Assembly (NCBI GenBank): GCA_963840565.1
Contig: CAWIZH010000003.1
Span: 150,210-214,209 of the forward strand
Source of the DNA: an uncultured Solirubrobacterales bacterium
Lineage (GTDB): Bacteria; Actinomycetota; Thermoleophilia; Solirubrobacterales; 70-9
Length of the DNA stretch: 64,000 nt
Direction: 5' to 3'
Shown here: one piece after another, positions 1-64,000 of the stretch
How the letters are laid out: each line of letters starts with the position of its first letter
Numbering within the stretch: the first letter of the stretch is position 1
The notes under the pieces: generated by a model
What the model saw: the letters and a program-made list of their open reading frames with translations, nothing else
Told to the model about the DNA's origin: nothing
Database searches by the model: none
Translations under genes and position numbers: made by a program

Positions 1-675
1 GACCAGCCGCTGCGGACCAAGACTATCCAGCTGCACCCGAGCTACGGGTACGAGGAGTTCGTCGAGGGGCTGCGCCCGATGGCGGATGGGAAAGGGGCGA
101 TTACGTTCAAGCGGGTCAACGGGACGATCCTCCAGATGGCCGAAGACATGGAAGGGTCCGACGAGACGAGGGTCCTCGTGATCGACGAGCTGAACCGGGC
201 GAACATCCCCCGCGTTTTCGGCGAGCTCCTATTCCTCCTTGAGTACCGCGACAAGACAATCGATCTGCAGTTCTCCCCCGGCTTCTCGCTGCCCACGAAC
301 CTCAAGGTAATCGCGACGATGAACACCGCCGACCGCAGCACCCGCAGCATCGACTTCGCGCTGCGGCGCAGGTTCGAGATCTTCGAGTGTCCTCCCCGCC
401 CCGACATCCTCGCGGCCTACTATGACGACGGCTCGCACAGCACCGGCGTGCCCGAACTCGATGCTGGCTTCGCCAAGTTCAACGAGGAGCTGGGCGCCCA
501 GCTCGACCGGCACCACACCGTTGGCCATTCCTTCTTCATGCGCGACCTTTTCACCGCCGACCACCTCCGCCGCATCTGGGATCGACAGATCCGGCCGCTG
601 CTCGAGGACTACTTCTTCGACCAGGAAAACCTGGTCGACCACTACAAACCAGAGAGATACTGGCCTGACGCCTGA
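1..675 (+). CDS. mcrB: McrB-like AAA+ GTPase subunit of a McrBC type IV restriction system (5' end outside window)
   Basis: Frame is open from nt 1 (DQPLRTKTIQLHPSYGYEEFVEGLRP...). VLVIDELNRANIPRVFGELLFLLEYR and NLKVIATMNTADRS resemble the McrB/MoxR AAA+ core. A McrC-like gene follows. Confidence 0.8.
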   Translation, partial: DQPLRTKTIQLHPSYGYEEFVEGLRPMADGKGAITFKRVNGTILQMAEDMEGSDETRVLVIDELNRANIPRVFGELLFLLEYRDKTIDLQFSPGFSLPTNLKVIATMNTADRSTRSIDFALRRRFEIFECPPRPDILAAYYDDGSHSTGVPELDAGFAKFNEELGAQLDRHHTVGHSFFMRDLFTADHLRRIWDRQIRPLLEDYFFDQENLVDHYKPERYWPDA

Positions 676-1885
676 ACTGCGAAACGAGCTCCTCGTCGAG
701 TCAGACTGGAAGGAGCTGAAAGAGCTGACGGAGGCTCAGGTCGAGGGGCTCCGGCAAGCCGGCAGGGACCTTGCGAAGGGGACCGGGCGCTTCGGCGAAA
801 AGATTGAGGACTCCGACTCCTCGCTGGTCAGGGTTGAGAGACTGGCCGGCGACATCGCGCGGGTGAAAGTGCTCGACGCCGTCGGGATGGTGGCCGTTGA
901 CGGGCTGCAGCTGACCATCGAGCCGAAGATCCCCCAGCAACACTTCCTCGACATTGTCTCCCGCTCAAGCCGCCTCCCGGAGATCGCGACCTTGCCGGGA
1001 GAACTCAAAGGTGGCACGCACTTCGCCACCCTGGTCTGCCAGTGGTTCCTGGTCACCGTCGAGCGGATCCTCGCCGAGGGCCTACTTCGCGACTACCGCG
1101 CGGTCTGCGAGGAGACGGGGGCGGTGCGGGGCCGCCTGCTCAGGCTCCCAACCGTCCGGCTCTTCTATCGGGGGCGCCTGGCTGTGGCTGCGGAATTCGA
1201 GGAGTTCGATCATGACAACTCGCTCAACAGGGTGCTGCTGGCAGGCACACGGATCCTCGTCGGAGCGTCGTTTCTGCCCGAACACCTCCGTCGCCGGGCA
1301 CTCAGGGCAGCAGCTCGAATGGAAGGGGTGGGTGAGATGGCCCCTGCCGATCTCGACGCGGTGATCGATCGCCAAAGCTCTTACTATCGCGACGGCTTCC
1401 TCCTGGCCAAGGAGGTCATCGCCGCCTCTGGGCGCTCGCTGCGGCGAGGGGATAGGAGGAGCTGGACCTTCCTCTTCCGGACGCCGATCCCAGTCGAGGA
1501 AGGTCTCCGCTCGATAATCCGCGACGGGCTGCACCCGGTGGCGGTTCGCAACACCTCGGTGGCTCTGGGAGGGACCGCAATGAGAGTTCACCCCGACCTC
1601 GTCATCGGCGATTTGGCCGTGATTGGAGACGTCAAGTACAAGACCGACAGGCCCGACTGGGACCGCGGCGACCTCTATCAGGTGGTCGCGTTCGCGACCG
1701 CAGCGGGAGTCGAAACCGTCGTCCTCGTCGATTTCCGCCGTCCGGACGTCGGCGTTCTCGATCCGGTCTGGTTCGACAAGGTAAGGGTGTCTAACGTCTC
1801 CTGGCCAACCGATTCCACTCGCTCGCCCGGCGAGGCGGCCACGACGTTCGTCACCGAACTGAAGGCGGCCATCAGTGACCCGTGA
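665..1885 (+). CDS. mcrC: McrC-like PD-(D/E)xK nuclease subunit
   Basis: LQLTIEPKIP and HPDLVIGDLAVIGDVKYK (D...DxK) motifs, lying directly after the mcrB stop at 673-675. There is no ATG/GTG/TTG in frame between 422 and GTG 863, so the start is uncertain (CTG 665 assumed). Confidence 0.65.
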   Translation: MTPELRNELLVESDWKELKELTEAQVEGLRQAGRDLAKGTGRFGEKIEDSDSSLVRVERLAGDIARVKVLDAVGMVAVDGLQLTIEPKIPQQHFLDIVSRSSRLPEIATLPGELKGGTHFATLVCQWFLVTVERILAEGLLRDYRAVCEETGAVRGRLLRLPTVRLFYRGRLAVAAEFEEFDHDNSLNRVLLAGTRILVGASFLPEHLRRRALRAAARMEGVGEMAPADLDAVIDRQSSYYRDGFLLAKEVIAASGRSLRRGDRRSWTFLFRTPIPVEEGLRSIIRDGLHPVAVRNTSVALGGTAMRVHPDLVIGDLAVIGDVKYKTDRPDWDRGDLYQVVAFATAAGVETVVLVDFRRPDVGVLDPVWFDKVRVSNVSWPTDSTRSPGEAATTFVTELKAAISDP

Positions 1886-2524
1886 GCGCCCAGAGTCCCA
1901 CTCCCAGACTTTCTGTCAGGGAGCCGGATAAGCCAGCCCGACAACACTAAGCTCGATCCTTATGGACTGGATCAGTGCGGCAATCGCCGGTGCGAGTGCA
2001 ATCGGTGGCGGCATCGTGGTGGCGGTTTCCAACTCCCGGATCCGCAAGACCGACGCTGAAGAGAGGACGCGAGTGGCTCTACTCTCTCGGCCGTCGTCGG
2101 CTATCTCCACATGCTCGAATTGATCGGCCTGGAGGCAGCCCGCCCAGCTCAGGTCGCGCCGTCTCAGCACTCAACAGATTCATCGAGCGACGGTCCCGCA
2201 GCTCGATTACACCACGGGGCGTCTGCATGAAGCGATCTTTACTCCGCACCTGCGCGACCTCATGCATCGCTATTCCTTGGCCGCGAATCAATTGTTGATG
2301 GTCGCTCCGCGCGAGTTGCTCGAGGCCGTGCAGAGAGTGAACGAGCTCCTCAAGGAATTCGAGGGACCCGACCAGGGTTGGATCGAGGAATGGCAGGAGG
2401 CGCGCGGGCAGCTGGTGCGGACCTGTCGGGATATCGTGGGTCCAGAGGCTTCCTAGGATCCCGTCCTCCGCGTGAATGCTTGCCCTTACGGGGAATCGGT
2501 CGCCGGATGCAGGGGACGCTTATA

Positions 2525-2597
2525 TGGCGAGGGCGGGATTCGAACCCGCGACACCACGATTTTCAGTCGTGTGCTCTACCAACTGAGCTACCTCGCC
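2525..2597 (-). tRNA. tRNA-Phe (anticodon GAA), CCA not encoded
   Basis: The reverse complement GGCGAGGTAGCTCAGTTGGTAGAGCACACGACTGAAAATCGTGGTGTCGCGGGTTCGAATCCCGCCCTCGCCA folds as a 73-nt cloverleaf. The anticodon loop is CTGAAAA and the T-loop is TTCGAAT. Confidence 0.93.
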
Positions 2598-2671
2598 TGG
2601 AAACGCAAGGCTGCGCCCTGCAGCGGGAAGGCTAGCGACCGGAGGGCGACGGGGCTGATTGCATTCAGCCG

Positions 2672-3760
2672 ATGAAATCGTTGTCGGTAGCGATCGGGTT
2701 GGTGGCCCTGCTCGCCATCGGCGCGGTTCTTGCTTCGGGGGGATCGGGGACCGACTCGGTTCGGCAGCGCTATCTGTCTGAGAGCAACGCGCTGCGGACG
2801 GTGTCCCGGTTCGGGACGAAGCGGACCGTGACCGTCCGCTCGTTGGGCAAACCCGATGCCGTCGGTCCCGATCCCCGTTGGCTCGCGGCAGCCCGACCGT
2901 TGGGCCCCGGTGCGCCAAGCTGGGCGCGGCGAATGTATGGGCGATCGCTGCTTGTCCTGCGCGCTCTCACCGACCCGCGAAGCGGAGCGGTCCTCGCCGG
3001 TGCCCGTGACGGCTGGGCCTACGCCTGGCCCCGCGACGCGAGCGCCGTAGCGATCGCGCTTGCCGTGGCGGGGTACCGGGGCGAGGCGAGGCGCATTGTG
3101 GGATTCCTGCGCGGGCTCGACCTCGGAGCCGCCGCTCGGTTCCAGCCCGATGGCACCCCCGTCGACGGACGCGATGCTCAGGGCGACGCCGCCGGGTGGA
3201 TCGCGGCGGCCGCCAGTGCGGCGGGACTACCGAGCGCGCCGATCAAGCCACCCTGGCAAGGGCTCGACGACTACCAGGAGAACGGCGGCGGCGATTTCCT
3301 CGCCAACGCGATCGCCTCTGGCGCATGGCACATTCGAGCGCTGTTCGAGACGCCCTCGGGGACGTTGTCCCGTCGCGCCGATGATCCCGGCTCGGGGCTC
3401 GACTCAGCCGCGGCCTGGGCGGTGCGTCCCTTCTCCGATCCCGCGCTTTACCCGCTCGTACGGCGGACGCTGCTGCGACTCGCCGCACGCAGCGGGCGCT
3501 TCGGGATCCTCCCCTCCGAAAGCTGGGGCGGCGGGGGCAACCCATGGACCGCCCCGACTGCGTGGACGGCCTGGAGCCTCGCCGCGCTCGGGGAGCGGCG
3601 CGCGGCACTTCACCTGATGGCCGAGCTCCGCCGCGCGGCCACGCCGACCGGAATGCTGCCCGAGAGGGTCGACGCGCACAGTGGCATTCCAACCTCGACC
3701 ACGCCGCTCGCCTGGTCGCACGCCTTCGCAATCCTCGCCCTACGCGAACTCTGGCCGTGA
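2672..3760 (+). CDS. exported glycoside hydrolase family 15-like (glucoamylase-type) protein
   Basis: N-terminal signal/TM segment MKSLSVAIGLVALLAIGAVLASGG. GWAYAWPRDAS, WTAPTAWTAW and PLAWSHAF motifs resemble the (alpha/alpha)6 GH15 fold. Confidence 0.6.
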   Translation: MKSLSVAIGLVALLAIGAVLASGGSGTDSVRQRYLSESNALRTVSRFGTKRTVTVRSLGKPDAVGPDPRWLAAARPLGPGAPSWARRMYGRSLLVLRALTDPRSGAVLAGARDGWAYAWPRDASAVAIALAVAGYRGEARRIVGFLRGLDLGAAARFQPDGTPVDGRDAQGDAAGWIAAAASAAGLPSAPIKPPWQGLDDYQENGGGDFLANAIASGAWHIRALFETPSGTLSRRADDPGSGLDSAAAWAVRPFSDPALYPLVRRTLLRLAARSGRFGILPSESWGGGGNPWTAPTAWTAWSLAALGERRAALHLMAELRRAATPTGMLPERVDAHSGIPTSTTPLAWSHAFAILALRELWP

Positions 3761-3806
3761 ACTGCATCAACTTCTACGCCCAACAGGCCGAGAAGTTGAT
3801 GCAGTT
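3760..3806. terminator. 16-bp stem hairpin between convergent genes (candidate bidirectional terminator)
   Basis: AACTGCATCAACTTCT (3760-3775) is perfectly complementary to AGAAGTTGATGCAGTT (3791-3806), with a 15-nt loop. It starts at the last base of the GH15 TGA. Confidence 0.6.
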
Positions 3807-3825
3807 GACTGGGGCCCCGGCGACC

Positions 3826-4593
3826 TCAGTCGGGACGGCGCCAACGCGCCAGCCAGTAGCGCTGGTGCAGGCGGCGACCCTTCTCGCCACTGGTGACGTG
3901 GAAACTCTCGGCTCCCTCGGGTCGCTGTGCCAGTAGTTCGTCGACCAGTGGGGCCGCGGCGCGCCCGCCGGAGCCCCGCGCCAGCCAGTCCTCGAAGTCG
4001 ATGTCGAGTGGGATCAGCTGCTCCTGATCGAGCGTCAATCCCGCCTCGGCGCCCATCGCTCGCAGCTGCTTCGGCGTGCGGCAGAGCCAGTGCGAGGGAT
4101 CGCGCAGCCGCTCGATCTCCTCGCGCCACAAGGCGCCCTCGCCGTCGGCCTCGTCAGCGACGAGGTCGCCGACGACGATCCAGCCACCGGGGCGTACGAC
4201 GCGGGCCATCTCGGCGACTACCCGTCCCGGCAGCGGGATGTGGTGCAGGCTGAGGCGGGTCACGGCCCCGTCGAACGAGGCGTCGGCGAGCTCAAGCGCG
4301 GTGGCGTCGCCGACGTCGAAGCTCGCGTTCGCGATCCCCTCGTCCACCGCGCCCCGCTTAGCCTGCTCGAGCATCGCCGGGGTCAGGTCGACGCCCGTGA
4401 CGGAGCCGACCTTGCTGGCCAGCGCCCGCGAGACCAGGCCGGTGCCGCAGGCCGACTCGAGCCAGCGAGCGTCGGCGTCCTCGGGAACCAGCTCGACCAG
4501 CGCACCGAGGGTCTCGGCCGAGGTCATCACCGCAGCCTTGCCGAACGCGCCGGACTGGTGGGTGAACTCCTCGCGAATCGAGTCCTCGTACAT
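3826..4593 (-). CDS. class I SAM-dependent methyltransferase
   Basis: SAM-binding motif LESACGTGLVS, then GVDLTPAML and VVRPGGWIVVGDL. It lies 9 nt downstream of the helicase gene on the same strand. Confidence 0.75.
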   Translation of the reverse strand: MYEDSIREEFTHQSGAFGKAAVMTSAETLGALVELVPEDADARWLESACGTGLVSRALASKVGSVTGVDLTPAMLEQAKRGAVDEGIANASFDVGDATALELADASFDGAVTRLSLHHIPLPGRVVAEMARVVRPGGWIVVGDLVADEADGEGALWREEIERLRDPSHWLCRTPKQLRAMGAEAGLTLDQEQLIPLDIDFEDWLARGSGGRAAAPLVDELLAQRPEGAESFHVTSGEKGRRLHQRYWLARWRRPD

Positions 4594-4602
4594 CGATTCA
4601 GC

Positions 4603-6876
4603 CTAGCCCGAGTCGGCCATCGTCCGCATCAGCTCCAGCGCCCCGGCCTTGTGCAGCGGTTCGTTGAGGTTGCCGCACTTCGGGCTCTGCACGCAGGAGG
4701 GGCAGCCGGACTCGCAGGGGCACTCGGCGATCAGCCGCTCGGCGTCGCCGAGTAGGCGCTCGAACTGCTCGTAGCCGCGCAGCGTGATCCCGACCCCGCC
4801 GGGGTGGCCGTCGTAGATGAAGATCGTCGAGCGGCCGGTCTGGAAGTGGACGTTGGTCGAGAGGCCGCCGATGTCCCAGCGGTCGCACATCGCGATCAGC
4901 GGCAGCACCGCGATCTGACCGTGCTCGGTCGCGTGCAGGGAGCCGAGCAGGACGTCGGGCGGCAGCGCCCCGGCGAGCCGGTCGGGCAGGACGTACCAGA
5001 GCGCCTGGGTGGCGAACTGCTGCTCGGGCAGCTCGAGCGCGACGATGTCGAAGGGCTCCTGATCGGCGATCGAGACCCGCTGGTAGGCGATCACCTGCTC
5101 GGTCACCGATACCTCGCCGAAATGCAGATCGACCCCGGAGGTCGTGCGCTGCTCGCGGATCCGCTCGATGTAGATCTCAGTCTCCTTCTTCGGCCGCGTG
5201 TACCAGTCGCCGTCAAAGGCGGAAACGACCGCGCGCCGGCCGGCGATGTCGAGTTGCTCGACCTCGTAGGAGCGGCCGAGGTGGAGGTAGATCGCGCCCG
5301 GATGGATCGTGGTGAAGGCGCGCTCGGACTCGACCAAGCCGAGCATCTCACCCGAGTCGCGCTCGATCACGGCGACCGAGTCGGTCGAGGCCGAGCGCAG
5401 CGGGATCTTGGCGGCGACGAACTCGCTGCCGCCCGGCAGCATCCGCCCCCCTGCCCGGCGCAGCTCACCCGCCGCGGCCAGCCGCTCGGAGCGCTCACGC
5501 CAGCCCGCGCCAAAGAACTCGCCGTCGTCCTCGCCCAGCGGCAACTCGTAGGCGGCCGCGATCAGGTGCCGCGAGGCGATCTGCTCGTTGGCGTGGTCGA
5601 GGATCGCCGCCTCGACCGGCCGGCCGATGAACTCGTCGGGGTGGCGGCAGAAGAACTGGTCGAGCGCGTCCTGGCCGGCGACGTAGACGGCGAGGCCGCG
5701 GCGGCGACGCCCGGCCCGGCCCCACATCTGGCGCAGGCTGGCCACGGTGCCGGGGAAGGTGACGCAGATCGCCGCGTCGAGCTCTCCGATATCGATCCCC
5801 AGCTCAAGCGCATCGGTGGCGACGACCGCGAGCAGCTCGCCGTCGGAGAGCCGCTGCTCGATCTCGCGCCGCTGCTGCGAGGTGTAGCCGCCCCGGTAGG
5901 GCGCGATCCGCGCCGCCAGCTCCGGCTTGCCGCGCGCCTCCAGCGACTCGCGGGCGAAGCGCTGGATCAGCTCGATCCCGCGCCGGCTCTTGAGGAAGCA
6001 GATCGTCCGCACGCCGTGGCTGACCAGCTCGGCGAGCAGGTCGGCCGCCTCGGAGAGCGCCGAGCGCCGCGTCCCGGTCGCCTTGTCGATCAACGGCGGG
6101 TTCCACATCGCGATCTCGCGCCCGGCGCCAGGCGCGCCGTCGTCGTCGATCAGCTCGAAGGGCGTGCCGACAAGCTCCTCGGCGAGGCCGACCGGGTTGG
6201 CGATCGTCGCCGAAGCGAGCAGGAAGCGCGGCTCGGCCCCGTAGGCGCGCGCCACCCGTCGCAGCCGCCGCAGCACGTTGGCGACGTGGGAACCGAAGAC
6301 GCCGCGGTAGGTGTGCGCCTCATCGACGACGACCCAGCCGAGGTTGGCGATGAAGTCGCCCCAGCTCTTGTGGTTGGGCAGGATGCCGACGTGCAGCATG
6401 TCGGGGTTGGTGAGGACGAGGTTGCTTTTGCGGCGGATCGCCGGGCGCTCTTCGCGCGGCGTGTCGCCGTCGTAGATCGCCTCGCGCAGCCCCGGCGGCC
6501 GCAGCGCCCCGAGCTTGCGCGCCTGGTCCTGGGCCAGCGCCTTGGTCGGGTAGAGGTAGAGCGCCCGCCGCTTCGAATCGCGAGCGATCCCGTCGAGCAC
6601 CGGCAGGTTGAAGGCGAGACTCTTGCCCGAGGCGGTGCCGCTGGTGATCACCAGGTCCGAGGAGGCGGCAGCCTCCAGCGCCTGGCGCTGGTGCGAGTAG
6701 AGCCGCTCGACCCCGGCGCGCTTCAGCGCTTCGACGAAGCCGGGATCGAGCGAGCGCGGCAGCGCCACCGTCCGCGCCTTGCGCTCCTCCTCGCTCGACT
6801 CGGCGACGATCCGCCCGTCGCGCCGCGCGGGGTCGATAGCCACCGACCAAGGCGCCTCCAGCAGGCTCTTCGCCAC
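4603..6876 (-). CDS. DEAD/DEAH-box helicase with C-terminal four-Cys DUF1998 domain (MrfA/YprA-like)
   Basis: Motif I TSGTASGKS, motif II VVDEAH, and C-terminal CPCESGCPSCVQSPKCGN. The GTG start at 6876 overlaps the folP TAG by 1 nt. The longer ATG-7041 ORF would overlap folP by 166 nt. Confidence 0.8.
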   Translation of the reverse strand: MAKSLLEAPWSVAIDPARRDGRIVAESSEEERKARTVALPRSLDPGFVEALKRAGVERLYSHQRQALEAAASSDLVITSGTASGKSLAFNLPVLDGIARDSKRRALYLYPTKALAQDQARKLGALRPPGLREAIYDGDTPREERPAIRRKSNLVLTNPDMLHVGILPNHKSWGDFIANLGWVVVDEAHTYRGVFGSHVANVLRRLRRVARAYGAEPRFLLASATIANPVGLAEELVGTPFELIDDDGAPGAGREIAMWNPPLIDKATGTRRSALSEAADLLAELVSHGVRTICFLKSRRGIELIQRFARESLEARGKPELAARIAPYRGGYTSQQRREIEQRLSDGELLAVVATDALELGIDIGELDAAICVTFPGTVASLRQMWGRAGRRRRGLAVYVAGQDALDQFFCRHPDEFIGRPVEAAILDHANEQIASRHLIAAAYELPLGEDDGEFFGAGWRERSERLAAAGELRRAGGRMLPGGSEFVAAKIPLRSASTDSVAVIERDSGEMLGLVESERAFTTIHPGAIYLHLGRSYEVEQLDIAGRRAVVSAFDGDWYTRPKKETEIYIERIREQRTTSGVDLHFGEVSVTEQVIAYQRVSIADQEPFDIVALELPEQQFATQALWYVLPDRLAGALPPDVLLGSLHATEHGQIAVLPLIAMCDRWDIGGLSTNVHFQTGRSTIFIYDGHPGGVGITLRGYEQFERLLGDAERLIAECPCESGCPSCVQSPKCGNLNEPLHKAGALELMRTMADSG

Positions 6877-7724
6877 TAGGCGCGACTCCGGACCGGCCGC
6901 GCGACGCGCCCCGCGACCCGCATCGCCTGCAAGGAGCTGCGGTCGTGGATGCGGAGGACGTCGGCACCGCCGCGCACCGCCAGCGCCGTCGCGGCGACCG
7001 TCCCCCACTCGCGCTCCCCCGGCGGCAGCCGCTCCTCCCACGATCCGGCCAACACCGCACCGATGAAGTCCTTGCGCGAGAGCGAGACGTAGAGCGGCAG
7101 GCCGAGCGCGGCCAGCTCAGGCAGGCGCCGCAGGATCTCCAGGTCCTGCTCGGTGCCGAGGTCGAAGTCGAGTCCGGGGTCGATCGCGATCTGCTCCTCG
7201 GATACCCCAAGCCTTTGGGCCAGCTCGATTCTCCCCCCGAACCAGAACTTCAGGTGCTCGACCACGTCGCCGTAGTCGCCCGGCGCCCGGTCGACCCGCG
7301 GTGGTCCCTCGATGTGCATCAACACGTAGCCACAGCCGCTCTCGGCAACCAGCTCGAACATCGCCTCCGAGCCACCGGAGATGTCGTTGACCGCGACAGC
7401 CCCAGCCGCCAGCGCCACCCGCGCCACCTCGACCGAGAAGGTGTCGGCGGAGATCGGCACGCCCGCCTCGGCCAGCCCTTCGACCGCCGGCACCAGCGCC
7501 GCCGCCTCGACCTCAGCCGGCACCGGCGGCCCGCTTTTAGCCGCCACAGCCCCGACATCGAGCATGTCGAAGCCCGCCTCGACCAGTTCCAGCCCGTCCT
7601 TCACCGCCTGCTCAGCCGTCCCGCTGCGAGCTCCCTCAAACATCGAGTCGGTAGTCACGTTGACGATCCCAGCCGCCAAAGGCTGCCCAAGCTCCAGCAC
7701 CCGATCAGACAACCGCCACCTCAT
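6876..7724 (-). CDS. folP: dihydropteroate synthase
   Basis: Pterin-binding motifs GIVNVTTDSMF, DMLDVGA, NDISGG, IDPGLDF and SLSRKDF. The ATG at 7724 (MRWRLSDRV...) was chosen; the upstream part of the 390-aa ORF looks non-coding. Confidence 0.85.
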   Translation of the reverse strand: MRWRLSDRVLELGQPLAAGIVNVTTDSMFEGARSGTAEQAVKDGLELVEAGFDMLDVGAVAAKSGPPVPAEVEAAALVPAVEGLAEAGVPISADTFSVEVARVALAAGAVAVNDISGGSEAMFELVAESGCGYVLMHIEGPPRVDRAPGDYGDVVEHLKFWFGGRIELAQRLGVSEEQIAIDPGLDFDLGTEQDLEILRRLPELAALGLPLYVSLSRKDFIGAVLAGSWEERLPPGEREWGTVAATALAVRGGADVLRIHDRSSLQAMRVAGRVARPVRSRA

Positions 7725-7733
7725 ACGGCTCCT

Positions 7734-7817
7734 CGCGCGGGTGGCGCGGGGCAGGGGGGTCGAGGACAGCCCGTGGACTGCCCGCAGGCCCCCCTGCCCC
7801 GTGACAGGACCCGCGCG
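7734..7817. repeat. GC-rich nested palindrome in the divergent folP/HAD spacer
   Basis: CGGGGCAGGGGGG (7747-7759) pairs with CCCCCCTGCCCCG (7789-7801). An outer CGCGCGGG (7734-7741) pairs with CCCGCGCG (7810-7817). Confidence 0.6.
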
Positions 7818-7871
7818 CCGATCCGTGTGAAGTCTCGTCCGTCCACCGACGGCTACCGTAGCGGCCACCGA

Positions 7872-8687
7872 ATGTCGCTGAAGTGCGTCTACACCGACCT
7901 CGACGGGACCCTTCTTGGCAAGGGCGCCTCGCTCTTCCGCGACGCCGAGGGGGGCTTCTCGCTCGCCCAGTCCCGCGGCCTCGAGGCCTGCCAGCGGGCC
8001 GGGGTCGAGGTCGTGATCATGTCCGGCCGCCGCGAGCCCCAGGTCCACGAGTGCGCCCGCCTGATCGGGCAGGCGTCATACATCTACGAGGCCGGCTGCG
8101 CCTTCGCGATCGAGGGAGAGACGACGTTGATGACCGGCGAGATGGTCCCCGACGAGGACGGCACCATCTACGAGAAGATCGAGCAGCGCGGCATCCCAAA
8201 GCTGCTGTTCGGGCACTTCGACGGGCGGCTCGAGTACCACGCGCCCTGGCACACCGGGCGCATCCTCTCCCATCTCTTCCGCGGCAAGGTCGACGTCGAG
8301 GAGGCCAACCGCCTGCTCGAAGCCGAGGGCCACGGCGACCTGCGGCTGCTCGACAACGGCGCGATCGGCCGCGAGATGCCGGCGATCGACGGCCCCACCC
8401 ACGCCTACCACCTGGTCCCCAAAATGGTCAGCAAGGCCGGCGCCGTCGCCGCCCACGCCCGCGTCCGTGGCTACGACCCGGCCGACTGCATCGCCGTCGG
8501 TGACTCGGTCGAGGACCTCGAGGTCGCCGCCGCGGTCGGTCGCTTCTTCGTCGTCGCCAACGGACCCGAGCGCGACCCTGGCCTGCGTGCGACGCTCGGC
8601 AGCTGGGACAACGCCACCGTCACCGAGGGCGCGATGGGTGACGGCTTCTATGAGGCCGTCATCTCGACGCTGGTCGAGCGCCGCTGA
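7872..8687 (+). CDS. HAD-superfamily (Cof/IIB-like) hydrolase
   Basis: Motif I YTDLDGTLLG, IMSGRR and GDSVEDLE. The ATG at 7872 is in frame within the longer 6945-8687 ORF. Confidence 0.7.
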   Translation: MSLKCVYTDLDGTLLGKGASLFRDAEGGFSLAQSRGLEACQRAGVEVVIMSGRREPQVHECARLIGQASYIYEAGCAFAIEGETTLMTGEMVPDEDGTIYEKIEQRGIPKLLFGHFDGRLEYHAPWHTGRILSHLFRGKVDVEEANRLLEAEGHGDLRLLDNGAIGREMPAIDGPTHAYHLVPKMVSKAGAVAAHARVRGYDPADCIAVGDSVEDLEVAAAVGRFFVVANGPERDPGLRATLGSWDNATVTEGAMGDGFYEAVISTLVERR

Positions 8688-8697
8688 GGCTCAGCGG
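8681..8697. repeat. 17-bp perfect palindrome containing both convergent stop codons
   Basis: CCGCTGAGGCTCAGCGG. The TGA of the HAD gene (8685-8687) and the TCA (= TGA of hipA, 8691-8693) sit mirror-symmetrically. Confidence 0.7.
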
Positions 8698-9962
8698 TAC
8701 CCCTCGAGGGCGTAGGCATTGAGGAACTGACGGCGCCAGAAGTAGACGCGCTCCGCCTCGCTCATCCGAGCGAGGTCACAGACCTCCGCCCACTGGGATT
8801 CCACCGTCTCGATCTGGTGGTCGACGATCTCGCGCGCCTCGGCGGCGTTGAGCAGGTAGGTCGCCGCTGCCTCGAGGCAGCCGCTCAGCTGGCTCATCCG
8901 GTAGCCGCTCGGGGCAATCTGCATCGCCTGCGATGCCTCGCCGCCGCTGCGCGGCTGCGGGCAGATGTCGTAGGCAGGAGTCAGCGTCAGCGCCTCGCCG
9001 TCCCAGAAGGCGGCATGGTTGCGCGCGTGATCGTCGGTGTTGCCGACGAGGACGTTGAAGACGATGCGGGCGAAAAGCTCCCGCAGCGTTGCCTTCGGCG
9101 CCGTGAAGCGCTCGCGGACGATCTGGGCCAGGTCGGCGTAGCTCGCGTAACGCGCCTGCATCTCGTCGAGTTCGAGCATGGTCAGCGCCGAGACGATCGC
9201 TCGCCGCCGCTCGCCGCCCGCGACCTCGTCGCGATCGAAGCGCTCGACCAGGAGCACGTCCCTGCCCATCGACTCCCCGAGCTCGACCTTGGCGACATCG
9301 AGCCCAACCCGCGCCGCAAGCTCCATCGCCACAAGCTCCCCCTTTACCACCGCGTAGGTATCGGTCGAGGAGGAGAACTTCGCGATCAACCGGCGCCCGC
9401 CGTCGGTGAGCAGGGCCTTCGGGCGAGCGCCGCCAACCGAGCTGCCGTGCAGCAGGGCGCGGTCCAAATCGCCGGAGAGCGGCTTCTTTTCGTCAACCAG
9501 GCTCGCTGCCTGCTGAAGTTCCTCCAGCGAAGCGCCGTCCCTCGCCCGGGCAACGTAGGCCTCGGCGGACGCTTGAAAATCGAGCGCCCCAATCCGGTCG
9601 GAGCCGGACTCGAGCAGGTAGGTCAGGGGCCCGAACACGGCAGGATCGTCGTCGGCCGCACTGGCCCCCTTTCCGAGCAGATGCCGCATGATCACCCGCT
9701 GCCCCCAAGCGTCCGGCATGGCGTCGTTGATGCAGCCGGCCACGGTCATCCCGTCAAGCGGCGCGATCAGACCCGCTTGCAGGGGCAGCTCCGGCAGGTA
9801 GAGCGAGATCGCCGCGTCGCGGCCGAGATAGCTTTGGCCGTAGTTGAAGTTGACCAGGTCACCGGTGACGTGAAGGCGCCCGGCGACGACCGGCTCGGTC
9901 GCCCGCGGCAGCCAGATCCACACGTAGGCCTCATCCGGCTGTCGCCCGCGCTCAGAACTCAT
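8691..9962 (-). CDS. hipA: HipA-family serine/threonine kinase toxin
   Basis: GSSVGGARPKALL and VGNTDDHARNHAAFWDG motifs. The 423-aa size and the upstream overlapping HTH gene fit the hipBA layout. Confidence 0.85.
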   Translation of the reverse strand: MSSERGRQPDEAYVWIWLPRATEPVVAGRLHVTGDLVNFNYGQSYLGRDAAISLYLPELPLQAGLIAPLDGMTVAGCINDAMPDAWGQRVIMRHLLGKGASAADDDPAVFGPLTYLLESGSDRIGALDFQASAEAYVARARDGASLEELQQAASLVDEKKPLSGDLDRALLHGSSVGGARPKALLTDGGRRLIAKFSSSTDTYAVVKGELVAMELAARVGLDVAKVELGESMGRDVLLVERFDRDEVAGGERRRAIVSALTMLELDEMQARYASYADLAQIVRERFTAPKATLRELFARIVFNVLVGNTDDHARNHAAFWDGEALTLTPAYDICPQPRSGGEASQAMQIAPSGYRMSQLSGCLEAAATYLLNAAEAREIVDHQIETVESQWAEVCDLARMSEAERVYFWRRQFLNAYALEGYR

Positions 9963-10284
9963 CCCTCACGTCCTCCTTGCGAGGCCGCACCCGCTCCGGC
10001 AGCAAGGCGCTGCGGGCACGAGTGCGATCGAGATCGAGCGTCAGCCGCGAGCGATCGGCATGGAACAGGGGAACGCCAACCAGCGAGGCGACCTCGAAGG
10101 TGGTGCCGAGGCGGACGCTCGGATCGCCGCGCTCGATCTTGATCAAGGTGCCAGGTGTGATCCCCGCCCGCTCGGCGAGCTCGGCCTGGGACCAGCGGCG
10201 CTCCCGCCGGGCCATGCGGATCTGCTCCCCCAGCAGCAGGACAGCCTCTTTGGCATAACGGGAATATGCGCGTGCCCGCTTCAT
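9952..10284 (-). CDS. hipB: XRE-family HTH antitoxin (HipB-like)
   Basis: HTH segment WSQAELAERAGITPGTLIKIERG. It overlaps the hipA start by 11 nt. Confidence 0.8.
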   Translation of the reverse strand: MKRARAYSRYAKEAVLLLGEQIRMARRERRWSQAELAERAGITPGTLIKIERGDPSVRLGTTFEVASLVGVPLFHADRSRLTLDLDRTRARSALLPERVRPRKEDVRDEF

Positions 10285-10328
10285 TAGTTCTTCAATATAT
10301 CATATTTTAAAACTATAAACTTCATTAT

Positions 10329-10350
10329 TTCGAAGATGCTATGCTTCGAA
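10329..10350. promoter_or_regulatory. inverted repeat TTCGAAG-N8-CTTCGAA in the AT-rich hipB/dtxR divergent spacer (candidate operator)
   Basis: Perfect 7-bp arms at 10329-10335 and 10344-10350. The surrounding stretch 10285-10345 is strikingly AT-rich (ttcaatatatcatattttaaaactataaac). Confidence 0.4.
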
Positions 10351-10427
10351 TCCGCGTTCCGCCGAGACTCACGCTTGGGATAGCTAGTATCGGATGAGCC
10401 CCGTACTCGACCCCGAAGGAGCGCCCC

Positions 10428-11141
10428 TTGTCGCAGGAAACCGCGACCGTTGCCGAGCAGGAGTACCTGGAGATCATGTTCTGGCTCGAGGAGGCCGGGC
10501 TGCCGATGACCGGCGCCAACATCGCCCGCGCGATGCAGCTCTCGCCCCCCACCGTGCACGAGATGATCGGCCGCCTCGTCAGTGACGGCTACGTCGAGCG
10601 CAAGCCCGACAAGTCGCTCGACTTCACCGCGTCCGGGCGCGAGCACGCCAGCCACATCGTCCGCCGCCACCGCATGATCGAGCGCTTCCTCACCGACGTG
10701 CTCGGCATTCCCTGGGACGAGGTCCACGAGGAGGCGGAGCGGATCGAGCACGCGATGTCGCCGGTGCTGGAGGAGCGGATGCGCGCCGCGATCGGCGACG
10801 CAACCACCTGCCCCCACGGCCACCCGATCGTCGAGGGCGCCCGCGAGCAGGGCTCTCTCCTCTCCGACGTCGAGCCCGGCGCCAAAGTCGTCGTCCTGCG
10901 CTTCGAGAACGAGGCCGAGGAGCTGCTGCACTACCTTAAGGACGCAGGGTTGGATCCAGGTCTGGAGGGCACGGTCGAGAGCTCAGGTGACGACGGTGTC
11001 GTGATCATCTCCGACCAGGGCAGCCACCACGTCTCCAGCAGCGTCGCCGAGACTGTCTCCGTCCGTGCCGACCCGGCACCGCCGCCTCGCGCCACGATCC
11101 CGGAGCAACTCGTCCTATCTAGCGACCGCTACGGTCGCTGA
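10428..11141 (+). CDS. DtxR/IdeR/MntR-family metal-dependent transcriptional repressor
   Basis: N-terminal wHTH, RRHRMIERFL, EEAERIEHAMSP, CPHGHPI and a C-terminal SH3/FeoA-like part. The TTG start is preceded by GAAGGAG. Confidence 0.85.
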   Translation: MSQETATVAEQEYLEIMFWLEEAGLPMTGANIARAMQLSPPTVHEMIGRLVSDGYVERKPDKSLDFTASGREHASHIVRRHRMIERFLTDVLGIPWDEVHEEAERIEHAMSPVLEERMRAAIGDATTCPHGHPIVEGAREQGSLLSDVEPGAKVVVLRFENEAEELLHYLKDAGLDPGLEGTVESSGDDGVVIISDQGSHHVSSSVAETVSVRADPAPPPRATIPEQLVLSSDRYGR

Positions 11142-11241
11142 GACGGCGAAAATCAAGCCTGGCAAGGACGCAGGGAGCGAAGCGTGCTCTGCACGTGAGC
11201 GACTGAGGACGCCGCCAGGCGCCGATTTGCAGCCGTCTCAG
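11138..11241. repeat. spacer-spanning imperfect palindrome mirroring both convergent stop codons
   Basis: CTGAGACGGCGAAAATC (11138-11154) pairs with GATTTGCAGCCGTCTCAG (11224-11241). An inner GCCTGGC (11157-11163) pairs with GCCAGGC (11214-11220). The dtxR TGA and the anti-sigma TCA lie inside the arms. Confidence 0.65.
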
Positions 11242-11930
11242 TTCGGGATCGCGACGCTGACGATTGGCTTGCTCGTCGGCTGAACGCTGCCGCCGCGCGG
11301 CTCGGCGGTGACCATCACCGTGTTGACGCCGTACATGTTGTCGATCGTCGCCGTCGCGGTGCCATCGGAGTTGGGGACGAAGAGCGCCTTCGCCGAAATC
11401 ACCTGCTTGCCGCGCTGCACCCACGCCTGCAGGACCTTGCCGGCAGGGAGCTGGTGCAGGTTGGCGAGGCGCAGCGTGCCCGTTTCGCCCGCGCGCACCA
11501 TCTCCGCGGTGACGCCCGGTGAGTGACCGGTGACCACGGTGGTGGTCTTGGGGCCGCCACCCGAGCCACTGTCGCGGATCGCGTAGCCGCCAACCGCCGC
11601 GATGATCAGGGCCAGCGCCGCCAGGCCGGCAATGGGACGCAGCCCGAACCGCCACCGCGAAGCCTCTCGGGCAGCGGGCGCCGCTTGCGGCCCCGCAGCC
11701 TCCGAACGCACCTGCTCCATCAAGCGACTGCGCAGCGCCGCCGGCGCCTCGACCCGCTCCACCGTCTCCGGCAGCACCCGCACCGCGGGTCGCAACCGCT
11801 GCAGTTCCTGCTCGCACTCCGGGCAGCCGGCGATGTGGCGTTCCAGCTCCGCCGCCTCGCCGGGCTCCAGGGCTCCCAGCAGGTAGGCGGCAATGTCGTC
11901 GCGCCGACGGTCGTGCTCTGTCTCGTTCAT
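11238..11930 (-). CDS. anti-sigma factor (zf-HC2 N-terminus, RskA-like C-terminal domain)
   Basis: HIAGCPECEQEL zinc-finger motif and a central TM segment (IAGLAALALIIAAVGGY). Its start has a 4-nt ATGA overlap with the upstream ECF sigma gene. Confidence 0.8.
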   Translation of the reverse strand: MNETEHDRRRDDIAAYLLGALEPGEAAELERHIAGCPECEQELQRLRPAVRVLPETVERVEAPAALRSRLMEQVRSEAAGPQAAPAAREASRWRFGLRPIAGLAALALIIAAVGGYAIRDSGSGGGPKTTTVVTGHSPGVTAEMVRAGETGTLRLANLHQLPAGKVLQAWVQRGKQVISAKALFVPNSDGTATATIDNMYGVNTVMVTAEPRGGSVQPTSKPIVSVAIPN

Positions 11931-12508
11931 GCCAATCCCCCCGCCAGCTCTCCGCGAATCTTCTCCAAACCGAGTCTCATCCGTCCCTTCACCGTGCCCA
12001 GTGGCACTTCCAGCATCGTCGCGATCTCCGAGTGGCTGAAGCCGCCGAAGTAGGCCAGCTCGATCACCTTCGACTGCTCGCCGGGCAGCTCGCCCAGCGC
12101 ACCGCGCAGCTCGTGCGTCGTCTCACGGCGCAGCGCCTCGGCATCGGTCAGCTCCGCGGCCGGCCGGTGCTCGAGCACCGCATCGTCGTCGAAGTCGAGC
12201 TTCGGCGCCCGTCCCGCCTTGCTGCGCAGGAAGTCGATCGCCCGGTTGCGGACGATGCCGAGCATCCAGGTGCGAACGCTGCCGCGCGCCCGGTCGTAGC
12301 GAGCACCGCTGCGCCAGATCGAGATGAAGGCCTCCTGGACGACGTCTTCGGCCGCCCCTCGCTCGCCGACGATGCGGTAGGCGAGCGAGTAGGCGACCCC
12401 GCCATGGCGGTCGTAGAAGACCTCGAACGCATCGGGATCCTTCTCGCCGATCCGCGGCATCAGCTCCTCATCGGCGAGTCGCTCGGCTTTGCTTGCCCGG
12501 ATCTTCAT
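11927..12508 (-). CDS. ECF (sigma-70 family) RNA polymerase sigma factor
   Basis: Region 2 (AEDVVQEAFISIWR) and region 4 (ELAYFGGFSHSEIATMLEVPLGTVKGRMR) signatures. Confidence 0.88.
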   Translation of the reverse strand: MKIRASKAERLADEELMPRIGEKDPDAFEVFYDRHGGVAYSLAYRIVGERGAAEDVVQEAFISIWRSGARYDRARGSVRTWMLGIVRNRAIDFLRSKAGRAPKLDFDDDAVLEHRPAAELTDAEALRRETTHELRGALGELPGEQSKVIELAYFGGFSHSEIATMLEVPLGTVKGRMRLGLEKIRGELAGGLA

Positions 12509-12531
12509 TTGGCTGCGCTCGTCCTATCCGG

Positions 12532-13170
12532 CTACTGGATGAACGGTTCGACCGCCTTCAGCACCTTAGCTTCGCTCAGTGCCGGGTCGAAGGCGACCGG
12601 TGCCGGTTCGTCCCCGTTCTGCAGCCGGATCGCCGCCGCGTGGCGCGCCTCGACCTGGACGATCGAGCCAGCCGCTTCCAGCACTTCTTTGGACTTGATC
12701 TGCGGAGCGGCGCCGTTGTAGGCGCTGACCCCGGTGTCCTCGAAGGTCTGGGCGAGCTCGAGGAAGCCGGCGGTACCGCTGTAGGGGAAGTCGAATTTCG
12801 GCTCCGCGACGGGCTTGCCGCCGAGCTTCTTGATCGTTTCGGTCAGCGCCCCGACGTGTTCGTCCTCGTCGCGCCCGATCAGGTCGATCAGGCTCTTCAG
12901 GTCACCGCTCGCCTTCGCCCTGCTCTTCGCTTCCTTGTAGAAGCTCGACTCGAGGTACTCGAGCGTGAGGGCAAAGTTGAGGATGTCGACGTCGCTGCTG
13001 CCGGACATCGCCAGTGCCTTGCCGACGAAGGGCCCGACCATTACCGCGCCGTAGACCGCACCGGCCGCCAGCGCTCCCTTGAGGATCACCTCGCTGCGGG
13101 AAAGGTCGTCGCTGTCCTCGTCGATGCGCACACCGGCGAGCTCGGGCTGGGCCAGGATCTGGTCAGTCAT
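12532..13170 (-). CDS. ferritin-like domain protein (desiccation-related-protein/Ferritin_2 type)
   Basis: DILNFALTLEYLESSFY, DEDEHV and QVEARHAA motifs. It is a paralog of the next gene. Confidence 0.7.
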   Translation of the reverse strand: MTDQILAQPELAGVRIDEDSDDLSRSEVILKGALAAGAVYGAVMVGPFVGKALAMSGSSDVDILNFALTLEYLESSFYKEAKSRAKASGDLKSLIDLIGRDEDEHVGALTETIKKLGGKPVAEPKFDFPYSGTAGFLELAQTFEDTGVSAYNGAAPQIKSKEVLEAAGSIVQVEARHAAAIRLQNGDEPAPVAFDPALSEAKVLKAVEPFIQ

Positions 13171-13199
13171 CTCGTTCTCCTTTTCTTTGCGCGCCGGAG

Positions 13200-13868
13200 T
13201 CAGCCGACGATGAAGGGTTCGACGGACTTGAGTACTTCGGCCGCGCCAGCGGGTTTGGCGAAGGCTCCGTCAGGGGTGACCTGTTCGCCGAGCAGCGTGT
13301 TGAGCGCCGCCGCGTGGCGGCCCTCGACGCTGTGGATCGAAAGTGCCGCCGAGAGCACCGAGGCGCCCTTGATGTAGGGCGCCTGGCCGAGGTAGGCGGC
13401 GGCGCCGAGGTTCTCCACCGTCGCGGCCAGTTCGAGCACCGACTTGGCGCTCTTCAGCGGGAATTCGGTCTTCGGCTTCGGCGCCGGGGTGCCCCCCATC
13501 TGCTTGACGAAGCCGGTCAAGGCGGTGACGTGTTCGGCCTCCTCCTCGCCGAACTTGCGGATCGTCGCCAGGTCGGAGCCCTTGAAGAGCCCGCTCTTGA
13601 CGACGTCTTCGTAGAAGGCCGTCTCGAGGTACTCGAGGGTGAGGGCGTAGTTGAGGATGCCGACGTCGCCCTTGCCGAATTTCTCGGTGCCGGACCCGCT
13701 CGTTGCAGCGGCGGTACCGGTCGTGGTCGTCGTGCCGCTGTCGCTGCCGCAGGCGGCGAGGAAGGCCGCCAGCGCGGTCGAGCCGCCGGTCACGGCGAGC
13801 AGCTTGCGCCGCGAGACCGGATCGCTGGCAACGCGGGACAGCGCGCTCTCTTTGTTCGCAACAGCCAT
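13200..13868 (-). CDS. ferritin-like domain protein with Tat-like signal and lipobox
   Basis: SRRKLLAVTGGSTALAAFLAAC (twin-Arg-like plus LAAC lipobox), GILNYALTLEYLETAFY, EEAEHV and SVEGRHAA. Confidence 0.7.
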   Translation of the reverse strand: MAVANKESALSRVASDPVSRRKLLAVTGGSTALAAFLAACGSDSGTTTTTGTAAATSGSGTEKFGKGDVGILNYALTLEYLETAFYEDVVKSGLFKGSDLATIRKFGEEEAEHVTALTGFVKQMGGTPAPKPKTEFPLKSAKSVLELAATVENLGAAAYLGQAPYIKGASVLSAALSIHSVEGRHAAALNTLLGEQVTPDGAFAKPAGAAEVLKSVEPFIVG

Positions 13869-13949
13869 GCTTCCTCCTGGGTAGGGATGGGCTTCTGCCC
13901 ACCACTACGCGCGGCGTTCCAGGTCGGATCAGCGGGAGGGAACTCGGAG

Positions 13950-15053
13950 CTAGGCAGGCGAGCCGGCGCGGACGCGCTCCAGCGCCTGGGCGATGCGCGC
14001 GACCCCCTCGGGGATCCGCTCCGGCGGCACGCTGGCGAAGGAGAGGCGGAGGCTGTTGTCGCCGCCCTCGATCATGAAGTCGGGGCCGGCGACGAAGGCA
14101 ACGCCCTCGCCCTTGGCCTCGGCCAATAGCACGGTCGTGTCGGTGCCCTCGGCGAGGTCGAGCCAGAGGAAGTAGCCACCGCCGGGAACGACGAACTCGG
14201 CCTCGGGGATCTGCTCGCCCAGCGCCCTGACCAGCGCGTCACGGCGGTCGCGCAAGGCGCCTTTGACGAACTCGATGTTGCGGTCGAGCCCGCCGGACTT
14301 GCAGAGCTCGAGCACCACGGCCTCGGCCAGCATGTTCGGCGAGATGTAGGTCTCGTTGGCCCGCTTCGCCAGCTTCGCGATCTGCTCCGCCGGCCCGGCA
14401 AGATAGCCGACCCGCACTCCGGGACTGACCGTCTTCGAGAAGGAAGAGGCGTGAACCACCCGGTCCGCCCTGTCGATCTCGAGCATCGTCTCCAGCGCCT
14501 CGTCCTCGAAGGGGAGCTCGCGGTAGGGGTCGTCCTCGAAGATCCAGAAGCCGTGCTCAGCGGCGAGCTCGACCAGACGCACCCGCTTCTCGGCCGAGAG
14601 CGTGCAGCCCGCCGGGTTGTGGAAGTTGGGAATGATGTGGGCGAGCTTGATCGGCCCCTCGGCAAGCGCGGCTTCGAAAGCCGCGATGTCCAGGCCGTCG
14701 TCCTCGAGCGGCACCGGCACCAGCTCGACCCCGAGCCGCTGCAGCATCAGGAGCGTGCGGTCATAGGTCGGCTGCTCGACGACAACCCGGTCGCCGGCCT
14801 CAAGCAGGTGCTCGAACAGCATCCAGCCCGCCTCGAGCGAGCCATTGGCGACCATCACCTGCGCCGGATCGAGTCCACCATGTCTCTCGGCGATCCACTG
14901 ACACAGTCCTGGGTGCCCGATCCCGGTCCCGTAAGAGAGCGCCTTTTCCCAATCCTCGGCAAGCGCAACCGCGGCAGCCTCAGCCACAGCCTGGCGCGGC
15001 AGGATGTCCGCACTGGGCGCCCCGCGAGCAAAAGAAATCGTGTCACCAGCCAT
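13950..15053 (-). CDS. PLP-dependent aminotransferase (class I/II fold)
   Basis: SFSKTVSPGVRVGY (PLP-lysine context), NFHNPAG, and a length of 367 aa. Confidence 0.75.
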   Translation of the reverse strand: MAGDTISFARGAPSADILPRQAVAEAAAVALAEDWEKALSYGTGIGHPGLCQWIAERHGGLDPAQVMVANGSLEAGWMLFEHLLEAGDRVVVEQPTYDRTLLMLQRLGVELVPVPLEDDGLDIAAFEAALAEGPIKLAHIIPNFHNPAGCTLSAEKRVRLVELAAEHGFWIFEDDPYRELPFEDEALETMLEIDRADRVVHASSFSKTVSPGVRVGYLAGPAEQIAKLAKRANETYISPNMLAEAVVLELCKSGGLDRNIEFVKGALRDRRDALVRALGEQIPEAEFVVPGGGYFLWLDLAEGTDTTVLLAEAKGEGVAFVAGPDFMIEGGDNSLRLSFASVPPERIPEGVARIAQALERVRAGSPA

Positions 15054-15116
15054 GGCGCGACATTAGCAACGCCCACCCGTCGCCGATCCGTGCCTCCAAG
15101 GGGGGAGAACCGGGGC

Positions 15117-15160
15117 GTGTCTGAGCTTAGCCACGACATATCGTGGGAAAGCTCAGACAC
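15117..15160. repeat. 44-nt two-tier perfect hairpin overlapping the predicted DUF559 start
   Basis: GTGTCTGAGCTT ag CCACGA cata TCGTGG ga AAGCTCAGACAC. This gives a 12-bp outer and a 6-bp inner stem. Confidence 0.7.
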
Positions 15161-16051
15161 GTCGGATTGGGATGGCAGATCGTCAAATTGGCCGAGCGAC
15201 AACATGGCGTTGTGGGCCGGGGGCAACTGATCGAGCATGGGATGCCAGCAAGGACCATCGAGGAGTGGGTCCAGAGCGGGCGACTTCACCCAATGCACCG
15301 AGAGGTCTTTGCGGTGGGGCATCCCCGTATCGCAGAGCCTGGGCGCCGATGGGCTGCCGTCCTCGCCTATGGATCCGGAACGCTGCTGAGCCATCGAAGC
15401 GCAGCAGCGCTCTGGGGTCTGGCTCGTCAGCGCTCTCAGCTCATCGACGTCACCGCCCCTACCGGACGCCAGGGAATCGACAGGCGCTCCGGCATCTTCA
15501 TCCATCGCGGGCGACTTCACCCAGAGGATCGTGCCGTTCGGGCTGGGATCCCGGTGACCACGGTCGCTCGCACGCTCTTCGATATGGCTGAATTCGTGAA
15601 CCTCAAGCGCCTCGAATCCGCTTGGGAGGAGGCCGACCGCCTAAACCTGCTGCAGCTGCGTGCCGTAGAGGACGTCTGTGAGCGCGGCTACGGACGGCGC
15701 GCCCTGAAACCGATCCGGCGCCTACTTGCTGAAGCCAGGGCCGCGATGATCACCCGCTCGCCGCTCGAGGACGACTTTGCAGCGCTCTGCCGTGAGCACC
15801 GCCTGCCGATGCCCTCCTTCAACACGACCGTCCTCGGCTACGAGGTCGACGCCCTCTGGCCTGCTCAGCTCCTCGCCGCTGAGCTCGACAGCTGGGAATT
15901 CCACAGTCACCGCGCCGCCTTCGAGCGCGACCGCATCCGAGATGCTGCCCTGCAAGTCGCGGGCTACCGGACCCTCCGCATCACCGACCGCCGCATGAAC
16001 AACGAAGCTCCCACCCTCGCAAACGAGCTTCGAGCGCTGCTCCGGCCCTAA
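15143..16051 (+). CDS. AbiEi_4-like N-terminal / DUF559 (Vsr-like endonuclease fold) domain protein
   Basis: LAERQHGVVGRGQLIEHGMPARTIEEWVQSGRL at the N-terminus and ELDSWEFHSHRAAFERDRIRDAAL...GYRTLRIT at the C-terminus. The start (GTG 15143 or TTG ~15167) is uncertain. Confidence 0.7.
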   Translation: MGKLRHVGLGWQIVKLAERQHGVVGRGQLIEHGMPARTIEEWVQSGRLHPMHREVFAVGHPRIAEPGRRWAAVLAYGSGTLLSHRSAAALWGLARQRSQLIDVTAPTGRQGIDRRSGIFIHRGRLHPEDRAVRAGIPVTTVARTLFDMAEFVNLKRLESAWEEADRLNLLQLRAVEDVCERGYGRRALKPIRRLLAEARAAMITRSPLEDDFAALCREHRLPMPSFNTTVLGYEVDALWPAQLLAAELDSWEFHSHRAAFERDRIRDAALQVAGYRTLRITDRRMNNEAPTLANELRALLRP

Positions 16052-16923
16052 GAGCCGCGCAGGACTTCGACGGCGATCTTGGCCGTCTCAGTAGGGCTTT
16101 CGCCGACCCGCACGCCCTTAGCTTCGAGCGCGTCCTTCTTCGCCTGCGCCGTGCCCGAGGAGCCGGAGATGATCGCCCCGGCGTGGCCCATCTGCTTGCC
16201 GGGAGGCGCGGTGAAGCCGGCGATGTAGGCGACGACTGGCTTGGAGATCTCGCTGGCGATGAACTCGGCCGCCCGCTCCTCGGCGTCGCCGCCGATCTCG
16301 CCGACCATCACGATCAGCTCGGTCTCGGGGTCGGCCTCATACAGCGTCAGGATGTCGATGAAGTCGGAGCCGATGATCGGGTCGCCGCCGATGCCGACGA
16401 TCGAAGAGTTGCCCTCGCCCGCCTGCTTCAGCTCGTTGCCGATCTGGTAGGTCAGCGTGCCCGACTTGGAGACGACGCCGATCTTGCCCGGGTCGAAGAA
16501 CTGGGCGGGAATGATGCCGACGTTGGCCTTGCCCGGCGAGAGCACGCCGGGGCAGTTCGGGCCCATCAGCCGCACCCCGGCCTCCTTCGCCTTCCAATAG
16601 GTCTTCAGCATGTCGAGCACCGGGATCCCCTCGGTGATCGCGATCACCGTGTGCACCCCCGACTCGATCGCCTCGTCGATCGCCGGCGCGGCGAAGCGCG
16701 CCGGCACGAAGATCATCGAGGTGTTGGCGCCGGCCTGCTCTACAGATTCCTTGATCGTGTCGAAGACGGGGACGCCCTCGACGTCCTGCCCGCCCTTGCC
16801 CGGCGTGACGCCCGCGACCAGGTCGGTGCCATAAGCGCGGTTGCGCAGGCCGTGGAAGGAGCCCTCGCGGCCGGTCAGGCCGGAGACGACCAGCTTGGTC
16901 TCGTTGTCGACGACGATCGACAT
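16048..16923 (-). CDS. sucD: succinyl-CoA synthetase alpha subunit
   Basis: VSGLTGREGSFH, IFVPARFAA and SKSGTLTYQ motifs. Its start overlaps the sucC stop by 1 nt. Confidence 0.93.
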   Translation of the reverse strand: MSIVVDNETKLVVSGLTGREGSFHGLRNRAYGTDLVAGVTPGKGGQDVEGVPVFDTIKESVEQAGANTSMIFVPARFAAPAIDEAIESGVHTVIAITEGIPVLDMLKTYWKAKEAGVRLMGPNCPGVLSPGKANVGIIPAQFFDPGKIGVVSKSGTLTYQIGNELKQAGEGNSSIVGIGGDPIIGSDFIDILTLYEADPETELIVMVGEIGGDAEERAAEFIASEISKPVVAYIAGFTAPPGKQMGHAGAIISGSSGTAQAKKDALEAKGVRVGESPTETAKIAVEVLRGS

Positions 16924-18086
16924 CAGGCGCTCGCCCCCGCCAGCTCGACGACCCGCTTGGCGGCGCCGAGCATCGTCGTCTCCTGCGTCAAATTGGGCAA
17001 ATTGGCCTCGGCGAGAATCGCCAGGCCCTGCTCAGAGTTGGTGCCATCGAGGCGCACGACCAGCGGCAGCTTCAGGTCCATCTGCCGCGAGGCGGTGACG
17101 ATCCCGTTGGCGATCTCGTCGCAGCGGGTGATGCCGCCGAAAATGTTGAAGAGGATCGCCGTGACCTTCTGATCGGAGGTGATCACGGTCAGCGCGTCGA
17201 CGATCGCCTCGGCCTTGGAGCCACCGCCGGCGTCGAGGAAGTTGGCCGGGGCGCCGCCCGCCTGGGCGACGACGTCCAGTGTCGACATGCAGAGACCGGC
17301 GCCGTTGGCGAGGATGCCGACGTTGCCGTCGAGCTTGACGTAGGTGAGGCCCTTCTCCTTCGCCATCGCCTCCTGCGGATCCTCGGCGGTGTCGGCGATC
17401 TCGGCCAGGTCCTGGTGGCGGAAGAGGGCGTTGCCGTCGATCGTGACCTTGGCGTCGAGCGCAACGACCTCGCGGTCGTTGGTGACGATCAGCGGGTTGA
17501 CCTCGATCAGGTTGGCGTCCTCGGCGCTCGCCACCTCGGCCAGCTTCACGAGGACCTCGGCAGCCTGGTCGCGCACGTCCTCGTCGAGGCCGGCGGCATC
17601 GACGATCGGCCGCGCCGCGGCGGCGTCGAAGGGTCGGGTCGGGTCGATGTGGACCTTGACCAGCGCGTCGGGGTCCTCCGCAGCGACGGCCTCGATATCC
17701 ATGCCGCCCTTGGCGGAGACCATCGCCAGCAGCTTCTTCTCGCCACGGTCGAGGATCACCGAGGCGTAGTACTCGGAGGCGATGTCGGAACCGCCCTCGA
17801 TCCAGACCTGGTCGACCCGGAAGGGCCCCTCGCCGTGCGGGCCGACGATGTCCATGCCGAGGATTGCGTCGGCGTAGGTGCGCGCCTCCTCGACATCCTT
17901 GGCGATCTTGATCCCGCCGGCCTTGCCGCGGCCGCCGATCAGCACCTGGGCCTTGATCGCGCAGGGATAGCCGATCCGCTCCGCCGCGGCGACCGCGTCG
18001 TCGACCGTCGCGGCGACCTCGCCGCTCGGCACGGCGACGCCGTGCTTGGCGAAAAGCTGCTTGCCCTGATACTCGAGGAGGTCCAT
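16923..18086 (-). CDS. sucC: succinyl-CoA synthetase beta subunit
   Basis: MDLLEYQGKQLFAKHGVAVP...AQVLIGGRGKAGGIK. The ATG at 18086 was chosen inside the 660-aa ORF, whose first 273 codons are an upstream extension. Confidence 0.92.
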   Translation of the reverse strand: MDLLEYQGKQLFAKHGVAVPSGEVAATVDDAVAAAERIGYPCAIKAQVLIGGRGKAGGIKIAKDVEEARTYADAILGMDIVGPHGEGPFRVDQVWIEGGSDIASEYYASVILDRGEKKLLAMVSAKGGMDIEAVAAEDPDALVKVHIDPTRPFDAAAARPIVDAAGLDEDVRDQAAEVLVKLAEVASAEDANLIEVNPLIVTNDREVVALDAKVTIDGNALFRHQDLAEIADTAEDPQEAMAKEKGLTYVKLDGNVGILANGAGLCMSTLDVVAQAGGAPANFLDAGGGSKAEAIVDALTVITSDQKVTAILFNIFGGITRCDEIANGIVTASRQMDLKLPLVVRLDGTNSEQGLAILAEANLPNLTQETTMLGAAKRVVELAGASA

Positions 18087-18200
18087 GGGTGGAAGGTGCG
18101 CCCTGCGGCGCGGGCGGCAGCCTATCCGACCTTTCGATCCGACCGAGTTCCAGTGGCGCGCCGCCCGGCTTCGAAGCGATTGGCATAATGCGCCGCCGCT

Positions 18201-18884
18201 ATGCCTCTCCCGAGCCTCAAAACCGTTAAATGGGTCACCACCGACTGTTACGGCACCCTGATCGACTGGGAGAAAGGCATCATCGACGCCTGCAAGAAAG
18301 AGGCGGAGAAAGACGGCTTCAGCTTCGAAGAGGAGCCCTTCCTGGCCCGCTTCATGGAGATCCAGGCCGAAATCATGGCCGGCTCCTACGAGCTCTACGC
18401 CGAGGTGCTGCGTCGCACGATCGTCAAGGTCGCCGGCGAGCTGGGCTGGGAGATCGAGCCCTCGCGGGCCCAGTTCCTGCCCAACAGCGTCGCCTACTGG
18501 CTGCCCTTCCGCGAGTCCAACGCGGCGATGGACCGGCTCGGCAAACGCTACGAGATCGGCATCGTCTCCAACATCGACGACAAACTGCTCGGCATCTCGC
18601 GCCGCCACCTGCGCACCGAACTCGACCTCGTCGTCACCGCCCAGCAGGTGCGCAGCTACAAGCCCGATCCCGTCCACTTCAAAGAGGCGGCACGGCGGAT
18701 CGGCGGCAAGAAAGGCTGGCTGCACATCGGCTGCAACTACACCAACGATGTCGCCCCGCTGCTGAAAATGAACGTGCCGGTGATCTGGGTCAACCGCCAC
18801 GGCGAGAAACTCGAAGGCCGCAAGGCGCCAAGCGCCACCGTGAAAACCTTCCGCGACGCCGCCAAAAAGCTCGGCGCGTCCTGA
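18201..18884 (+). CDS. HAD-superfamily hydrolase (haloacid dehalogenase type II-like)
   Basis: TTDCYGTLIDWE (motif I variant), IVSNID and YKPDPVHF. Confidence 0.65.
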   Translation: MPLPSLKTVKWVTTDCYGTLIDWEKGIIDACKKEAEKDGFSFEEEPFLARFMEIQAEIMAGSYELYAEVLRRTIVKVAGELGWEIEPSRAQFLPNSVAYWLPFRESNAAMDRLGKRYEIGIVSNIDDKLLGISRRHLRTELDLVVTAQQVRSYKPDPVHFKEAARRIGGKKGWLHIGCNYTNDVAPLLKMNVPVIWVNRHGEKLEGRKAPSATVKTFRDAAKKLGAS

Positions 18885-18960
18885 GCGATCTCTAGCGTTT
18901 CGCAACTTCGGCTGGCGCAGTTGTTTCGACCCTCATAGGTCGCGCCGCCGGCGGCTACCC

Positions 18961-20772
18961 ATGGATCGACTGGAACAAAGCAGGGTTTCTCGCAGCGCCC
19001 GCCTGTCCCTCGCGGCCGGCCTGCTGATGCTGCTCTGCCTGCTCCTCCTCGCCGGCCCCCGCTCCAGCGCCGCGGCCGAAACGGCCGAACGGCCCAGCTT
19101 CGTCGTGATCCAGACCGACGACCAGACCCTCGACGAGCTCTACGCGACCTTTGGCCAGCCGAAGCTGCAGGCGATGCCCAACACGCTCAACCTGATCGCC
19201 AAACGCGGTGAGACCTTCAACAACTACTACGTCTCCTACCCGCTCTGCTGCCCCTCGCGGGTCAGCCTGCTGACCGGTCGCTACGCCCACAACAACGGCG
19301 TCAAAGGCAACATCCAGCCAAACGGCGGCTACTTCGGCTTCTCCTTCCGCGCCGCCTACAGCCACAACCTCGCCACCTGGCTGCAGGGCGCCGGCTACCG
19401 CACGATCCACGTCGGCAAGTTCCTCAACGGCTACGGCGACGAACCGTACTCAAACGGCACCGAAGTCCCGCCCGGCTGGAGCGCCTGGCACACGGTGGAG
19501 AAGGCCGATACCGAGCACTACTACTACGGCTACTCGCTCAACAACAACGGCCAGATCGAAGGCCCCTACGGCGACTCCGGCAGCTGGGACACGCGCGAAT
19601 ACGGCGCCCGCGACGACATCGGCTGCCCCTTCGCCCCGCTCAACGGACAGCCCTGCTTCTACGAGACCGACACGCTGACCAACATCGCCACCGCGGAGCT
19701 GCAGGGAACCTCGCCGGAACAGCCCTTCTACCTGCAACTCGACTACACGGCTCCGCACGGTGACTTCCGCCACCCGGCCGGGCCCGAGCCGGCGCCGCGT
19801 CACTACGACTGGTTCAAGGGCGCCCCCTTGCCGCACAACCGCTCGGAAGGGTTCGACGAGGGCAACGTCTCCGACAAGCCGCGCTTCATCCGCGAAGCGC
19901 CGTACCTCGGGCTCAGCGACATCCACACCTACCGCGTCTACTACGACAAGGCGCTCGAGTCGCTGCGTTCGATCGACGACGGGGTCAAGCAGCTGGTCGA
20001 CACGCTCGGTTCCCAGCATCGCCTGCGCAACACCTACATCATCTTCACCTCCGACAACGGCTTCTTCTACGGCGAGCACCGCCTGATCGGCGGCAAGTTC
20101 CTCGCCTACGAGCCCTCGACCCACCTCCCCTTCCTGATCCGCGGGCCGCACATCCGCGCCGGCACCGAATCGAACGAGATCGTGGGCAACATCGACATCG
20201 CCCCGACCGTGCTCGAACTGGCCGGGGTCGAACCCGACAAGAGCGTCGACGGGCGCTCGATGACGCCGTTCCTGCAGGACCCAGACCTGACCACCCTGCG
20301 CCCGTACCTCTTCGAGTCCTTCGTCGAGAGCTCCGACGTGGTCGAAGCCGGCGCGATCGCCGAACCGGGCGACCAGAGCAGCTCGACGACAGCCCGGGCA
20401 CGGCGCAGCGCCGGCGCCACCGCCTCGATCCTGGCGCCGCCCAAGGACTACGAGGGGCTGCGCCTCGGTCCCTACAAGTACATCGCCTGGCCCGACGGGG
20501 AGAAGGAGCTCTACGACCTCGAAAAGGACCCCTACGAGCTCAACAACATCGTCCGCATCCCCAACTACTTCCCGGTCCGCAACTTCCTCCACCGCGAACT
20601 GCTCAACCGGCTCGAGGACTGCGTCGGGCGGGTCTGCCGCGAAGAAGCCGCGGAAATCCCGCTTACCCGCAAGGAACGCCAGGAGGCGATCCGCATCCGC
20701 GAAAAGGAACGCAGGGAAAAACGCCAGAAGCACAAGCCGTCGCAGAAAAAGCAGCTGCAGCGGCACAGGTAG
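18961..20772 (+). CDS. exported Cys-type sulfatase
   Basis: Signal peptide, VVIQTDDQ, and the sulfatase signature PLCCPSRVSLLTGRY (C-x-P-x-R formylglycine site). It carries an unusual Lys/Arg-rich C-terminal tail. Confidence 0.85.
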   Translation: MDRLEQSRVSRSARLSLAAGLLMLLCLLLLAGPRSSAAAETAERPSFVVIQTDDQTLDELYATFGQPKLQAMPNTLNLIAKRGETFNNYYVSYPLCCPSRVSLLTGRYAHNNGVKGNIQPNGGYFGFSFRAAYSHNLATWLQGAGYRTIHVGKFLNGYGDEPYSNGTEVPPGWSAWHTVEKADTEHYYYGYSLNNNGQIEGPYGDSGSWDTREYGARDDIGCPFAPLNGQPCFYETDTLTNIATAELQGTSPEQPFYLQLDYTAPHGDFRHPAGPEPAPRHYDWFKGAPLPHNRSEGFDEGNVSDKPRFIREAPYLGLSDIHTYRVYYDKALESLRSIDDGVKQLVDTLGSQHRLRNTYIIFTSDNGFFYGEHRLIGGKFLAYEPSTHLPFLIRGPHIRAGTESNEIVGNIDIAPTVLELAGVEPDKSVDGRSMTPFLQDPDLTTLRPYLFESFVESSDVVEAGAIAEPGDQSSSTTARARRSAGATASILAPPKDYEGLRLGPYKYIAWPDGEKELYDLEKDPYELNNIVRIPNYFPVRNFLHRELLNRLEDCVGRVCREEAAEIPLTRKERQEAIRIREKERREKRQKHKPSQKKQLQRHR

Positions 20773-20878
20773 CCGTCGGGGTCGCTCCCCGCTCAACTTT
20801 TTCGGTGGTACCGCAGCGGCTGGCAGAGATTGAATCGCCGAAAAAGTACAAGCCGCGGGGAGCGACCCCGACGGCTAC
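20769..20878. repeat. 110-bp nested palindrome with 24-bp perfect terminal inverted repeats
   Basis: GTAGCCGTCGGGGTCGCTCCCCGC (20769-20792) pairs with GCGGGGAGCGACCCCGACGGCTAC (20855-20878). A subterminal CTTTTTCGG pairs with CCGAAAAAG. Each arm is itself a CGGGG-N5-CCCCG hairpin followed by a T-tract. Confidence 0.8.
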
Positions 20879-22635
20879 TCGATTACTGCTAGGACGTCGC
20901 CGGAGGAAACAGCAGCGCCCTCCGTGACGTTGAGAGAGGTGACTTTTCCGGCGCGGTGGGCGACGATCTCGTTCTCCATCTTCATCGCCTCGATCACGCA
21001 GATCAGGTCGCCCTCGGCGACCTCGGCGCCTTTCTCGACCGCGACTTTGAAGACGGTGCCCTGCAGCGGCGAGGGCAACGACTCGCTCGAGGCGCCACCG
21101 CCGCCACCGGCCTTGCGCTCGCGTTTGGGCGGCCGCTTGCCGCCCGCGGCGGGCGCCGCACCACCGGCGATCGCCTCGCCGATCACCTTGACGTCGAAGA
21201 GCTTGCCGGAGACCTCAACCTTGTAGTCGCGGGCGACGACCTCGGCGCCCTCCTCGACCTCCGGCGCCTCGACCTGCTCCGGCGCCGTGGCCTTCAGCCA
21301 GTCCCGGTCCTCCATCAGGTCGCGGCAGGTCTCGCCCTTGGCCCACTGCTCGGTGGCGAGGATCGCTTCATGGAACGGGATCAGCGTGGTCAGGCCGCCG
21401 GAGTCGTATTCGCCGAGCGCCCGCAGCATCCGCCGCGTCGCCTTCTCGCGATCGACGTCCCAGACGATCAGCTTGGCCACCATCGGGTCGTACATCGGCG
21501 TCACCTCGGAGCCGCCTTCGACCCCGGAATCAACCCGCACGCCGGGCCCCGACGGCTCGCGGTAGGAGTCGCCGATCGGGCCGGGCGCGGGGGCGAATTT
21601 CTTGTGCGCCGCCTCGGCGTTGATCCGGCACTCAATCGACCAGCCGCGCAGCTCGACGTCCTCCTGGGCGATCGAGAGCGGCTCCCCGGCCGCGACCAGG
21701 ATCTGCTCGCGGACGATGTCGACGCCGCTGATCATCTCGGTCACGCAGTGCTCGACCTGCACCCGCGTGTTCATCTCGAGGAAGAAGTACTCGTCGCCGA
21801 CCTGCATGCCCTCGATCGTGCCGGCACCGCGGTAGCCGACCGCCGCCGCCGCGTCGGTGGCGATCTTGCCGATCCGCTCGCGCATCTCCTCGTCGACGTG
21901 CGGGCCCGGCGCCTCCTCGATCACCTTCTGATGACGGCGCTGGATCGAGCAGTCGCGCTCGCCGAGGTGGATCACGTTGCCGTGCGAGTCGGCGAGGACC
22001 TGGACCTCGACGTGGCGCGGGTCCTCCAGATAGCGCTCGACGTAGACGCGGTCGTCGGAGAAGAACTTCTCGCCTTCGCGGCCCGAGCCCTCGAAGGCCT
22101 CCTCGAGGTCGTCGGGGGTCATCGCGACGCGGAAGCCCTTGCCGCCGCCGCCGCCGGCGGCCTTGCAGGCGACCGGGTAGCCGGCTTCGTCGGCCTGGCG
22201 CCTGGCCTCCTCGAGGTCTTTGGCGACCTCGGTCGAGCCGGGGACGATCGGCACCCCGGCCTGCTCCATGATCTCGCGCGCCTTCGTCTTCGACCCCATC
22301 GCTTCGATCGCCTCCGGCGGTGGGCCGATCCAGGTGATGCCGGCCTCGGCGCAGGCGCGAGCCATCTCGGCGTTCTCGGCGAGGAAGCCGTAGCCGGGAT
22401 GAATGCCTTCCGCCCCCGCCTCCTTGGCCGTCTCGATGATCTTGGCGATGTTGAGGTAGCTCTCAGCCGGCACCGCGGGGCCGATCAGGAAGGCCTCGTC
22501 GGCCTCGCGCACGTGCGGCGCATCGCGATCGATCTCCGAGTAGACGGCGACCGAGCCGATGCCCATCTCCTTCAGGGTGCGGGCGACCCGGATCGCGATC
22601 TCGCCGCGGTTGGCTATGAGGACCTTCTGAAACAC
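20875..22635 (-). CDS. acetyl/propionyl-CoA carboxylase alpha chain (biotin carboxylase fused to BCCP)
   Basis: KVLIANRGEIAIRV, the ATP-grasp core, and the C-terminal biotinylation motif EAMKMENEI. The start codon is GTG. Confidence 0.92.
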   Translation of the reverse strand: MFQKVLIANRGEIAIRVARTLKEMGIGSVAVYSEIDRDAPHVREADEAFLIGPAVPAESYLNIAKIIETAKEAGAEGIHPGYGFLAENAEMARACAEAGITWIGPPPEAIEAMGSKTKAREIMEQAGVPIVPGSTEVAKDLEEARRQADEAGYPVACKAAGGGGGKGFRVAMTPDDLEEAFEGSGREGEKFFSDDRVYVERYLEDPRHVEVQVLADSHGNVIHLGERDCSIQRRHQKVIEEAPGPHVDEEMRERIGKIATDAAAAVGYRGAGTIEGMQVGDEYFFLEMNTRVQVEHCVTEMISGVDIVREQILVAAGEPLSIAQEDVELRGWSIECRINAEAAHKKFAPAPGPIGDSYREPSGPGVRVDSGVEGGSEVTPMYDPMVAKLIVWDVDREKATRRMLRALGEYDSGGLTTLIPFHEAILATEQWAKGETCRDLMEDRDWLKATAPEQVEAPEVEEGAEVVARDYKVEVSGKLFDVKVIGEAIAGGAAPAAGGKRPPKRERKAGGGGGASSESLPSPLQGTVFKVAVEKGAEVAEGDLICVIEAMKMENEIVAHRAGKVTSLNVTEGAAVSSGDVLAVIE

Positions 22636-22700
22636 GGGGGCGGCAGTCTATTTATGCGGGCGGCGGTCGGTCGCCAAGCCCGTCGACGCGCCAAGCCCAT

Positions 22701-23681
22701 TCAAATAACCAAAAACCGCATCCTCTCTGAGGGGGTGACCTCATCGAGCAAGGCGTAGATCAGGTCTCCGTAGCGCGACGCGCGATCTAGCGCCTCCGTT
22801 CGACTTTGAGGCTCGGCAAACTCAATCAGGAGGAGATCCTCATCGCTCTGCACCTGATCTAGGAATTCGCCGTACAGGACAGCGAGCTGGTCAACCAAGC
22901 TGGCTGCGATCTTGCCGCTCTCGCGTAGCCGATCGAACCGCTCAGCCGGTGTGATGCGACACAAATCGAAGACCTGATCTGGCTTGACAGGCGCCGGCAT
23001 GGCACTGAGATTGGCGACCATCGAAAAGCACGTGGCCAGACGGCTGACCTTGAGCTTGTAGTTCTTGAGCGCGCTGTCGGCCTTTTTGTGCCGAAGCTCC
23101 TCTTCGGTCAACGGCACCGCCAGATTGAGCCGATGGTGCTCATAGTTGAGCGTCAGAGTGCGCCAGAAGCGAAGGATGTCGTTGACCAAGAAGGTGGGAA
23201 GGAAGCTGTTGGCGTGGTCTGTGAAATCTCGGTAGTAGAAACCGATGATGCGCTCCAAGAGCCTCGTGTACACGGCCTCATCGTGCAGCGGCTGGCTCTC
23301 CAGCAGAAGCAGCATTCGCGCCGTGAACGCATTGAGTGAGTCGTCGTTTGGGCTCCCCAGCACCCGCTCCATTTCGCTCACGTACTGCACCTCGAGGTAC
23401 ATGCCGTCCTTCGAGAACGGCGGAAAGCCCATCCCTTGAGCGATCTCGATCAAACGCGCTGATAGCCGTACGAAACTCGTCCACGGGAAGCGTTCGGTCT
23501 TGTCGGCGCTGTCGTAGAGGAAGAACGGGTCAATATCCGATCCCGACCATGCCTCAAGGCGCCCAAACGAGCCGGTCACGTAAACGCACAGCGGATGCCC
23601 GTCCAACAACGGGCCCGCATCGAGTTGCTCACTGAGTTCGCGCAGTCGCCTCAGCGAGTAATCTCGGGGGGACTCATCCAC
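22701..23681 (-). CDS. stand-alone GlnD/GlnE/DUF294-like nucleotidyltransferase
   Basis: VTGSFGRLEAWSGSDIDPFFLY matches the G[GS]xGRxE...SD[IL]D pattern of the protein-NMPylating pol-beta NTases. TARMLLLLESQPLHDEAVY and NDILRFWRTLTL are like the GlnD helical region. GC is lower than the flanks. The start codon is GTG. Confidence 0.55.
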   Translation of the reverse strand: MDESPRDYSLRRLRELSEQLDAGPLLDGHPLCVYVTGSFGRLEAWSGSDIDPFFLYDSADKTERFPWTSFVRLSARLIEIAQGMGFPPFSKDGMYLEVQYVSEMERVLGSPNDDSLNAFTARMLLLLESQPLHDEAVYTRLLERIIGFYYRDFTDHANSFLPTFLVNDILRFWRTLTLNYEHHRLNLAVPLTEEELRHKKADSALKNYKLKVSRLATCFSMVANLSAMPAPVKPDQVFDLCRITPAERFDRLRESGKIAASLVDQLAVLYGEFLDQVQSDEDLLLIEFAEPQSRTEALDRASRYGDLIYALLDEVTPSERMRFLVI

Positions 23682-23741
23682 GGGCCGCAGAATACGGCTT
23701 TAGGCAACTACGTCCGCCACGACCCCGATGATCATCGTGCC

Positions 23742-24416
23742 ATGAATACGCCTGCAATACGCCCCGATCTCTATATATCCGCCGATGTCGAGACCGACGG
23801 ATCGGTTCCAGGTCCCTACTCACTTCTTTCCTTCGGCCTGTCTGCCGTCGGCAAATACGACGGGCAGAGCTTTGAGCGCTGGCCGGGTCGAGAACGAACC
23901 TTCTATCGCGAACTGAAGCCGATTTCTCCAGACTTCCAACCAGAAGCGCTCGAGGTCAATGGCCTTGATCGCGATCAGCTTCTCGAGACGGGACACGACC
24001 CAGCCGAGGCAATGACCGAAGCGGCCGAGTGGGTCAGGTCGATGTGCCCGGAGTGCAGACCGGTCCTAGTCGCGTATCCGGTCGCATTTGATTGGGCCTT
24101 CCTCTACTGGTATTTCGAGCGCTTTGCGCCCGAGGGCTCTCCCTTTGGGCACTCGTCGTGCCTCGACATCCGCACCCTTTACCAGGCTGTGGCCGGTACG
24201 GTCTTCGATCGATCCGGCAAGACCGCGATGCCCGACTTCTTGCGCCCGAGTTCCCCGCATACCCATAATGCGCTCGATGACGCGATCGAGCAAGGGGAGC
24301 TGTTTGCGAATCTTCTGGACTGGTCTATGCGTCGACGAGAGAGCGTCGTTCGCCAGGACGAGCCGCAGAACTCCGGGCCATCATGGCTGACCCCCCATAT
24401 CCTGCGGATTGCTTGA
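23742..24416 (+). CDS. DEDDh (DnaQ-like) 3'-5' exonuclease
   Basis: Exo I YISADVETDG, Exo II AYPVAFDWAFLYWY, Exo III HTHNALDDAIEQ. The ATG at 23742 lies within the longer ORF. Confidence 0.7.
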   Translation: MNTPAIRPDLYISADVETDGSVPGPYSLLSFGLSAVGKYDGQSFERWPGRERTFYRELKPISPDFQPEALEVNGLDRDQLLETGHDPAEAMTEAAEWVRSMCPECRPVLVAYPVAFDWAFLYWYFERFAPEGSPFGHSSCLDIRTLYQAVAGTVFDRSGKTAMPDFLRPSSPHTHNALDDAIEQGELFANLLDWSMRRRESVVRQDEPQNSGPSWLTPHILRIA

Positions 24417-24457
24417 CCCGCCGTTCCGAGCTCCCCTAGGCCTGAGAATCCCGCTGC

Positions 24458-25273
24458 GTGCTGATCGAGCTCCAAAGTCATTCGACCGTTTCCGATGGGC
24501 AGCTTGCGCCCGGGGAAGTCGTCGCGCAGGCCTGGGAAGCGGGCGTCACGACGCTGGCCCTGACCGACCACGATGCGATTGCCGGGGTGGCTGAGGCCGC
24601 TGAGGCCGCTCAGGGTCTGGGCGTTGAGCTGGTGCCGGCGATCGAGATGTCCTGCGTGCACGAGTACGCCGAAGACCTCCACGTCTGCGGCTACTGGGTC
24701 GACCTGGAGGCGATCGCGCCGGCCTGCGAGCGGGCGCAGAAGGAGCGGGTCGACCGGGCCGAGGCGATCATCAAGCGCTTGCGGGGCTGGGGCTTTGAAA
24801 TCAAACTTGAGGACGCGATCAAAGAGGCCGGTGACGCGCTCTCGATCGGCCGCCCCCACATCGCCAAGGCAGCCGGCGCGACCGGCGACCTAGGTCCCTT
24901 CTTCGAGGAGTACCTGGTGCCAGGAGCCAAGGCCTTCGTCCCTCGCGAGTGGCCCACGGCAGAGCAGGCAATAGCCCTGATCCGAGAGGCAGGCGGAGCA
25001 GCCGTAATCGCCCACCCCTACTGGGACATCAAAGACCCCACTGAGGTAGAGGACCTGATCCGCTCCCTAGGAGCCGACGGCGTAGAGACCTTCTATCCCT
25101 CGCACACCAAGGAGCAAACCAAGCATCTGCTCGACCTCTGCGAGGAGCTGAACCTCACTCCCACAGCCTCGTCGGACTACCACGGCCCGACCCACAAGAC
25201 GTTTTCGAAGTTCGGGGACTACGACACCTACGGCCTCGGTGAGCCTCAAGTCCCTGAGAAGGAGGGGCGGTGA
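24458..25273 (+). CDS. PHP-domain phosphoesterase (TrpH/YciV-like)
   Basis: IELQSHSTVSDG, LALTDHDAIAG, IAHPYW and SDYHG metal-ligand motifs. The start codon is GTG. Confidence 0.8.
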   Translation: MLIELQSHSTVSDGQLAPGEVVAQAWEAGVTTLALTDHDAIAGVAEAAEAAQGLGVELVPAIEMSCVHEYAEDLHVCGYWVDLEAIAPACERAQKERVDRAEAIIKRLRGWGFEIKLEDAIKEAGDALSIGRPHIAKAAGATGDLGPFFEEYLVPGAKAFVPREWPTAEQAIALIREAGGAAVIAHPYWDIKDPTEVEDLIRSLGADGVETFYPSHTKEQTKHLLDLCEELNLTPTASSDYHGPTHKTFSKFGDYDTYGLGEPQVPEKEGR

Positions 25274-25337
25274 CCCCTCTCCAAACACTCAAGAGCGGCC
25301 TCCGGCCGCTCGTTTGGGGAGGGGTTGCCGCCCCTCC
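25261..25337. repeat. family-A conserved-core hairpin element, copy 1
   Basis: GGAGGGGCGGTGACCCCTCTCCAAAC | ACTCAAGAGCGGCCTCCGGCCGCTC | GTTTGGGGAGGGGTTGCCGCCCCTCC. The arms pair at 23 Watson-Crick plus 3 G:T positions. Confidence 0.85.
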
Positions 25338-25350
25338 CCACGCATAGTCC

Positions 25351-25905
25351 TTAAGCGGTAACCGCAGCCGCCGGAATCAGGTCCCGCGACTCCAAGTACT
25401 CGAGCAGCTTCTGCGCCGACTCCTCAGGAGTCTCGTTCTCCGTGTCGCAGACCCAAGCCGGGTTCTCCGGAATCTCGTACGGGTCACTGACGCCAGTGAA
25501 TTCCTTGATCTCACCCGAGAACGCCTTGGCGTAAAGCCCCTTGACATCACGCTCGGCGCAGGTGTCGACCGAGGCCTTGACGTAGACCTCGATGAAGCGA
25601 TCGCCCATCAGCTCGTGGGCCTCGTCGCGGATCTCGGCGTAAGGCGAGATCGCGGCGGTGATCACCGGCACGCCGTTGCGGGAGAGCAGGTCGGCGACGA
25701 AGGCGATGCGACGGATGTTGATGTCGCGGTCCTCCTTGGAGAAGCCGAGCCCCTTGGAGAGGTTTTCGCGCACGACGTCGCCGTCGAGGATCTCGAGCTT
25801 CGAGCCGCGGTTTCGCAGCTCGGTCTCGAGCAGCCCGGAAATGGTCGTCTTGCCGGCACCGGAGAGTCCGGTGAACCAGAGGGTGAAGCCCTTCTCGCCA
25901 GCCAT
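25351..25905 (-). CDS. cysC: adenylylsulfate (APS) kinase
   Basis: FTGLSGAGKTTISG P-loop, LDGDVVRENL, and a length of 184 aa. Confidence 0.92.
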   Translation of the reverse strand: MAGEKGFTLWFTGLSGAGKTTISGLLETELRNRGSKLEILDGDVVRENLSKGLGFSKEDRDINIRRIAFVADLLSRNGVPVITAAISPYAEIRDEAHELMGDRFIEVYVKASVDTCAERDVKGLYAKAFSGEIKEFTGVSDPYEIPENPAWVCDTENETPEESAQKLLEYLESRDLIPAAAVTA

Positions 25906-25911
25906 GCTCGT

Positions 25912-26988
25912 TCAGTCCTCCTTGTAAGCGTCGATAAGGATGTCGGCGACCTCGTCGCGGGAGAACTCGTGCGGCGGCCTTTCGCCGTTGCCGAGCATCT
26001 CGCGGACCTTGGTTCCGGAGAGGAAGAGGCGCGCGTCTGCGTCATGTGGACAGGTCTTGGCCGAGGCCAGCCCCTCGCACTCGTTGCACCAGAAAGTGTG
26101 CTCGAACATCAGCGGCTCGATCCCGAGCTCGTCGATGTCGATCGTCTCGAAGATCTTCTGCGCGTCGTAGGTGCCGTAGTAATCGCCGGCACCGGCGTGG
26201 TCGCGGCCGACGATGAAGTGAGTGGCGCCGTAGTTGCGACGGACGATCGCGTGCAGGACCGCCTCGCGAGGGCCGGCGTAGTGCATCTTCGCCGGCTTCA
26301 CGCCCAGCACCACCCGGTCGTTGGGGTAGTAGTTCTCCATCAGCACCTCGTAGCAGCGCATCCGCACGTCGGCGGGGATGTCGCCGGCCTTGGTCTTGCC
26401 GATCAGCGGGTGGATGAAGAGCCCGTCGCAGGTCTCCAGCGCCGCCTTGGTCAGGTACTCGTGGGCGCGGTGGATCGGGTTGCGGGTCTGGAAGGCGACG
26501 ATTTTCTTCCAACCGCGCGCCTCGAAGTCGGCCTTGTGCTCCGCCGCCGTCTTGTAGCGGCGCATGAAGGCCTCCTCGTGATCCGGCAGCGCGTCGACCT
26601 CGAGCGGCCCGGCGATGCAACGGCTGCCCTCAGCGTAGATCGCGGCGACGCCCGGGTGCTCCCCATCGGTCGTGCCGTAGACCAGCTCGGCCTCGCGCTT
26701 GGCGTCGCGCTCCCAGATCTCCTCAACCTTGATCCGGCCCAGCGGCTTGCCTTCGTCGCTGGAGAGCGAGACGACGTCGCCGACCTCGCACTCGAGGTCG
26801 GTCGCCAGGGTGATCGGGATCGGCCAGTAGTCGCCGTCGGTGGTCCGCATCTCGGTACAGACGCGCTCCCAGTCGGCGGAGCCCTGGAAGCCGGTCAGCG
26901 GCGCGAAGCCGCCGTTGCCGATCATCTCGAAATCGGCGGTGTGGCGCTCGTCAAGTGTCAGGGAAAGCTCAGTCATCGTCTCGCTCAT
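25912..26988 (-). CDS. sat: sulfate adenylyltransferase (ATP sulfurylase, Sat type)
   Basis: FQTRNPIHRAHEYL and IVGRDHAG motifs. Confidence 0.9.
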   Translation of the reverse strand: MSETMTELSLTLDERHTADFEMIGNGGFAPLTGFQGSADWERVCTEMRTTDGDYWPIPITLATDLECEVGDVVSLSSDEGKPLGRIKVEEIWERDAKREAELVYGTTDGEHPGVAAIYAEGSRCIAGPLEVDALPDHEEAFMRRYKTAAEHKADFEARGWKKIVAFQTRNPIHRAHEYLTKAALETCDGLFIHPLIGKTKAGDIPADVRMRCYEVLMENYYPNDRVVLGVKPAKMHYAGPREAVLHAIVRRNYGATHFIVGRDHAGAGDYYGTYDAQKIFETIDIDELGIEPLMFEHTFWCNECEGLASAKTCPHDADARLFLSGTKVREMLGNGERPPHEFSRDEVADILIDAYKED

Positions 26989-27052
26989 GCGTTAAGTCTC
27001 ACCAATCGGTTGGGAAGGATTACGAAGGGGTTATCTCAGGCGCGTGGCGCCG

Positions 27053-27751
27053 CTAGTTGATCCCGCACTCGGTCTTTTCGAGACCCGCCCAGCGGCCATC
27101 GCGGGACGAACCGCCGACACCGACCGGCTTGGTGCAGTGCGTGCAACCGATCGAGGGGTAGCCCTGATCGTGCAGCGGGTTGTACGGGAGGTCGTGCTCA
27201 TGGATGTAGTTCCAGACATCGCGTTCGGTCCAGTCCGCGAGCGGGTTGAGCTTCCAGAGCTCAAAACGCTTGTCCCAGCCGAACTTCGGAGTGTTGGCGC
27301 GGCTGGCTGAGTCCTCACGGCGGACGCCGGCGAGCCAGCAGTCTACGGAAGAAAGCGCCCTGCGCATCGGCTCGACCTTGCGCAAACCGCAGCAGGCGTC
27401 GGGATCGCGGTTCCAGAGCTCGTCGCCGTGCTGGGCCGCCTGCTCCTCCAAAGTGAGGTTGTGGAAGCGGTCGAACTCGATCCCCAGCGCCTCGCCGAGG
27501 CGGTCGCGGGTCTCATACGTCTCCGGGAAGAGGACGTCGGTGTCGAGGTAGAAGAAGCGCGCGTTGGGGTTGACCTTGCTGGCCAGGTGCGCGGTCACCG
27601 AGCTCGTTTTCTGGAACGAGCAGGCGATGTAGTGGCTCTCGCCAAAGGTCTCGAACATCCACTCGATCGTCTGCTCGGCGCTGCGGCCCTCGAGCTCGGC
27701 GGCAATCGCCTCCGGATCGGAGATAGCGGCTGGGGCGGCAACTGGATTCAT
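27053..27751 (-). CDS. cysH: assimilatory APS/PAPS reductase with Fe-S cysteines
   Basis: CC (DPDACCGLRKVEP) plus CxxC (GCTHCT) cluster ligands and the C-terminal ECGIN. The ATG at 27751 overlaps the sulfite reductase TGA (ATGA); an alternative GTG lies at 27760. Confidence 0.88.
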   Translation of the reverse strand: MNPVAAPAAISDPEAIAAELEGRSAEQTIEWMFETFGESHYIACSFQKTSSVTAHLASKVNPNARFFYLDTDVLFPETYETRDRLGEALGIEFDRFHNLTLEEQAAQHGDELWNRDPDACCGLRKVEPMRRALSSVDCWLAGVRREDSASRANTPKFGWDKRFELWKLNPLADWTERDVWNYIHEHDLPYNPLHDQGYPSIGCTHCTKPVGVGGSSRDGRWAGLEKTECGIN

Positions 27752-29592
27752 ATCGCGCACTCGCCCTCGCCCCTCTCAACCTTGTAGGGGCTGGAGCGGC
27801 TCCAATCGATGAACTCCTGCATCGTCTCGAGGCTGAACTCAGCCGGCAGCGTCAGGTCCTTGACCTCCGCTTCGAAGCGAGCGGCGCCGATCCGCTCGGC
27901 AAGAGCGTTGAACGCCTCGCCCTCGTCGGAGCGCTCCGCCTCGTAGAGGCGAACCCAGCGCTCGACCGCCTCGGGCACACGCTTGGCGGGCAGGCGCGAC
28001 TTCAGCCGCGTGCCGAAGATCACCTCGCCGCCCTCGTAGTTGCCGCCGATGTGCGGGATGTAAGCGGGGATCTGGCGCGCGCCGACTTTCAGCGAGGCAC
28101 CGTAGAAGCCGATGTTGGCGATGTGGTGCTGGCTGCAGCCGTTGGGGCAACCGCTCATCTTGATGTGGATCTTGCGGGTCAGCTCGTCGGAGATCTCCAT
28201 CTCCGCCAGCCGCTCCCTGATCGCCTTGTTCAGGCCCATCGAGCTGGTGATGCCCATCTTGCAGCTGTCGGTGCCGGGGCAGCTGACCACGTCGGTGATC
28301 TCGCGGGCGCCGGCCTCGCCGAGGCCGAGCTCGCTGAGCCGCTGCCAGACGTCGTAGAGCGCCTCGTCACGGACCCAGCGCAGGACCAGGTTCTGCTGCA
28401 CGGTGCTGCGCGCGTAGCCGCCGGTGAACTCGCGCATGATCGTGGCCAGGCCGCGGAACTGCTCCGGGGTCAGGTCGCCGCGGTAGATCTTCACCTCGAT
28501 CGCGGAAAAGCCCTCCTGGACCTGGGCCTGGACGTTGCCTTCGCAGAAGCGCTCGAACTCGGAGTGGTCGCCGTTGGGCGAGGCGGACTCGGGAGGAATC
28601 CCAGGCGCGTTGGCCTCCTCGTCGTCCTCGAAGCGCAGTCGCTCGACCAACTCGGCGTCGAAGTCCCGCTCGGCGACCCAGTCGCCCTCGAGCTCCTCGT
28701 CGACCTGCTCGCGGAAGGCGTCGATGCCGATCTTGTCGATCAGGACCTTGATCCGGGCGCGGGCGCGGTTGGCGCGCAGCCACTCCTGGCGGTCGAAGAT
28801 GCGCAGCACCGCCTCGGAGACCTTGAGGTAGTCGCCGTTGTCGGCCTCGACGAAGTCGTAGAGCGTCGGCGCGATCCGCGCCATGATCGAGGTGCCGCCG
28901 CCGACGCGGATCTCGAAGCCCTTGACCCCGTCCCGTTCGCGCGAGAGGAAGGCGACGTCGTGGATGCCGGTGATCGCGCGATCCTCGTCGGAGCCGCTGA
29001 ACGCCGTCTTGATCTTGCGCGGCATCAGCTGCGTCGTCGGGTGGCGGACGAAGTAGCGGGCGTAGGCGCCGGCGTAGGGGGTCGGATCGAAGATCTCGTC
29101 GGTGGCGACGCCGGCCCAGGGGTCGCCGGTGACGTTGCGCACCGTGTTGCCGCAGCCCTCGCGTGAGGAGAGGTCCGCCACGGCGATCTCGCGCAGCAGC
29201 GACTCCATGTCGCGCAGCGGCACATGGTGGATCTGGATGTTCTGCCGCGTGGTGATGTGGCCCTTGTTCAGCGGCGCGTACTTCTCGACCACGCTGGCGA
29301 AGGCCTCCATCTGCTGCGGCGTGACGCCGCCGAAGGGAAGCTTGACCCGGACCATCTGCACGTCGGGCTGGCGCTGGCCGTAGACGCCCTGCTTGAGGCG
29401 GAAGCCGATGAACTCGTCCTCGGGAATCTGGCCGGCAAGGAAAGTCTCGGCTTCGTTTTCGAAGTCGTCGAACTCGCGCTCGATGATCGGGATGATGTGG
29501 CCGGGGACGTTGCGGTAGGTCTCCGGGTTCTCCAGGGTCCCGGTGCGGCCCTTGCCCCGCTGCTCCTTCTGCTGGTCTACGGCTACCTCCAT
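27748..29592 (-). CDS. ferredoxin-type sulfite (nitrite/sulfite family) reductase
   Basis: Duplicated NIR_SIR domains and the siroheme/4Fe-4S Cys motifs SCPGTDSCKMG and SGCPNGCSQH. Confidence 0.88.
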   Translation of the reverse strand: MEVAVDQQKEQRGKGRTGTLENPETYRNVPGHIIPIIEREFDDFENEAETFLAGQIPEDEFIGFRLKQGVYGQRQPDVQMVRVKLPFGGVTPQQMEAFASVVEKYAPLNKGHITTRQNIQIHHVPLRDMESLLREIAVADLSSREGCGNTVRNVTGDPWAGVATDEIFDPTPYAGAYARYFVRHPTTQLMPRKIKTAFSGSDEDRAITGIHDVAFLSRERDGVKGFEIRVGGGTSIMARIAPTLYDFVEADNGDYLKVSEAVLRIFDRQEWLRANRARARIKVLIDKIGIDAFREQVDEELEGDWVAERDFDAELVERLRFEDDEEANAPGIPPESASPNGDHSEFERFCEGNVQAQVQEGFSAIEVKIYRGDLTPEQFRGLATIMREFTGGYARSTVQQNLVLRWVRDEALYDVWQRLSELGLGEAGAREITDVVSCPGTDSCKMGITSSMGLNKAIRERLAEMEISDELTRKIHIKMSGCPNGCSQHHIANIGFYGASLKVGARQIPAYIPHIGGNYEGGEVIFGTRLKSRLPAKRVPEAVERWVRLYEAERSDEGEAFNALAERIGAARFEAEVKDLTLPAEFSLETMQEFIDWSRSSPYKVERGEGECAI

Positions 29593-29631
29593 GCCAGGGA
29601 AAATAGCAAAACCTGACAGGGATTAGGGTAT

Positions 29632-30039
29632 TTAGGGCTTAGTCAGCTCTGGAGGCAGTCTTTTACGCGCATGAAGGATGGCCGCAGCCTCGCCCGACTC
29701 AGCAACCGCACCACCCTCCGGCGCCAGCGGCAACCCGGCCTCGGCCCAGCCAACAATGCCCTCACCCAGCTTCTTGGCGTCATAGCCCTCAGCCGCAAGC
29801 GCTTCGGTGGCCATAGTCGAGCGATTGCCCCCGCGGCAGTAGAAGACAACGGGCCGATCCTGATCGATCTCATCCGTCCGATCAGCAAGCTCAGCCAGAG
29901 GCAAGTGCTTCGCGCCCTCAATCCGGCCCATCTCCCACTCATGCTCAGCCCGCACATCAACCAACTGCGCACCCGCATCAACAAGCTTTTGAGCCTCTTC
30001 GCGGGAAATCTCAGAAATCTCAGGCGTCTCTTCACTCAT
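29632..30039 (-). CDS. rhodanese-domain sulfurtransferase
   Basis: Active-site loop VFYCRGGNRS. The ATG at 30039 (MSEETPEI...) was chosen; the upstream part of the ORF reads through repeat copy 2. Confidence 0.8.
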   Translation of the reverse strand: MSEETPEISEISREEAQKLVDAGAQLVDVRAEHEWEMGRIEGAKHLPLAELADRTDEIDQDRPVVFYCRGGNRSTMATEALAAEGYDAKKLGEGIVGWAEAGLPLAPEGGAVAESGEAAAILHARKRLPPELTKP

Positions 30040-30068
30040 AGAACGGGAATCTAGCCAACGCGTTGTGC

Positions 30069-30144
30069 GAGGGGCAGGTGCCCCCTCCCAAAACACTCAA
30101 GAGCGGCTCCTGCCGCTCGTTTTGGGAGGGGGCACCTGCCCCTC
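30069..30144. repeat. family-A conserved-core hairpin element, copy 2
   Basis: GAGGGGCAGGTGCCCCCTCCCAAAAC | ACTCAAGAGCGGCTCCTGCCGCTC | GTTTTGGGAGGGGGCACCTGCCCCTC. The arms are 26 bp and perfect. Confidence 0.88.
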
Positions 30145-30154
30145 CCCCAAACCC

Positions 30155-30364
30155 TTAATCGATATCGGTTCCCTCAATAAGGAAGGCGACCCGCACGTGA
30201 GCGCGGTACTCATCCAGATTCTCTCCCCGGATCCCAGTCGAAACGATGTCGACCGCCCGAATGTTTCGCAGGGTCCCCTGCGCCTGACCCAGGGCCTGCT
30301 TCGCAGCATCGTCAGTAGACGTTTTGGAGCTGCCCACCAACTCGATGATCTTCACGACGGCCAT
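30155..30364 (-). CDS. dodecin-family flavin-binding protein
   Basis: MAVVKIIELVGSSKTSTDDAAKQAL...AHVRVAFLIEG, 69 aa, with a strong GGAGG RBS upstream of ATG 30364. Confidence 0.8.
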   Translation of the reverse strand: MAVVKIIELVGSSKTSTDDAAKQALGQAQGTLRNIRAVDIVSTGIRGENLDEYRAHVRVAFLIEGTDID

Positions 30365-30546
30365 CTTTCTCCTCCTTCTGAATCCTCGACAGTGCCCTTC
30401 GCGCTGACTCCCTCGACTAGCGCGGCCCGCTGCCACGGGCCGATCGCCTCCGCCTCACCGCCTGGCGCCGCAGCAGTCTCCGCGCGGAAGCGCTCAATCG
30501 CCGCCGCGATCGCGGCGCCCTCGTCCTCGCTCGGGCTGCGGGCCAT
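30352..30546 (-). CDS. small Ala/Glu-rich hypothetical protein (weak resemblance to acyl-CoA carboxylase epsilon-type peptides)
   Basis: 64 aa, with SEDEGAAIAAAIERF...GPWQRAAL. It overlaps the dodecin start by 13 nt. Coding status is unproven. Confidence 0.3.
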   Translation of the reverse strand: MARSPSEDEGAAIAAAIERFRAETAAAPGGEAEAIGPWQRAALVEGVSAKGTVEDSEGGERWPS

Positions 30547-30896
30547 AGCCGAAGCCTATTCAACGGGACAAACGGCCCGGGCCGGCGAGGGAGGCGCCGG
30601 ACCCGGGTCCATGTTTGTTCTTCGCGCCGCCGGAGGGGGACCAGCGGCGCGGATGCCGGCAGGGAATCCGGCGGTTGCTGCGGCATCGATGGCCTGTCCG
30701 ATATAAGAACATAGCCCTACGCAAAAATCAAGTCCGGAGCCCCATTTTCGTGTTAAGCCCGGACCGATATCTCCAGTTTTTTGGCTTTACAAATGGGAAC
30801 TAAGGTTTTTCTTGCTCAGAAATACTTGCCTTCTGAAAGAACCGTGCGTACCATCCTGCTGCCCTAGCAGTCTCAACCAACCACGGAGGTAGCGAC

Positions 30897-32207
30897 ATGG
30901 CCGGTTATCGTCCGGTCGAGATGGTCAGGACACCGTGGGGGGATGCCGGCACGCTGCGCGAGCGCAAGCTGCAGCCTGGGCGGCGCTTGCCGCCCGAGGA
31001 GGTGGCGCGCAACCAGCGCGAGCGGCTCTTTGCCGCCCTGGTCGCCGTAGTCGCCGAAAAGGGCTACGAGGGGACCCGGGTCGAGGATCTGCTCGAGCTG
31101 TCGGGGGTCTCGCGGAGTGCCTTCTACGCTCACTTCGGCGACAAGGAGGAGTGCCTGCTCGCCGCCCTGCAGGCCTTCGTCGGCCCCACCGTCGGCGGCA
31201 TCTTCGGCGAAGGCGGGCCGCCGCCCGACGAACTTCGCGCCCGCCAGGCCTTCGACGCCTTCATCGACCTGATCGTCGAACAGGCGGCGGCGGCACGGAT
31301 GTGCCTGGTCGAGATCTACGCGGCCGGCCCCCGCGCCATTGAGGAGATCGACCGCACGATCGATGGTGTGCAGGCCTTCCTCTCGGCCACCCTCGATCAG
31401 GTCCCCGGCCGCGAGGGAATGCCGCCGGAGATCGTGCGGGCGATGGTCGGCGGGATTCGCAAGGTGATCCACAGCCGCCTCTACCGCCACGAGGAGGAGG
31501 AGCTGCTCGAGCTGACCCCGCTGATGTGGGACTGGCTGGCGGCGTACGCGCCGCCGCCCGAGCCACTGCGCCGCCCGCGCAACCGCGCGGCGCAGAACGG
31601 CGGCGCGCCAAATGGCTACGACCCGGCCGAACGCATCCTGCGCGCGCTTGCCTCGGTGGTCGCCGAGAAGGGGTACCCGGCGATGACGATCGGCGACATC
31701 GCAGCGGCGGCCTCGATCTCCCTCTCCACCTTCTACGCCAACTTCACCGACAAGGAGGAGGCGATGCTGGCCGCTGTCGACAGCGGCTCCGCGCAGATGC
31801 TGGCGACGACGCTGCCGGCCTTCCGCCGCGCCCCGGACTGGCCCCATGCCGTCCGCGGCGCCTACGGCGCGATGTTCGCCTTCTGCGCCGCCGAGCCCGA
31901 GTACACGACGCTGGGCGCGGTCGACGTCTACGCCGCCGGTCGCCGGGCGCTGGAACAGCGCGACGAGGTAATGAAGACGATGGAGGCCCTGCTGGCTCCC
32001 GGCTTCGAGATCAAGCCGAGCGTGAGCCCGATCGCCGCCGAGGCGATCGGCGGCGCGATCTACTCGATCATCTACGACCAGGTAAAACGCGGCGGCGCCG
32101 GAAGCATGCAGGAGGTCGCACCGCTCGCGACCTACATCACGCTCGCCCCCTTCATCGGCGCCGAGGAAGCCTGCGCGGTAGCCAACGGCGACGGGCGGGG
32201 GCGCTAG
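30897..32207 (+). CDS. tandem-duplicated (two-module) TetR-family regulator
   Basis: Two TetR HTH modules sit in one 436-aa chain: RERLFAALVAVVAEKGYEGTRVEDLLELSGVSRSAFYAHFGDKEE and AERILRALASVVAEKGYPAMTIGDIAAAASISLSTFYANFTDKEE. Confidence 0.8.
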   Translation: MAGYRPVEMVRTPWGDAGTLRERKLQPGRRLPPEEVARNQRERLFAALVAVVAEKGYEGTRVEDLLELSGVSRSAFYAHFGDKEECLLAALQAFVGPTVGGIFGEGGPPPDELRARQAFDAFIDLIVEQAAAARMCLVEIYAAGPRAIEEIDRTIDGVQAFLSATLDQVPGREGMPPEIVRAMVGGIRKVIHSRLYRHEEEELLELTPLMWDWLAAYAPPPEPLRRPRNRAAQNGGAPNGYDPAERILRALASVVAEKGYPAMTIGDIAAAASISLSTFYANFTDKEEAMLAAVDSGSAQMLATTLPAFRRAPDWPHAVRGAYGAMFAFCAAEPEYTTLGAVDVYAAGRRALEQRDEVMKTMEALLAPGFEIKPSVSPIAAEAIGGAIYSIIYDQVKRGGAGSMQEVAPLATYITLAPFIGAEEACAVANGDGRGR

Positions 32208-32337
32208 GAGTTCCGCGCGACGGGGGTGGCGGGTGCGCCTGAAGCTTTTCCAAACTTCGGCATCGCAGCGCTGCTTTCGAAGCTTCTTTGTCGCGAAACC
32301 GCTCGAAGCTTCCGTCGATACGAGCCTGTTGACTGTT

Positions 32338-32490
32338 GAGAGAGGAGCCCGGTCGCCCTCCAGGCGAATGTCGCGAAGCGGCGAAAAGCATTCCGGTTAT
32401 TGCGCGGCCGCAGGCCGCGCTCCTCATTCACCCCAAGAGCTCCGCTCTTGGGGTGTCAATTCGACTGGAGGGCGACCGGGCTCCTCTCTC
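32338..32490. repeat. 153-nt multi-hairpin element closed by 26-bp perfect inverted repeats
   Basis: GAGAGAGGAGCCCGGTCGCCCTCCAG (32338-32363) pairs with CTGGAGGGCGACCGGGCTCCTCTCTC (32465-32490). Inner hairpins are GCGCGGCC-GCA-GGCCGCGC and CACCCCAAGAGC-TCC-GCTCTTGGGGTG. Confidence 0.8.
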
Positions 32491-32534
32491 CACCCCGCTG
32501 GAATCGAACCGTCTACTAGAGGACGCTAGGGCGC

Positions 32535-34253
32535 TCAGTTCGTTGCCGCGTTGCCAAGCCCGTCAACGGGCTTGCCGTGTTTGGCAATTGCGCAGAGGAC
32601 GGGAGCTGGGTCGAAGGCGTCGGTCAGGGCACGGCCGGTCGGGGTGCCGTGAACCGGCTGCCCTTTCTTCTCCGGCGCGCGGCCGCGGCCGCACTGGATC
32701 GAGAAGTCGCGTTCGCCGTCGCGAGCGTCGATCACGTCTTCGCCGCCGCCGCCGTAGAAGGCGTCGCGACCGGGCTGGCCCAGCATCGCGTTGGCGCCGC
32801 CGTCGCCGACCAGGATGTCCCAGTCGAAGGAGCCCTCCATGTCCTCGTCGGTCGACGAGAGGTGGACCCTGTGACAGCCCTTTATTGCGTCGATCCAGGC
32901 CGCGTGGGCGGGGAAGGAGATGTGCAGGACTCCGGGGTGCGCCGGCGTCTCGGCAAAGGAGGCGTCATCGCGACCCGGGCCACCGACCAGGGCGCCGCCG
33001 GCGCAGCCGCCGCCGGCGGCGAGGAGGTCGCCGTCGGCGCCGCCGTAGAGGAACGTCGGCCCTGGCGTGCTGCCGATCAGCCCGTCGGCGCCGGCGCCGC
33101 CGTAGAGGCGGTCGGCGCCGAAGCCGGCCTCGATCAGGTCGTCCTCGGAGCCGCCTTTGATCGTGTCATTGCCGAGACCACCGGCAAGGCGAACGTTCTG
33201 CGCGCCGGCCAGCGACCCTTCGACCACGAGGCTGTCGTTGCCTGGGCCGAGGTCGGCCATCACCCAGCGCGCCGGGCCTTCGGTGGCGCAGCTCGCCCGC
33301 GTGGCGCTCACCCGCGAACATCCCTGGCCGAGTGCGATTCCCTTTTTGGCAGTCACTCCGAAGGTCGAGGTTTTTTCGTCGAAGGCGAGGATGAAAGCGT
33401 CGTGACCTCCTCCTCCGACCAGCTCCAGGCCCCCGCCTCCGCCCGATACCGGGTCGATTTCGGCGTAGGCAGAAGCCTTCAGCTTCGCTTCCTTGCCGCA
33501 GGAGGAGGTGTGGCCCTTGGCGCCCTGGCAGCGATCCGTTCCCTGACCACCGAGGAGGTGGTCCGGTCCGCCGCCGCCACGGATCGTGTCGTTGCCGGCG
33601 CCACCGTCGATTACGTTGCCCTGGCCGTTGCCGACGAGGATGTCTTCGAAGGCCGACCCTTCGAGGCTCTCGAAGCGAAAGAGGCGGTCGTGGCCGTCGC
33701 CTTTGGCCTCGTGCCTGGCCAGCGAGGCCTTGACGCCGCCATCGCGGCCGGCGCCGACGTCGGTGGCAAAGGAGGCGATGTCACCCTGGCCGGGCCCGCC
33801 ATCCATGCGGTCGTAGCCGTAGTCGCCGTGGACGAGGTCGAAATTGCCGGGACCGCCGCTGAGCGTGTCGATGCCGAGGCTGCCGGCAACTTCGTCGCCG
33901 TCGCCGGAGCCGCCGAGCAGCTTGTCGTCGCCGAGGTCGCCGATCACCCGGTCGTCATCGCCGGCGCCGCCGTCGGCGAGGTCGTTGCCGCGGCCGCCGT
34001 GGATCAGGTCCGCCCCCGGCCCACCGCAGAGCAGGTCGTTGCCGAGGCTGCCGAGGATCGTGTCGTTGCCGCCGCCGCCCCAGATCACGTCGCGCCCCGG
34101 CGTCCCCCGCAGCACGTCGTCAGCTTCGGTGCCGACGATCTTCGCCAGCCGCCCGTGACAGCGCGGCGGTTCTTCAACCGGTTCGTTGGACGCCGGCGCA
34201 GCGGCGATGAAGACGACCGCGGCGAGCGCCACCCCTGCGATGGCCATCCTCAT
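32535..34253 (-). CDS. exported RTX-type (GGxGxD) calcium-binding repeat protein
   Basis: N-terminal signal [20 protein letters not shown] and many GGxGxD nonapeptide-like repeats ([25 protein letters not shown]...). The ATG at 34253 overlaps the aldehyde dehydrogenase TGA (ATGA). Confidence 0.75.
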
Positions 34254-35692
34254 TCCAGATTGATCATTACATGCTTGATCTCGGTGTAGTCCTCGAGCGC
34301 GTAGACGGAGAGGTCCTTGCCGTAGCCGGACTGCTTGAAGCCGCCGTGCGGCATCTCGGAGACGAGCGGGATGTGATCGTTGATCCAGACGCAGCCGAAC
34401 TCGAGCGCGTTGGCGACCCGCATCGCGCGGCCGACGTCGCGGGTCCAGACCGATGAGGCGAGCCCGTAGCGGGTGCCGTTGGCCCACTCGATCGCCTTCG
34501 CCTCGTCGTCGAACGGCTGCACCGTGATCACCGGGCCGAAGATCTCGTCCTGGATCATCTCGTCGCCCTGCTCGAGGCCGGCGACGACGGCCGGCTCGAG
34601 GAAGAAGCCGGGCAGGTCGGGCTGGACGCCGCCGGTGACGATCTCGGCGTTGCCCGGCTTGCGCTCGAGGAAGCCCTCGACCCGCTCGCGCTGGCGGGCG
34701 GAGTTGAGCGGGCCCAGGGTCGTGTCGGCGGACATCGTGTCGCCGAGGACCAAGCCTTTGGCTTCGCCGGAGAGACCGCTGACGACGTCGTCGTAGACGC
34801 CCTTGGCGGCGAGCACGCGGGTCGCGGCCGTGCAGTCCTGGCCGGCGTTGTAGTAGCCGGTGCCGGCGATCGTCTCCATCGCCGCCTCCATATCGGCGTC
34901 GTCGAAGATCACCACCGGCGCCTTGCCGCCGAGCTCGAGGTGCACGCGCTTCAACGTGTCGGCAGCGGCCTTGGCGATCCACTTGCCGGTTGGGGGCGAG
35001 CCGGTGAGGCAGACCATGCCCACATCGGGATGGGTGACGAGCTCGGCACCGGTCGGATCGCCGTGGCCGCCGATCGCGTTGAAGACGCCGGCGGGCAGGA
35101 TCTCGGCGCACCACTCGGCGAATTGCAGCGTCGCCAAGGGGGTCGTCTCGGCCGGCTTCAGCACCACCGTGTTGCCGGAGGCAAGCGCCGGGCCGATCTT
35201 CCAGATCGCCATCATCAGCGGGTAGTTCCAGGGGGTGATCTGGCCGACCACGCCGATCGGCTCGCGGCGGATGAAGGAGGTGTGGCCCTCCATGTACTCA
35301 CCGGCGGCGCGGCCCTCCATCGTCCGCGCGGCGCCGGCGAAGAAGCGCAGCTGGTCGGCCATCACGCCGATTTCGTCCTCGACCACGGCGCTGCGCGGCT
35401 TGCCCGCGTCGGCGGCTTCGAGGTCGGCGATCTGCTCACCGCGCTCCTCGATCAGGTCGGCCATCCGCAGCAGCGCCCTCGCCCTTTCGCCGGGGGGCGT
35501 CGCGGCCCAGCCCGGAAAGGCACCCTTGGCCGCGGCGACCGCGGCGTCGACGTCGGCCTTGGTCGAGAGCGGCGCCGAGGCGATCACCGAGCCAGTAGCC
35601 GGATTGATCACGTCCTCCATCCCACCCTCAGCCGGATCGACAGCCTCCCCACCAATGAAGTTCCGAAGCTTCGTCTTCTCCGCCGCAGCCAT
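34250..35692 (-). CDS. NAD-dependent aldehyde dehydrogenase (aminobutyraldehyde/betaine-aldehyde type)
   Basis: FIGGE...INPATG, ELGGKAP and the GQDCTA catalytic Cys context; 480 aa. Confidence 0.88.
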
Positions 35693-36885
35693 CAGTCATT
35701 CGCCTCCGCGTGTTGGTGCCGATGGGCCTCAGACGTCCTATATGTGGACGTTTCAGGCCCGTCGGCCGAGATTTCCAGGGCTTGCTCTACTGGGACGCAG
35801 TCCATACCGACGCCTTCGGCTACGGCCGGGTGGGTGACCACGCCGGCGGCGACGTTGACGCCGGGGCGCAGCCCGGGGTCGCGCCGAATTGCACCGGCGA
35901 CGCCCTCGTCGGCGAGGGCGATCGCGTAGGGCAAGGTCGCGTTGGTGAGCGCGTGGGTCGAGGTGATCGGCACCGCGCCGGGCATGTTGGCGACGCAGTA
36001 GTGGGTGATCCCGTCGACCTCGAAGGTCGGGTCCTTGTGCGTGGTCGGGCGCGAGGTCTCGAAGCAGCCGCCCTGGTCGATCGCGACGTCGACCAGCACC
36101 GCGCCGGGCTTCATCAGCGCCAGCTGCTCGCGGCGGACGACGTAGGGCGCGCGGGCACCGTGGACGAGGACGGCGCCGATCACGAGATCGGCGCGGGGCA
36201 GCATCTCCTCGACCGCCAGCGTTGTCGAGAACACGGTCGAGCAGCGGCCGGCGAAGTCGACCTCGAGCTCGCGCAGCCGGTCGATCGACTTGTCGAAGAC
36301 GAAGACGTCGGCCTCCATCCCGATCGCGATGAAGGCGGCGTTCATGCCGACGACGCCGCCGCCGATCACCATCACGTTGGCGGCGGCGACGCCAGGCACG
36401 CCGCCGAGCAAGATTCCGCGGCCGCCGAGCGGCTTCTCGAGCATGAAGGCGCCGGCCTGGGTGGCGATCTTGCCGGCGATCTCGCTCATCGGCGCCAGCA
36501 GCGGCAACCGACCGCGGGCGTCCTCGACCGTCTCGTAGGCGATGCAGGTGGCGCCGGAGTCGCAGAGGCCGCGGGTCAGCTCGGGATCGGGCGCGAGGTG
36601 GAGATACGTAAAGAGGAGCTGGCCGGAGCGCAGCATCGCGACCTCGGGCGGCTGCGGCTCCTTCACCTTGAGCACCATCTCGGCGTTGGCGAAGACGGCG
36701 TCCGCATCGAACAGGATGCGAGCACCCTGGGCCTCGAAGTCGGCATCGGAAATCGCGCTGCCCTCGCCGGCGCCAGCCTCGATCAGCACCTCGTGGCCGT
36801 GCTCAACCAGCTCGCGCACGCCGGCGGGCGTAATAGCGACCCGGTACTCGTCGGGCTTGACCTCGGTCGGGATGCCAACCTTCAT
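35692..36885 (-). CDS. ald: alanine dehydrogenase
   Basis: [23 protein letters not shown]... and [10 protein letters not shown] (NAD fold). The ATG at 36885 lies within the 447-aa ORF. Confidence 0.9.
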
Positions 36886-38438
36886 GCCACCAGCTCCCTC
36901 GCTCGGATTGCCAGCCAGAACTCGATCCGGTCGTGGGCGCGCGAGAGGTCGCGACCGGTCAGCTCCTCGACCCGGCGCATCCGGTAGCGCAGCGTGTGGC
37001 GGTGGCAGTAGACCTCGCGCGCGGCACGCTCCCACTGGCCGTTTTGTTCGATGAAGGCCTCGAGCGAACGCAGCAGCTCCCCCCCGTACTCCTCGTCGCC
37101 CTCCTCGATCGGGCCGAGGACACTGTCGCAGTAGAGCTTCAGCGCCTCGTCATCCTGGATCGAGAGCAGCAGGGTGAAGGCGCCGAGGTCCTTCCAGGAA
37201 GCGACCTCGGGGGCATTGCCGTTGTCGATCGCGGTTGCCTCGAGGGCACAGCGAGCCTCGTGGAAGGAGTGGCGCAGCATCTCCGGCGGGGCGGGGCGGC
37301 TGGCGGCGGCGCGGACGGTGCCGCGGTCGACGGTGAGCGCCTTGCGGGCGTCGGCGGCGAGGTCGACCGGGTCGCGGTCGGCGGCGTCGACGACGGCGCA
37401 GAGCAGCTCGCGGCGGCCGCTGGCGTGCGGTGCGACCACCGCCGGGCAGGCATCGGCGGCGAGGGCGCGCTCCAGGACCGACTCGGCCGCGGCGGGATCG
37501 TCGACGTCGAAGACGAGGACAGCCGCTTCGTCGCCGATGCCGAAGGGCTCGAGGCGACGGCGCAGCTCCGAGGGCTCCAACCGCCCGCCCAGCGCCCCGG
37601 CGAGGACATCGCCGGCGAGGCGCCGCTCGGTCTCGCTGGCGACGCGGCGGCGCATCAGCTCGAGCGCGACGACGGCGACGGCCTGCTGCAGGATCAGCCG
37701 CTCGAAATCGCCAAGGCCGCCCGAGTCGCGGACGATCACCACCCAGGCCTGCGGCGGGCCGCCACCGGGCGAGATCACCGGGTGGGCGAGGGCGCGACCG
37801 GCGACAGCCGGATGGGCGGGAACGAAGGGGTGGCCGTCGGCGGTGTGCGAGAGCGCTTCCTGGCGGATCGCCTTCACCGCCTCGGCCGAGAGCTCGCGGC
37901 GGAAGCCCTGTCCGGCGAGGCGCTCGCCACGGCCGCCGAGGATCGCCACCGTGCCGCCGACCGCGGAGGCGATGGTCGCCACGATCTCCTCCAGGCCGCG
38001 CTCTTCGAGGACCAGGCGCTCGAGCCGACGCTGCACGGCGATGCCGCGCTGCAGCACCTCGTACTGCTCGTTGACGAGGCGGGCGAAGGCCTTCTCGGTG
38101 ATCGCGATGAACGGGGTCGAGTAGGGCACCTCGAAGAGCGGGAAGCCCCGCTTCTTCGCCTCTTCGGCCAGGGCTTTCGGAATCTTGTCGTGGTTGAAGC
38201 CGGTGCCGAAGCCGAGCCCTGCGAGGTTGTGGTCGGCGAGCAGGCCGACGAAGGCACGCTGTTTTGCCGCCGTGACGAGCGGGATCCCGGTGGTCAGCAT
38301 CAGCTCGCCGCCCGAGAGCCACGGGGTCGGGTCCTCCAACTCGGAGATGTGGACCCAGCGCACCGGGGCCTCGGCGGCCTGGGTACCAGCGGAAAGCTCG
38401 AGGTCGAGCTCATCGAGCAGGCTTTGGACGGTGAGCAT
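36882..38438 (-). CDS. PucR-family transcriptional regulator
   Basis: N-terminal purine-catabolism-regulator-like domain (VRWVHISELEDPTPWLSGGELMLTTG) and the C-terminal HTH LYCHRHTLRYRMRRVEELTG. Confidence 0.85.
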   Translation of the reverse strand: MLTVQSLLDELDLELSAGTQAAEAPVRWVHISELEDPTPWLSGGELMLTTGIPLVTAAKQRAFVGLLADHNLAGLGFGTGFNHDKIPKALAEEAKKRGFPLFEVPYSTPFIAITEKAFARLVNEQYEVLQRGIAVQRRLERLVLEERGLEEIVATIASAVGGTVAILGGRGERLAGQGFRRELSAEAVKAIRQEALSHTADGHPFVPAHPAVAGRALAHPVISPGGGPPQAWVVIVRDSGGLGDFERLILQQAVAVVALELMRRRVASETERRLAGDVLAGALGGRLEPSELRRRLEPFGIGDEAAVLVFDVDDPAAAESVLERALAADACPAVVAPHASGRRELLCAVVDAADRDPVDLAADARKALTVDRGTVRAAASRPAPPEMLRHSFHEARCALEATAIDNGNAPEVASWKDLGAFTLLLSIQDDEALKLYCDSVLGPIEEGDEEYGGELLRSLEAFIEQNGQWERAAREVYCHRHTLRYRMRRVEELTGRDLSRAHDRIEFWLAIRARELVA

Positions 38439-38446
38439 CCAGCGGC

Positions 38447-39829
38447 CTATCTGCGGACCCGCTCCCAGGCCTCGCTGAGCACGCCGTGGAGGACGTCGTG
38501 GATCTCTTCGAACTGCTCCGTGTCGGCGATCAGCGGCGGCGCCAGCTGGACCACCGGGTCGCCGCGGTCGTCGGCGCGGCAGATCAGCCCGCGTTTGTAG
38601 AGCTCGCCGGAGAGGAAGCCGCGCAGCAGATCCTCGGACTCCTCGTCGTCGAAGCTCTCCTTGGTCTCGCGGTCCTTGACCAGCTCGATCGCCTGGAAGT
38701 AGCCGGCGCCGCGCACGTCGCCGACGATCGGCAGGTCGTAGAGGCTCTCCAGCATCTGGCGGAACTCGCCCTCCTTGGCGAGCACGTGGCCGCAGAGGTC
38801 CTCGCGCTCGAAGATGTCGAGGTTGGCCATCGCCATCGCCGAGGCCAGCGGGTGGCCGGCGAAGGTGAAGCCGTGGGCGAAGGAGGCATCGCCCTCCATG
38901 AATGGGGAGGCGACGGCGTCGGAGGCGATCAGAGCGCCCATCGGCGCGTAGGCCGAGGTCAGCGCCTTGGCGACGGTGATGATGTCGGGCTCGTAGCCGA
39001 AGCGTTCGCAGCCGAAGTAGTGGCCGAGCCGGCCCCAGGCGCAGATCACCTCGTCGGAGATCATCAGCACGTCGTAGCGGTCGCAGATCTCGCGCACCCG
39101 CTCGAAGTAGCCGTCCGGCGGAACGATGCAGCCGCCCGCGTTCTGGACCGGCTCGAGGATCACCGCTGCGACCGTCTCCGGGCCCTCGAACTGGATCCGC
39201 TCCTCGATCGCGGTCGCCGCCCAGAGCGGGTGGCGGTCTTCCGGCCAGCGGTAGATGTTGGTGTTGGGAACGTGGCAGCCGCCGGGGACGAGCGGCTCGA
39301 ACTGCGAGCGCAGCTCGGTGATGCCGGTCGCGGAGAGGGCCCCAAGCGAGGTGCCGTGGTAGGCGATCTCGCGGGCGATCACCTTGTGCTTCTGGCCTTT
39401 GCCGAGCGCCCGGTGATAGTTGCGGGCGAGCTTCAGCGCCGACTCGACCGACTCCGAGCCACCGGAGGTGAAGAAGACGCGGTTGAGCTCGCCGGGGGCA
39501 AGCGAGGCGAGCCGGGCGGCAAGTTCGATCGCGCGCGGGTGGGCGTAGCTCCAGAGCGTGTAGAAGTCGAGCTCATCGACCTGGCGCGCCGCCGCTTCGC
39601 CGAGCTCGGTGCGACCGTGGCCGGCGTTGACGCAGAAGAGGCCGGAGAGGCCGTCGAGGTAGCGCTTGCCCTTGTCGTCGTAGACGTAACAGCCCTCAGC
39701 GCGAGTGATGATCGGGATCTCGTGCCCGGGCCCGTAAGAGCCCATTCGCGAGAAGTGCATCCAGAGATGTCGCTGGGCAAGCTCCTGCAGGCTCGTACTG
39801 ACCTCCGGGCCTGACGATGCGACGGCCAT
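38447..39829 (-). CDS. class III (omega) aminotransferase
   Basis: LFCVNAGHGR, SGGSESVESALKLAR and DEVICAWGRLG motifs. The ATG at 39829 is preceded by GAGGAGA. Confidence 0.88.
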   Translation of the reverse strand: MAVASSGPEVSTSLQELAQRHLWMHFSRMGSYGPGHEIPIITRAEGCYVYDDKGKRYLDGLSGLFCVNAGHGRTELGEAAARQVDELDFYTLWSYAHPRAIELAARLASLAPGELNRVFFTSGGSESVESALKLARNYHRALGKGQKHKVIAREIAYHGTSLGALSATGITELRSQFEPLVPGGCHVPNTNIYRWPEDRHPLWAATAIEERIQFEGPETVAAVILEPVQNAGGCIVPPDGYFERVREICDRYDVLMISDEVICAWGRLGHYFGCERFGYEPDIITVAKALTSAYAPMGALIASDAVASPFMEGDASFAHGFTFAGHPLASAMAMANLDIFEREDLCGHVLAKEGEFRQMLESLYDLPIVGDVRGAGYFQAIELVKDRETKESFDDEESEDLLRGFLSGELYKRGLICRADDRGDPVVQLAPPLIADTEQFEEIHDVLHGVLSEAWERVRR

Positions 39830-39910
39830 CTCATTCTCCTCTCGGGCTACGACGATATGGACAACGCTAGAACTGGTATAGCGCACTTGCAATGTTCACT
39901 AGGGCAAGTC

Positions 39911-39926
39911 ACAAGCGTTCGCTTGT
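39911..39926. promoter_or_regulatory. 16-bp perfect palindrome ACAAGCGTTCGCTTGT in the divergent aminotransferase/permease spacer (candidate operator)
   Basis: The palindrome is seen directly. It sits in the only promoter region for the PucR-associated cluster and the permease. Confidence 0.4.
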
Positions 39927-40047
39927 ACTAACTGGACAAATGAACGGCTCGCTTTTGGGACATTTGCCACTTGTGCAGATTGACCGACAGGCCTAGTTTC
40001 AAACTGTCGCTGCGGACAGCACGCGGCAAGCCGACGGAAGGAGAAGG

Positions 40048-41595
40048 ATGGAGAGTGCAGCGGTTCCCGCTCCAGGTTCGCAAGATCCCGTCGCGCCGCC
40101 TGCCGGCAGTACCGCCGACAAGGGGCTGAAGAAGAACGCGATCGGCTTCGTCTCCAGTGTCGTGATCGGGGTTGCCTCGACCGCGCCCGGCTACAGCCTC
40201 GCCGCGACGCTGGGCTTCGTCGCCGCCGCTGTCGCCCTGCAGTCACCGGCGATCCTGCTGGTCAGCTTCATCCCGATGTTCCTCGTCGCCGGCGGTTACT
40301 ACTACATGAACAAGGCCGATCCGGACTGCGGCACCAGCTTCTCCTGGGTGACCAAGGCGATGGGGCCGCAGCTGGGCTGGCTGGCCGGCTGGGCGATCGT
40401 CGTCGCCGACATCATCGTGATGGCCAACCTGGCCCAGATCGCCGGCCTCTATACCTTCCTCCTCTTCGGCATCGAAGCTTCGACCTTCGCGGTGACCGTC
40501 GTCGGCGTCCTCTGGATCGTCCTGATGACGGCGATCGTCGTGATCGGGATCGAGCTCTCCGCCCGAACCCAGGTCGGCCTGCTCGCGGCTGAGATATTCA
40601 CGCTGGCGTTGTTCGCGATCGTCGCCTTGGTCAAGGTCTACGCAGGCGGAGCGCCCTCGGGCTCGGTCCACCCGAGCCTCTCTTGGATCAACCCGTTCTC
40701 GCTCAGCCCCAGCGAGATCTCGGCCGGGATGCTGCTCGCGGTCTTCATCTACTGGGGCTGGGACACCACGGCGACGGTCAACGAGGAGACCGAGGATCCC
40801 GGCGAGGCGCCGGGCAGGGCAACCGTGATCAGCACCCTGATCCTGCTCGGCATCTACTTGATCGTCGCGATCGCGGCACAGGCCTACGCGGGTGTCGACG
40901 CCCTCGTCGCCAACCAGGAAGACGTGCTCAGCTCGCTCGGCACCGAAGTCTTCGGCTCGCCGCTGGACAAGATCTTGATCATCGCCGTGCTCAGCTCCGC
41001 GGCGGCATCGACTCAGACCACGATCCTGCCCACGGCCCGCACGACGCTATCGATGGCCCGTGCACACGCGATGCCGGAGAGCCTCGGCAAGGTCCACCCC
41101 CGTTACCTGACGCCGCACGTCTCGACGATCCTGATGGGGGGGCTCTCGATCCTCTGGTACGTCGGCCTGACGCTCTTCAGCGAAGACATCCTCTTCGACT
41201 CGCTCGCCGCGCTCGGCCTGATGATCGCCTTCTACATCGGCATCACCGGCTTCGCCTGCACGATCTACTACCGGCGCGAGCTGATGCGCAGCATCAAGAA
41301 CTTCTTCTTCATCGGCGTCGGCCCCACCGTGGGCGGCGCGATCCTCTTCTACCTGCTGATCAAGAACGGGATCGAACTCTCCGATCCGGCCAACTCGGAA
41401 TCGGGCAACTCCTGGTTTGGAATTGGCCCGCCGCTCGTGATCGCCGTCTTCTTCCTCTTGCTCGGGATCTTCCTGATGGTGATCCAATGGCGCAAGGTCC
41501 CGAGCTTCTTCCGCAGACGTCCCGAGGTCGTCCCGGCCGGCTTCCTCGAGGGCGAAGCGCCACCGCCCGGACCAACTGGATCGGAGGGGGTCTGA
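40048..41595 (+). CDS. APC-superfamily amino acid/polyamine permease
   Basis: About 12 hydrophobic segments, 515 aa, with a GGAAGGAG RBS. Confidence 0.85.
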   Translation: MESAAVPAPGSQDPVAPPAGSTADKGLKKNAIGFVSSVVIGVASTAPGYSLAATLGFVAAAVALQSPAILLVSFIPMFLVAGGYYYMNKADPDCGTSFSWVTKAMGPQLGWLAGWAIVVADIIVMANLAQIAGLYTFLLFGIEASTFAVTVVGVLWIVLMTAIVVIGIELSARTQVGLLAAEIFTLALFAIVALVKVYAGGAPSGSVHPSLSWINPFSLSPSEISAGMLLAVFIYWGWDTTATVNEETEDPGEAPGRATVISTLILLGIYLIVAIAAQAYAGVDALVANQEDVLSSLGTEVFGSPLDKILIIAVLSSAAASTQTTILPTARTTLSMARAHAMPESLGKVHPRYLTPHVSTILMGGLSILWYVGLTLFSEDILFDSLAALGLMIAFYIGITGFACTIYYRRELMRSIKNFFFIGVGPTVGGAILFYLLIKNGIELSDPANSESGNSWFGIGPPLVIAVFFLLLGIFLMVIQWRKVPSFFRRRPEVVPAGFLEGEAPPPGPTGSEGV

Positions 41596-41596
41596 G

Positions 41597-42016
41597 ATGG
41601 GATCGATAGTCGTCGGGTATGACGATTCAGATTGCGGCAAGGCGGCTCTCGACGCCGCGGCCGAGCTGGCCAAGGGCCTCGGCGATGGCATCGTCGTCGT
41701 CTTCGGCTACGCGCCACCGGGGATCTGGGGAGGCGAGATTGCCGGGCACGAGGAAGCGATTGAGGAACTTGGAGCCAAGATGATGGAGGAAGCAAAGCGG
41801 CGCGCTGCGGAGCATGGCATCGAGGCCGAGGTGGAGATGGTCGCGAAGCGGGGGACGGAGGCCTTGGTCCAGGTTGCCGATGCCCGCGATGCGCGGATGA
41901 TCGTCGTCGGCAGCTATGGGGATCCGCCGTTGAAGGGCGTGATCGTTGGGTCGACCCCGACGAAGTTGCTGCACTTGGCCGAGCGGCCGGTGCTGGTGGT
42001 TCCTGCAAAGGCGTAG
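41597..42016 (+). CDS. universal stress protein (UspA family)
   Basis: IVVGYDDSD...VVGSYGDPPLKGVIVGSTPTKLLHLAERPVLVVP. Confidence 0.85.
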   Translation: MGSIVVGYDDSDCGKAALDAAAELAKGLGDGIVVVFGYAPPGIWGGEIAGHEEAIEELGAKMMEEAKRRAAEHGIEAEVEMVAKRGTEALVQVADARDARMIVVGSYGDPPLKGVIVGSTPTKLLHLAERPVLVVPAKA

Positions 42017-42017
42017 G

Positions 42018-42092
42018 GGAGGGCGGAAGTCCCTCGCCCAGACCCGCTCGCTTCGCTCGCTCAAGTGTCTGGGCGAGGGACTTCCGCCCTCC
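42018..42092. repeat. family-B conserved-core hairpin element, copy 1
   Basis: GGAGGGCGGAAGTCCCTCGCCCAGAC | CCGCTCGCTTCGCTCGCTCAAGT | GTCTGGGCGAGGGACTTCCGCCCTCC. The arms are 26 bp and perfect. It is wedged between two convergent TAG stops. Confidence 0.88.
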
Positions 42093-43489
42093 TAGCGGCC
42101 GATGTGGAAGCCGATCAGCTCTGGGATGCGAGCGAGCAGAGAGCTGATCGGGTCGGGCCTGCGGCCACGGAGCTCAGCTGACTCCTTGCGTATGAGGCCG
42201 GCTCGGATTGCCTCGCCGCCTATCCAGTGGAAGGGCTCGGGGGGCAACGCCGGCGTGGAAGGGTCGACGAAAGCCAAGCGGGAATGGTCGTCGTTGCGGC
42301 CGAGAGCCAGGGAGGCGAGGGTTCGGCCGACCATGTGGGATGGGCCTACTCCGTTGCCGGTGTAGCCAGCCGCCACGAAGGCGTGGTTGCCGCGCAGGGG
42401 CAGGACCAAGGGGAGGTGGGTTGGCGAGGCGTCGATCGGGCCTCCCCAGGCGTGGGTTATGGCGCGGCCCTCGAGGCCGGGGAAGTAGTCCCATAGGTGC
42501 TTAGCGGTGAGGGAGACGACCTCTGCGTCCAGCTCGGTGTTGCCGTGCAGGCGGGCGCCCATGCCGATGTGGCCGCCGCCCCAGCCGAAAGCGATGCGGC
42601 CGTCAGGCGTGGTGCGGAAATAGTTGATCAGGGCGCGGCTATCGGTGATGCACTCGCCCCCCGTCCAGCCGATCTCCTCGAGCAGCTCGGGCACCGGCTC
42701 GGTGAGGACGATGTGCGACGAGGCGACCGAGAGCCGGTTGTGCAATGGCCCGCCCGCCGACTTGGCAGCGGCGCCGACGGCAAGCACGGTGCGCTGCGCC
42801 CGGACAACTCCCCCGGCGGTAAGTACTTCAACGCCGGTCCACGAGCCGACGACCTTGCTCACCGGCGAGCGCTCGAACACCTCGACCCCGCTTGCCCGCA
42901 GTCGCTCGCGCAGCCCCAGCGCCAACCGCGCCGGCTGCACGGTTGCGGCCTTCGAGTAATAGGCCCCACCTCTGAATGCAGGCGAGGCACAGTGCTCCGC
43001 TACCTGCGTCGGAGAGAGCGGCTGGATCGCATCCTCCGCCCCAAGCTCCCGACAAGCATCGAGCGCCTTCCCCCAAACCGCATCGTGCGCCTCGGCAGTG
43101 GAGACCTGGAGGTAGCCGCCATGCGTGTACCAAGCATCGACCCCCTCGCTCTCACAGAACTCACCAATCCCAACCGCAGCCTCTTCCGCCGCCCGGGCCA
43201 CCGCCAGCGCCCCCTCATCACCCCACCGCTCACGCATGCTCGCCAGCGAAAACCACATCAGGTTGCAGAACCCCCCATTCCGCCCACTGGGCCCAAACCC
43301 ACACCGATCGGCCTCGAGCAAAACCACCGACGCCTCAGGCTCGAGCTGCTTTACATGCCAGGCAGCCCACATCCCGGTGTAGCCACCCCCAACGATGACC
43401 ACATCCGCATCTCGCTCCCCCACAAGCTCCGGAGCAACCTCCACATCCGGGGCCTCCTCAAGCCAGTACCCGTGAGCATCGTGCTTCAC
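42092..43489 (-). CDS. FAD-dependent oxidoreductase (DAO/glycine-oxidase-like)
   Basis: The dinucleotide fold VVIVGGGYTGMWAAW. The GTG at 43489 was chosen because the ATG-43585 extension is a translation of repeat copy A3. Confidence 0.75.
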   Translation of the reverse strand: MKHDAHGYWLEEAPDVEVAPELVGERDADVVIVGGGYTGMWAAWHVKQLEPEASVVLLEADRCGFGPSGRNGGFCNLMWFSLASMRERWGDEGALAVARAAEEAAVGIGEFCESEGVDAWYTHGGYLQVSTAEAHDAVWGKALDACRELGAEDAIQPLSPTQVAEHCASPAFRGGAYYSKAATVQPARLALGLRERLRASGVEVFERSPVSKVVGSWTGVEVLTAGGVVRAQRTVLAVGAAAKSAGGPLHNRLSVASSHIVLTEPVPELLEEIGWTGGECITDSRALINYFRTTPDGRIAFGWGGGHIGMGARLHGNTELDAEVVSLTAKHLWDYFPGLEGRAITHAWGGPIDASPTHLPLVLPLRGNHAFVAAGYTGNGVGPSHMVGRTLASLALGRNDDHSRLAFVDPSTPALPPEPFHWIGGEAIRAGLIRKESAELRGRRPDPISSLLARIPELIGFHIGR

Positions 43490-43504
43490 GAACCCGAGTC
43501 TGCC

Positions 43505-43582
43505 AGGACGCACGGGCGGGGTCCCCAGGACACTCAAGAGCGGCTCCTGCCGCTCGTCCTGGGGACCCCGCCCGTGCGTCCT
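43505..43582. repeat. family-A conserved-core hairpin element, copy 3
   Basis: AGGACGCACGGGCGGGGTCCCCAGGAC | ACTCAAGAGCGGCTCCTGCCGCTC | GTCCTGGGGACCCCGCCCGTGCGTCCT. The arms are 27 bp and perfect, and the core is identical to copy 2. Confidence 0.88.
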
Positions 43583-43596
43583 CATACACTCCTGGC

Positions 43597-44658
43597 GTGC
43601 CCACCTTCGACGCCCTAGCCGACCTACCGCTAGAGATCGAGGGCTACGAGCTACAGCCGCTGGAGCTCCACCTCCCCAGCTTCGAACGCCTCTGCACGGT
43701 GATCCACCTATGGGGCGCCGGCGAGGACGGCCTAGGCGAGGACGTCACCTACGACGCCGTCGACCACATTGCTTTCCAGGACGCTGGGCCGAGCCTTGAT
43801 ATCACCGGCTTTTCGACCTTGGGTGAGTTCTGCGAGATGGTCGGTGAGCAGGACACCTTCCCGGCCGAGCCCCAGCGCGATGTCTCCCGGCTCTACCGCC
43901 GCTGGGCCTTCGAGTCGGCGGCGCTCGACCTGGCGCTGTGCCAGGCTGGCAAGGGCCTCGCCGAGGTCGTCGGCCGCGAGCCGCGGCCGGTCACCTTCGT
44001 CGCCTCGATGCGACTGTCGCCGGGCGAAGACAGGCCCTCGACGATCGACACCCTGCAGGTCAAGCTCGACCGCTATCCCAGCCTGCGCTTCAAGCTCGAC
44101 CCGACCAACGACTGGACCGACGAGCTGATCGCTGAGCTGGTGCAGACCGGCGCGGTCGACTCGCTCGACCTCAAGGGCCAGTACAAGGGCACCGTCGTCG
44201 ACGTTGAAACTGATCCCGAGCTCTACGCCAAGCTGATCGAGGCCTTCCCCGAGGCATGGCTGGAGGACCCCGACGTCAACGACGAGACGCGCCCGATCCT
44301 CGAGCCGGTACGCGACCGCCTCACCTGGGACGCGCCGATCCACTCGATCGCCGACATCGAGGCGCTGCCCTGGGCGCCGAAGATGGTCAACATCAAGCCC
44401 TCACGGGTCGGCGGCTTGCGCCGGCTCTGCGAGGCCTATGACTACTGCGCCGAGCACGGCATCGGCGCCTACGGTGGCGGCCAGTGGGAGCTCGGCGTCG
44501 GCCGCGGCCAGATCCAGGTCCTCGCCTCGCTCTTTCATCCCGACACGCCGAACGACACCGCGCCGCGTGGCTACAACGCCGCCGAGCCAGAGGCCGGGCT
44601 GCCGACCAGCCCGCTGGAGCCTAAGCTGAGTCCGAAGGGATTCCGCTGGGAGGAGTGA
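43597..44658 (+). CDS. enolase-superfamily (mandelate racemase/muconate lactonizing-like) protein
   Basis: ESAALDLAL, FKLDP, WLEDP and MVNIKPSRVGG resemble enolase-superfamily barrel motifs. The start codon is GTG. Confidence 0.5.
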   Translation: MPTFDALADLPLEIEGYELQPLELHLPSFERLCTVIHLWGAGEDGLGEDVTYDAVDHIAFQDAGPSLDITGFSTLGEFCEMVGEQDTFPAEPQRDVSRLYRRWAFESAALDLALCQAGKGLAEVVGREPRPVTFVASMRLSPGEDRPSTIDTLQVKLDRYPSLRFKLDPTNDWTDELIAELVQTGAVDSLDLKGQYKGTVVDVETDPELYAKLIEAFPEAWLEDPDVNDETRPILEPVRDRLTWDAPIHSIADIEALPWAPKMVNIKPSRVGGLRRLCEAYDYCAEHGIGAYGGGQWELGVGRGQIQVLASLFHPDTPNDTAPRGYNAAEPEAGLPTSPLEPKLSPKGFRWEE

Positions 44659-44743
44659 GGGATTTGGTGTCCTCGCCCGTCCAAATGCCGGGCTAATGAG
44701 CCCGGCATTTTGAGTATCCGCCCGTTCGAGGACACCAAATCCC
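44659..44743. repeat. nested palindrome enclosing an intrinsic-terminator-like hairpin
   Basis: GGGATTTGGTGTCCTCG (44659-44675) pairs with CGAGGACACCAAATCCC (44727-44743). The inner AAATGCCGGGCT-aatg-AGCCCGGCATTT (44683-44710) is followed by T. Confidence 0.75.
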
Positions 44744-44817
44744 TCTTCTTCGGCCGGCCGAATTCCACGATTCGGCTACGTTGCGGGCTGACCGCCGCCG
44801 AGCTAGGAGGAGAAGAG

Positions 44818-45354
44818 ATGGCCGAGAAAAGTTTTGCCGACGCGCTCAACGAGCAGGTCGCCAACGAGTTCGCCGCCTCGCAGCAGTACGTCGGGGCCGC
44901 GGTCTACTACGACGCCGAGACCCTGCCCCGCCTTGCCGCCTTCTTCTACCGCCAGGCGCTGGAGGAGCGCGAGCACGCGATGATGATGATCCAGTACCTG
45001 CTCGACGTCGGCGAGGGAGTCCACATCCCCGACATCAAGGCGCAGGAGACGACTTACTCCGACGGCAGTGCCCCGGTGCGGATGGCGCTCGAGCAGGAGA
45101 AGCGGGTCAGCAACGAGATCTTCGCCCTCTTCGAGCTGGCGCGTGAGGTCAAGGACTACCGGGCCGAGCAGTTCCTGCAGTGGTTCGTCAAGGAGCAGGT
45201 TGAGGAGGTCGCGTTGATGGGTGACCTGCTCAACGTGGTCGAGCGGTCGAAGGAGAACCTGCTGCTGGCCGAGGACTACATCGCGCGGGAGAGCCTGGGT
45301 GAGGAGGGGTCAGATCCGACCGCCCCGCCTATGGCCGGAGGGTCGGCTGGGTAG
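44818..45354 (+). CDS. ferritin
   Basis: ALNEQVANEFAASQQYV...EEREHAMMMIQYL ferroxidase-site residues. The ATG at 44818 is preceded by AGGAGG. Confidence 0.85.
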   Translation: MAEKSFADALNEQVANEFAASQQYVGAAVYYDAETLPRLAAFFYRQALEEREHAMMMIQYLLDVGEGVHIPDIKAQETTYSDGSAPVRMALEQEKRVSNEIFALFELAREVKDYRAEQFLQWFVKEQVEEVALMGDLLNVVERSKENLLLAEDYIARESLGEEGSDPTAPPMAGGSAG

Positions 45355-45425
45355 GAGAGGTAGCCCTCTTCCAGACCCGCTCGCTGCGCTCGCTCAAGTG
45401 TCTGGAAGAGGGCTACCTCTCCTAC
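45351..45425. repeat. family-B conserved-core hairpin element, copy 2
   Basis: GTAGGAGAGGTAGCCCTCTTCCAGAC | CCGCTCGCTGCGCTCGCTCAAGT | GTCTGGAAGAGGGCTACCTCTCCTAC. The arms are 26 bp and perfect. The left arm contains the ferritin TAG. Confidence 0.88.
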
Positions 45426-46217
45426 TACCCAAGCCAGCCGGCGCGCTTGCGCATCGATTTGATCCGGCGGAACTCGGCGATGTCCTCGCGTAGGGCTGCG
45501 GGAGCAGGTGCTGGGAGGAATCTCGCTGGCAGAGGTGACTCCACGACTCCGGTGTCGGAGCTTGTGACCTTGTAGGCGCGGGCTCCTCGACGGGCTGTGA
45601 CAGCCGATGGCGGGCCGGGGCCTTCCCAGATCAGGCCGGCGTAGTCGTCTAGGCCGTAGCCGTCGGGCATGCCGTTGCCGACCGCCTCCAGGTAGGCGGC
45701 GCGGCGCTCGGGCTCGTTGTTGTAGTGGACGCAGAGGCTGCCGCTGAGCAGGCCCAGGCCCGCCTCGACTTTGGGATGGCCGGATGACTTGGTGATGCCG
45801 GCCTCGAACCAGCACATCGCGCCGGCGCTCTGGCCGGCGAGGACGATGCCCTGGCGCCAGGCGAGGCTGAGGATCGCGCTCGAGTTCGTGGGCCTCCCAG
45901 ACCGCCAGCAGGTTGACCAGGCTGCCGCCGCCGACGTAGATCAGGTCCTGGGCGAGGAGGTGGTCGCGCAGCGCCATCGGCCGCCGGCCGAGGCGGAAGA
46001 GCGAGAGGTCGGAGGGCTCGCAGGGACGCTCGCCGAAGGCGGCGTAGAAGCGGCCGATCTGCTCGGAGGTGTCGCCGCTGGCGGTCGGCAGGATGCAGAT
46101 CCGCGGCCGCCGCTCGGCCCGCTCGGTGGCCAGCCGCAGCATCAGCTCGCTGACCGCGCGATCGGGCGGGCGCGAGGTGAAGTCGTGGCCGCCGAGGGCG
46201 AGGATGCGGGAGACCAT
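45425..46217 (-). pseudogene. peptidase S51 (dipeptidase E-like) gene with one frameshift
   Basis: The N-terminal frame reads ...DLIYVGGGSLVNLLAVWEAHEL. The sequence continues in another frame as AILSLAWRQGIVLAGQSAGAMCWFEAG.... An apparent 1-nt insertion lies near 45875-45882. Confidence 0.7.
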
Positions 46218-46223
46218 CGGCCG

Positions 46224-46998
46224 CTACGCCGCCGAAGCGGTCGAGAGCGACGGCGAGGTGGCCCCGGGCAGGCGGGTGACCGCCGGGGCGTCGCCGAGGT
46301 ACGCGGTCGCCAGGCGCATCTCGACGACGCGTTCGCCGGCTGCGTCGAGCCGATAGCCGCGCGCGGCCGGCCGCGAGGCGACCACGCGGTTGAGCTCGCA
46401 GCCGACGAAGTGCAGGCCGGCGCTGTCCTCGGCGGCGTAGCCCGGCCGCATCCCCTCGCGCAGCATCTGGTGGTAGGCGAGGCGGCGCTCGGAGGTCGGC
46501 TCGTAGTGGACGCAGTTGCTGAACGGCAGGAGCCCCAGGCCCTCGACCCGCTGCGGCGCGCCGTGGAAGCCGCTGACCGCTTCCTCGAACCAACACAGCG
46601 AGCCGGCCGAGAGCCCGCAGAGGACGACCCCCGCTTCCCAGGCTTCGCGCAGGATCGCGTCGATCCCGTGCGCCCGCCAGACCCCGAGCAGGCTGACGAC
46701 GCTGCCGCCGCCGACGTAGATCAGGTCCTGGGAGAGCAGGTGCTCGCGCAGGTCGGCCGGGCCCTGCTCACGGCGGAAGAGCGAGATGTGGCTCGCCTCG
46801 CAGCGATCGGCGGGAAAGGCGCGGTAGAAGCGGACGATGTAGTGGTCGGCGTCGCCGCTGGCCGAGGGCAGGAAGCAGACGCGCGGGCCGCTCGCGCTGG
46901 CAGAGGCCCAGCACGTACTCATCGAGCAGCGGATTTCCCGACTCCATCGAGAATCCCCCACCCCCAAAGGCGACGATCTGGCGAGGCGCAGTCTCCAT
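46224..46998 (-). pseudogene. second peptidase S51 paralog with one frameshift
   Basis: METAPRQIVAFGGGGFSMESGNPLLDEYVLGLCQRERP switches frame to RVCFLPSASGDADHYI.... An apparent 1-nt insertion lies near 46880-46888. Confidence 0.7.
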
Positions 46999-47330
46999 CG
47001 ATAAATGGTCGCGCCAAGGCCGGCTCGGGCGGTTGTACAGGGGTCCGAGATTCGGTCCGGCGCGATCGCCCCGGTGTACAGTGCCGCCGCCGAGGGCGAT
47101 CCGGGTATTCCGTCGGCGTTCCCAATCAGTCAGGGCAATTGTTAATCTCGGTACGAGATCGTCCACAGAGCGCCCTCAGGGTGTACAATCGCGTTTACCT
47201 AAACACGAGTGTCTGCCTGAGGAGCGCCCGCAGTGCCGCCGAGTTCTCCGCACCACAGCAACGTTTCCGCCGCCCCGCCCAAAGATCTTGGCGCCCTGAT
47301 CGAGCAGGAGCGGCTCCCGGCCGGCCGCGA

Positions 47331-47972
47331 GTGACCTGGACGAGCCGCTGGTCGCCCACTCCCAGCGCGAACGGATCCTCAACTCGATGGCAGCGAGCTG
47401 CGCGAAGAAGGGCTACGGCGCGACCACGATCGCCGACGTCTGCGAGCCGGCCGGGCGTCTCCCGCGCCACCTTCTATGAGCTCTTCAAGGACAAGGAGGA
47501 CTGCTTCCACGCCGCGATGGAGCTGGCGCTGGCCGAAGCGATGGGCCGGATCGTCGCCGTCTACTCGCCCGACAAGCCCTGGGCGACGATGGTGCGCGAC
47601 GCCGCCGCCACCTTCCTCGACCTGCTCGCCACCCGCCCCGGCTTCGCCCGCATGGCGCTGGTCGAGGCGCCGTCCTCGGGCGAGCGCGCCTTCGAGCTCT
47701 ACGCCTCCGGTAAGCGGGTGCTGCAGTCGCTGCTCGAACGCGGCCGCGACGACCCGGTCGAGGAACAGGCGATCCCGTCCAGCGCCGGGCGCGCCGCCCT
47801 CTCCGCTGCCGAGTCGCTGATCGTCGGCCAGATCCTCGCCGGCAACACCGCCCGCCTCGGCGAGCTGCTGCCCGACATCGTCTACATCACGATGGTGCCC
47901 TACCTCGGCCAGGAGGAGGCGCTGCGCCAGTCGCGCGAGGCCGAGCGGGCCCTCGCGGCGACGGACGGCTGA
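47331..47972 (+). pseudogene. TetR-family regulator with the HTH-encoding segment out of frame
   Basis: SQRERILNSMAASCAKKGYGATTIADVCEPAG is encoded in frame 2 (47336-47452). GTG 47331 and the rest (VSRATFYELFKDKEDCF...) are in frame 0. Confidence 0.6.
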
Positions 47973-47978
47973 GAACCG

Positions 47979-48649
47979 TTGGCACAGGCGGGGGGTGAGA
48001 AACGCGAGCGCTGGCGGCCGCCCCGGGGCCGCCACCGGCTGCCACCGGAGGTGATCGCCCGCTCCCAGCGCGAGCGGCTGCTCGAGGCGGCGGTGCGAGT
48101 CGTCGCCGAGAAGGGCTACGGCGCGACCACGGTCGCCGACCTGACCCGCGAGGCGGGCATCTCCCGCACCACCTTCTACGCGATGTTCGAGGACAAGGAA
48201 GCCTGCTTCCTGGCCGCCTACGACAACGTCGCCGAGGCGCTGGTGAAACGGGTCGCAGCGGCGTATGAGGCCGAGGAGCGCTGGCCCGACCGCGCCCGCG
48301 CCGGCCTTGCGGCGCTGCTCGAGGCGCTCGCCGAGGAGCCGCGATCGCCCGCCTGGCGCTGGTCGACGTCGGCGCCGCCGGGCCCGCCGCCCAGCGCCGC
48401 TACCGGGCGGCGCTGCAGCGGCTGACGCCGCTCTTCGACGAGGGACGCGACTTCGCCCCGGGCGGCCGCGGCCTGCCGGCGAACACCTCGCGGATGGCGA
48501 TCGGCGCCGTCGCCGGGCTGATCTCCGACGAACTGGCTGAGGGACGCGAGGAGTATCTGCCGAGTTTGCTTTCGGACCTGCTTTTTGCCACGCTAGTGCC
48601 CTATATCGGCCCAGCGGCGGCAGCCAGGGAGGTGGGCGGAAACGAGTAG
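47979..48649 (+). pseudogene. TetR-family regulator with one frameshift
   Basis: ...LLEALAEEP changes frame to AIARLALVDVGAAGPAAQRRY...LVPYIGPAAAAREVGGNE. An apparent 1-nt deletion lies near 48340-48346. Confidence 0.65.
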
Positions 48650-48721
48650 GTAAACGCTTACGTACACCATGCCGCTATGATGAAGGTACTCCGGAGTTCT
48701 CCACCAACCTGGGATTGGCCG

Positions 48722-49328
48722 ATGGCATCTGAATCGCGGCGTGACCTAATCCTCGCGGCAATGATCCGCGTGGTCGGCAGCAAGGGGTACAAGGAGACCT
48801 CGGTCGCCGACGTGATCGAGGAGACGCCCACCTCCCGCACCACCTTCTACAAGTACTTCGAGGACAAGCACGACTGCTTCCTCGCCGCCTACGAGATGCT
48901 GGTCGAGCAGGTCTTCGCCGAGGTCGTCGCCAACTGCGACGGCAGCCAGCCCTGGCTGGAGCGGGTCGAGGCCGGGCTCTCGACGATCGTCAAACTCTTC
49001 GCCCTCGACCCGACGCTGGCGCGCACTGCCGTGGTCGAGGTCGCGGCCGCCGGCGCCGACGCGCGCCAGCTGCACTGGAACGCGGTCTCCAGGTTCACCG
49101 CCTACCTCGAGGACGGCCGCGAGCTCGTCCGGCGGCCGCGAGCTGCCGGAGAACATCTCGCTGATGTCGGCCGGCGCCGTCTCGGGGCTGATCTTCGACG
49201 AGCTGCTGGCGGGGCGGGCGGCGCAGCTGCAGGCGATGCTGCCCGACCTGCTCTTCGCGATGCTGGTGCCCTACATCGGGCCGCGCGCGGCGGCCGAGGA
49301 GATGCGCCGCGTCGCCGCAACTCGCTGA
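48722..49328 (+). pseudogene. TetR-family regulator with one frameshift
   Basis: ...FTAYLEDGRELV changes frame to GGRELPENISLMSAGAVSGLIFDELL...LVPYIGPRAAAEEMRRVAATR. The indel lies near 49128-49135. Confidence 0.65.
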
Positions 49329-49774
49329 GGCGCCGGCGGCATCGCTTTCGCCGCGCCCATTTCGCGGCGCAGTTTGTGGCGCAGGCGGTGCAGGCGCACC
49401 TTGACCGTGCCGTCGGGGATGCCGAGCCGGCGTGCGATCGCCTCCTGGGTCAGGTCCTCGCTGTAGCGAAGCTGGATCAGCTGGCGGTCGCGCTCGTCGA
49501 GGCGTTTGAGCGCCGCGTGGAGGTCGGCGCGCTCGACCGTGGAGAGGATCTGCTCGTCCTCGGCGCCCTCCCAGGTCTCGACGCTTTCGACCGGATCGGG
49601 ACGCACCCGGGAATGCTGGCGGAAGGCCTCGTTGCGGACGATCGTCCCCAGCCACTCCTTGCGGCGGGCGCCGTCGCGCAGGGTTGAGCGCCGGCGCCAG
49701 GCGCGCAGCAGCGCGTCCTGGGCGATGTCCTCGGCCTCGCTCGGGTTGCTGGTGTAGTGGTAGGCCATGCGCAC
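49271..49774 (-). CDS. ECF-type sigma-70 family sigma factor (possibly N-terminally truncated)
   Basis: AEDIAQDALLRAW (region 2) and EDLTQEAIARRLGIPDGTVKVRLHR (region 4). Only a GTG start is available, although sigma-like sequence (EAHRFC) continues upstream without a start codon. The 3' end overlaps the convergent TetR by 58 nt. Confidence 0.55.
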   Translation of the reverse strand: MRMAYHYTSNPSEAEDIAQDALLRAWRRRSTLRDGARRKEWLGTIVRNEAFRQHSRVRPDPVESVETWEGAEDEQILSTVERADLHAALKRLDERDRQLIQLRYSEDLTQEAIARRLGIPDGTVKVRLHRLRHKLRREMGAAKAMPPAPQRVAATRRISSAAARGPM

Positions 49775-49928
49775 GCAGAAGCGATGGGCCTCATCCCACT
49801 CCCAGCCGTCGTCGGAATTCGAATCTTGAATGATGGAAACGTTGATTGCTCGACCGTACTACTTCTAAAACCAAAAAGGTGAATTTTAATGCTGAAACTT
49901 TCTTGAGTTAGTTTCAGGTCTTCTTTTT

Positions 49929-50736
49929 GTGGAGGTCACGGCATCGGCGGAGACTGGCGGGGATTGGGCCGAGCGCACCTACGAGGCGATGGCTCCGGTC
50001 TATGACGACTTCACCGCCCACCACGACTACGAGGGTTGGCTCGCCGACCTGTTGAAGGCGCTGGAGCGCCACGGGCTGCCAGGCAAGCGCCTGCTCGACG
50101 TCGGCTGCGGGACCGGCAAGAGCTTCATGCCGATGCTGCCGCGCGGCTGGGAGGTGACCGGCTGCGACATCTCGCCGGCGATGCTCGAGCTCGCCCGCGC
50201 GAAGGCCGGCGAGGCGGTTCAACTCGAGGTCGCCGACATGCTCGAGCTGCCGCGCTTTGGTCGAGTTCGATCTGGTCTGGGCGCTCGACGACGCGATCAA
50301 CTACCTGCTCAGCCCGGAGGAACTGGAGCGGGCGCTGGCGGGGATGCGAGCAAACCTGGCGCCGACCGGGCTGCTCCTCTTCGACGTCAACGAGCTGCTC
50401 GCCTACCGCACCTTCTTCGCCGAAACCGAGGTGGTCGAACGGGGAGGCCGGCGGCTGGTCTGGAACGGCCTCGCGGCAAAGGACGTGGCGCCGGGCTCGA
50501 TCTGCGAATCGCGGCTCGAAGTAACGTCCAAGGACGCTGGGGCCGGGGCCGGCGAGGCGCCGGTCATGACCCACCGCCAGCGCCACTTCCCCGAAGCGGA
50601 GGTGCTGGCGGCGCTGGAGGGGGCAGGGCTGGAGTGCCTCGACGTCTACGGCATCTACATCGACGGGATTCTCAAGCAACCGCTCGACGACACGATTCAC
50701 ACCAAGGCGATCTACATCGCCCGCAGTGCCGTATAG
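49929..50736 (+). pseudogene. class I SAM-dependent methyltransferase with one frameshift
   Basis: ...LLDVGCGTGKSF...VADMLELPRFG switches frame to EFDLVWALDDAINYLL.... An apparent 1-nt insertion lies near 50259-50262. Confidence 0.7.
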
Positions 50737-50758
50737 CGCCCGTACCATCCCGTAACCG

Positions 50759-52720
50759 ATGCCTGAACCAGTCAGGCGCAGCAAGCGCTACATGCCCGGC
50801 CTCGATGGGCTGCGAGCGATCGCCGTGCTCGCCGTCATCGCGTACCACCTGGAATTCGGGTGGGCTCCCGGCGGGCTGCTCGGAGTCGGGATCTTCTTCA
50901 CCCTCAGCGGCTACCTGATCACCGACATCCTGCTCGCCCACATGGCCCGCCGCGACATGCGGCTGCTCGACTTCTGGCTGGGACGGGCGCGGCGCCTGCT
51001 CCCCGCCCTCTTCTTGATGCTGGTCGTCGTCGTCGCCTGGGTGACGATCTTCGGACCCGCCCAGCCGTCGAAGTTCCGCGACGCCGTGATCGCCGCCGCG
51101 CTCTACGTCAGCAACTGGCAGCTGATCTTCCAGCACGTCTCCTACTTCGCCCGCTTCGGTGCGCCGGAACCGCTCGGCCACCTCTGGTCGCTGGCGGTCG
51201 AGGAGCAGTTCTACATCTTCTGGCCCTTCCTGCTGCTGCTTGGGACAAAGGTCATCCGCGAGGCGCCCGGGGCGCCGGCGGGAGTGCGGCCGCGGCTCGC
51301 CGTGGCGACGCTGATCCTCGCCGCGATCTCAGCGATCGCGATGGCGCTCCTCTACCGCCCGAGCTTCGACCCCTCGCGCGTCTACGACGGCACCGACACG
51401 CGCGCCTTCGAGCTGCTCGCCGGGGCGGCGCTGGCGATGGTCTGGCCGAGTCGCAAGCTGACGCCGAAGATCGCGGCAGGCGCCCGCAACATCCTCGACG
51501 TCGCCGGCGCCATCGGCCTGCTGGCGATCGTGCTGATGATCTGGCGCACCAACCAGTACTCGTCCTTCATCTACGACGGCGGCCTGGTGCTGCTCTCGAT
51601 CGCCACCGTCTTCGTCGTCGCCGCCCTAGCCCATCCCGCCAGCAGGCTCGGCGTCCTACTCGGCTGGGCGCCGCTGCGCTGGATCGGCGTGCGCTCCTAC
51701 GGCATCTACCTCTGGCACTTCCCGATCATCGTGCTCACCTCGCCGAGCGGGCCGCACGGTCCCGACCTCCTCCGCGGCGCACTGCAGGTCGGGGCGACGT
51801 TCGGCATCGCCGCGCTCTCCTGGCGCTACGTCGAGGAGCCGGTGCGCCACGGGGCCTTGGGGCGGCTCTGGAAGCGACTGCGCTCGCAGGGCCGGCGCTC
51901 CGAGCTGATCTCGCAGCGGGGCTGGGCAGCTGCGGGCGCGCTCACCGCCGTGCTGCTCGTCGCCCTGGTCGGGCTGGCCGGCGCGGCGCTCGACCCCAAC
52001 GCCGAACCGCCGGTGGTCTCAGGCAGCGCCGTCGCCTCGCCGGTCCCCGCCTCGCAGATCTCCGCCGAAACGACCCCGGCCGGCGAAGTCGCGATCCCGG
52101 GACACAGCTCCTGCAAGTCGGTCGTCCACATCGGCGACTCGACCTCCGAGGGCCTGACCTCGACCAATTACCTGCCCAACCCCCGTGACCGCAGCGAAGC
52201 CCAGTACGCGCGGGTCGGCGCCACCACCTCTTACTTCGCGATCTCCGGGGCGCGCTCGATCGACGAGACCTTCGAAGGCGAGCCGAACGCCTACGAAGCG
52301 GCCCTGGCCTGGAAGGAAGAAGGCTTCCGCGGCTGCTGGGTCTTCGCCCTCGGCACCAACGACAGCGCCGACGTCTACGTCGGCGGCAGCGTCAGCGATC
52401 GCGAACGGATCGAACGGATGATGTCGGCGGCCGGCAACGAGCCGGTGCTCTGGGTCAACGTCAAATCCCTCGTCCCCAGCGGCCCCTACGCGGAGAGCAA
52501 CATGCTCGAATGGGACGAAGCCCTGCTTGAAGCCTGCTCGCACTACCCCAACATGCGCGTCTACGACTGGGCCTCTGACGTCAAGGACGCCTGGTTCATC
52601 GACGACGGCATCCACTTCACCACCCCCGGCTACCGCGCCCGCGCCCGGCTGATCGCCGACGCCCTGGCCGAAGCCTTCCCCTCGGGCGGCGGCCGCAGCC
52701 CGGGCTGCGTCGTGCACTAA
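50759..52720 (+). CDS. acyltransferase family 3 (OafA-like) membrane protein with C-terminal SGNH-like domain
   Basis: GLDGLRAIAVLAVIAYH, WSLAVEEQFY and multiple TM segments. The C-terminal soluble domain carries HIGDSTSEG. Confidence 0.8.
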   Translation: MPEPVRRSKRYMPGLDGLRAIAVLAVIAYHLEFGWAPGGLLGVGIFFTLSGYLITDILLAHMARRDMRLLDFWLGRARRLLPALFLMLVVVVAWVTIFGPAQPSKFRDAVIAAALYVSNWQLIFQHVSYFARFGAPEPLGHLWSLAVEEQFYIFWPFLLLLGTKVIREAPGAPAGVRPRLAVATLILAAISAIAMALLYRPSFDPSRVYDGTDTRAFELLAGAALAMVWPSRKLTPKIAAGARNILDVAGAIGLLAIVLMIWRTNQYSSFIYDGGLVLLSIATVFVVAALAHPASRLGVLLGWAPLRWIGVRSYGIYLWHFPIIVLTSPSGPHGPDLLRGALQVGATFGIAALSWRYVEEPVRHGALGRLWKRLRSQGRRSELISQRGWAAAGALTAVLLVALVGLAGAALDPNAEPPVVSGSAVASPVPASQISAETTPAGEVAIPGHSSCKSVVHIGDSTSEGLTSTNYLPNPRDRSEAQYARVGATTSYFAISGARSIDETFEGEPNAYEAALAWKEEGFRGCWVFALGTNDSADVYVGGSVSDRERIERMMSAAGNEPVLWVNVKSLVPSGPYAESNMLEWDEALLEACSHYPNMRVYDWASDVKDAWFIDDGIHFTTPGYRARARLIADALAEAFPSGGGRSPGCVVH

Positions 52721-53142
52721 AAGACCTGTGCGTCGAGAAAGCCGGCGATCAACACCAGCCAGCCGCCGATCTCGGCGACGATCAGGGTGGCCATGAAGGC
52801 CTCGAGGCCGCGGCCCGGGCGGCGGAACTGATTGTCGGTGTCGCGCTTCCAGCCGTGCACCATGTAGCCGGCCACGGCGGCGTAGAAGTAGAAGGCCAGG
52901 GCGCCGGCGGCGAGCAGGTTGACTAGCACGCCCCAGCCACTCAGCTCGACGAAGGTCGCGATCAACAGCAGGGCAAAGCTGTAGAGCAGCGCCGCCCGGT
53001 GGGCGATGTCCGTGTAGGGATGGGCCAAGCCCTCCTCGGAAGCGTCCATCTGCCGGAACTTCATCACCCCGAGCAGCAGCGCCCAGAGGAACATCAACGC
53101 TGACAGGAGCAATACGGCCTTGGTGTCGTCTCCCAGAACCAC
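52717..53142 (-). CDS. hypothetical 4-TM membrane protein
   Basis: Four hydrophobic segments and no recognisable motif. Confidence 0.45.
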   Translation of the reverse strand: MVLGDDTKAVLLLSALMFLWALLLGVMKFRQMDASEEGLAHPYTDIAHRAALLYSFALLLIATFVELSGWGVLVNLLAAGALAFYFYAAVAGYMVHGWKRDTDNQFRRPGRGLEAFMATLIVAEIGGWLVLIAGFLDAQVF

Positions 53143-53146
53143 GGAC

Positions 53147-54055
53147 CTAGACTATGCCGAGCTCGGTGACGTCGAAGAGGCCGTCTTCGTTCGGTTCCAG
53201 CTCGACCAAGCGAGACTCACCACCACGGGCAGGTTCCAGCAGGTGGAAGCACACCCGTGCGTGGCGCCGGAGCCCAGGGAACCGGATGCGGATCTGCGTG
53301 CGGACGAGGATCACCGAGCCAACCGGCGGGCGCGCCTCGCCGACTGCCTGCGCACGCCAGAGGCGGTGCGCCATCGCCCGAAGATGCCAGCCCATCGGCA
53401 TGTCGAGGTAGGACCGGCCCTTCCGGGTCCAACAGGCAATGTCCGTCCCGTCCTCCTTGTCGCCACCACGGGGCACGGCGAAGCGGAGCGGCTTTTCCTC
53501 GGGCAGATAGCCAGCCGAGTAGAGGCCGGCCAAGCGCTTACGTTCCTCCCGGCGGTCCCAGCCGATATCGAGGCGGTCCGCTCCCCAGGCACAGACTCCG
53601 AGCAGAGCGCCCACGGCGAGGATCGCCAGCGCCAAGAGGCTGGCTTCTTCGGGCCGGGCCGACCAGGATGAACTGGCGAGCACTGCCGCGACGACGATGC
53701 CCGTGAGTGCCAGCGGCAGGATCATCAGCGCTCGCATCGGCGAGCCCGGCAGCCGGGCGAAAACGCTGACGAAGACGAGCAGGACGGCCGCGACCACAAG
53801 TGGCATCGCGGTCTGGGTTAGATCGTGGTTGCTGATCGCCGTGTTTTGGTGCAGAAGGGCGACGCTGAAGTAGGCAGTCGACCCGGCCGCCGTGAGCACA
53901 GCGACGATCGCGAACAGTTCGAACACTGCCAGCCCCGCCTTGCGCCGGCCGCCGAAGAAGAGGGCGAAGATCGTGCCGACGCCGAGCGCGCCCGCCAGAG
54001 GCACGAGCGCCTGCAGGGCGGCGCGATCGCCGGGGTTGAGGACCTGCTCTTTCAA
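53147..54055 (-). CDS. hypothetical multi-TM membrane protein with soluble C-terminal domain
   Basis: About six hydrophobic segments followed by a ~130-aa charged domain. No recognisable family. Confidence 0.45.
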   Translation of the reverse strand: MKEQVLNPGDRAALQALVPLAGALGVGTIFALFFGGRRKAGLAVFELFAIVAVLTAAGSTAYFSVALLHQNTAISNHDLTQTAMPLVVAAVLLVFVSVFARLPGSPMRALMILPLALTGIVVAAVLASSSWSARPEEASLLALAILAVGALLGVCAWGADRLDIGWDRREERKRLAGLYSAGYLPEEKPLRFAVPRGGDKEDGTDIACWTRKGRSYLDMPMGWHLRAMAHRLWRAQAVGEARPPVGSVILVRTQIRIRFPGLRRHARVCFHLLEPARGGESRLVELEPNEDGLFDVTELGIV

Positions 54056-54146
54056 CCTGCTTCCCTTCGCCGAAAGGCCCGGCAGCCCTGCCGGTGCCGA
54101 GCGCCGTAGCCTGGTCTCCTAAGCGCCAATCCCTTCAGGAGGAACC

Positions 54147-54524
54147 ATGACCATCTCCATCACCGGCGTCGACTTCGCCACCGTCTTCGTCACCGACTAT
54201 CCGGCCGCGATCGAGTTCTACTGCCAGACCCTCGGCCTCGACCACTCGGCCGACTACGGCAAAATCCCTGGCGGCGAGGTCGAGACCGGCAACCTCACCC
54301 TGCAGGTACTGGATGCCGCCGCAATCGGCCGCGAGTTCCAGGCCAGCGGCCACCCGATCGCCTTCCACGTCGAAGACGTCGAGGCAACCCGCGCAGAGCT
54401 GGAGTCGAAGGGCATCACCTTCCTCGCCGAGACGATGGACAGCGGCGTCTGTCACATGGCCCACTTCACCGACCCCGACGGCAACGCCCTGATGATCCAC
54501 CACCGCTACGCGCCTCGCGACTAA
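54147..54524 (+). CDS. VOC (glyoxalase/bleomycin-resistance fold) family protein
   Basis: 125 aa, with FYCQTLGL...HPIAFHVEDV...FTDPDGNALMI, a pattern typical of VOC proteins. Confidence 0.75.
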   Translation: MTISITGVDFATVFVTDYPAAIEFYCQTLGLDHSADYGKIPGGEVETGNLTLQVLDAAAIGREFQASGHPIAFHVEDVEATRAELESKGITFLAETMDSGVCHMAHFTDPDGNALMIHHRYAPRD

Positions 54525-55459
54525 CCACTGGCGGCGATGCCCTGGCGCCAGCTCGGGTGATGCGGCTGCCAGCCCAGTTCGCGCTTTGCCTTCTCGTTTG
54601 AGGCACCCCTGATCTCGGTCATCATCACCGCCGCCGCCTCGCCGGCCAGCAGCCGCCCTGCCCAGCGCGGCACGTGGCGGGGCGGCTTGGCGCCGAGGGC
54701 GCTGGCCACGGCCGGCAGCCACTCGCGCACCGGGGCCGGCTCGTCGTCGACGACGTTGTAGATGCCGCGCCGCCCACGCTCGAGCGCAGCGACGGTCGCC
54801 TCGGCGGCATCGGCGATGTGGACGAAGGACCAGATGCCGGCGCCGTCTCCGACGACCGGGAACTTGCCGCTGCGAATCATTTCGGTGCTTTCACCGCCGG
54901 GGGCTAGCGAGGTGTCGGGGCCGTAGAAGCCGCCGTAGCGGAGCACGATCCCGACCGTCCAATCGGCGCCCGTGACAGCGTCCTCGACGTGGCGAATCGC
55001 CTCCAGCGAGCGCCGCATCGAGGCGACCGGCTCGGTATCGAGCGGGTCCTCCTCCGTCTTCACCGGCCCGCCGCTGCGCGCATAGGGCCAGCCCGCGTAG
55101 CTCTGGGCGACGAAGCGCTGCACGCCGACCGCGCGGCCGGCCGAGAGCAGGTGGTCGGTCGCCTCGGTCCGCAGCCGGTTGGTCAGCTCGAAGTCGCGGT
55201 CGAAGTGACGCAGGCCCAGTGAGCCCGAGAGCGCCGTCAGCTCGTGCACGATCGCCTCCGGCTCCGCTTCCGCGACCGCGCGCGCCACCTGCTCGGCGTC
55301 GAGCGCGTCGGCGACGACCGGCTCCGCCCCGAGCGCCCGCACCAGCTTCGCCTTGCCGGCGCTGCGCGTCATCCCGACCACCTCGTGGCCGCCCGCCGCC
55401 AGTCGTGGCAGCAGTTGCCTGCCCATCGCGCCTCCAGCTCCAGCGACCAAGACCTTCAT
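54521..55459 (-). CDS. NAD(P)-dependent epimerase/dehydratase-family (atypical SDR) oxidoreductase
   Basis: The MKVLVAGAGGAMG Rossmann motif. The ATG at 55459 is preceded by AGGAG. Confidence 0.75.
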   Translation of the reverse strand: MKVLVAGAGGAMGRQLLPRLAAGGHEVVGMTRSAGKAKLVRALGAEPVVADALDAEQVARAVAEAEPEAIVHELTALSGSLGLRHFDRDFELTNRLRTEATDHLLSAGRAVGVQRFVAQSYAGWPYARSGGPVKTEEDPLDTEPVASMRRSLEAIRHVEDAVTGADWTVGIVLRYGGFYGPDTSLAPGGESTEMIRSGKFPVVGDGAGIWSFVHIADAAEATVAALERGRRGIYNVVDDEPAPVREWLPAVASALGAKPPRHVPRWAGRLLAGEAAAVMMTEIRGASNEKAKRELGWQPHHPSWRQGIAASG

Positions 55460-55563
55460 GACTGCTCCTTTCGTCGGTTCTACAGGTGGGACGAAACGGA
55501 GCGCCACCTGTGACATGGAGGCGGCTTGATCAGAACGAGCACGGGTAGAGGAGGGAGAGCCCG

Positions 55564-56469
55564 ATGAGCGAACGCCGCACGTCCGAGACGACCGAATTCG
55601 AGCAGTTGCGGAGGTTGACCTTCGCGATTGCCTACCGGATGACCGGCAGCGTCAACGACGCTGAGGAAATCGGCCAAGAGGCCTTCCTCCGCCTCGAGCG
55701 CGCCCGCCACGACGGCGAAGAGCTCGAGTCACCCAAGGCCTGGCTCTCGACCGTGACCACCCGCCTCGCGATCGACCACATGCGCTCCGCCCGCGCCCGC
55801 CGCGAGCAGTACGTCGGGCCGTGGCTACCGGAGCCGCTGCTCACCGATGACGCTCCAGGCCCAGCGGAACATGCCGAGGTGGCGGATTCCCTCTCCCAGG
55901 CCTTCCTCGTCCTGCTGGAGACCCTGACACCGGTGGAACGCGCGGTCTTCCTCCTCCGCGAGGTCTTCGGCTACGACTATCCGCAGATCGCCGAGGCGGT
56001 AGGCAAGCGGGAAGAGAACTGCCGCCAGATCGCAGCCCGAGCGCGAAAGCACGTGGAAGCAAGGCGGACTCGCTTCGACGCCGACGACCGCCGCCGCGAA
56101 GAGCTCCTCGAGCGCTTCCTAGAGGCCAGCGAAAGCGGCGACGCCGCCAGGCTGAAGACGATGCTGGCGGCCGACGCAGTCGTCTACAGCGACGGCGGCG
56201 GCAAGATATCGGCAGCCCGCCGCCCCTCCGCCGGCGTAGACCGCATAGCCCGCTTCATGGTCAAAATCACCCGCAGCCGACTCGAACGAGGCGACTTCCG
56301 CCGCCGGCCCGCCACGGTCAACGGCCAGCCAGCCCAGCTCCTGATCACCCCCGACGGCACTGTCTCCGACGTCCTGATGCTCGACATCGCCGACGACGAA
56401 ATCCAAGCGATTCGCATCGTCCGCAACCCCGACAAGCTGAGGCATCTGCAGGCCCTGAAGAACGCGTAG
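55564..56469 (+). CDS. sigma-70 family sigma factor with extended (SnoaL-like) C-terminus (SigJ/ECF41-like)
   Basis: AEEIGQEAFLRL, VFLLREVFGYDYPQIAEAVGKREENCRQIAARAR and a ~120-aa C-terminal extension. Confidence 0.8.
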   Translation: MSERRTSETTEFEQLRRLTFAIAYRMTGSVNDAEEIGQEAFLRLERARHDGEELESPKAWLSTVTTRLAIDHMRSARARREQYVGPWLPEPLLTDDAPGPAEHAEVADSLSQAFLVLLETLTPVERAVFLLREVFGYDYPQIAEAVGKREENCRQIAARARKHVEARRTRFDADDRRREELLERFLEASESGDAARLKTMLAADAVVYSDGGGKISAARRPSAGVDRIARFMVKITRSRLERGDFRRRPATVNGQPAQLLITPDGTVSDVLMLDIADDEIQAIRIVRNPDKLRHLQALKNA

Positions 56470-56481
56470 TATTCTTTACCA

Positions 56482-56721
56482 ATGACCGAGAAGGTAAAGA
56501 ACCAAACCAAGGTGTCCAGCAAGCACCAGGTGACGATACCCGTAGCCCCTTTTCGCAAAGCAGGGTTCGAGCCCGGCGACCTTTTGAAGGTCGAAGCCGA
56601 AGGAGCCGGCCGAGTCGTCCTGACACGAGTGGATGAGCTGGTCGATCGCTACTCCGGCTGCCTCAACACCGGCGGCGACCTAGGCGAGCGAGTGCAAGGA
56701 CTGCGCGAGGAGTGGCGGTAG
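56482..56721 (+). CDS. vapB: AbrB/SpoVT-fold antitoxin (VapB-like)
   Basis: KVSSKHQVTIPVAPFRKAGFEPGD swapped-hairpin motif. It overlaps the PIN gene by 10 nt. Confidence 0.75.
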   Translation: MTEKVKNQTKVSSKHQVTIPVAPFRKAGFEPGDLLKVEAEGAGRVVLTRVDELVDRYSGCLNTGGDLGERVQGLREEWR

Positions 56722-57116
56722 TTCTCGACTCCGACGCGGTCGTCGGCTTCCTCGACCGCAACGATGCGCTCCACGACGCAGCGGACGCAGCAATCCGTGA
56801 TCTCATCGGCAAGGAACGACTGCTCGTCTCGGTCGTGACCTACGCAGAGGTTCTAACCGGCGCCCGCCTGGGCCACCACGACGAACACCAGGTCAAGGGC
56901 TTCTTCAGCGACCTGATCTCAGAAGTTCTGCCGATCGATGTGGAGGTAGCCGACATGGCAGCCGACCTTCGCTCACGCCGCAAATCACTACGAATGCCCG
57001 ATGCCATGATCCTGGCGACGGCGGAGATCCAGCCAGAAGTCGGCTTGATCGTGACCGGAGATACTCAGGTGGCCAAAGTCACCGGACTCAGCAGCAAAGT
57101 GCAGCTGCTGAACTAG
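56712..57116 (+). CDS. vapC: PIN-domain toxin (VapC-like)
   Basis: VVLDSDAVVGFL (first acidic residue), the later D/E residues (MPDAMILATA; TGD), and a length of 134 aa. Confidence 0.75.
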   Translation: MAVVLDSDAVVGFLDRNDALHDAADAAIRDLIGKERLLVSVVTYAEVLTGARLGHHDEHQVKGFFSDLISEVLPIDVEVADMAADLRSRRKSLRMPDAMILATAEIQPEVGLIVTGDTQVAKVTGLSSKVQLLN

Positions 57117-57183
57117 CAGAGCTGCCGGTTCGGGCTCATAACCCGGTGACTATCCGGATGAAACCAGAAGGTTGCTATCCCCT

Positions 57184-57777
57184 CTAAAAGCGCGACGCTT
57201 TGGTCGTCTCCTCGCGGCGAGCCACCACCCAATGCCTCATTGATTCAAATCGAATTCGAATTCCTCTCCGGCGATCGTAGAGCCAGTCGCTTTCATCCCA
57301 CTCTTCCATCAGGGTTGCCACAAAAATGGAGGGAAGGATTAGGACAACCGCCACTGGGAGCCAGGCGATTCCGATCAGCAAGCGCCAGAGGTTTCCCGCT
57401 CGAACCAGGAGTGCCATTCCCAGAAGCGGAAGAACCAGCCGAAGGGGCGCGAGAGCCCGCCGCTCGCATCGCAGGTCAGCTTCGAGCTCGGCGATTGCTG
57501 CGTCGGGATCGGGCCAGGGCCGCAACGTCCAGGAAACCGGAAAGAAAGCAAAGAAGATACGACGCAGATCGAGCTTGGCCACCCGATTCGGAGCGATGGC
57601 CCGGGCGGCAAGGGCCATGCACTGTGCCGCCCGGAAAGTCGCCGGCTGCGTAGGGGGCAGTAGCCAGGCCGCTGTCCGTTCGGCGAGTAGGTCGCGGATC
57701 GCCTTGAGCAGGCCGAAAAAAATCCACAGCAGAACCCATCCTGCGACAACCGCAGCAGTGAGCGCTCCCTCCCTCAT
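57184..57777 (-). CDS. hypothetical membrane protein co-transcribed with PadR
   Basis: Several hydrophobic segments. The ATG at 57777 overlaps the PadR TGA (ATGA). GC is lower than the window average. Confidence 0.5.
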   Translation of the reverse strand: MREGALTAAVVAGWVLLWIFFGLLKAIRDLLAERTAAWLLPPTQPATFRAAQCMALAARAIAPNRVAKLDLRRIFFAFFPVSWTLRPWPDPDAAIAELEADLRCERRALAPLRLVLPLLGMALLVRAGNLWRLLIGIAWLPVAVVLILPSIFVATLMEEWDESDWLYDRRRGIRIRFESMRHWVVARREETTKASRF

Positions 57778-58106
57778 GCCGGCAGCGTTCCCCCGATGCG
57801 AGACCTCCGCGACGAAGTCCGTGCGGCGTGCCACTCCGCCAAGAGGCCTTGAGCCTCATCCGTCCCCCGCAGTGTGTACAGCCGCCGCGGTCGACGTCCT
57901 TCATCGACGGCGCCCTGAAGATCCTCCCAGGCGGAAACCAGAATCTCGCGGCTCTCAAGTCGGCGCAAGATGGGATATAGCGAGCCCGATTTGAGTTCGG
58001 TCTCAATGACTATCTCCCGGCCGTAACGCTCCTTTCCGGGGTCAGCGAGAAAGCAGGCGAGAACTGTCGCCGTCTCATCGCTGATGCGCCTCCTCCGTCT
58101 GGCCAC
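57774..58106 (-). CDS. PadR-family transcriptional regulator
   Basis: YGREIVIETELKSGSLYPILRRLESREIL...RRLYTLRGTDE winged-helix pattern. Confidence 0.8.
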   Translation of the reverse strand: MARRRRRISDETATVLACFLADPGKERYGREIVIETELKSGSLYPILRRLESREILVSAWEDLQGAVDEGRRPRRLYTLRGTDEAQGLLAEWHAARTSSRRSRIGGTLPA

Positions 58107-58213
58107 CGCATAAATCTACCATGTAAGCATTAGTGCTAAGAGCACGGATCCGGAGGATTGGCCTCACTTGCTGGGGTTTGGTGCCCAAATTGGTACCCAC
58201 GGTGATGAGCGAT

Positions 58214-58618
58214 CTACGAGGCGATCCCGCCAACATCTCGCGAATCCCATCCTGGTGTTCGGGCCCCGCCGGGCATTTCGTCGATCCTCTCGACCAGCAC
58301 CTCGTAGTCGACCAGTCGGAGGCGCAGCATCTCGCGTGCGTAGTCCCAATCGCGCGCCCTGCCCGCCGCACACTTGGCGAGCACTAGGTCGTGGAGCTCC
58401 AGGCACAGAGCGATGGGATCGGCCTTCTGGCCGGGCCGAGGCGGCACCTTGACCCTGATCAGGCGATCGCGCCAGCCCGCTGGACCCTTCATCGTCTCCG
58501 GACCAACCCCGTGGGCGTAATAGCCGTATAGGCCCTGGAAGGAGGAGCCCTCGCCGAGCGCCGCTTCGATCTCAATCGCTTTCTCGGGATCGCCCCGCGG
58601 GTAGACGTCGACCTCCAT
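58214..58618 (-). CDS. hypothetical protein resembling the C-terminal part of small nucleotidyltransferase-fold TA-type proteins
   Basis: EVDVYP...GYYAHGVGPET...PAGWRDRL...CLELHDLVLAKCAAGRARDWDY. The family assignment comes from memory of similar proteins and is unverified. Confidence 0.35.
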   Translation of the reverse strand: MEVDVYPRGDPEKAIEIEAALGEGSSFQGLYGYYAHGVGPETMKGPAGWRDRLIRVKVPPRPGQKADPIALCLELHDLVLAKCAAGRARDWDYAREMLRLRLVDYEVLVERIDEMPGGARTPGWDSRDVGGIAS

Positions 58619-58636
58619 CGACTTTGCGCATTGGCG

Positions 58637-59329
58637 CTACCGGACCTCTTCGAGGATCCGGCGGCGCTCGGCCTCGCTGAGCAGTCCGGCGAAGGGAGAG
58701 TTCTGACGCAGGTCGCGCCCGCGAGCATCGTCGGCGCTGATCAGCCGGCGGATCTCGGGCACGGGCTGGGCCAGAACCTGCTCCCACTGCAGGGCATAGC
58801 GGGTGTCGATCCTGCCCTCCTCCTGCCAGCGACTGATCTTGCGGGCCGCCTCATCGACTATCGGGCGCCGCAGGCGCGGTGCCAGAGCCCGGTGGTAGGC
58901 AAGACCGCGCAGCTCGGAGCGGCGATGGGGGTCGGTGTCCTCATCGATCTCAAGACCGCGCGCCGGTCGCATCCGCTCGGCCCGCTTGCGGCTCTTGAGG
59001 AGCGGCGGCTCGAGGACGTGACGGCGGCGGGCGCCCCGGCGGCGCTCCTCGCTGACCTGTTCGTGGAGATCGAGCAGGGCCGGAACCGGGACCTCCTTGC
59101 GCCCGCGCTCGGAGATCACCACGGGCACGTCCCCCGCGTTGATCCAGTTATTGAGCGCGGTGTGGCTCACCCCGAGCAGATTCGAGGCGAGATTTCGCGA
59201 GACGGTGCCGCCGATCGAGTCTTCGAGGTCGTGACGAACGGCGGCGACCTCGGGGTTGGGAGAGCTGCGCTCGGCCCTGCGCAGGCGGGCGATGTTCCCG
59301 AAGATCCTGGTGCGCTCGGCGGGTCCCAT
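58637..59329 (-). CDS. HTH-containing hypothetical protein (putative antitoxin/regulator)
   Basis: HTH-like LASNLLGVSHTALNNWI. It is in the same reading frame as 58214-58618, separated only by a TAG plus 5 codons. Confidence 0.45.
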   Translation of the reverse strand: MGPAERTRIFGNIARLRRAERSSPNPEVAAVRHDLEDSIGGTVSRNLASNLLGVSHTALNNWINAGDVPVVISERGRKEVPVPALLDLHEQVSEERRRGARRRHVLEPPLLKSRKRAERMRPARGLEIDEDTDPHRRSELRGLAYHRALAPRLRRPIVDEAARKISRWQEEGRIDTRYALQWEQVLAQPVPEIRRLISADDARGRDLRQNSPFAGLLSEAERRRILEEVR

Positions 59330-59331
59330 CC

Positions 59332-59459
59332 AGCAACTTTAGCAATGACTTTCAATCTTTTGCAATTTCTAGCAACTTTGAACCTCGCTCTATAATTGCA
59401 ATAACTAGATATTTACTGCAATCTTTACGCCTGGAGAAATCCCTCTAAGAGGCAATCCT
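59332..59459. promoter_or_regulatory. AT-rich array of GCAA-containing direct repeats (iteron/operator-like)
   Basis: AGCAACTTT (59332) AGCAATGACTTT CAATCTTTT GCAATTTCT AGCAACTTT (59371) ...TTGCAATAA...CTGCAATCTTT...GGCAATCCT. Confidence 0.5.
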
Positions 59460-59534
59460 AATAGCTACCTCGCTGCCTGAACTCTCATCGCGGTGAGGCC
59501 AATCCCTGCCGCTGCGGAGCCGCAGCGCGCTCCG

Positions 59535-59909
59535 CTACCCGGACTGGCCTTCCTGAGCCGCCTGCTCCTTAACGCGGCGGGCAGCCTTTGCGTAGGCAAT
59601 CATCCGGTCGCGACGACCAATCGCCAGCACCACACTCGTCGCCGGTGCGCCGTCTGTCGGCTCGTTGCGATAGACGAAGCGGTAGCGCGGCTTGCCCCGC
59701 CAGTCCGGCTCGTCGAAGCGGATCTTGCGACAGCCTTTCAGCACGCGGGGAGGCTTGTCCCCCATCAGCTCGCCGTAATGGGGGTTGCCGTGAAGCTTGA
59801 CCACGATGCGGGCGACCTGACGCTTCAGGACTTCATCGAACTGGTTGGCGTCGATCGTGGCCTCGGCCAGGGCTTCGACCTTGTGCTTAGCCTCCGGGGA
59901 GCTGCCCAA
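59535..59909 (-). CDS. RelE/ParE-superfamily toxin
   Basis: 124 aa, with KIRFDEPDWRGKPRYRFVYRNEP...VVLAIGRRD, resembling RelE/ParE-type toxins. It is preceded by an overlapping antitoxin gene. Confidence 0.6.
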   Translation of the reverse strand: MGSSPEAKHKVEALAEATIDANQFDEVLKRQVARIVVKLHGNPHYGELMGDKPPRVLKGCRKIRFDEPDWRGKPRYRFVYRNEPTDGAPATSVVLAIGRRDRMIAYAKAARRVKEQAAQEGQSG

Positions 59910-60243
59910 CGAACTCCCCCATCCCGATCTCCGTGAGGAAATCGCCGGCGCTCAACCGCTCGCCATCGCTCTTCGCGAGGCGCTCCTGCAGGAATAGCGC
60001 CAAGCCGGCGTTCTCCAACTCCTCCTCCAGCTCTTCGATCCTCTCCTTGGCGGCGACCAGGTCCACCGTGGGAACCAGCGACGCCGATCCCTCCTGACCC
60101 CGCGTAACGATCTGGACCACGTTGCTCTCCAGGTCAGGGGAGGGCTTGCGCCGCGAGGACGCCCTCTTGACGAGCTGCGGCAAGTTCCGTCGCGCCTCAC
60201 TTGTGCCAAGCGCTACCGGCTTCTTGTCCCTGGCTGCTGCCAT
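59887..60243 (-). CDS. Phd/YefM-like antitoxin
   Basis: LGTSEARRNLPQLVKRA at the N-terminus (Phd/YefM pattern). It overlaps the toxin gene by 23 nt. Confidence 0.55.
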   Translation of the reverse strand: MAAARDKKPVALGTSEARRNLPQLVKRASSRRKPSPDLESNVVQIVTRGQEGSASLVPTVDLVAAKERIEELEEELENAGLALFLQERLAKSDGERLSAGDFLTEIGMGEFVGQLPGG

Positions 60244-60357
60244 GCCACAAGCGTACCACTAGTTGTACAAGTCCTGGAACGTTTGTACGACGTCGACCTA
60301 TTGGGGGGGGAATCGCGGTCATCCGAGCCTTAACGAAGAAACGACCGAGGGGAAGAC

Positions 60358-60705
60358 ATGGCCTGGACGAGCGGCGACTTCGATGGACGACTGACCGCGA
60401 GAGCAGCGGTCGCCTTTGTTTTTGGCGAGAAGACCGCGCAGCGGCACCTGCTCGACGCGGTCAGAGACCGAGACGTCGTCTACGCCGCTGTGAGATGCGG
60501 AGGCACAAAGAAGGTCTGGGGCATCGTCCTCATCATCAAGCGCGAAGGGAAACGCCTTCACGTCAAGCGGATCAGCGAGGACATGGGTCCATATGACGAT
60601 CGCTGCCCGTTGAGGATCCTCGACCTGCTCAGCGAGACGAGCAACGAGATGGCGCGCGACTGGCGCGCTCGCTGCCGGGCTCGAGGCGAGCCGATCGCGA
60701 TCTGA
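60358..60705 (+). CDS. small hypothetical protein (MGW/MAW-start family, possibly DUF6927-like)
   Basis: MAWTSGDF...EDMGPYDDRCPLRILDLL...ARDWRARC. The assignment is from memory only. Confidence 0.35.
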   Translation: MAWTSGDFDGRLTARAAVAFVFGEKTAQRHLLDAVRDRDVVYAAVRCGGTKKVWGIVLIIKREGKRLHVKRISEDMGPYDDRCPLRILDLLSETSNEMARDWRARCRARGEPIAI

Positions 60706-60733
60706 AGCGGCGCGCGCGACAACGCAGGGACAA

Positions 60734-60807
<74 letters not shown>

Positions 60808-60843
60808 GGGAGACAGGCGACTGGCGCCCGGGCGGGCATTATC

Positions 60844-61938
60844 TCAGGGTCGCTGGATTTGGAGGCGGAAGGGTCCCGCGTGGGCACGGGTTGAGGTGAT
60901 TTCGAGGCGGAGGCGGGGCTGGCCGCAGACGGTGTAGTCGAGCTGGTGCAGGGGGCCGAAGCCGTGGCGGGAGCTGCGCAGAAGCCTGCCGGCACGGCTA
61001 CGAAGGGCCAATTCGTAGCCGTGCCTGCGCAGGCGGCTCGGGCGCAGGCTGACCGTTCCGTCGAGCGGCGTTCGCAGGGACTCGACGGCTGCGCCCTCCC
61101 CCCTGGCCGGTACTCGCCCGGCCAGCACGAAGCTGGTCCGCCCCTGCCAGGGCGTAAGCGTGTCTTCCCGGATCGCCTGGAAGGCGACCGGGTCCGGTTT
61201 CAGCGCCGGCATGTAGCGCCACTGGACCGGGAGTTCGGGGAAGCGGAGGTGAGCGAAGGCCTCGGCAAAGGCCTCACCGGGGTCCTCGAAGTAGTGGCTG
61301 CCCTCGTCGCCGGGATAGAGCCGCCCGCTGCGCTTGCCCTGGCAGACGTTCTCGAGGCTGGCCCAGCGCTCCGTCCCCCAATCGACCGCGCTGCCGAAGG
61401 GCGACGGCATTTCGCGGTGGGTGGCGACGTGATGCCCGTACTCGTGGGCGAGGACGAAGTCGAAGGTCGCGCCGTCGCCGTCCTCTTCTTCGTAGCCACC
61501 GATGACGATCTTGTTCTCGCCGGTGAAGTAGCAGGCCTCGGCGCCGAAGCCGCAGTCGAAGCCAAGCTGAAATTCGGTGTCGAGCTGGACCGTGAGCAGT
61601 TCGACCTCGGGGCCGTGGATCAGGCTGCCGATGAAGTTGGCGACCTGCTGCGGGTCGGTCACGTTGCAGCTCTCCGCGCAGGCCGCAGTGACGCTGACAG
61701 CGATCGTCGCTTCGCTGCCGTCATTGATCGAGTAGCGCTGCGACGACGCGGATGCGGATATCCGCGCCGCCGCAGCACCGGGCTCGCCCAACACGACATC
61801 GCGCATCGGTACCGCGGGTGGCGGCACCTCGAGCGCAACGCCCGGACTGGGACGCTCGGCGGCAGCTCCTCCCGGAGCCGCCAGGAGAAGGAGAGTCATG
61901 GCTATGCCCGCAAGCGCCCCCGCCGGGCGCCGGCTCAC
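60844..61938 (-). CDS. exported putative zinc metallopeptidase
   Basis: Signal peptide (GIAMTLLLLAAPGGAAA) and an HExxH-type motif VLAHEYGHHV. Confidence 0.5.
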   Translation of the reverse strand: MSRRPAGALAGIAMTLLLLAAPGGAAAERPSPGVALEVPPPAVPMRDVVLGEPGAAAARISASASSQRYSINDGSEATIAVSVTAACAESCNVTDPQQVANFIGSLIHGPEVELLTVQLDTEFQLGFDCGFGAEACYFTGENKIVIGGYEEEDGDGATFDFVLAHEYGHHVATHREMPSPFGSAVDWGTERWASLENVCQGKRSGRLYPGDEGSHYFEDPGEAFAEAFAHLRFPELPVQWRYMPALKPDPVAFQAIREDTLTPWQGRTSFVLAGRVPARGEGAAVESLRTPLDGTVSLRPSRLRRHGYELALRSRAGRLLRSSRHGFGPLHQLDYTVCGQPRLRLEITSTRAHAGPFRLQIQRP

Positions 61939-62247
61939 GGAGCGGGGCCCGAATCTCTCACGGGGTCGGTCTCTTCTCCGGTTCCAGCCGGCACAGCGCA
62001 GGCAGCGGTGGGCATGTACGCGGGGAGCGCCATTGCGAAGGAAGACGATTCGTGAAGATCACGGGGCGGATCCCTGGCTCCGCGTGGATCTGGTCTTCAC
62101 GTCAACTTCGAACACCGTAGCGGGCATTGCGCCGGGAGAAAAGAAACCGCCATACCATTGGCGTACCGAAACTGATTTGCCGTGTCTGGACGGTTGGATC
62201 GCACGCAAGACACAACCGATAGAGAGTCCCTTACGTAGTTCGCTGCG

Positions 62248-63516
62248 ATGAAGATCGCGATCGTTGGAACCGGTGTCTCGGGCCTCGTGGCTGCCCACCT
62301 GCTGCACCGCGGGCACGAGCTGACCGTCTACGAGGCCGGCGCGCGGATCGGCGGCCACAGCAACACGGTCCGGGTCGACCTCGAGGACGAGACCCACTGG
62401 GTCGACACCGGCTTCATCGTCTTCAACGACCACAACTACCCCAATTTCGAAGCGCTGCTGGCCGAGCTCGGCGTCGCCACGCAGCCCTCCCACATGGGCT
62501 TCTCGGTCTCCGATGGGAACGGCGACTTCGAGTACTCGGGGACGCCGCGCGGCCTCTTCGCCCGTCCCGCCCACCTGCTCAGCCCCTCCTTCCTCGGCAT
62601 GCTGCGCGACTGGCGCCGCTTCAATCGCGAGGCACGGGCGCTGATCGGGATGAACGGCACCGCCCCCTCGCTCGGCGCCTGGCTGGAGGAGAGGGGCTTC
62701 TCCGAGCACTTCATCGAGCGGCTGATCGTGCCCCAGGCCTCCGCCGTCTGGTCGGCGGACCCCGAACAGATGTGGAGCTTCCCGGCCAGCTTCATGGCCG
62801 AGTTCTTCGAGAACCACGGGATGTTCAGCCTCAGCGACCGGCCGCGCTGGCGCACCGTCAGCGGCGGCTCGATCTCCTACGTCGAGGCGATCGCGGCACC
62901 GTGGCGCGATCGGGTGCGACTGCGGGCACCGGTGCGGCGAATCGAGCGGCTCGTCGACGGCGTCCGAATCGAGGCCGAGGGCTGCGAGAGCGAGGACTTC
63001 GACCAGGTCGTGATCGCGACCCACTCCGACCAGGCGCTGGCGCTGCTCGCCGACCCGAGCGAGGCGGAGCGCGAGATCCTCGGAGCCATTCCCTACCAGC
63101 GCAACGAAGCGGTGCTGCACACCGACGCCTCGCTGCTGCCGCGTCGCCGTGCCGCCTGGTCGAGCTGGAACTTCCACCTAACACCGGAGCCGGCTCGCGG
63201 CACCACCGTCACCTACTGGATGAACAACCTGCAGCAGCTGCGCAGCAAGCACCAGCTGCTGGTCACGCTCAACCGCGGCGAGGAAATCGACCCGGAGACG
63301 GTGCTGCGCCGCTTCGCCTATGAGCACCCCGTCTACACCGCCGCGGGGGTCGCTGCCCAGGCGCGCCACGCGGAGATCAGCGGCCCCGGGCGCAGCACCC
63401 ACTTCGCCGGCGCCTACTGGGGCTGGGGCTTCCACGAGGACGGCGTGCTCAGCGCAATCCGGGCCTGCGAGCGGATCGCCGCATCGCCGGCGAGCGCCGA
63501 GGCGTTGGCGGCATGA
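62248..63516 (+). CDS. FAD/NAD(P)-dependent amine-oxidase-like oxidoreductase
   Basis: The dinucleotide fold MKIAIVGTGVSGLVAAHLL...YEAGARIGGH. The following DUF1365 gene gives the usual pairing. Confidence 0.8.
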   Translation: MKIAIVGTGVSGLVAAHLLHRGHELTVYEAGARIGGHSNTVRVDLEDETHWVDTGFIVFNDHNYPNFEALLAELGVATQPSHMGFSVSDGNGDFEYSGTPRGLFARPAHLLSPSFLGMLRDWRRFNREARALIGMNGTAPSLGAWLEERGFSEHFIERLIVPQASAVWSADPEQMWSFPASFMAEFFENHGMFSLSDRPRWRTVSGGSISYVEAIAAPWRDRVRLRAPVRRIERLVDGVRIEAEGCESEDFDQVVIATHSDQALALLADPSEAEREILGAIPYQRNEAVLHTDASLLPRRRAAWSSWNFHLTPEPARGTTVTYWMNNLQQLRSKHQLLVTLNRGEEIDPETVLRRFAYEHPVYTAAGVAAQARHAEISGPGRSTHFAGAYWGWGFHEDGVLSAIRACERIAASPASAEALAA

Positions 63517-64000
63517 GCGCCTCCGCCGTCTATGAGGGCTGGATCCGCCATCGGCGCTTCGAGCCGATCGAGCACGAGTTCCGCTACCGGCTCTTCCTCA
63601 TGTACCTCGACCTCGACGAGCTGCCGGAGCTGCTCGACCGCTACCCACTGTGGTCGGCGCGCCGTCCCGCCCCGGCTCGCTTCCGCCGCGCCGACTTCAT
63701 GGGCGACCCGGAGCGGCCGCTGGCCGAGTGCGCCCGCGATGCGGTTGAGGCGCAGACCGGCGCCCGCCCCGCCGGCCCCGTGCGGATGCTCGCCAACCTG
63801 CGCACGCTCGGCCACGTCTTCAACCCGGTCTGCTTCTACTACTGCTTCGACGCCGGCGGCGAGCAGGTCGAGGCGGTCGTCGCCGATGTCAACAACATCC
63901 CTTGGGGAGAGCGTCATCCTTATGTCCTGGCGCGCGACGGGCGCCAGGGAACCGTGCTGGCGCAAGAGCTCGACAAGGCCCTCCACGTCTCGCCCCTGAT
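63513..64000 (+). CDS. DUF1365-family protein (3' end outside window)
   Basis: Hand translation from ATG 63513 (an ATGA overlap with the upstream stop) gives MSASAVYEGWIRHRRFEPIEHEFRYRLFLMYLDLDELPEL...NPVCFYYCFD. The frame is open to the window end and is absent from the ORF track because there is no stop. Confidence 0.75.
   Translation, partial: MSASAVYEGWIRHRRFEPIEHEFRYRLFLMYLDLDELPELLDRYPLWSARRPAPARFRRADFMGDPERPLAECARDAVEAQTGARPAGPVRMLANLRTLGHVFNPVCFYYCFDAGGEQVEAVVADVNNIPWGERHPYVLARDGRQGTVLAQELDKALHVSPL

Follow-up and report, generated by a model that had tools for sequence, protein, structure and literature searches.

The 64,000-nt stretch of Solirubrobacterales DNA analysed here (the window) carries a low-GC accessory insert of 1,792 nt (22667–24458, no strand assigned) between two core genes, accA (biotin carboxylase/BCCP) and a PHP gene. 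The limits of the insert were set by comparison with the relative L093 (GCA_037025605.1), and the same comparison gave its gene content as two divergent genes. One of them (22701–23681, minus strand) encodes a 326-aa nucleotidyltransferase (NTase) with a Pol-beta fold and an all-helical, DUF294/GlnE-like C-terminal domain, as assigned from Pfam, PADLOC and the AF2 fold. The other (23742–24416, plus strand) encodes a 224-aa DEDDh exonuclease, which was placed in the Cap18 or CBASS-associated 'Exo' clade on the basis of sequence, fold and PADLOC. The exonuclease ORF was listed from 23595, and its start was set to the ATG at 23742 according to homologues of 222–224 aa. With this start, the divergent intergenic region between the NTase GTG and the exonuclease ATG (23682–23741, no strand) is exactly the 60 nt that had been stated in an earlier, sequence-only reading of this DNA. 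The PHP gene (24458–25273, plus strand) begins 41 nt past the exonuclease stop.

That reading had described positions 22640–24420 as a low-GC islet, and the computed composition bears this out. The GC content of these positions was 59.5%, against an average of 67.5% over the window (sd among 1.78-kb segments, 2.6%), and no other 1.78-kb stretch of the window was lower (0.16 percentile). In 300-nt windows, GC was 55–63% inside the insert and 65–73% in the flanks. GC3 was atypical as well, being 0.75 for the NTase gene and 0.68 for the exonuclease gene, while the adjoining genes reached 0.86–0.94. In L093, the flanks are 93% identical to the window, and homology ends at 22666 and restarts at 24459, which nearly matches the islet limits proposed before. 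This genome has an empty site, where accA and the PHP gene are spaced by 48 nt with no gene in between, which directly shows the acquisition suggested earlier. In two other relatives (L095 and L096), the same accA-PHP site is occupied by a Fic-domain gene. The site is an insertion hotspot, and the insert belongs to the accessory genome. A repeat search around it returned short matches only, with no att-like direct repeats or terminal inverted repeats bracketing it, and the sole Rfam result for 22000–25500 was a hairpin located beyond the insert, whose miRNA matches were spurious.

A -10-like TATTCT box is located at 23689–23694 on the minus strand, 7 nt ahead of the NTase GTG, and a TATNCT box was found at the same spacing in most of 20 aligned loci with an exonuclease partner. 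Judged from these letters, a leaderless NTase transcript may start from the TATTCT box. The generic scan for sigma-70 promoters found none at the insert. The terminator scan was negative for the gap that separates the exonuclease gene from the PHP gene, and these two genes may be co-transcribed at present. The PHP gene is conserved at 83–95% identity and keeps its place where the pair is missing, while all other pair loci are without it, and it was ruled out on these grounds as a third component of the module. The earlier proposal that it could belong to the same unit as the pair was therefore abandoned, since it belongs to the core genes of the sulfate-assimilation locus and is retained in relatives without the pair. 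It is a resident housekeeping gene, and its product is probably a pAp phosphatase of that locus.

The NTase contains the motif GSFGRLE...SDID, and its catalytic residues G37, S38, D49 and D51 are all present and invariant among homologues. Across 61 homologues with identities down to 30%, 23 residues are invariant. Pfam DUF294 (PF03445) matched the protein at 28.4 bits (cut-off 21), while no CBS, cNMP, ACT, HD or DUF294_C domain was detected in the Pfam search. The AF2 model (pLDDT 96.4) has a helical C-terminal domain. The nucleotidyltransferase signature, the helical region and the lack of sensor domains that were read from the letters were thus all recovered. When the model was compared with the PDB using Foldseek, the best match was the N-domain of GlnE (1v4a, E 4e-4, TM 0.49/0.39, rmsd 7.4 Å), further top folds were DrrA and AadA/ANT, and the TM scores of the best neighbours were 0.45–0.49. 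The top 50 fold matches included no cGAS, DncV, OAS or Cdn/CD-NTase structure. A single-sequence search against the PDB gave nothing at E ≤ 10, and the profile search gave generic minimal-NTase, MNT and DrrA matches to the N-terminal part only, among them two entries labelled 'Nucleotidyltransferase' (6p8u and 6p82), aligned at E 0.018 across the first ~60 positions of the profile. Foldseek against viral structures returned nothing at E ≤ 0.001, and no PHROGs family was found. The sole match in the PADLOC defence library was PDC-M70A (4e-21, 73.7 bits). With no single-sequence PDB match, a TM of 0.49 to GlnE and only this candidate in PADLOC, the NTase has no match to a characterised family, and it is not a CD-NTase. 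At least 572 loci of its family occur in GTDB species genomes, and the family forms 1,243 clusters when grouped at 50% identity.

For the exonuclease, Pfam RNase_T matched at 29.2 bits (cut-off 24). All five DEDDh residues (D15, E17, D117, H175 and D180) are present and invariant in 32 homologues, in agreement with the clean ExoI/II/III(h) motifs noted previously, and they align to D12, E14, D104, H160 and D165 of Cap18. Searched with phmmer against the PDB, the protein matched E. coli upec-117 Cap18 (7T2S) at E 1.1e-28 and 103.6 bits, and RNase T at only 1e-7 and 34.5 bits. The top Foldseek match was also 7T2S (E 4.6e-17, TM 0.91, rmsd 2.0 Å, 32% identity), followed by RNase T (~1e-11, TM ~0.73). 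In PADLOC, the CBASS 'Effector: Exonuclease' model gave 4.6e-42 versus 9e-12 for the generic DEDDh model; with the CBASS model, a bona fide CBASS copy reached 282 bits and the window exonuclease 142 bits. By alignment and predicted fold, the exonuclease is specifically Cap18/CBASS-Exo-like, an identity absent from the sequence-only reading. [quoted passage not shown] Relative to Cap18, the window exonuclease has an extra insertion of ~15 residues and a disordered C-terminal tail, and because of the insertion its substrate preference may differ from that of Cap18.

To describe the pairing across genomes, 80 NTase loci from many phyla were inspected, the best among at least 572 in genomes. In these 80 related loci the NTase is nearly always accompanied by a phosphodiesterase partner. 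Wherever the NTase was at least 50% identical and enough flank was available, the exonuclease gene was adjacent and divergent, so that the pair is co-conserved in other genomes as had been supposed. Adjacency of the two genes extends to a second Solirubrobacterales clade and to three loci where they are co-directional, and a natural Exo-NTase fusion protein (P0199) exists. No conserved third gene was found among 30 pair loci. NTases without a partner were seen only on cut contigs (L020, L051 and L076), in the IS-flanked L033 and in L060, where 1.2 kb up to the contig end holds no partner gene. A neighbour-joining tree of the NTases splits cleanly into a clade partnered by the exonuclease and a clade partnered by another protein. 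This alternative partner (a ~200-aa domain, in other genomes and not in this window) has two H-x-T motifs, in which three residues (H35, T37 and H97) do not vary among 35 sequences and T99 is kept in at least 90% of them. Pfam 2_5_RNA_ligase2 matched five of six members at 16–26 bits, below the 27-bit cut-off, and the top PDB profile match was Acb1 (E 0.29) with both motifs aligned. Its motifs and these sub-threshold profile matches point to a 2H phosphoesterase, a superfamily that has 2-5A phosphodiesterases among its members as well. The Cap18-like exonuclease is co-inherited with the NTase, and in the sister NTase clade the putative 2H phosphoesterase takes its place. The 2H partner is often fused to type II or IIG restriction-modification enzymes (PADLOC: type II MTase 2.6e-82; type IIG REase-MTase 5e-177), and in one case a 2H gene follows the gene of a TIR-NTase fusion.

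Of 35 loci, 32 had a pair poorer in GC than the flanking DNA (mean −6 points), and the 2H-clade NTase was likewise poorer in GC in 40 of 41 loci (mean −12.6 points). Neighbourhoods vary by genome, with 175 of 181 neighbour proteins non-redundant between loci. Some pairs adjoin a NERD protein and a type I restriction-modification system, other neighbours are a TrwC relaxase, integrases and LmuB/PtuA/AriA-like genes, and one copy of the pair family is the IS-flanked L033 mentioned above. Many neighbours are ordinary housekeeping genes, which was counted against a conflict module. A search of 2.9 million viral contigs gave one relative only (L087), also with the exonuclease, and a phage-borne origin was rejected on account of this single locus. 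Plasmid searches returned distant NTase relatives only (22–29% identity), and in E. coli genomes a PDC-M70A-type NTase was found on one 4.5-kb plasmid only.

Among known systems, Cap18/CBASS Exo is the closest solved relative of the window exonuclease, with the same DEDDh fold and five catalytic residues. Its gene likewise adjoins a nucleotidyltransferase, and the brake on the transferase product proposed below would follow the same logic. However, the partner of the window exonuclease is not a CD-NTase, and the pair is without an effector, Cap2/Cap3 or HORMA/TRIP13 gene. Neither Pfam (SMODS) nor PADLOC (cyclase models) gave a match of this kind for the NTase, and no CBASS-type effector (phospholipase, nuclease, TM, TIR or SAVED) was found in the two-gene insert. 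Membership in CBASS was rejected, since Pfam, PADLOC and fold gave no CD-NTase and there is no effector gene. The minimal two-gene form without an effector is a difficulty for a signalling model.

With GlnD, GlnE, DrrA and DUF294 proteins, the NTase shares a Pol-beta core with the motif G-S-x10-D-x-D and, after it, a helical domain, and GlnD offers a further parallel as a writer coupled to a phosphodiesterase eraser. Unlike in GlnD and DUF294 proteins, none of the accessory domains searched for above is present and the eraser would be a separate DEDDh or 2H protein, and the likeness to GlnE and DrrA is limited by a fold match of TM only ~0.5. The NMP acceptors of GlnE, DrrA and AadA/ANT are protein tyrosines or sugars and not nucleotides, which counts against a nucleotide acceptor for the NTase. 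The PADLOC candidate PDC-M70 resembles the locus in its component A, matched by the NTase at the 73.7 bits given above, but the A model fits the NTase of the E. coli small plasmid better (182 vs 74 bits), and the matches listed for the exonuclease, the PHP protein and the 2H partners included no PDC-M70B at E ≤ 0.01. Toxin-antitoxin pairs that act by enzyme reversal include toxSAS with an SAH hydrolase and DarT with DarG. Their protein families are unrelated to the NTase and the exonuclease, while the arrangement appears similar, in that adjacent mobile genes make and then hydrolyse a nucleotide product or modification, as is proposed here. The pair shares with toxin-antitoxin and abortive-infection systems the trait of two adjacent genes co-inherited on mobile DNA.

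We infer a defence role for the pair, and the insert is probably a self-contained conflict module of an undescribed kind, either for defence or toxin-antitoxin-like. As to mechanism and role, we tentatively propose, with somewhat less than even confidence, that the insert is a mobile two-gene 'writer/eraser' conflict module working as follows. The NTase would add a nucleotide from an NTP to an acceptor, either a nucleotide or an RNA, at one of its ribose hydroxyls, and the phosphodiester bond so formed would be non-canonical and most likely 2'-5'. By hydrolysing this bond to 5'-NMP, the exonuclease would hold the product under a threshold, a role modelled on Cap18/Exo acting on the cGAS intermediate in CBASS. 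If the NTase were activated, or if the exonuclease were inhibited or went missing, as might happen in a phage-infected cell, the balance would tip, the product would build up or NTPs would be drained, and growth would stop. The role would be that of an anti-phage abortive infection system or a toxin-antitoxin-like addiction module. A rather unlikely reading is a widespread form of nucleotide immunity that dispenses with an effector: the 2'-5'-linked product of the GlnE-like, non-cGAS NTase would itself be the weapon, or its synthesis a futile NTP drain, with interchangeable 2'-5' phosphodiesterases as the restraint and with the fusions wiring the same chemistry into restriction enzymes and TIR.

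Four other explanations were weighed against the proposed writer/eraser module. The NTase could AMPylate or UMPylate a protein at tyrosine, serine or threonine, and the exonuclease or 2H partner could erase the mark in place of the HD domain of GlnD. Its best folds are indeed protein adenylyltransferases, GlnE (E 4e-4) and DrrA, the Pfam DUF294 cut-off is passed, the GlnD architecture joins a writer with a phosphodiesterase, and the Fic-domain gene that occupies the accA-PHP site of L095 and L096 is of AMPylase type. We consider this unlikely nonetheless, as the fold TM is only 0.45–0.49, both partner families act on nucleotides or oligonucleotides, no conserved candidate target protein was found near the inspected loci, and we know of no DEDDh or 2H enzyme that hydrolyses protein-O-NMP bonds. 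A toxin-antitoxin pair in which the NTase tails the 3' end of tRNA or another RNA and blocks its function, and the exonuclease or 2H partner trims the tail, is quite improbable. MenT and AbiEii are NTase toxins of this tailing logic, the exonuclease fold is also near RNase T, a trimmer of tRNA 3' ends, and the pair consists of two genes that are mobile and self-contained. Against tailing, the exonuclease is far nearer to Cap18 than to RNase T (103.6 vs 34.5 bits), 2H enzymes are not 3' exonucleases, PADLOC models other than PDC-M70A gave no NTase match, and Cap18-clade enzymes are reported to be inactive on ordinary DNA or RNA (bioRxiv 10.1101/2025.03.04.641389).

The pair could also be counter-defence or immune-regulatory cargo, in which the phosphodiesterase destroys the signals of other systems and the NTase modifies or caps them, serving a mobile element or tuning host immunity. 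Both partner families include signal degraders (Cap18/Exo, and Acb1 by the alignment of the 2H partner), and stand-alone Cap18-like exonucleases were found on conjugative plasmids adjoining umuD. We give this little credence, given the single relative among the viral contigs, the lack of a close plasmid relative and the position of the pair in chromosomal hotspots with no mobile-element genes within the window; the NTase is, moreover, conserved as strictly as the phosphodiesterase, which degradation alone leaves unexplained. That the two are housekeeping genes of nucleotide or RNA metabolism, AT-rich by chance and without a conflict function, seems most improbable. It would accord with the many housekeeping neighbours, with the wide conservation of the pair in Solirubrobacterales and with the more than 600 NTase homologues. 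It is disfavoured because presence or absence of the pair differs at one site between genomes that are 93% identical, and further evidence against it comes from the variable location, the systematic compositional deviation across loci, the fusions to TIR and restriction-modification enzymes and the IS-flanked copy.

Our literature searches found no publication on a pair of this NTase and a Cap18-like exonuclease. The proposed module is compact, at 1.8 kb with two genes whose catalytic residues are clear, and can therefore be tested directly. If the writer/eraser proposal is true, Cap18-type and 2H-type phosphodiesterases would be general, interchangeable brakes on nucleotide-making enzymes beyond CBASS, and the stand-alone GlnE/DUF294-like transferase family would gain its first functional context. 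The fusions of 2H with restriction-modification enzymes and of NTase with TIR suggest a new coupling of nucleotide chemistry to classical defence. Should immunity without an effector prove true, the pair would be a prokaryotic counterpart, built from different folds, of the OAS/2-5A-phosphodiesterase axis.

The 22640-24420 segment has a GC content of 59.5% against 67.5% for the whole window and is its lowest-GC 1.78-kb stretch (0.16 percentile, about 3 sd under the mean). GC in 300-nt windows was 55-63% within the segment versus 65-73% in both flanks, and GC3 was 0.75 and 0.68 for the nucleotidyltransferase (NTase) and exonuclease genes versus 0.86-0.94 for neighbouring genes, confirming the atypical composition claimed in the sequence-only reading. 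The gene layout described there also matched the computed ORFs: an NTase gene (22701-23681, minus strand; 326 aa, GSFGRLE...SDID), a divergent DEDDh exonuclease gene on the plus strand, and a PHP gene (24458-25273; Pfam PHP) beginning 41 nt past the exonuclease stop. The mechanical exonuclease ORF begins at 23595. Since the homologues are 222-224 aa, the start was assigned to ATG 23742, giving a protein of 224 aa and a divergent gap of 60 nt.

The relative GCA_037025605.1 (L093) shares the order sulfatase - accA - PHP - cysC - sat - cysH - sulfite reductase with the window at about 93% DNA identity; there, only 48 nt separate accA from PHP, and the NTase and exonuclease genes are absent. Homology ends at 22666 and restarts at 24459, so the insert spans 22667-24458, and the NTase-exonuclease segment is an accessory insertion. 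The exact accA/PHP junction carries a Fic-domain (AMPylase/Doc-type) gene in two further close relatives (L095:5878-6789 and L096:5874-6899) and the pair in three more distant relatives (L001, L007 and L008). The junction, which is empty, Fic-bearing or pair-bearing, is therefore a hotspot at which alternative cargo integrates.

The low-GC insert and the NTase-exonuclease module of the earlier interpretation therefore stood, whereas its suggestion that PHP may belong to the unit did not: PHP is a core gene, present in L093 without the pair, and no evolutionary component of the module. PHP homologues are many at 83-95% identity; the best NTase homologues are at 85% and then about 80%. The top NCBIfam match of PHP was the 3',5'-nucleoside bisphosphate (pAp) phosphatase (176 bits, under the 400-bit cut-off), followed by RNase RNM. 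As the gene adjoins cysC-sat-cysH-sulfite reductase, its position beside PAPS pathway genes would fit this match, and PHP may be a CysQ-like pAp phosphatase of that pathway. The insert took the place of native sequence as far as the start codon of PHP, and a scan found no terminator between exonuclease and PHP, so PHP may be transcribed by read-through from the exonuclease. Between PHP and cysC, which are convergent, is a near-perfect hairpin of about 80 nt (25259-25339, -71 kcal/mol), with a second, partial copy at 30077-30131 and two copies in L093. This element resembles a REP-like repeat or bidirectional terminator; Rfam matches to miRNA were judged spurious.

The NTase matched Pfam DUF294 with 28.4 bits (cut-off 21), and no sensor domain was detected by Pfam. 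Its AF2 model (pLDDT 96.4) comprises a Pol-beta core and a long helical domain. The best PDB fold was the GlnE N-terminal adenylyltransferase domain (E 4e-4, TM 0.49), followed by DrrA and then AadA/ANT and MNT, while no cGAS, DncV, OAS or Cdn structure was among the top fold matches. The NTase is therefore GlnE/DUF294-like and no CD-NTase, and it is no canonical DUF294 sensor protein. Over 61 homologues down to 30% identity, 23 residues are invariant, including G37, S38, D49 and D51, a conservation which indicates that the enzyme is probably active and that its acceptor site is defined. The sole PADLOC match was the candidate system component PDC-M70A (74 bits), which fits the NTase of a 4.5-kb E. 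coli plasmid far better (182 bits) and therefore represents a third, related clade; the pair is not demonstrably PDC-M70. That plasmid NTase (L092, NZ_CP092257.1, 211-1706) is carried by a tiny ColE1-like Rop plasmid and preceded by an unannotated 157-aa ORF; no phosphodiesterase partner is visible. The type occurred in one of 5,426 complete E. coli genomes.

The exonuclease matched Pfam RNase_T (29.2 bits). By phmmer its closest solved relative was Cap18 of E. coli upec-117 (7T2S, E 1.1e-28), with RNase T at 1e-7. Its AF2 model (pLDDT 86) likewise matched 7T2S first (E 4.6e-17, TM 0.91, rmsd 2.0 Å, 32% identity) and RNase T next (TM about 0.73), and D15, E17, D117, H175 and D180 align with Cap18 D12, E14, D104, H160 and D165. 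On the PADLOC CBASS 'Effector: Exonuclease' model it scored 142 bits (4.6e-42), against 282 bits for a bona fide type II CBASS Exo from an Acinetobacter plasmid (SAVED - Exo - NTase - ThiF - JAB); it therefore belongs to a sister group and is no CBASS orthologue. CBASS identity of the pair was ruled out, since both a CD-NTase and an effector are missing. The name Cap18 comes from the CapW study, where protection was unaffected by a catalytic-dead mutant (bioRxiv 10.1101/2022.01.04.474952). According to a preprint of 2026-08-12 (10.1101/2025.03.04.641389), CBASS Exo proteins are a distinct DEDDh clade whose DNA/RNA nuclease activity is undetectable; their hydrolysis is selective for linear dinucleotide intermediates with a 2'-5' linkage and for 2-5A, and in this way they set a threshold on cGAS activation. 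Residue 21 of the window's exonuclease (23802-23804) is Ser, and Pro in more than 90% of the family (DGPVPGP motif); it pairs with Cap18 P18 in an alignment whose mapping of non-catalytic residues is unreliable. The equally numbered Pro of S. marcescens Exo (P18; P15 in V. cholerae Exo) was mutated to shift linkage preference (10.1101/2025.03.04.641389). On the Klebsiella pneumoniae IncFIB plasmid pMTY12137 (L089), positions 5998-6546 encode a Cap18-like 3'-5' exonuclease with 35% identity to that of the window. It stands alone, adjoining umuD on conjugative plasmids, with no NTase or CBASS genes, and about 40 Klebsiella plasmids match.

The NTase family comprises 1,243 clusters at 50% identity (E <= 1e-3), 276 of them with E <= 1e-30, and at least 572 loci among GTDB species genomes, in Actinomycetota, Pseudomonadota, Acidobacteriota, Bacteroidota, Chloroflexota, Planctomycetota, Myxococcota and other phyla. 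Partners were surveyed in 86 loci (6 context look-ups and the best 80 of the at least 572 scanned). Among these, NTases at least 50% identical to the window's had an exonuclease homologue immediately upstream and divergent, except at L020, where the NTase is at the contig edge. The exonuclease was again adjacent in a second Solirubrobacterales clade (NTases 40-43% identical), co-directional and upstream in L081, L082 and L087 (the only contig from the viral collection), and naturally fused to the NTase in the 548-aa metagenomic protein P0199 (L097:1012-2658). The co-conservation proposed for the two genes was thus borne out. No conserved third gene was found around the NTase, 175 of 181 neighbouring proteins being non-redundant between loci. 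Most exonuclease-clade loci have a conserved TATNCT box 7-9 nt before the NTase start codon (window 23689-23694, minus strand), and a CGGACG motif lies farther upstream; this suggests that the NTase transcript lacks a leader and that the divergent genes share their control region.

In a neighbour-joining tree, the NTases fell into two cleanly separated clades, the one partnered by the exonuclease and another (41 loci) in which a protein of about 200 aa follows the NTase, usually after 0-20 nt. From its two invariant H-x-T motifs (aHxTVRgPy ... PHiTlYDG), we read it as a putative 2H phosphoesterase: Pfam 2_5_RNA_ligase2 matched five of six members, all sub-threshold, and the top PDB profile match was the 2H enzyme Acb1 (E 0.29, both motifs aligned). 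GC was below the flanks for the pair in 32 of 35 loci and for the 2H-clade NTase in 40 of 41. Partnerless were the cut contigs L020, L051 and L076, L060 (none in 1.2 kb to the contig end) and the IS-bracketed L033. At L033:6867-10059 the NTase homologue is flanked by a 346-aa transposase gene present twice in inverted orientation and is without a phosphodiesterase partner; this copy seems to be disrupted or composite-transposon-like.

Neighbours and fusions may point to a conflict role. About 14 of the 41 2H-clade loci encode the 2H domain as the N-terminal part of a type II N6-adenine methyltransferase (PADLOC 2.6e-82) or of a complete type IIG restriction-methylase (5e-177), and P0143 (L098:2999-4483) is a TIR-NTase fusion (N-terminal Pfam TIR_2, 7e-21) followed by a 2H gene. 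In L003 the pair adjoins a type I restriction-modification system and a NERD protein, in L002 a TrwC relaxase, and at some loci pairs adjoin integrases or LmuB/PtuA/AriA-like genes. Many other pairs stand among housekeeping genes.

No literature on the pairing of this NTase with a Cap18-like exonuclease was found. The alternative partners are unrelated phosphodiesterases, and the 2H superfamily includes 2-5A phosphodiesterases and Acb1, which act on short nucleotide signals; action on such signals, including 2'-5' linkages, is the trait common to both partner families, for the Cap18 clade according to the preprint 10.1101/2025.03.04.641389. Both the replacement of one partner by a non-orthologous other and the Exo-NTase fusion argue for the NTase product as the partner's substrate. 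The most economical model, we infer, is that the NTase would link an NMP, most likely by a 2'-5' bond, to a ribose hydroxyl on a nucleotide or RNA, that the partner would cleave this bond to give 5'-NMP, that their balance would set a threshold, and that product build-up or NTP drain would inhibit growth. It is weakest in that the minimal form lacks an effector and that the folds nearest to the NTase are those of enzymes modifying proteins or sugars. Its rivals are reversible protein nucleotidylylation by a GlnD-like writer and eraser, RNA 3'-end tailing by the NTase with trimming by the partner, counter-defence cargo, and a plain housekeeping role. Under the preferred NTase/partner model, the working logic of the pair would be that of a CBASS cyclase braked by Cap18, or of an enzyme-reversal toxin-antitoxin pair, with a different transferase. 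The minimal two-gene form would be an abortive-infection or toxin-antitoxin-like pair, and fused variants would use this chemistry to control a restriction enzyme or a TIR effector.

Follow-up and report, generated by a model that had tools for sequence, protein, structure and literature searches.

REP and BIME repeats are extragenic, GC-rich hairpins that occur in about a hundred or more copies and are concentrated after the 3' ends of genes. In Proteobacteria, REPs are also found inside operons, and they often lie about 15 nt or less from stop codons. In E. coli they stabilise the upstream mRNA, and Liang, Rudd and Deutscher reportedly found in 2015 that REPs situated no more than ~15 nt from a stop codon affect translation. 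Another group of small, non-coding intergenic repeats is formed by MITEs such as the Correia elements of Neisseria, which have inverted ends of ~26 bp, are transcribed into hairpins and can serve as terminators or RNase III targets.

Three hairpins from a 64,000-nt stretch of DNA (hereafter the window; positions 150,210 to 214,209 of contig CAWIZH010000003.1, assembly GCA_963840565.1, from an uncultured Solirubrobacterales bacterium) are members of an undescribed repeat family, family A, which mostly resides just after stop codons in uncultured soil actinobacteria. Its members are about 76–80 nt (~78 nt) long and consist, from the outside in, of an outer stem of 26 bp, closing C-G and A-T pairs that never vary, and a tip made up of a 6-nt 5' bulge (ACTCAA) and a 7–9 bp GC inner hairpin with a free loop. 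The family resembles REPs in its GC-rich hairpins, copy number and extragenic position after gene 3' ends, and its apex matches a single REP in size and layout. In REPs, however, the stem sequence is conserved and the loop is variable, whereas in family A the long stem is variable and the apex is conserved. Furthermore, each element holds a single REP-like unit within the loop of a 26-bp perfect palindrome instead of an inverted REP doublet, and the GTAG head of REPs is missing; GTAG is confined to the outer ends of some arms, where it provides stop codons. A Y1 transposase of the RAYT or IS200 type, which an earlier note on this DNA had suggested looking for, did not turn up in the 0.9 Mb sampled (105 loci and the window): tblastn with E. 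coli RayT gave no real match, and the best one lies inside an opposite-strand gene whose product, judged by eye, is presumably malic-enzyme-like.

The other known systems also differ from family A. The terminal repeats of MITEs are read by the transposase and conserved, whereas the distal positions 14–26 are the least conserved part of the family A arms, and neither a target-site duplication nor an insertion polymorphism is seen among species at 84–92% identity. Bidirectional intrinsic terminators, like family A, place a GC hairpin bordered by A and T tracts between convergent genes. Family A adds to this an asymmetric bulge of 6 nt, which never varies, and an extension of 26 bp, and some of its copies lie away from transcript ends. 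The integron attC sites have RYYYAAC/GTTRRRY at their outer ends, whereas AAAAC/GTTTT is found at the inner arm ends of family A, next to the apex, and the neighbours are syntenic housekeeping genes rather than cassettes and an integrase. Quasipalindrome correction, which perfects repeats in a single step, together with the loop flips of plastids, matches the arms, indels and apex inversions described below; it is, however, a mutational process acting at arbitrary inverted repeats and not a family with a selected, sequence-specific apex. At the Rfam gathering threshold, the window yielded only two tRNAs and seven loci yielded nothing, so that the search proposed in the earlier note returned no matching family; permissive thresholds added generic long-hairpin matches far below threshold (miRNA precursors, DUF3800-IV and others). 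The searchable literature held nothing relevant on the motif strings or on Solirubrobacterales repeats. Since the family does not pass the defining tests of REPs (conserved stem, GTAG head), MITEs (conserved ends, target-site duplication), attC sites or any Rfam family, the elements belong to none of these named families, but are of the intergenic palindromic-repeat kind.

Copies in the window and across genomes

Copy 1 (25261..25337, plus strand; 92.5 bits with the covariance model) has 26-nt arms at 25261-25286 (5') and 25312-25337 (3'), and its three non-Watson-Crick positions are all G:U on the plus strand. The core (25287-25311, ACTCAAGAGCGGCCTCCGGCCGCTC) is composed of the bulge ACTCAA (25287-25292) and the inner hairpin GAGCGGCC-TCC-GGCCGCTC (25293-25311). 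The element is flanked by convergent genes: the TGA stop of a PHP-domain gene (24458-25273) lies inside the 5' arm, and 13 nt separate the 3' arm from the end of an APS kinase gene (25351-25905, minus strand). Copy 2 (30069..30144, plus strand; 101.5 bits) has its core at 30095-30118 and forms 26 perfect pairs between the arms at 30069-30094 and 30119-30144; the stretch 30067-30146 pairs as well, with one mismatch. It is located 8 nt after the stop of a dodecin gene (30155-30436) and 27 nt before the ATG of a rhodanese gene (29632-30039), and because both are encoded on the minus strand, copy 2 is antisense to the two of them. Its 10 orthologues have the identical orientation. Copy 3 (43505..43582, plus strand; 89.1 bits; core 43532-43555) has 27 perfect arm pairs of atypical sequence and occupies a divergent, 119-nt spacer between an FAD oxidoreductase gene (42092-43477, minus strand) and a gene at 43597-44658 (plus strand). 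These three copies had been recognised in the earlier note, and its observations that copies 2 and 3 have the same 24-nt core and that all mismatches of copy 1 are plus-strand G:U pairs were confirmed; none of 100 shuffles of the window contained that core. RNA folding predicts a nested hairpin for copies 1–3 on either strand, with energies of -64 to -82 kcal/mol and z-scores of -7 to -13.

Running the covariance model over the window returned exactly five strong copies, namely the three family A copies on the plus strand and two copies of a related family B on the minus strand. The first of the latter (42018..42092; 65.3 bits) has 26 perfect arm pairs, the bulge ACTTGA and the inner stem GCGAGC-GAA-GCGAGC with tandem G.A pairs, and it fits between the stop of a Usp gene (ending at 42016) and that of the FAD oxidoreductase gene (42092-42094). 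The second (45351..45425; 63.3 bits) also has 26 perfect arm pairs, which start with GTAG and end with CTAC; its arm contains the TAG stop of a ferritin-like gene (ending at 45354), and the stop of a minus-strand ORF at 45425-45427 adjoins it. A family E element (44657..44745, plus strand; 27.8 bits, E = 4e-4) has a 19-bp outer stem and a variable yet perfect inner hairpin of 11 bp with the loop TAATGA, which is followed by the conserved TTGAGTATCCGCCCGTT. The motif of an inner hairpin followed by TTGAGT is common to family E and the complement of family A, and the design of families B and E is shared with family A. In orthologues, the site at 42018-42092 carries family B, a family A variant or family E, and the site at 45351-45425 carries family E in loci L096 and L103. 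Thus, at both family B loci other species have family E or an A variant between similar distal arms, which indicates that apexes are exchangeable at a fixed site. An inverted-repeat scan of the whole window revealed further repeats of similar design at 20769-20878 and 32335-32493. The genes beside the elements have housekeeping functions (PHP-domain, APS kinase, dodecin, rhodanese, Usp, FAD oxidoreductase, ferritin-like and sulfatase), and no mobility genes were seen among the neighbouring genes examined.

The genome-wide pattern search that the earlier note had called for was carried out with ACTCAAGAGCGGC-N3-6-GCCGCTC on one genome per prokaryotic species and yielded at least 111 loci, ~105 of those listed coming from ~50 MAG species. 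Among the matches listed, these carriers belong to uncultured Solirubrobacterales or to Actinomycetota without further classification, and their genomes measure 2.4–3.1 Mb. Matches from other phyla (L006, L011, L025, L032, L044 and L056) have no arms and were set aside as chance matches. In viral contigs only core-like matches were found, all without arms, which argues that the family is not phage-borne. It would be a lineage-specific family, probably with on the order of 100 copies per ~2.6–3 Mb genome, lodged in very short intergenic spacers.

The arms follow the consensus gAGGGnCGGGTGnCCCCTCCCAAAAC (102–120 copies among the matches listed). Its 13 bp nearest the core are well conserved; the other, distal 13 bp vary, and at several of these positions all four kinds of Watson-Crick pair occur. 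The arms of copy 3, once regarded as unrelated to those of copies 1 and 2, are an extreme variant of this consensus, and the orthologues of copy 3 bridge it to the remaining family. In ~10% of copies GGAC/GTCC stands in place of the core-adjacent A/T tract. The inner hairpin is preceded at its 5' foot by ACTCAA or the variants ACTCCA and ACTTGA, and its stem varies in ways that still pair (GAGCAGCC/GGCTGCTC; GCGCGGC/GCCGCGC) or that turn two pairs into tandem G.A pairs, as in GCGAGGC/GCCGAGC and in family B. A fully symmetric inner palindrome (ACTCAAGAGC...GCTCTTGAGT), a candidate ancestor, was present in none of the loci. The sub-hairpins that had been noticed within each arm are a genuine feature of the consensus (GAGGG...CCCTC), but they pair in only ~72% of cells and show little covariation, and a functional three-hairpin fold was therefore rejected.

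Pairing of the stem and selection on the apex

The length of the stem is uniform. At least 20 of 26 gapless arm pairs form in 102 of the 118 pattern matches with enough flank (among the matches listed), and pairing per position is 90–100% over positions 1–26. Pair 26 still forms in 91% of cases but pair 27 in 45%, so the stem length is fixed at 26 bp. In an alignment of 111 sequences 98.5% of cells are paired, as compared with 77% in column shuffles and ~50% with slid partners. This alignment was restricted to members with 22 or more of the 26 pairs, so that its paired percentage is inflated; the double-sided changes, which this choice does not inflate, are found at 24 of the 26 outer pairs and 3 of the 6 inner pairs. 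An independent prediction with RNAalifold recovered 25 outer pairs and showed compensatory change at 23. G:U pairs make up ~1.5% of all pairs. The central proposal of the earlier note, a conserved loop with a covarying stem, thus holds across more than 100 copies among the matches listed and, as described next, within orthologous loci. The outcome that it named as a refutation, arms that are simply diverged copies of one consensus, holds only by half: the arms do share a consensus, yet compensatory changes far exceed what such divergence would leave.

The orthologous spacers, which had likewise been singled out for comparison, come from 19 loci syntenic with the window at 84–92% nucleotide identity. 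Each element in these loci is orthologous to a window element, which suggests that the family is old and has had no recent mobility; presence/absence polymorphism was not seen in the syntenic loci, where the sites are occupied except in the rearranged locus L106. Among orthologues, the bulge is 100% identical and the inner stem at least 96%, and identity falls to 64–92% in the proximal arm and to 51–64% in the distal arm, where pairing is nevertheless kept. Codon position 3 of the neighbouring genes is 60–78% identical, hence the distal stem changes at about the neutral rate with its pairing intact. The unpaired bulge, in contrast, is beyond the reach of arm copying and yet it is invariant, which demonstrates that the apex (the closing C-G and A-T pairs, the bulge ACTCAA and the GC inner stem) is under strong purifying selection.

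Two further kinds of change are seen in orthologues. Arm indels are symmetric, as exemplified by the copy 2 locus with C5/G5 in the window versus C4/G4 in L040. In addition, the apex can be inverted in place: at the copy 3 locus it is flipped in L036 and L096, whose arms are near-identical to those of L069 and L103, respectively, and the pair L021 and L077 provides a second clean case. Both flip-prone loci are devoid of gene ends, whereas the orthologue groups at gene ends (10, 9, 5, 5 and 4 members) display zero flips. The orientation relative to the abutting gene is thus fixed at gene ends and flips at loci without them.

Gene context and the two strands

Read in the ACTCAA orientation, 94 of 102 copies among the matches listed have a reverse-strand stop triplet within 16 nt of the 3' arm, and in 86 of 98 called cases an opposite-strand gene ends 0–16 nt from that arm, with a median of ~10 nt. 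Since the abutting gene is on the opposite strand, its mRNA reads in the order stop codon, arm, inner hairpin, UUGAGU, arm. Co-directional contexts agree, with 24 mRNAs carrying the complementary UUGAGU version versus 4 carrying the sense version, and families B and E in the window follow the same rule as family A. The suggestion that the elements function as plus-strand RNA at the 3' end of a gene, derived from the PHP gene next to copy 1, therefore does not describe the general context. Within 25 kb of the window, orientation matches the local gene strand and not a single replication polarity. Stop codons often reside within the arms (TGA in GGTGAC at -13; TAG in GTAG arm ends), and some copies are found in divergent promoter spacers or 3–27 nt ahead of the next start codon. 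The element flanks are purine-rich on the 5' side and CCC(C) on the 3' side, and form no direct repeat. The same loci contain many hairpin-free convergent junctions with gaps of -4 to 40 nt, and of the 92 convergent junctions that have no A- or B-type apex, only 14 contain a stem of at least 12 bp. The elements were accordingly dismissed as general terminators of the genome, because most convergent junctions have no hairpin at all.

The orientation rule points to the complementary (UUGAGU) strand as the mRNA, which is in conflict with the evidence from mismatches. On the ACTCAA strand, the surviving mismatches comprise 48 G:U, ~20 purine-purine, 7 A:C and 2 pyrimidine-pyrimidine pairs; at least one G:U is found in 28 copies and at least one A:C in 6, and the bias is present in every context class. 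The hint given by the G:U pairs of copy 1 thus extends to the whole family. Background strand composition was rejected as the cause of the G:U excess, as GC skew is negative on the ACTCAA strand at 71 of 89 loci and therefore has the opposite sign. The ACTCAA strand is also the only one on which the tandem G.A pairs of the GCGAGGC/GCCGAGC variant and of family B are stable. Together, the mismatch bias and the tandem G.A variants suggest that it is the fold of the ACTCAA strand that would be protected. The fold that matters may then form on this strand, either in convergent or antisense RNA or in single-stranded DNA.

Competing explanations and significance

The explanation that we favour, albeit tentatively and at somewhat less than even confidence, is that family A is an old, domesticated REP-like repeat whose cis action would be exerted on transcripts at the 3' ends of genes, while fold-back template switching and selection would keep its arms perfect. 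The orientation-dependent hairpin is a candidate read-through barrier, 3' exonuclease block or ribosome obstacle near the stop codon, and the apex would provide a sequence-specific protein contact. The arms might be kept perfect mainly by intrastrand fold-back template switching (arm-to-arm conversion or quasipalindrome correction) alongside selection on stem length, and template switching could also be the source of the symmetric indels and the in-place apex inversions. Copying or repair that regenerates palindromes had been one of the two possibilities raised at the outset, and copy-correction is now supported by the symmetric indels, the distal stem that remains paired at a neutral rate of change, the rarity of G:U pairs and the apex inversions. 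Template switching is able to turn imperfect inverted repeats into perfect ones, in bacteria too (PMC5941160, PMC7202029), and small inversions associated with hairpins have been described in plastid DNA (PMC12371153). The observations that speak against this explanation are the conflicting strand evidence, the many hairpin-free convergent junctions, the GGAC/GTCC copies and the copies in promoter spacers or just ahead of start codons.

An unlikely, DNA-level alternative is that the apex is the recognition or cleavage site of an HUH (RAYT/IS200-type) or other hairpin-binding enzyme on extruded single-stranded DNA, so that the enzyme would have driven the spread of the elements and the arms would be fold-back products. 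The apex is indeed laid out like a REP or an IS200/IS605 end, with a short, conserved motif in single-stranded form that lies 5' of a likewise conserved GC hairpin of 7–9 bp, and a strand-specific mismatch spectrum is expected of a single-strand hairpin. Moreover, G.G mismatches (7) are about as common as G.A, a frequency that by the SantaLucia parameters fits the stability of DNA mismatches better than that of RNA, and the elements include GCGAAGC-type and C-GNA-G loops, both of which form very stable mini-hairpins in DNA. Orientation on long contigs is consistent within regions and switches once per contig. However, the 0.9 Mb around 105 copies gave no Y1 transposase, a GTAG head and a REPIN doublet are missing, the 19 syntenic loci show no presence/absence polymorphism, orientation in the window tracks the local gene strand and not one replication polarity, and the family does not occur in viral contigs.

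Quite unlikely is the view that the elements are bidirectional intrinsic terminators only, in which the inner GC hairpin works with the A and T tracts and the long arms are a by-product. In ~85–90% of copies, UUGAGUGUUUU comes after the inner hairpin on one strand, and GUUUU on the other; three of the five window copies fill convergent spacers with stop codons at both arms, and canonical terminators are otherwise not enriched (6 found versus 9.7 expected). This view leaves the invariant bulge and the fixed 26-bp stem unexplained, however, and it is at odds with the missing U tract of the GGAC/GTCC variants, with the copies in divergent spacers or a few nt ahead of a start codon, and with the lack of a hairpin at most convergent junctions; in addition, the inner hairpin is weaker on the sense strand where it carries the tandem G.A pairs.

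The strand conflict also allows for a different reading of the mismatches, in which hairpins of the TTGAGT strand may be extruded and edited by NucS/EndoMS, leaving A/C, C/T and C/C mismatches behind. This actinobacterial mismatch endonuclease cuts only G/T, G/G and T/T (PMC6159521). On the TTGAGT strand, which matches the mRNA of the abutting gene in sequence, 68 of the ~80 surviving mismatches are A/C, C/T or C/C, and G/T, G/G and T/T are nearly absent, so the spectrum fits NucS editing, as the enzyme spares the former three. That the hairpins are extruded as single-stranded DNA, with the apex as a candidate recognition or nicking site of a hairpin-specific enzyme and stem repair enforcing the perfection of the arms, is nonetheless very doubtful; if true, it would mean a new self-maintaining palindromic element with a dedicated protein partner and a NucS-shaped evolution. 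Finally, it is highly improbable that the elements are functionless selfish palindromes, relics of one past burst that are perfect only via quasipalindrome correction. In favour of this are the near-neutral change of the distal arms, the flips of the apex, the symmetric indels, and the resemblance of the elements to insertions in otherwise tiny spacers. Against it, orthologues that differ at 22–40% of synonymous sites have bulges that are 100% identical, although arm copying has no means of correcting an unpaired bulge. Furthermore, a stem of 26 bp is maintained across ~50 species among the matches listed, orientation is fixed at gene ends and not elsewhere, and the elements are kept in streamlined genomes of 2.6–3 Mb.

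The usual conservation of bacterial repeats is inverted in family A: the unpaired tip is constant across species divergence, and the 26-bp stem turns over at an approximately neutral rate with its pairing kept. This combination offers a clean natural test of selection on structure versus arm-to-arm copying. The covariance model can be used directly to annotate carrier genomes. The invariant bulge-plus-hairpin apex predicts a specific binding partner in these widespread uncultured soil actinobacteria, and from the fact that orientation is fixed at gene ends, a directional influence on the expression of genes is to be expected.

Hairpin elements within the window

The nested hairpin at window positions 20769-20878 is 110 nt long, has perfect arms of 24 bp (GTAGCC...GGCTAC) and carries the inner stem ACTTTTTCG...CGAAAAAGT. 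It exactly fills the spacer between a sulfatase gene, which ends at 20772, and the convergent gene at 20875-22635, and the GTAG and CTAC ends of its arms provide the TAG stop codons of both genes. An element resembling this hairpin adjoins the orthologue of copy 1, the family-A element at 25261-25337, in L049, one of the at least 111 loci (L001-L111) of about 8 kb found by the family-A core scan.

A composite element of 159 nt occupies 32335-32493, where arms of 35 nt with 94% complementarity enclose two inner hairpins, namely GCGCGGCC-GCA-GGCCGCGC and CCCCAAGAGC-TCC-GCTCTTGGGG. The second of these resembles the family-A core in a symmetric form. Among loci L001-L111, no orthologue of the composite element was found. 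Searches of the 64-kb window with Rfam and ARAGORN returned tRNA-Phe (GAA) at 2525-2597 and tRNA-Asp (GTC) at 60733-60808, both on the minus strand, and no further matches.

Hairpin families and an inverted pair in related loci

A further hairpin family with a conserved loop and variable stem was observed in L028 (4253-4318), L037, L039, L042, L065, L072, L084, L085 and L092. Its 20-bp arms differ in sequence among species and remain paired, and they enclose a loop of 24-28 nt of the type CAGAGCAACAGCGGGGAGGCTCTG. These hairpins probably represent a single orthologous locus, and their orientation is opposite in some loci. Another family, with members at L016 4738-4805, L080 5462-5528 and L095 573-639, combines 19-bp arms of the type tgGCGGAGGGTGAGGGGGG with a loop of 29-30 nt, the orientation of which is likewise opposite between loci.

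In L009, two mutually inverted family-A copies (2699-2775 and 3245-3325) flank a small lipoprotein-like gene. The sequence common to the pair extends past the arms, reading gccttgcgcgagac at one flank and cccctgcctag at the opposite flank, and one CTAG supplies the stop codon of the neighbouring gene. A spurious ORF runs through one of the two elements.

Element orientation and genome compactness

Orientation was followed along two long contigs, CAVPDR010000002.1 (L109, L067, L074, L080, L016 and L062) and CAWFPS010000002.1 (L048, L095, L003, L064 and L063). Among the matches listed, family-A orientation changes once on each. On the former it turns from minus to plus near 365 kb, and on the latter it turns from plus to minus at a point between 672 and 904 kb. 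This pattern hints at a tie to replication direction or to a large-scale gene-strand bias.

The genomes behind the window and L001-L111 are extremely compact. In these loci, a 4-nt overlap or a gap of less than 40 nt without a hairpin is very common between convergent genes, and in the window such an overlap lies at 54521-54524. The genomes appear able to cope with convergent transcription in the absence of terminators.

Follow-up and report, generated by a model that had tools for sequence, protein, structure and literature searches.

The window analysed here, that is, the whole 64,000-nt stretch of DNA, has a G+C content of 67.5% and contains two copies of a 75-bp hairpin element, family B, at 42018–42092 (copy 1) and 45351–45425 (copy 2), neither of which is given a strand. 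Copy 1 lies between a Usp-family gene (41597–42016, + strand), whose TAG stop codon is 1 nt ahead of it, and a gene for a DAO-type FAD oxidoreductase (42092–43489, − strand), which encodes 465 amino acids, as do its orthologs. The stop codon of the DAO gene includes the final base of copy 1, and the gene starts 6 nt from a family-A element at 43496–43591. Copy 2 is flanked by a ferritin-like gene (44710–45354, + strand), of which the TAG (45352–45354) falls within the left arm, and by a Peptidase_S51 gene (45425–46217, − strand; split over two reading frames in the window), whose stop codon (45425–45427) shares the last base of the element. The real start of the ferritin-like gene is probably further downstream, as its orthologs have 176–178 amino acids. 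Both copies fill the whole space between the stop codons of two convergent genes. Two other long hairpins in the window (20766–20881 and 32335–32493) also span gaps between convergent stop codons. Counting all types, there are approximately six to eight long hairpins in the 64 kb, and few in about 200 kb of related loci beyond the DAO neighbourhood.

Copy 1 consists of the arms GGAGGGCGGAAGTCCCTCGCCCAGAC (42018–42043) and GTCTGGGCGAGGGACTTCCGCCCTCC (42067–42092), which form a perfect 26-bp stem, and a 23-nt apex, CCGCTCGCTTCGCTCGCTCAAGT, that reads ACTTGAG-CGAGCG-AAG-CGAGCG-G on the − strand. The arms of copy 2, GTAGGAGAGGTAGCCCTCTTCCAGAC (45351–45376) and GTCTGGAAGAGGGCTACCTCTCCTAC (45400–45425), also pair perfectly over 26 bp and enclose the apex CCGCTCGCTGCGCTCGCTCAAGT, so complementarity is 100% over 26 nt in each copy. 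The two loops are identical at 22 of 23 positions, both copies share CCAGAC/GTCTGG as their innermost 6 bp, and the loop contains the direct repeat CGCTCGCT-N-CGCTCGCT together with a CTCAAG that is common to family A. Half of the other 20 stem positions differ between the copies (2, 6, 7, 8, 10, 11, 12, 13, 19, and 20), and all ten differences are mirrored on the other arm. An earlier note on this DNA had described the perfect stems, the shared loop with its repeat and the paired differences, and each of these descriptions holds in the sequence.

The 75-bp hairpin is real. Its loop pattern, with up to three mismatches allowed, matched twice in the window against an expectation of 0.00 in shuffled sequences, and the folding z-scores of the hairpins lie between −8.7 and −9.4 on both strands. 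Scans for the loop pattern in species-representative genomes (one genome per species) and in metagenomes gave seven hairpin copies (loci L001, L005, L006, L008, L012, L024, and L028), and wherever the source was a named genome it was a Solirubrobacterales or related actinobacterial MAG. The exact B loop or apex was present only once or twice per genome in the one-genome-per-species scan. L005 and L008 show synteny with the window at 88–91% nucleotide identity, and homologs of the DAO protein led to ten further distinct syntenic loci (L030–L038, L066, and L067, where L034 duplicates L033). The elements recur at the same loci in independent NCBI, ENA, and JGI assemblies, among MAGs as well as metagenome contigs. 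A chance pair or an assembly artefact, for which only the general tendency of assemblers toward inverted chimeras could be put forward, can be given practically no credence in view of the shuffles and of z-scores near −9, and the orthologous copies, found at matching loci in separate assemblies, already refute it.

The four-fold degenerate sites of the DAO gene differ by 0.32–0.55 between these genomes, with a GC3 near 0.9. This divergence is close to saturation, and intergenic DNA without constraint is therefore expected to be largely randomised from one genome to another. Two parts of the element behave differently from such DNA, the pairing of the arms and the sequence of the apex.

With respect to the arms, two-sided change was found in 20 of the 26 stem pairs across nine copies of family B, with 95.7% of cells paired and a single G-U cell, and this covariation was matched in none of 500 shuffles. 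In nine family-A sequences the outer helix is 100% paired, with two-sided change in 21 of 26 pairs, and the inner hairpin covaries too. The orthologs agree with this: copy 1 is separated from L005 and from L012 by three to four compensated pair changes each (five variable pairs overall) with an identical loop, and copy 2 from L008 by two adjacent compensated pairs. In total, the orthologs at these two sites add at least seven compensated changes and no one-sided change. The claim of the earlier note that the two arms are not drifting independently is thereby strengthened, both by the nine copies and by the orthologs, and the further copies are mostly perfect palindromes. Summed over same-family ortholog pairs, which are not independent of each other, approximately 170 two-sided pair changes stand against 7 one-sided changes. 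Stem pairs have changed at 0.04–0.46 per pair, on the order of the neutral four-fold rate, although these rates are rough, as there are signs that lineages have exchanged stem alleles; mismatched pairs make up only about 1–2%.

It is the long pairing that is kept. In L012, a change of CCCTC to CACTC is compensated by GAGTG opposite, which breaks the small GAGGG/CCCTC hairpin within the arm while the long pairing is retained, so the long pairing is the maintained feature, and the small arm hairpin was rejected as a constrained unit. A 2-bp indel distinguishes both arms of L030 from those of L067. Decaying copies are also found, with mismatches in L001, L006, and L028, and 2-nt indels in one arm only in L024 (an insertion) and L037; the persistence of these means that any correction of the arms is neither instantaneous nor universal. 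Near-neutral substitution of pairs with almost no intermediates appears to agree better with one arm rapidly converting the other than with compensatory selection acting in steps, and the mirrored indel points the same way, as does a loop inversion in L038 that is described below. It should be noted that a bidirectional terminator with both transcripts under selection would give strict Watson-Crick pairing without G-U pairs too.

With respect to the apex, the 23 positions of the B apex are the same in the window as in L005 or L012, and the A apex differs from that of L030 or L031 at 0–1 of 24 positions, at a four-fold divergence of 0.32–0.38 in these comparisons (about 0.35–0.4 in the gene next to the unchanged B loop). 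The apices are far more conserved than four-fold sites, and the apex is under constraint.

At least three apex cassettes, A, B, and C, are related to each other and have ACTCAAR/YTTGAGT in common; family B is one of them. In the hairpin catalogue, cassette A consists of ACTCAAG and an inner hairpin of 6–8 bp; cassette B of ACTTGAG, ACTCAAAAG, or ACTCAGAG, followed by the direct repeat CGAGCG-NAG-CGAGCG; and cassette C, of 51 nt, of AACGGGCGGAT-ACTCAAA, an inner hairpin, and then TTGGACGGG. A form that links A and B, ACTCAAG-CGAGGC-TCCT-GCCGAGC, is present in L031 and L066, and B and C have in common the boundary CCCTCG/CGAGGG and the left junction CCC(A/G)GAC. All of the elements are built in three layers, namely long arms, conserved closing pairs, and the apex cassette. 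The arms are of 19–32 bp, rich in G over the 5′ half and in C over the 3′ half and otherwise free in sequence, and each holds its own small hairpin, GAGGG-N-CCCTC; the conserved closing pairs are CC-N-GAC/GTC-N-GG and CCCTCG/CGAGGG.

The family-A element next to the DAO gene (43496–43591, + strand; perfect part 43505–43582) has an apex of ACTCAAG, the inner hairpin AGCGGC-TCCT-GCCGCT, and C. The divergent starts of the DAO gene (43489, − strand) and a DUF8230 gene (43597, + strand) lie on either side of this element, which may sit between probable −10 boxes of leaderless genes. Its orthologs are in L030, L031, L033, L037, L066, and L005, and in L038 with an inverted apex. A second family-A element (25261–25337, + strand) is located between a convergent PHP-domain gene (24458–25273, + strand) and an APS kinase gene (25351–25905, − strand), and has three arm mismatches, each of G-T type on the + strand. 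The third (30063–30150, + strand), with arms of 32 nt, is upstream of a rhodanese gene (29632 to about 30050, − strand). The family-C element of the window (44657–44745, − strand) has perfect 19-bp arms and a 51-nt apex, which reads AACGGGCGGAT-ACTCAAA-ATGCCGGGC-TCATTA-GCCCGGCAT-TTGGACGGG on the − strand, and is found between the tandem DUF8230 and ferritin-like genes.

Comparison of orthologous slots among the relatives shows them to be filled, filled by a different cassette, or empty, with the changes in the arms compensated. The slot at the 3′ end of the DAO gene holds B in the window, L005, and L012; C in L030, L032, L033, and L038; C truncated so that the inner hairpin is missing in L067; an A-like cassette in L031 and L066; a bare hairpin that shares the outer stem, GAGGGCGGGAG, in L036 (in full GAGGGCGGGAG-ACCC-CTCCCGCCCTC); and no palindrome in L035 and L037. 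Between the S51 and ferritin-like genes are found B in window copy 2, L008, and L024, variants of B in L033 (apex ACTCAAAAG...) and L036 (ACTCAGAG...), and C in L031, with L035 and L037 again empty, their stop codons abutting or overlapping. The ferritin/DUF8230 slot has C in the window and L031, and only a bare GAGGGA-7nt-TCCCTC hairpin in L012 and L066. At the 5′ end of the DAO gene most genomes have A, with two unrelated stem “alleles” distributed otherwise than the DAO distances would predict, and in L038 the apex at this slot is inverted relative to the flanking genes, with arms homologous to those of L033. Family B is also present at three loci with unrelated neighbours, between tandem genes in L001 and L028 and between divergent genes in L006. 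The earlier description of family B as squeezed between convergent stop codons accordingly stands for both copies in the window and does not extend to these three loci. From genome to genome, elements come and go, are truncated or inverted, or replace one another, in intergenic slots where they do no harm, whether convergent, divergent, or tandem. The ferritin/DUF8230 slot of L008 additionally contains a 2.2-kb insertion, which was considered as a possible source of a transposase and rejected, as it codes for a PucR-like regulator and a protein of unknown function.

This pattern of exchange could be taken to mean that the apex cassette is itself a tiny mobile or convertible unit, in which a core of approximately 35–65 nt (closing pairs and apex) would enter the tip of a GGAGGG...CCCTCC hairpin, or replace an existing core by gene conversion, after which the hairpin would be re-perfected. 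The bare hairpin of L036, with a stem like the outer one of the B, C, and A-like elements that fill this slot elsewhere, is consistent with this, as are the bare hairpins of L012 and L066, which have the same outermost stem as the C element of the window at that place, and the loop of L012, TTGGGTG, which matches the inner arm TTTGGTG of the window. So are the boundary and left junction that B and C share, the presence of B at the unrelated loci L001, L006, and L028, and the restriction of B at the DAO 3′ slot to the window clade while at the S51 slot, 3.3 kb off, it is spread more widely (L033 and L036), which fits local ectopic conversion. However, the bare hairpins could equally be remnants of a central deletion: the direct repeats TCCTC/TCCCTC flank the putative deletion in the ferritin/DUF8230 slot, and L067 shows that deletion of an inner hairpin does occur. 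The four-fold distances among the relevant genomes are star-like (0.32–0.40) and give no polarity between bare and filled hairpins. With neither a target-site duplication nor an enzyme found, a mobile cassette is considered an unlikely explanation.

The position of many copies suggests a different explanation, in which the element would be a host RNA element, namely a bidirectional hairpin at transcript ends, serving either as a terminator that lacks a U-tract or as a protector of 3′ ends, with an apex bound by an RNA-binding protein or nuclease and arms shaped by compensatory evolution. Both B copies of the window, the A copy at 25261–25337, and the two further long hairpins mentioned above span convergent stop codons. 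The terminator scan found no canonical terminator-like site in the region, and Actinobacteria have few U-tract or L-shaped terminators (PMC3384566). In three tandem contexts (L001, L028, and 44657–44745 in the window) the same strand of the apex, CTCAAGT/YTTGAGT, is the sense strand. The arm mismatches of G-T type fall mostly on one strand (about ten against one on the other, with two elements dominating), which hints at a constraint at the level of RNA, and selection on both strands would explain the missing G-U pairs. RNA folding energies differ between the strands in either direction with no consistent asymmetry, so that a strand cannot be assigned from them.

Several observations do not sit easily with such an RNA element. 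The same slots are empty in the close relatives L035 and L037 with no replacement hairpin, different cassettes replace each other at one slot, the L038 apex is inverted, and copies are found between divergent starts (43496–43591 and L006). In L001, it is the sense transcript that carries the A-C mismatches, with a folding energy of −47 kcal/mol against −60 kcal/mol for the other strand. Pair changes of 0.04–0.46, near neutral, with about 1–2% of mismatches are hard to reach by stepwise selection, and an indel of 2 bp is mirrored in both arms. A host RNA element is therefore regarded as a possible but rather doubtful account of the family. The hairpin was separately rejected as a canonical intrinsic terminator, given its 23-nt loop and the lack of a T-run on either strand, and the terminator scan skips these hairpins. 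Both B copies of the window are directly 3′ of a stop codon; the A element at 43496–43591 and the copy in L006 are not.

The element could also act as DNA, as a double-stranded or cruciform site bound by a regulator, nucleoid protein, or recombinase, in which the nested palindrome of the apex would be operator-like and the long arms an incidental result of palindrome growth. In A and C the apex forms a nested palindrome of its own, the CTCAAG/CTTGAG core is palindromic in degenerate form, one element lies between divergent promoters, and the flipped apex retained in L038 would agree with a site that is independent of orientation. In B, however, the apex is a direct repeat and not a palindrome, and most copies are at the 3′ ends of genes. 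The flanking genes (Usp, DAO, ferritin, S51 peptidase, APS kinase, and rhodanese) are functionally unrelated, which makes a common regulon unlikely, and a binding site of this kind is thus thought very improbable.

Searches for known families returned little that resembles the element. Rfam at gathering thresholds found two tRNAs only in the window and no family at 16 loci that have the loop motif without the hairpin, while relaxed thresholds gave, for positions 41950–42160, generic miRNA-precursor hairpin matches well below the cut-offs. Literature searches on the sequence itself, on palindromes of Solirubrobacter, and on REPIN/RAYT in Actinobacteria gave nothing relevant. The hairpin belongs to a group of small palindromes, located between genes of soil Solirubrobacterales, that has not been described before.

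Of the systems that are known, the RAYT-associated REP, BIME, and REPIN sequences resemble the elements most. They too are small intergenic palindromes, enriched 3′ of genes and between convergent genes (PMC3116915; PMC3733652; PMC3333891), and share with the present elements the arrangement of an inverted doublet and spacer that forms one long hairpin or a clover of small hairpins, the compensatory changes, the single units that look like remnants, and the occurrence of several families per genome. Compensatory changes and the choice between a long-hairpin and a clover fold have been described for REPIN hairpins specifically (PMC3116915). In REPINs, however, it is the arms (REP 16-mers) that hardly vary, around a loose spacer, whereas the present elements have an invariant apex and free arms, and exact B apices number one or two per genome, unlike the tens to hundreds of REPs. 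A terminal GTAG (or CGTC) tag is present in >90% of REP members (PMC3733652), and assignment to GTAG-tagged REPs was rejected in the absence of a consistent GTAG/CGTC, the TAGs here being mostly the stop codons of neighbouring genes. GTAG/CTAC occurs in copy 2 and some orthologs, where it coincides with stop codons, and is missing from the left end of copy 1, from 30063–30150 and 44657–44745, and from the right end of L028. Two defining features of REPs, conserved arms and the GTAG tag, are thus absent. The actinobacterial order studied here was not part of the REP survey, and no RAYT (a Y1/HUH transposase) or other transposase was seen among the ORFs scanned, which covered regions of the 64-kb window and related pieces of up to about 21 kb.

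TRIT, a conserved palindromic terminator motif of Mycobacterium tuberculosis, is similar in being a repeated, conserved actinobacterial hairpin that sits at 3′ ends and frequently between convergent genes, its host genome having few U-tract terminators (PMC3384566). By their description TRITs differ from the present elements, in which the stems are hypervariable and the apex cassettes exchangeable. The stem sequence of TRITs is reportedly conserved, and the elements are said to be high-copy. Correia/NEMIS elements and other MITEs are likewise short non-coding palindromic insertions that vary in presence between strains and may act on transcripts as RNase III sites or terminators, but these have conserved terminal inverted repeats and target-site duplications. 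Assignment to the MITEs was rejected, since the outer ends are here the most variable part and filled and empty sites show no direct duplication, having only palindromic CTAG/TAG stop codons in common. Integron attC sites carry R″/R′ core sites (RYYYAAC/GTTRRRY) at the base of the stem and belong to cassette arrays near intI. They were rejected too, as the AAC/GTT-like motifs found here (CCAAAC/GTTTGG) adjoin the apex and not the stem base, and the neighbours are syntenic housekeeping genes.

The remaining parallel, quasipalindrome correction, is one of mechanism only. It would account for the flipped apex of L038, the mirrored indel, and the missing one-sided changes, but leaves the conserved apices common to several loci unexplained. 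Small hairpin-associated inversions of the loop between inverted repeats are known from chloroplasts. Mutation by template switching at quasipalindromes, which makes perfect palindromes of imperfect ones, is established in E. coli (PMC7202029).

On balance, the reading that is preferred, to which we attach about an even chance, is that these are dispensable, REP/REPIN-like intergenic palindromes with nested hairpins, specific to Solirubrobacterales, in which the arms are recopied and the apex is selected. As a group they are REP/REPIN-like with inverted conservation, the apex being fixed and the arms free yet complementary, and have not been described previously. An arm sequence that is not conserved is the opposite of what is seen in REP/REPIN, and the B apex is low-copy. 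One arm may be copied anew from its partner through template switching or repair at a hairpin or cruciform, and a change in a single arm would then be either erased or mirrored. The apex would be held by selection, most likely through a trans-acting protein that recognises the apex on a stem. Once transcribed, the hairpin probably marks or protects 3′ ends as a terminator without a U-tract, which could be a side effect or a co-opted role.

If arm recopying with a selected apex is the right reading, these elements offer a natural case in which complementarity is kept with almost no one-sided intermediates and a short apex stays fixed while an adjacent gene is near synonymous saturation. Whether long bacterial palindromes remain perfect through copying of the arms or through selection on RNA becomes a testable question, and a second one, for an uncultured lineage of soil actinobacteria, is what reads the apex. 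REP-like repeats, with reversed conservation, would be extended to the Thermoleophilia, and annotators would gain a marker of transcript ends for genomes that do not have U-tract terminators. There is also a warning here, in that covariation statistics alone cannot prove RNA structure where the DNA is a self-correcting palindrome.

Outside of this order the B loop is found in quite different surroundings. Plasmid BLAST searches with the B and C elements gave marginal partial matches only, and in IMG/VR the B loop had no match and a C-apex 15-mer had 19, all in unrelated enteric-phage or chance contexts. The exact B 22-mer is present in approximately 17 distinct unrelated contexts, mostly intergenic, from Planctomycetota to a contig of 27% GC, and the matches across phyla showed no further conservation and no common gene context. 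In other phyla, inverted repeats at long range about the loop motif were clear in L011, L018, and L017 only, with no common architecture. That the apex cassettes, of about 35–65 nt, are minute units of a new kind, mobile or convertible, with arms that are self-templated, locus-specific DNA outside the element and with the 22-mer as a recognition sequence across phyla, seems improbable. The 22-mer may be a low-complexity coincidence in these genomes, or it may be a real motif. It is often followed there by short tandem heptamers or embedded in degenerate tandem copies of itself, and is composed of a 9-nt tandem repeat and CAAGT, with CGCTCGCTNCGCTCGCT as the part ahead of the final 5-mer.

At the intergenic site upstream of the FAD oxidoreductase gene (DAO), the family-A hairpin (43496-43591) carries one apex on two unrelated stem "alleles", one found in the window, L066 and L037, with a remnant in L036, and the other in L005, L030, L031, L033 and L038 (loci from other genomes or metagenomes). 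How these alleles are distributed does not match the distances between genomes at 4-fold sites of the neighbouring DAO gene, a discordance suggestive of either exchange between lineages or repeated replacement. The L005 locus, from a metagenome-assembled genome, starts inside this hairpin (positions 1-66), and the contig break at the palindrome probably arose in assembly.

The DAO gene and the divergent DUF8230 gene start with GTG or ATG, and both are without a Shine-Dalgarno sequence in the window (43478-43610) and in the orthologs. TANNNT-like hexamers (CAGACT and TACACT/TAGACT) lie 6-9 nt upstream of the DAO and DUF8230 starts, immediately outside the family-A arms. The missing Shine-Dalgarno sequences, together with the position of the hexamers, suggest that the two genes may be transcribed divergently as leaderless transcripts, with the family-A palindrome lying between both putative -10 boxes.

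Gene content varies at the site between the ferritin-like gene and DUF8230 (window 44651-44748), where L008 has an extra 2.2 kb (1651-3910) with genes for a PucR-like regulator and for an unknown protein of 247 aa, and L033, L036 and L038 have an unknown ORF of 127-265 aa at approximately 8.0-8.8 kb. Between the APS kinase and PHP-domain genes, relatives (L058-L063) possess an NHL-repeat gene, accompanied in L058 by a Fic gene; the window (25261-25350) is without both, and a family-A hairpin occupies exactly that junction.

Cassette types appear to be more numerous than families A, B and C, as suggested by four further long hairpins, perfect or near-perfect, with similar arms and other apices (window 20766-20881 and 32335-32493; L058 10575-10698 and 13860-13971). 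The arms are G-rich in the 5' half and C-rich in the 3' half, as in the three families, and the apices are longer and of different sequence; window 20766-20881 and L058 10575-10698 have in common an inner hairpin, TTTTTCG...CGAAAAAG. At Rfam gathering thresholds, the whole window gave no match except two tRNA genes on the minus strand (2525-2597 and 60734-60807).

The exact 22-mer of the family-B loop, CGCTCGCTNCGCTCGCTCAAGT, also occurs without any comparable hairpin in L002-L004, L007, L009-L011, L013-L023, L025-L027 and L029. These sites are mainly intergenic and their hosts are unrelated taxa, including Planctomycetota, Gammaproteobacteria and Lentzea, as well as contigs of 27-50% GC. No conservation was found outside the 22-mer at these loci, and it is often followed by short tandem heptamers or surrounded by degenerate copies of itself.

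Adjoining the second family-B copy (45351-45425), the Peptidase_S51 gene is split into two minus-strand reading frames (45425-45817 and 45276-46217) by a 1-nt frameshift, reflecting either a sequencing error or a pseudogene; its orthologs are one uninterrupted 263-aa ORF. The genes for an ECF-type sigma factor and a methyltransferase are separated by a conserved, AT-rich intergenic region (window 49815-49935; L030 ~1930-2030), which in the window contains the palindrome CTGAAACT-TTCTTGAGTT-AGTTTCAG, with CTTGAG in its loop.
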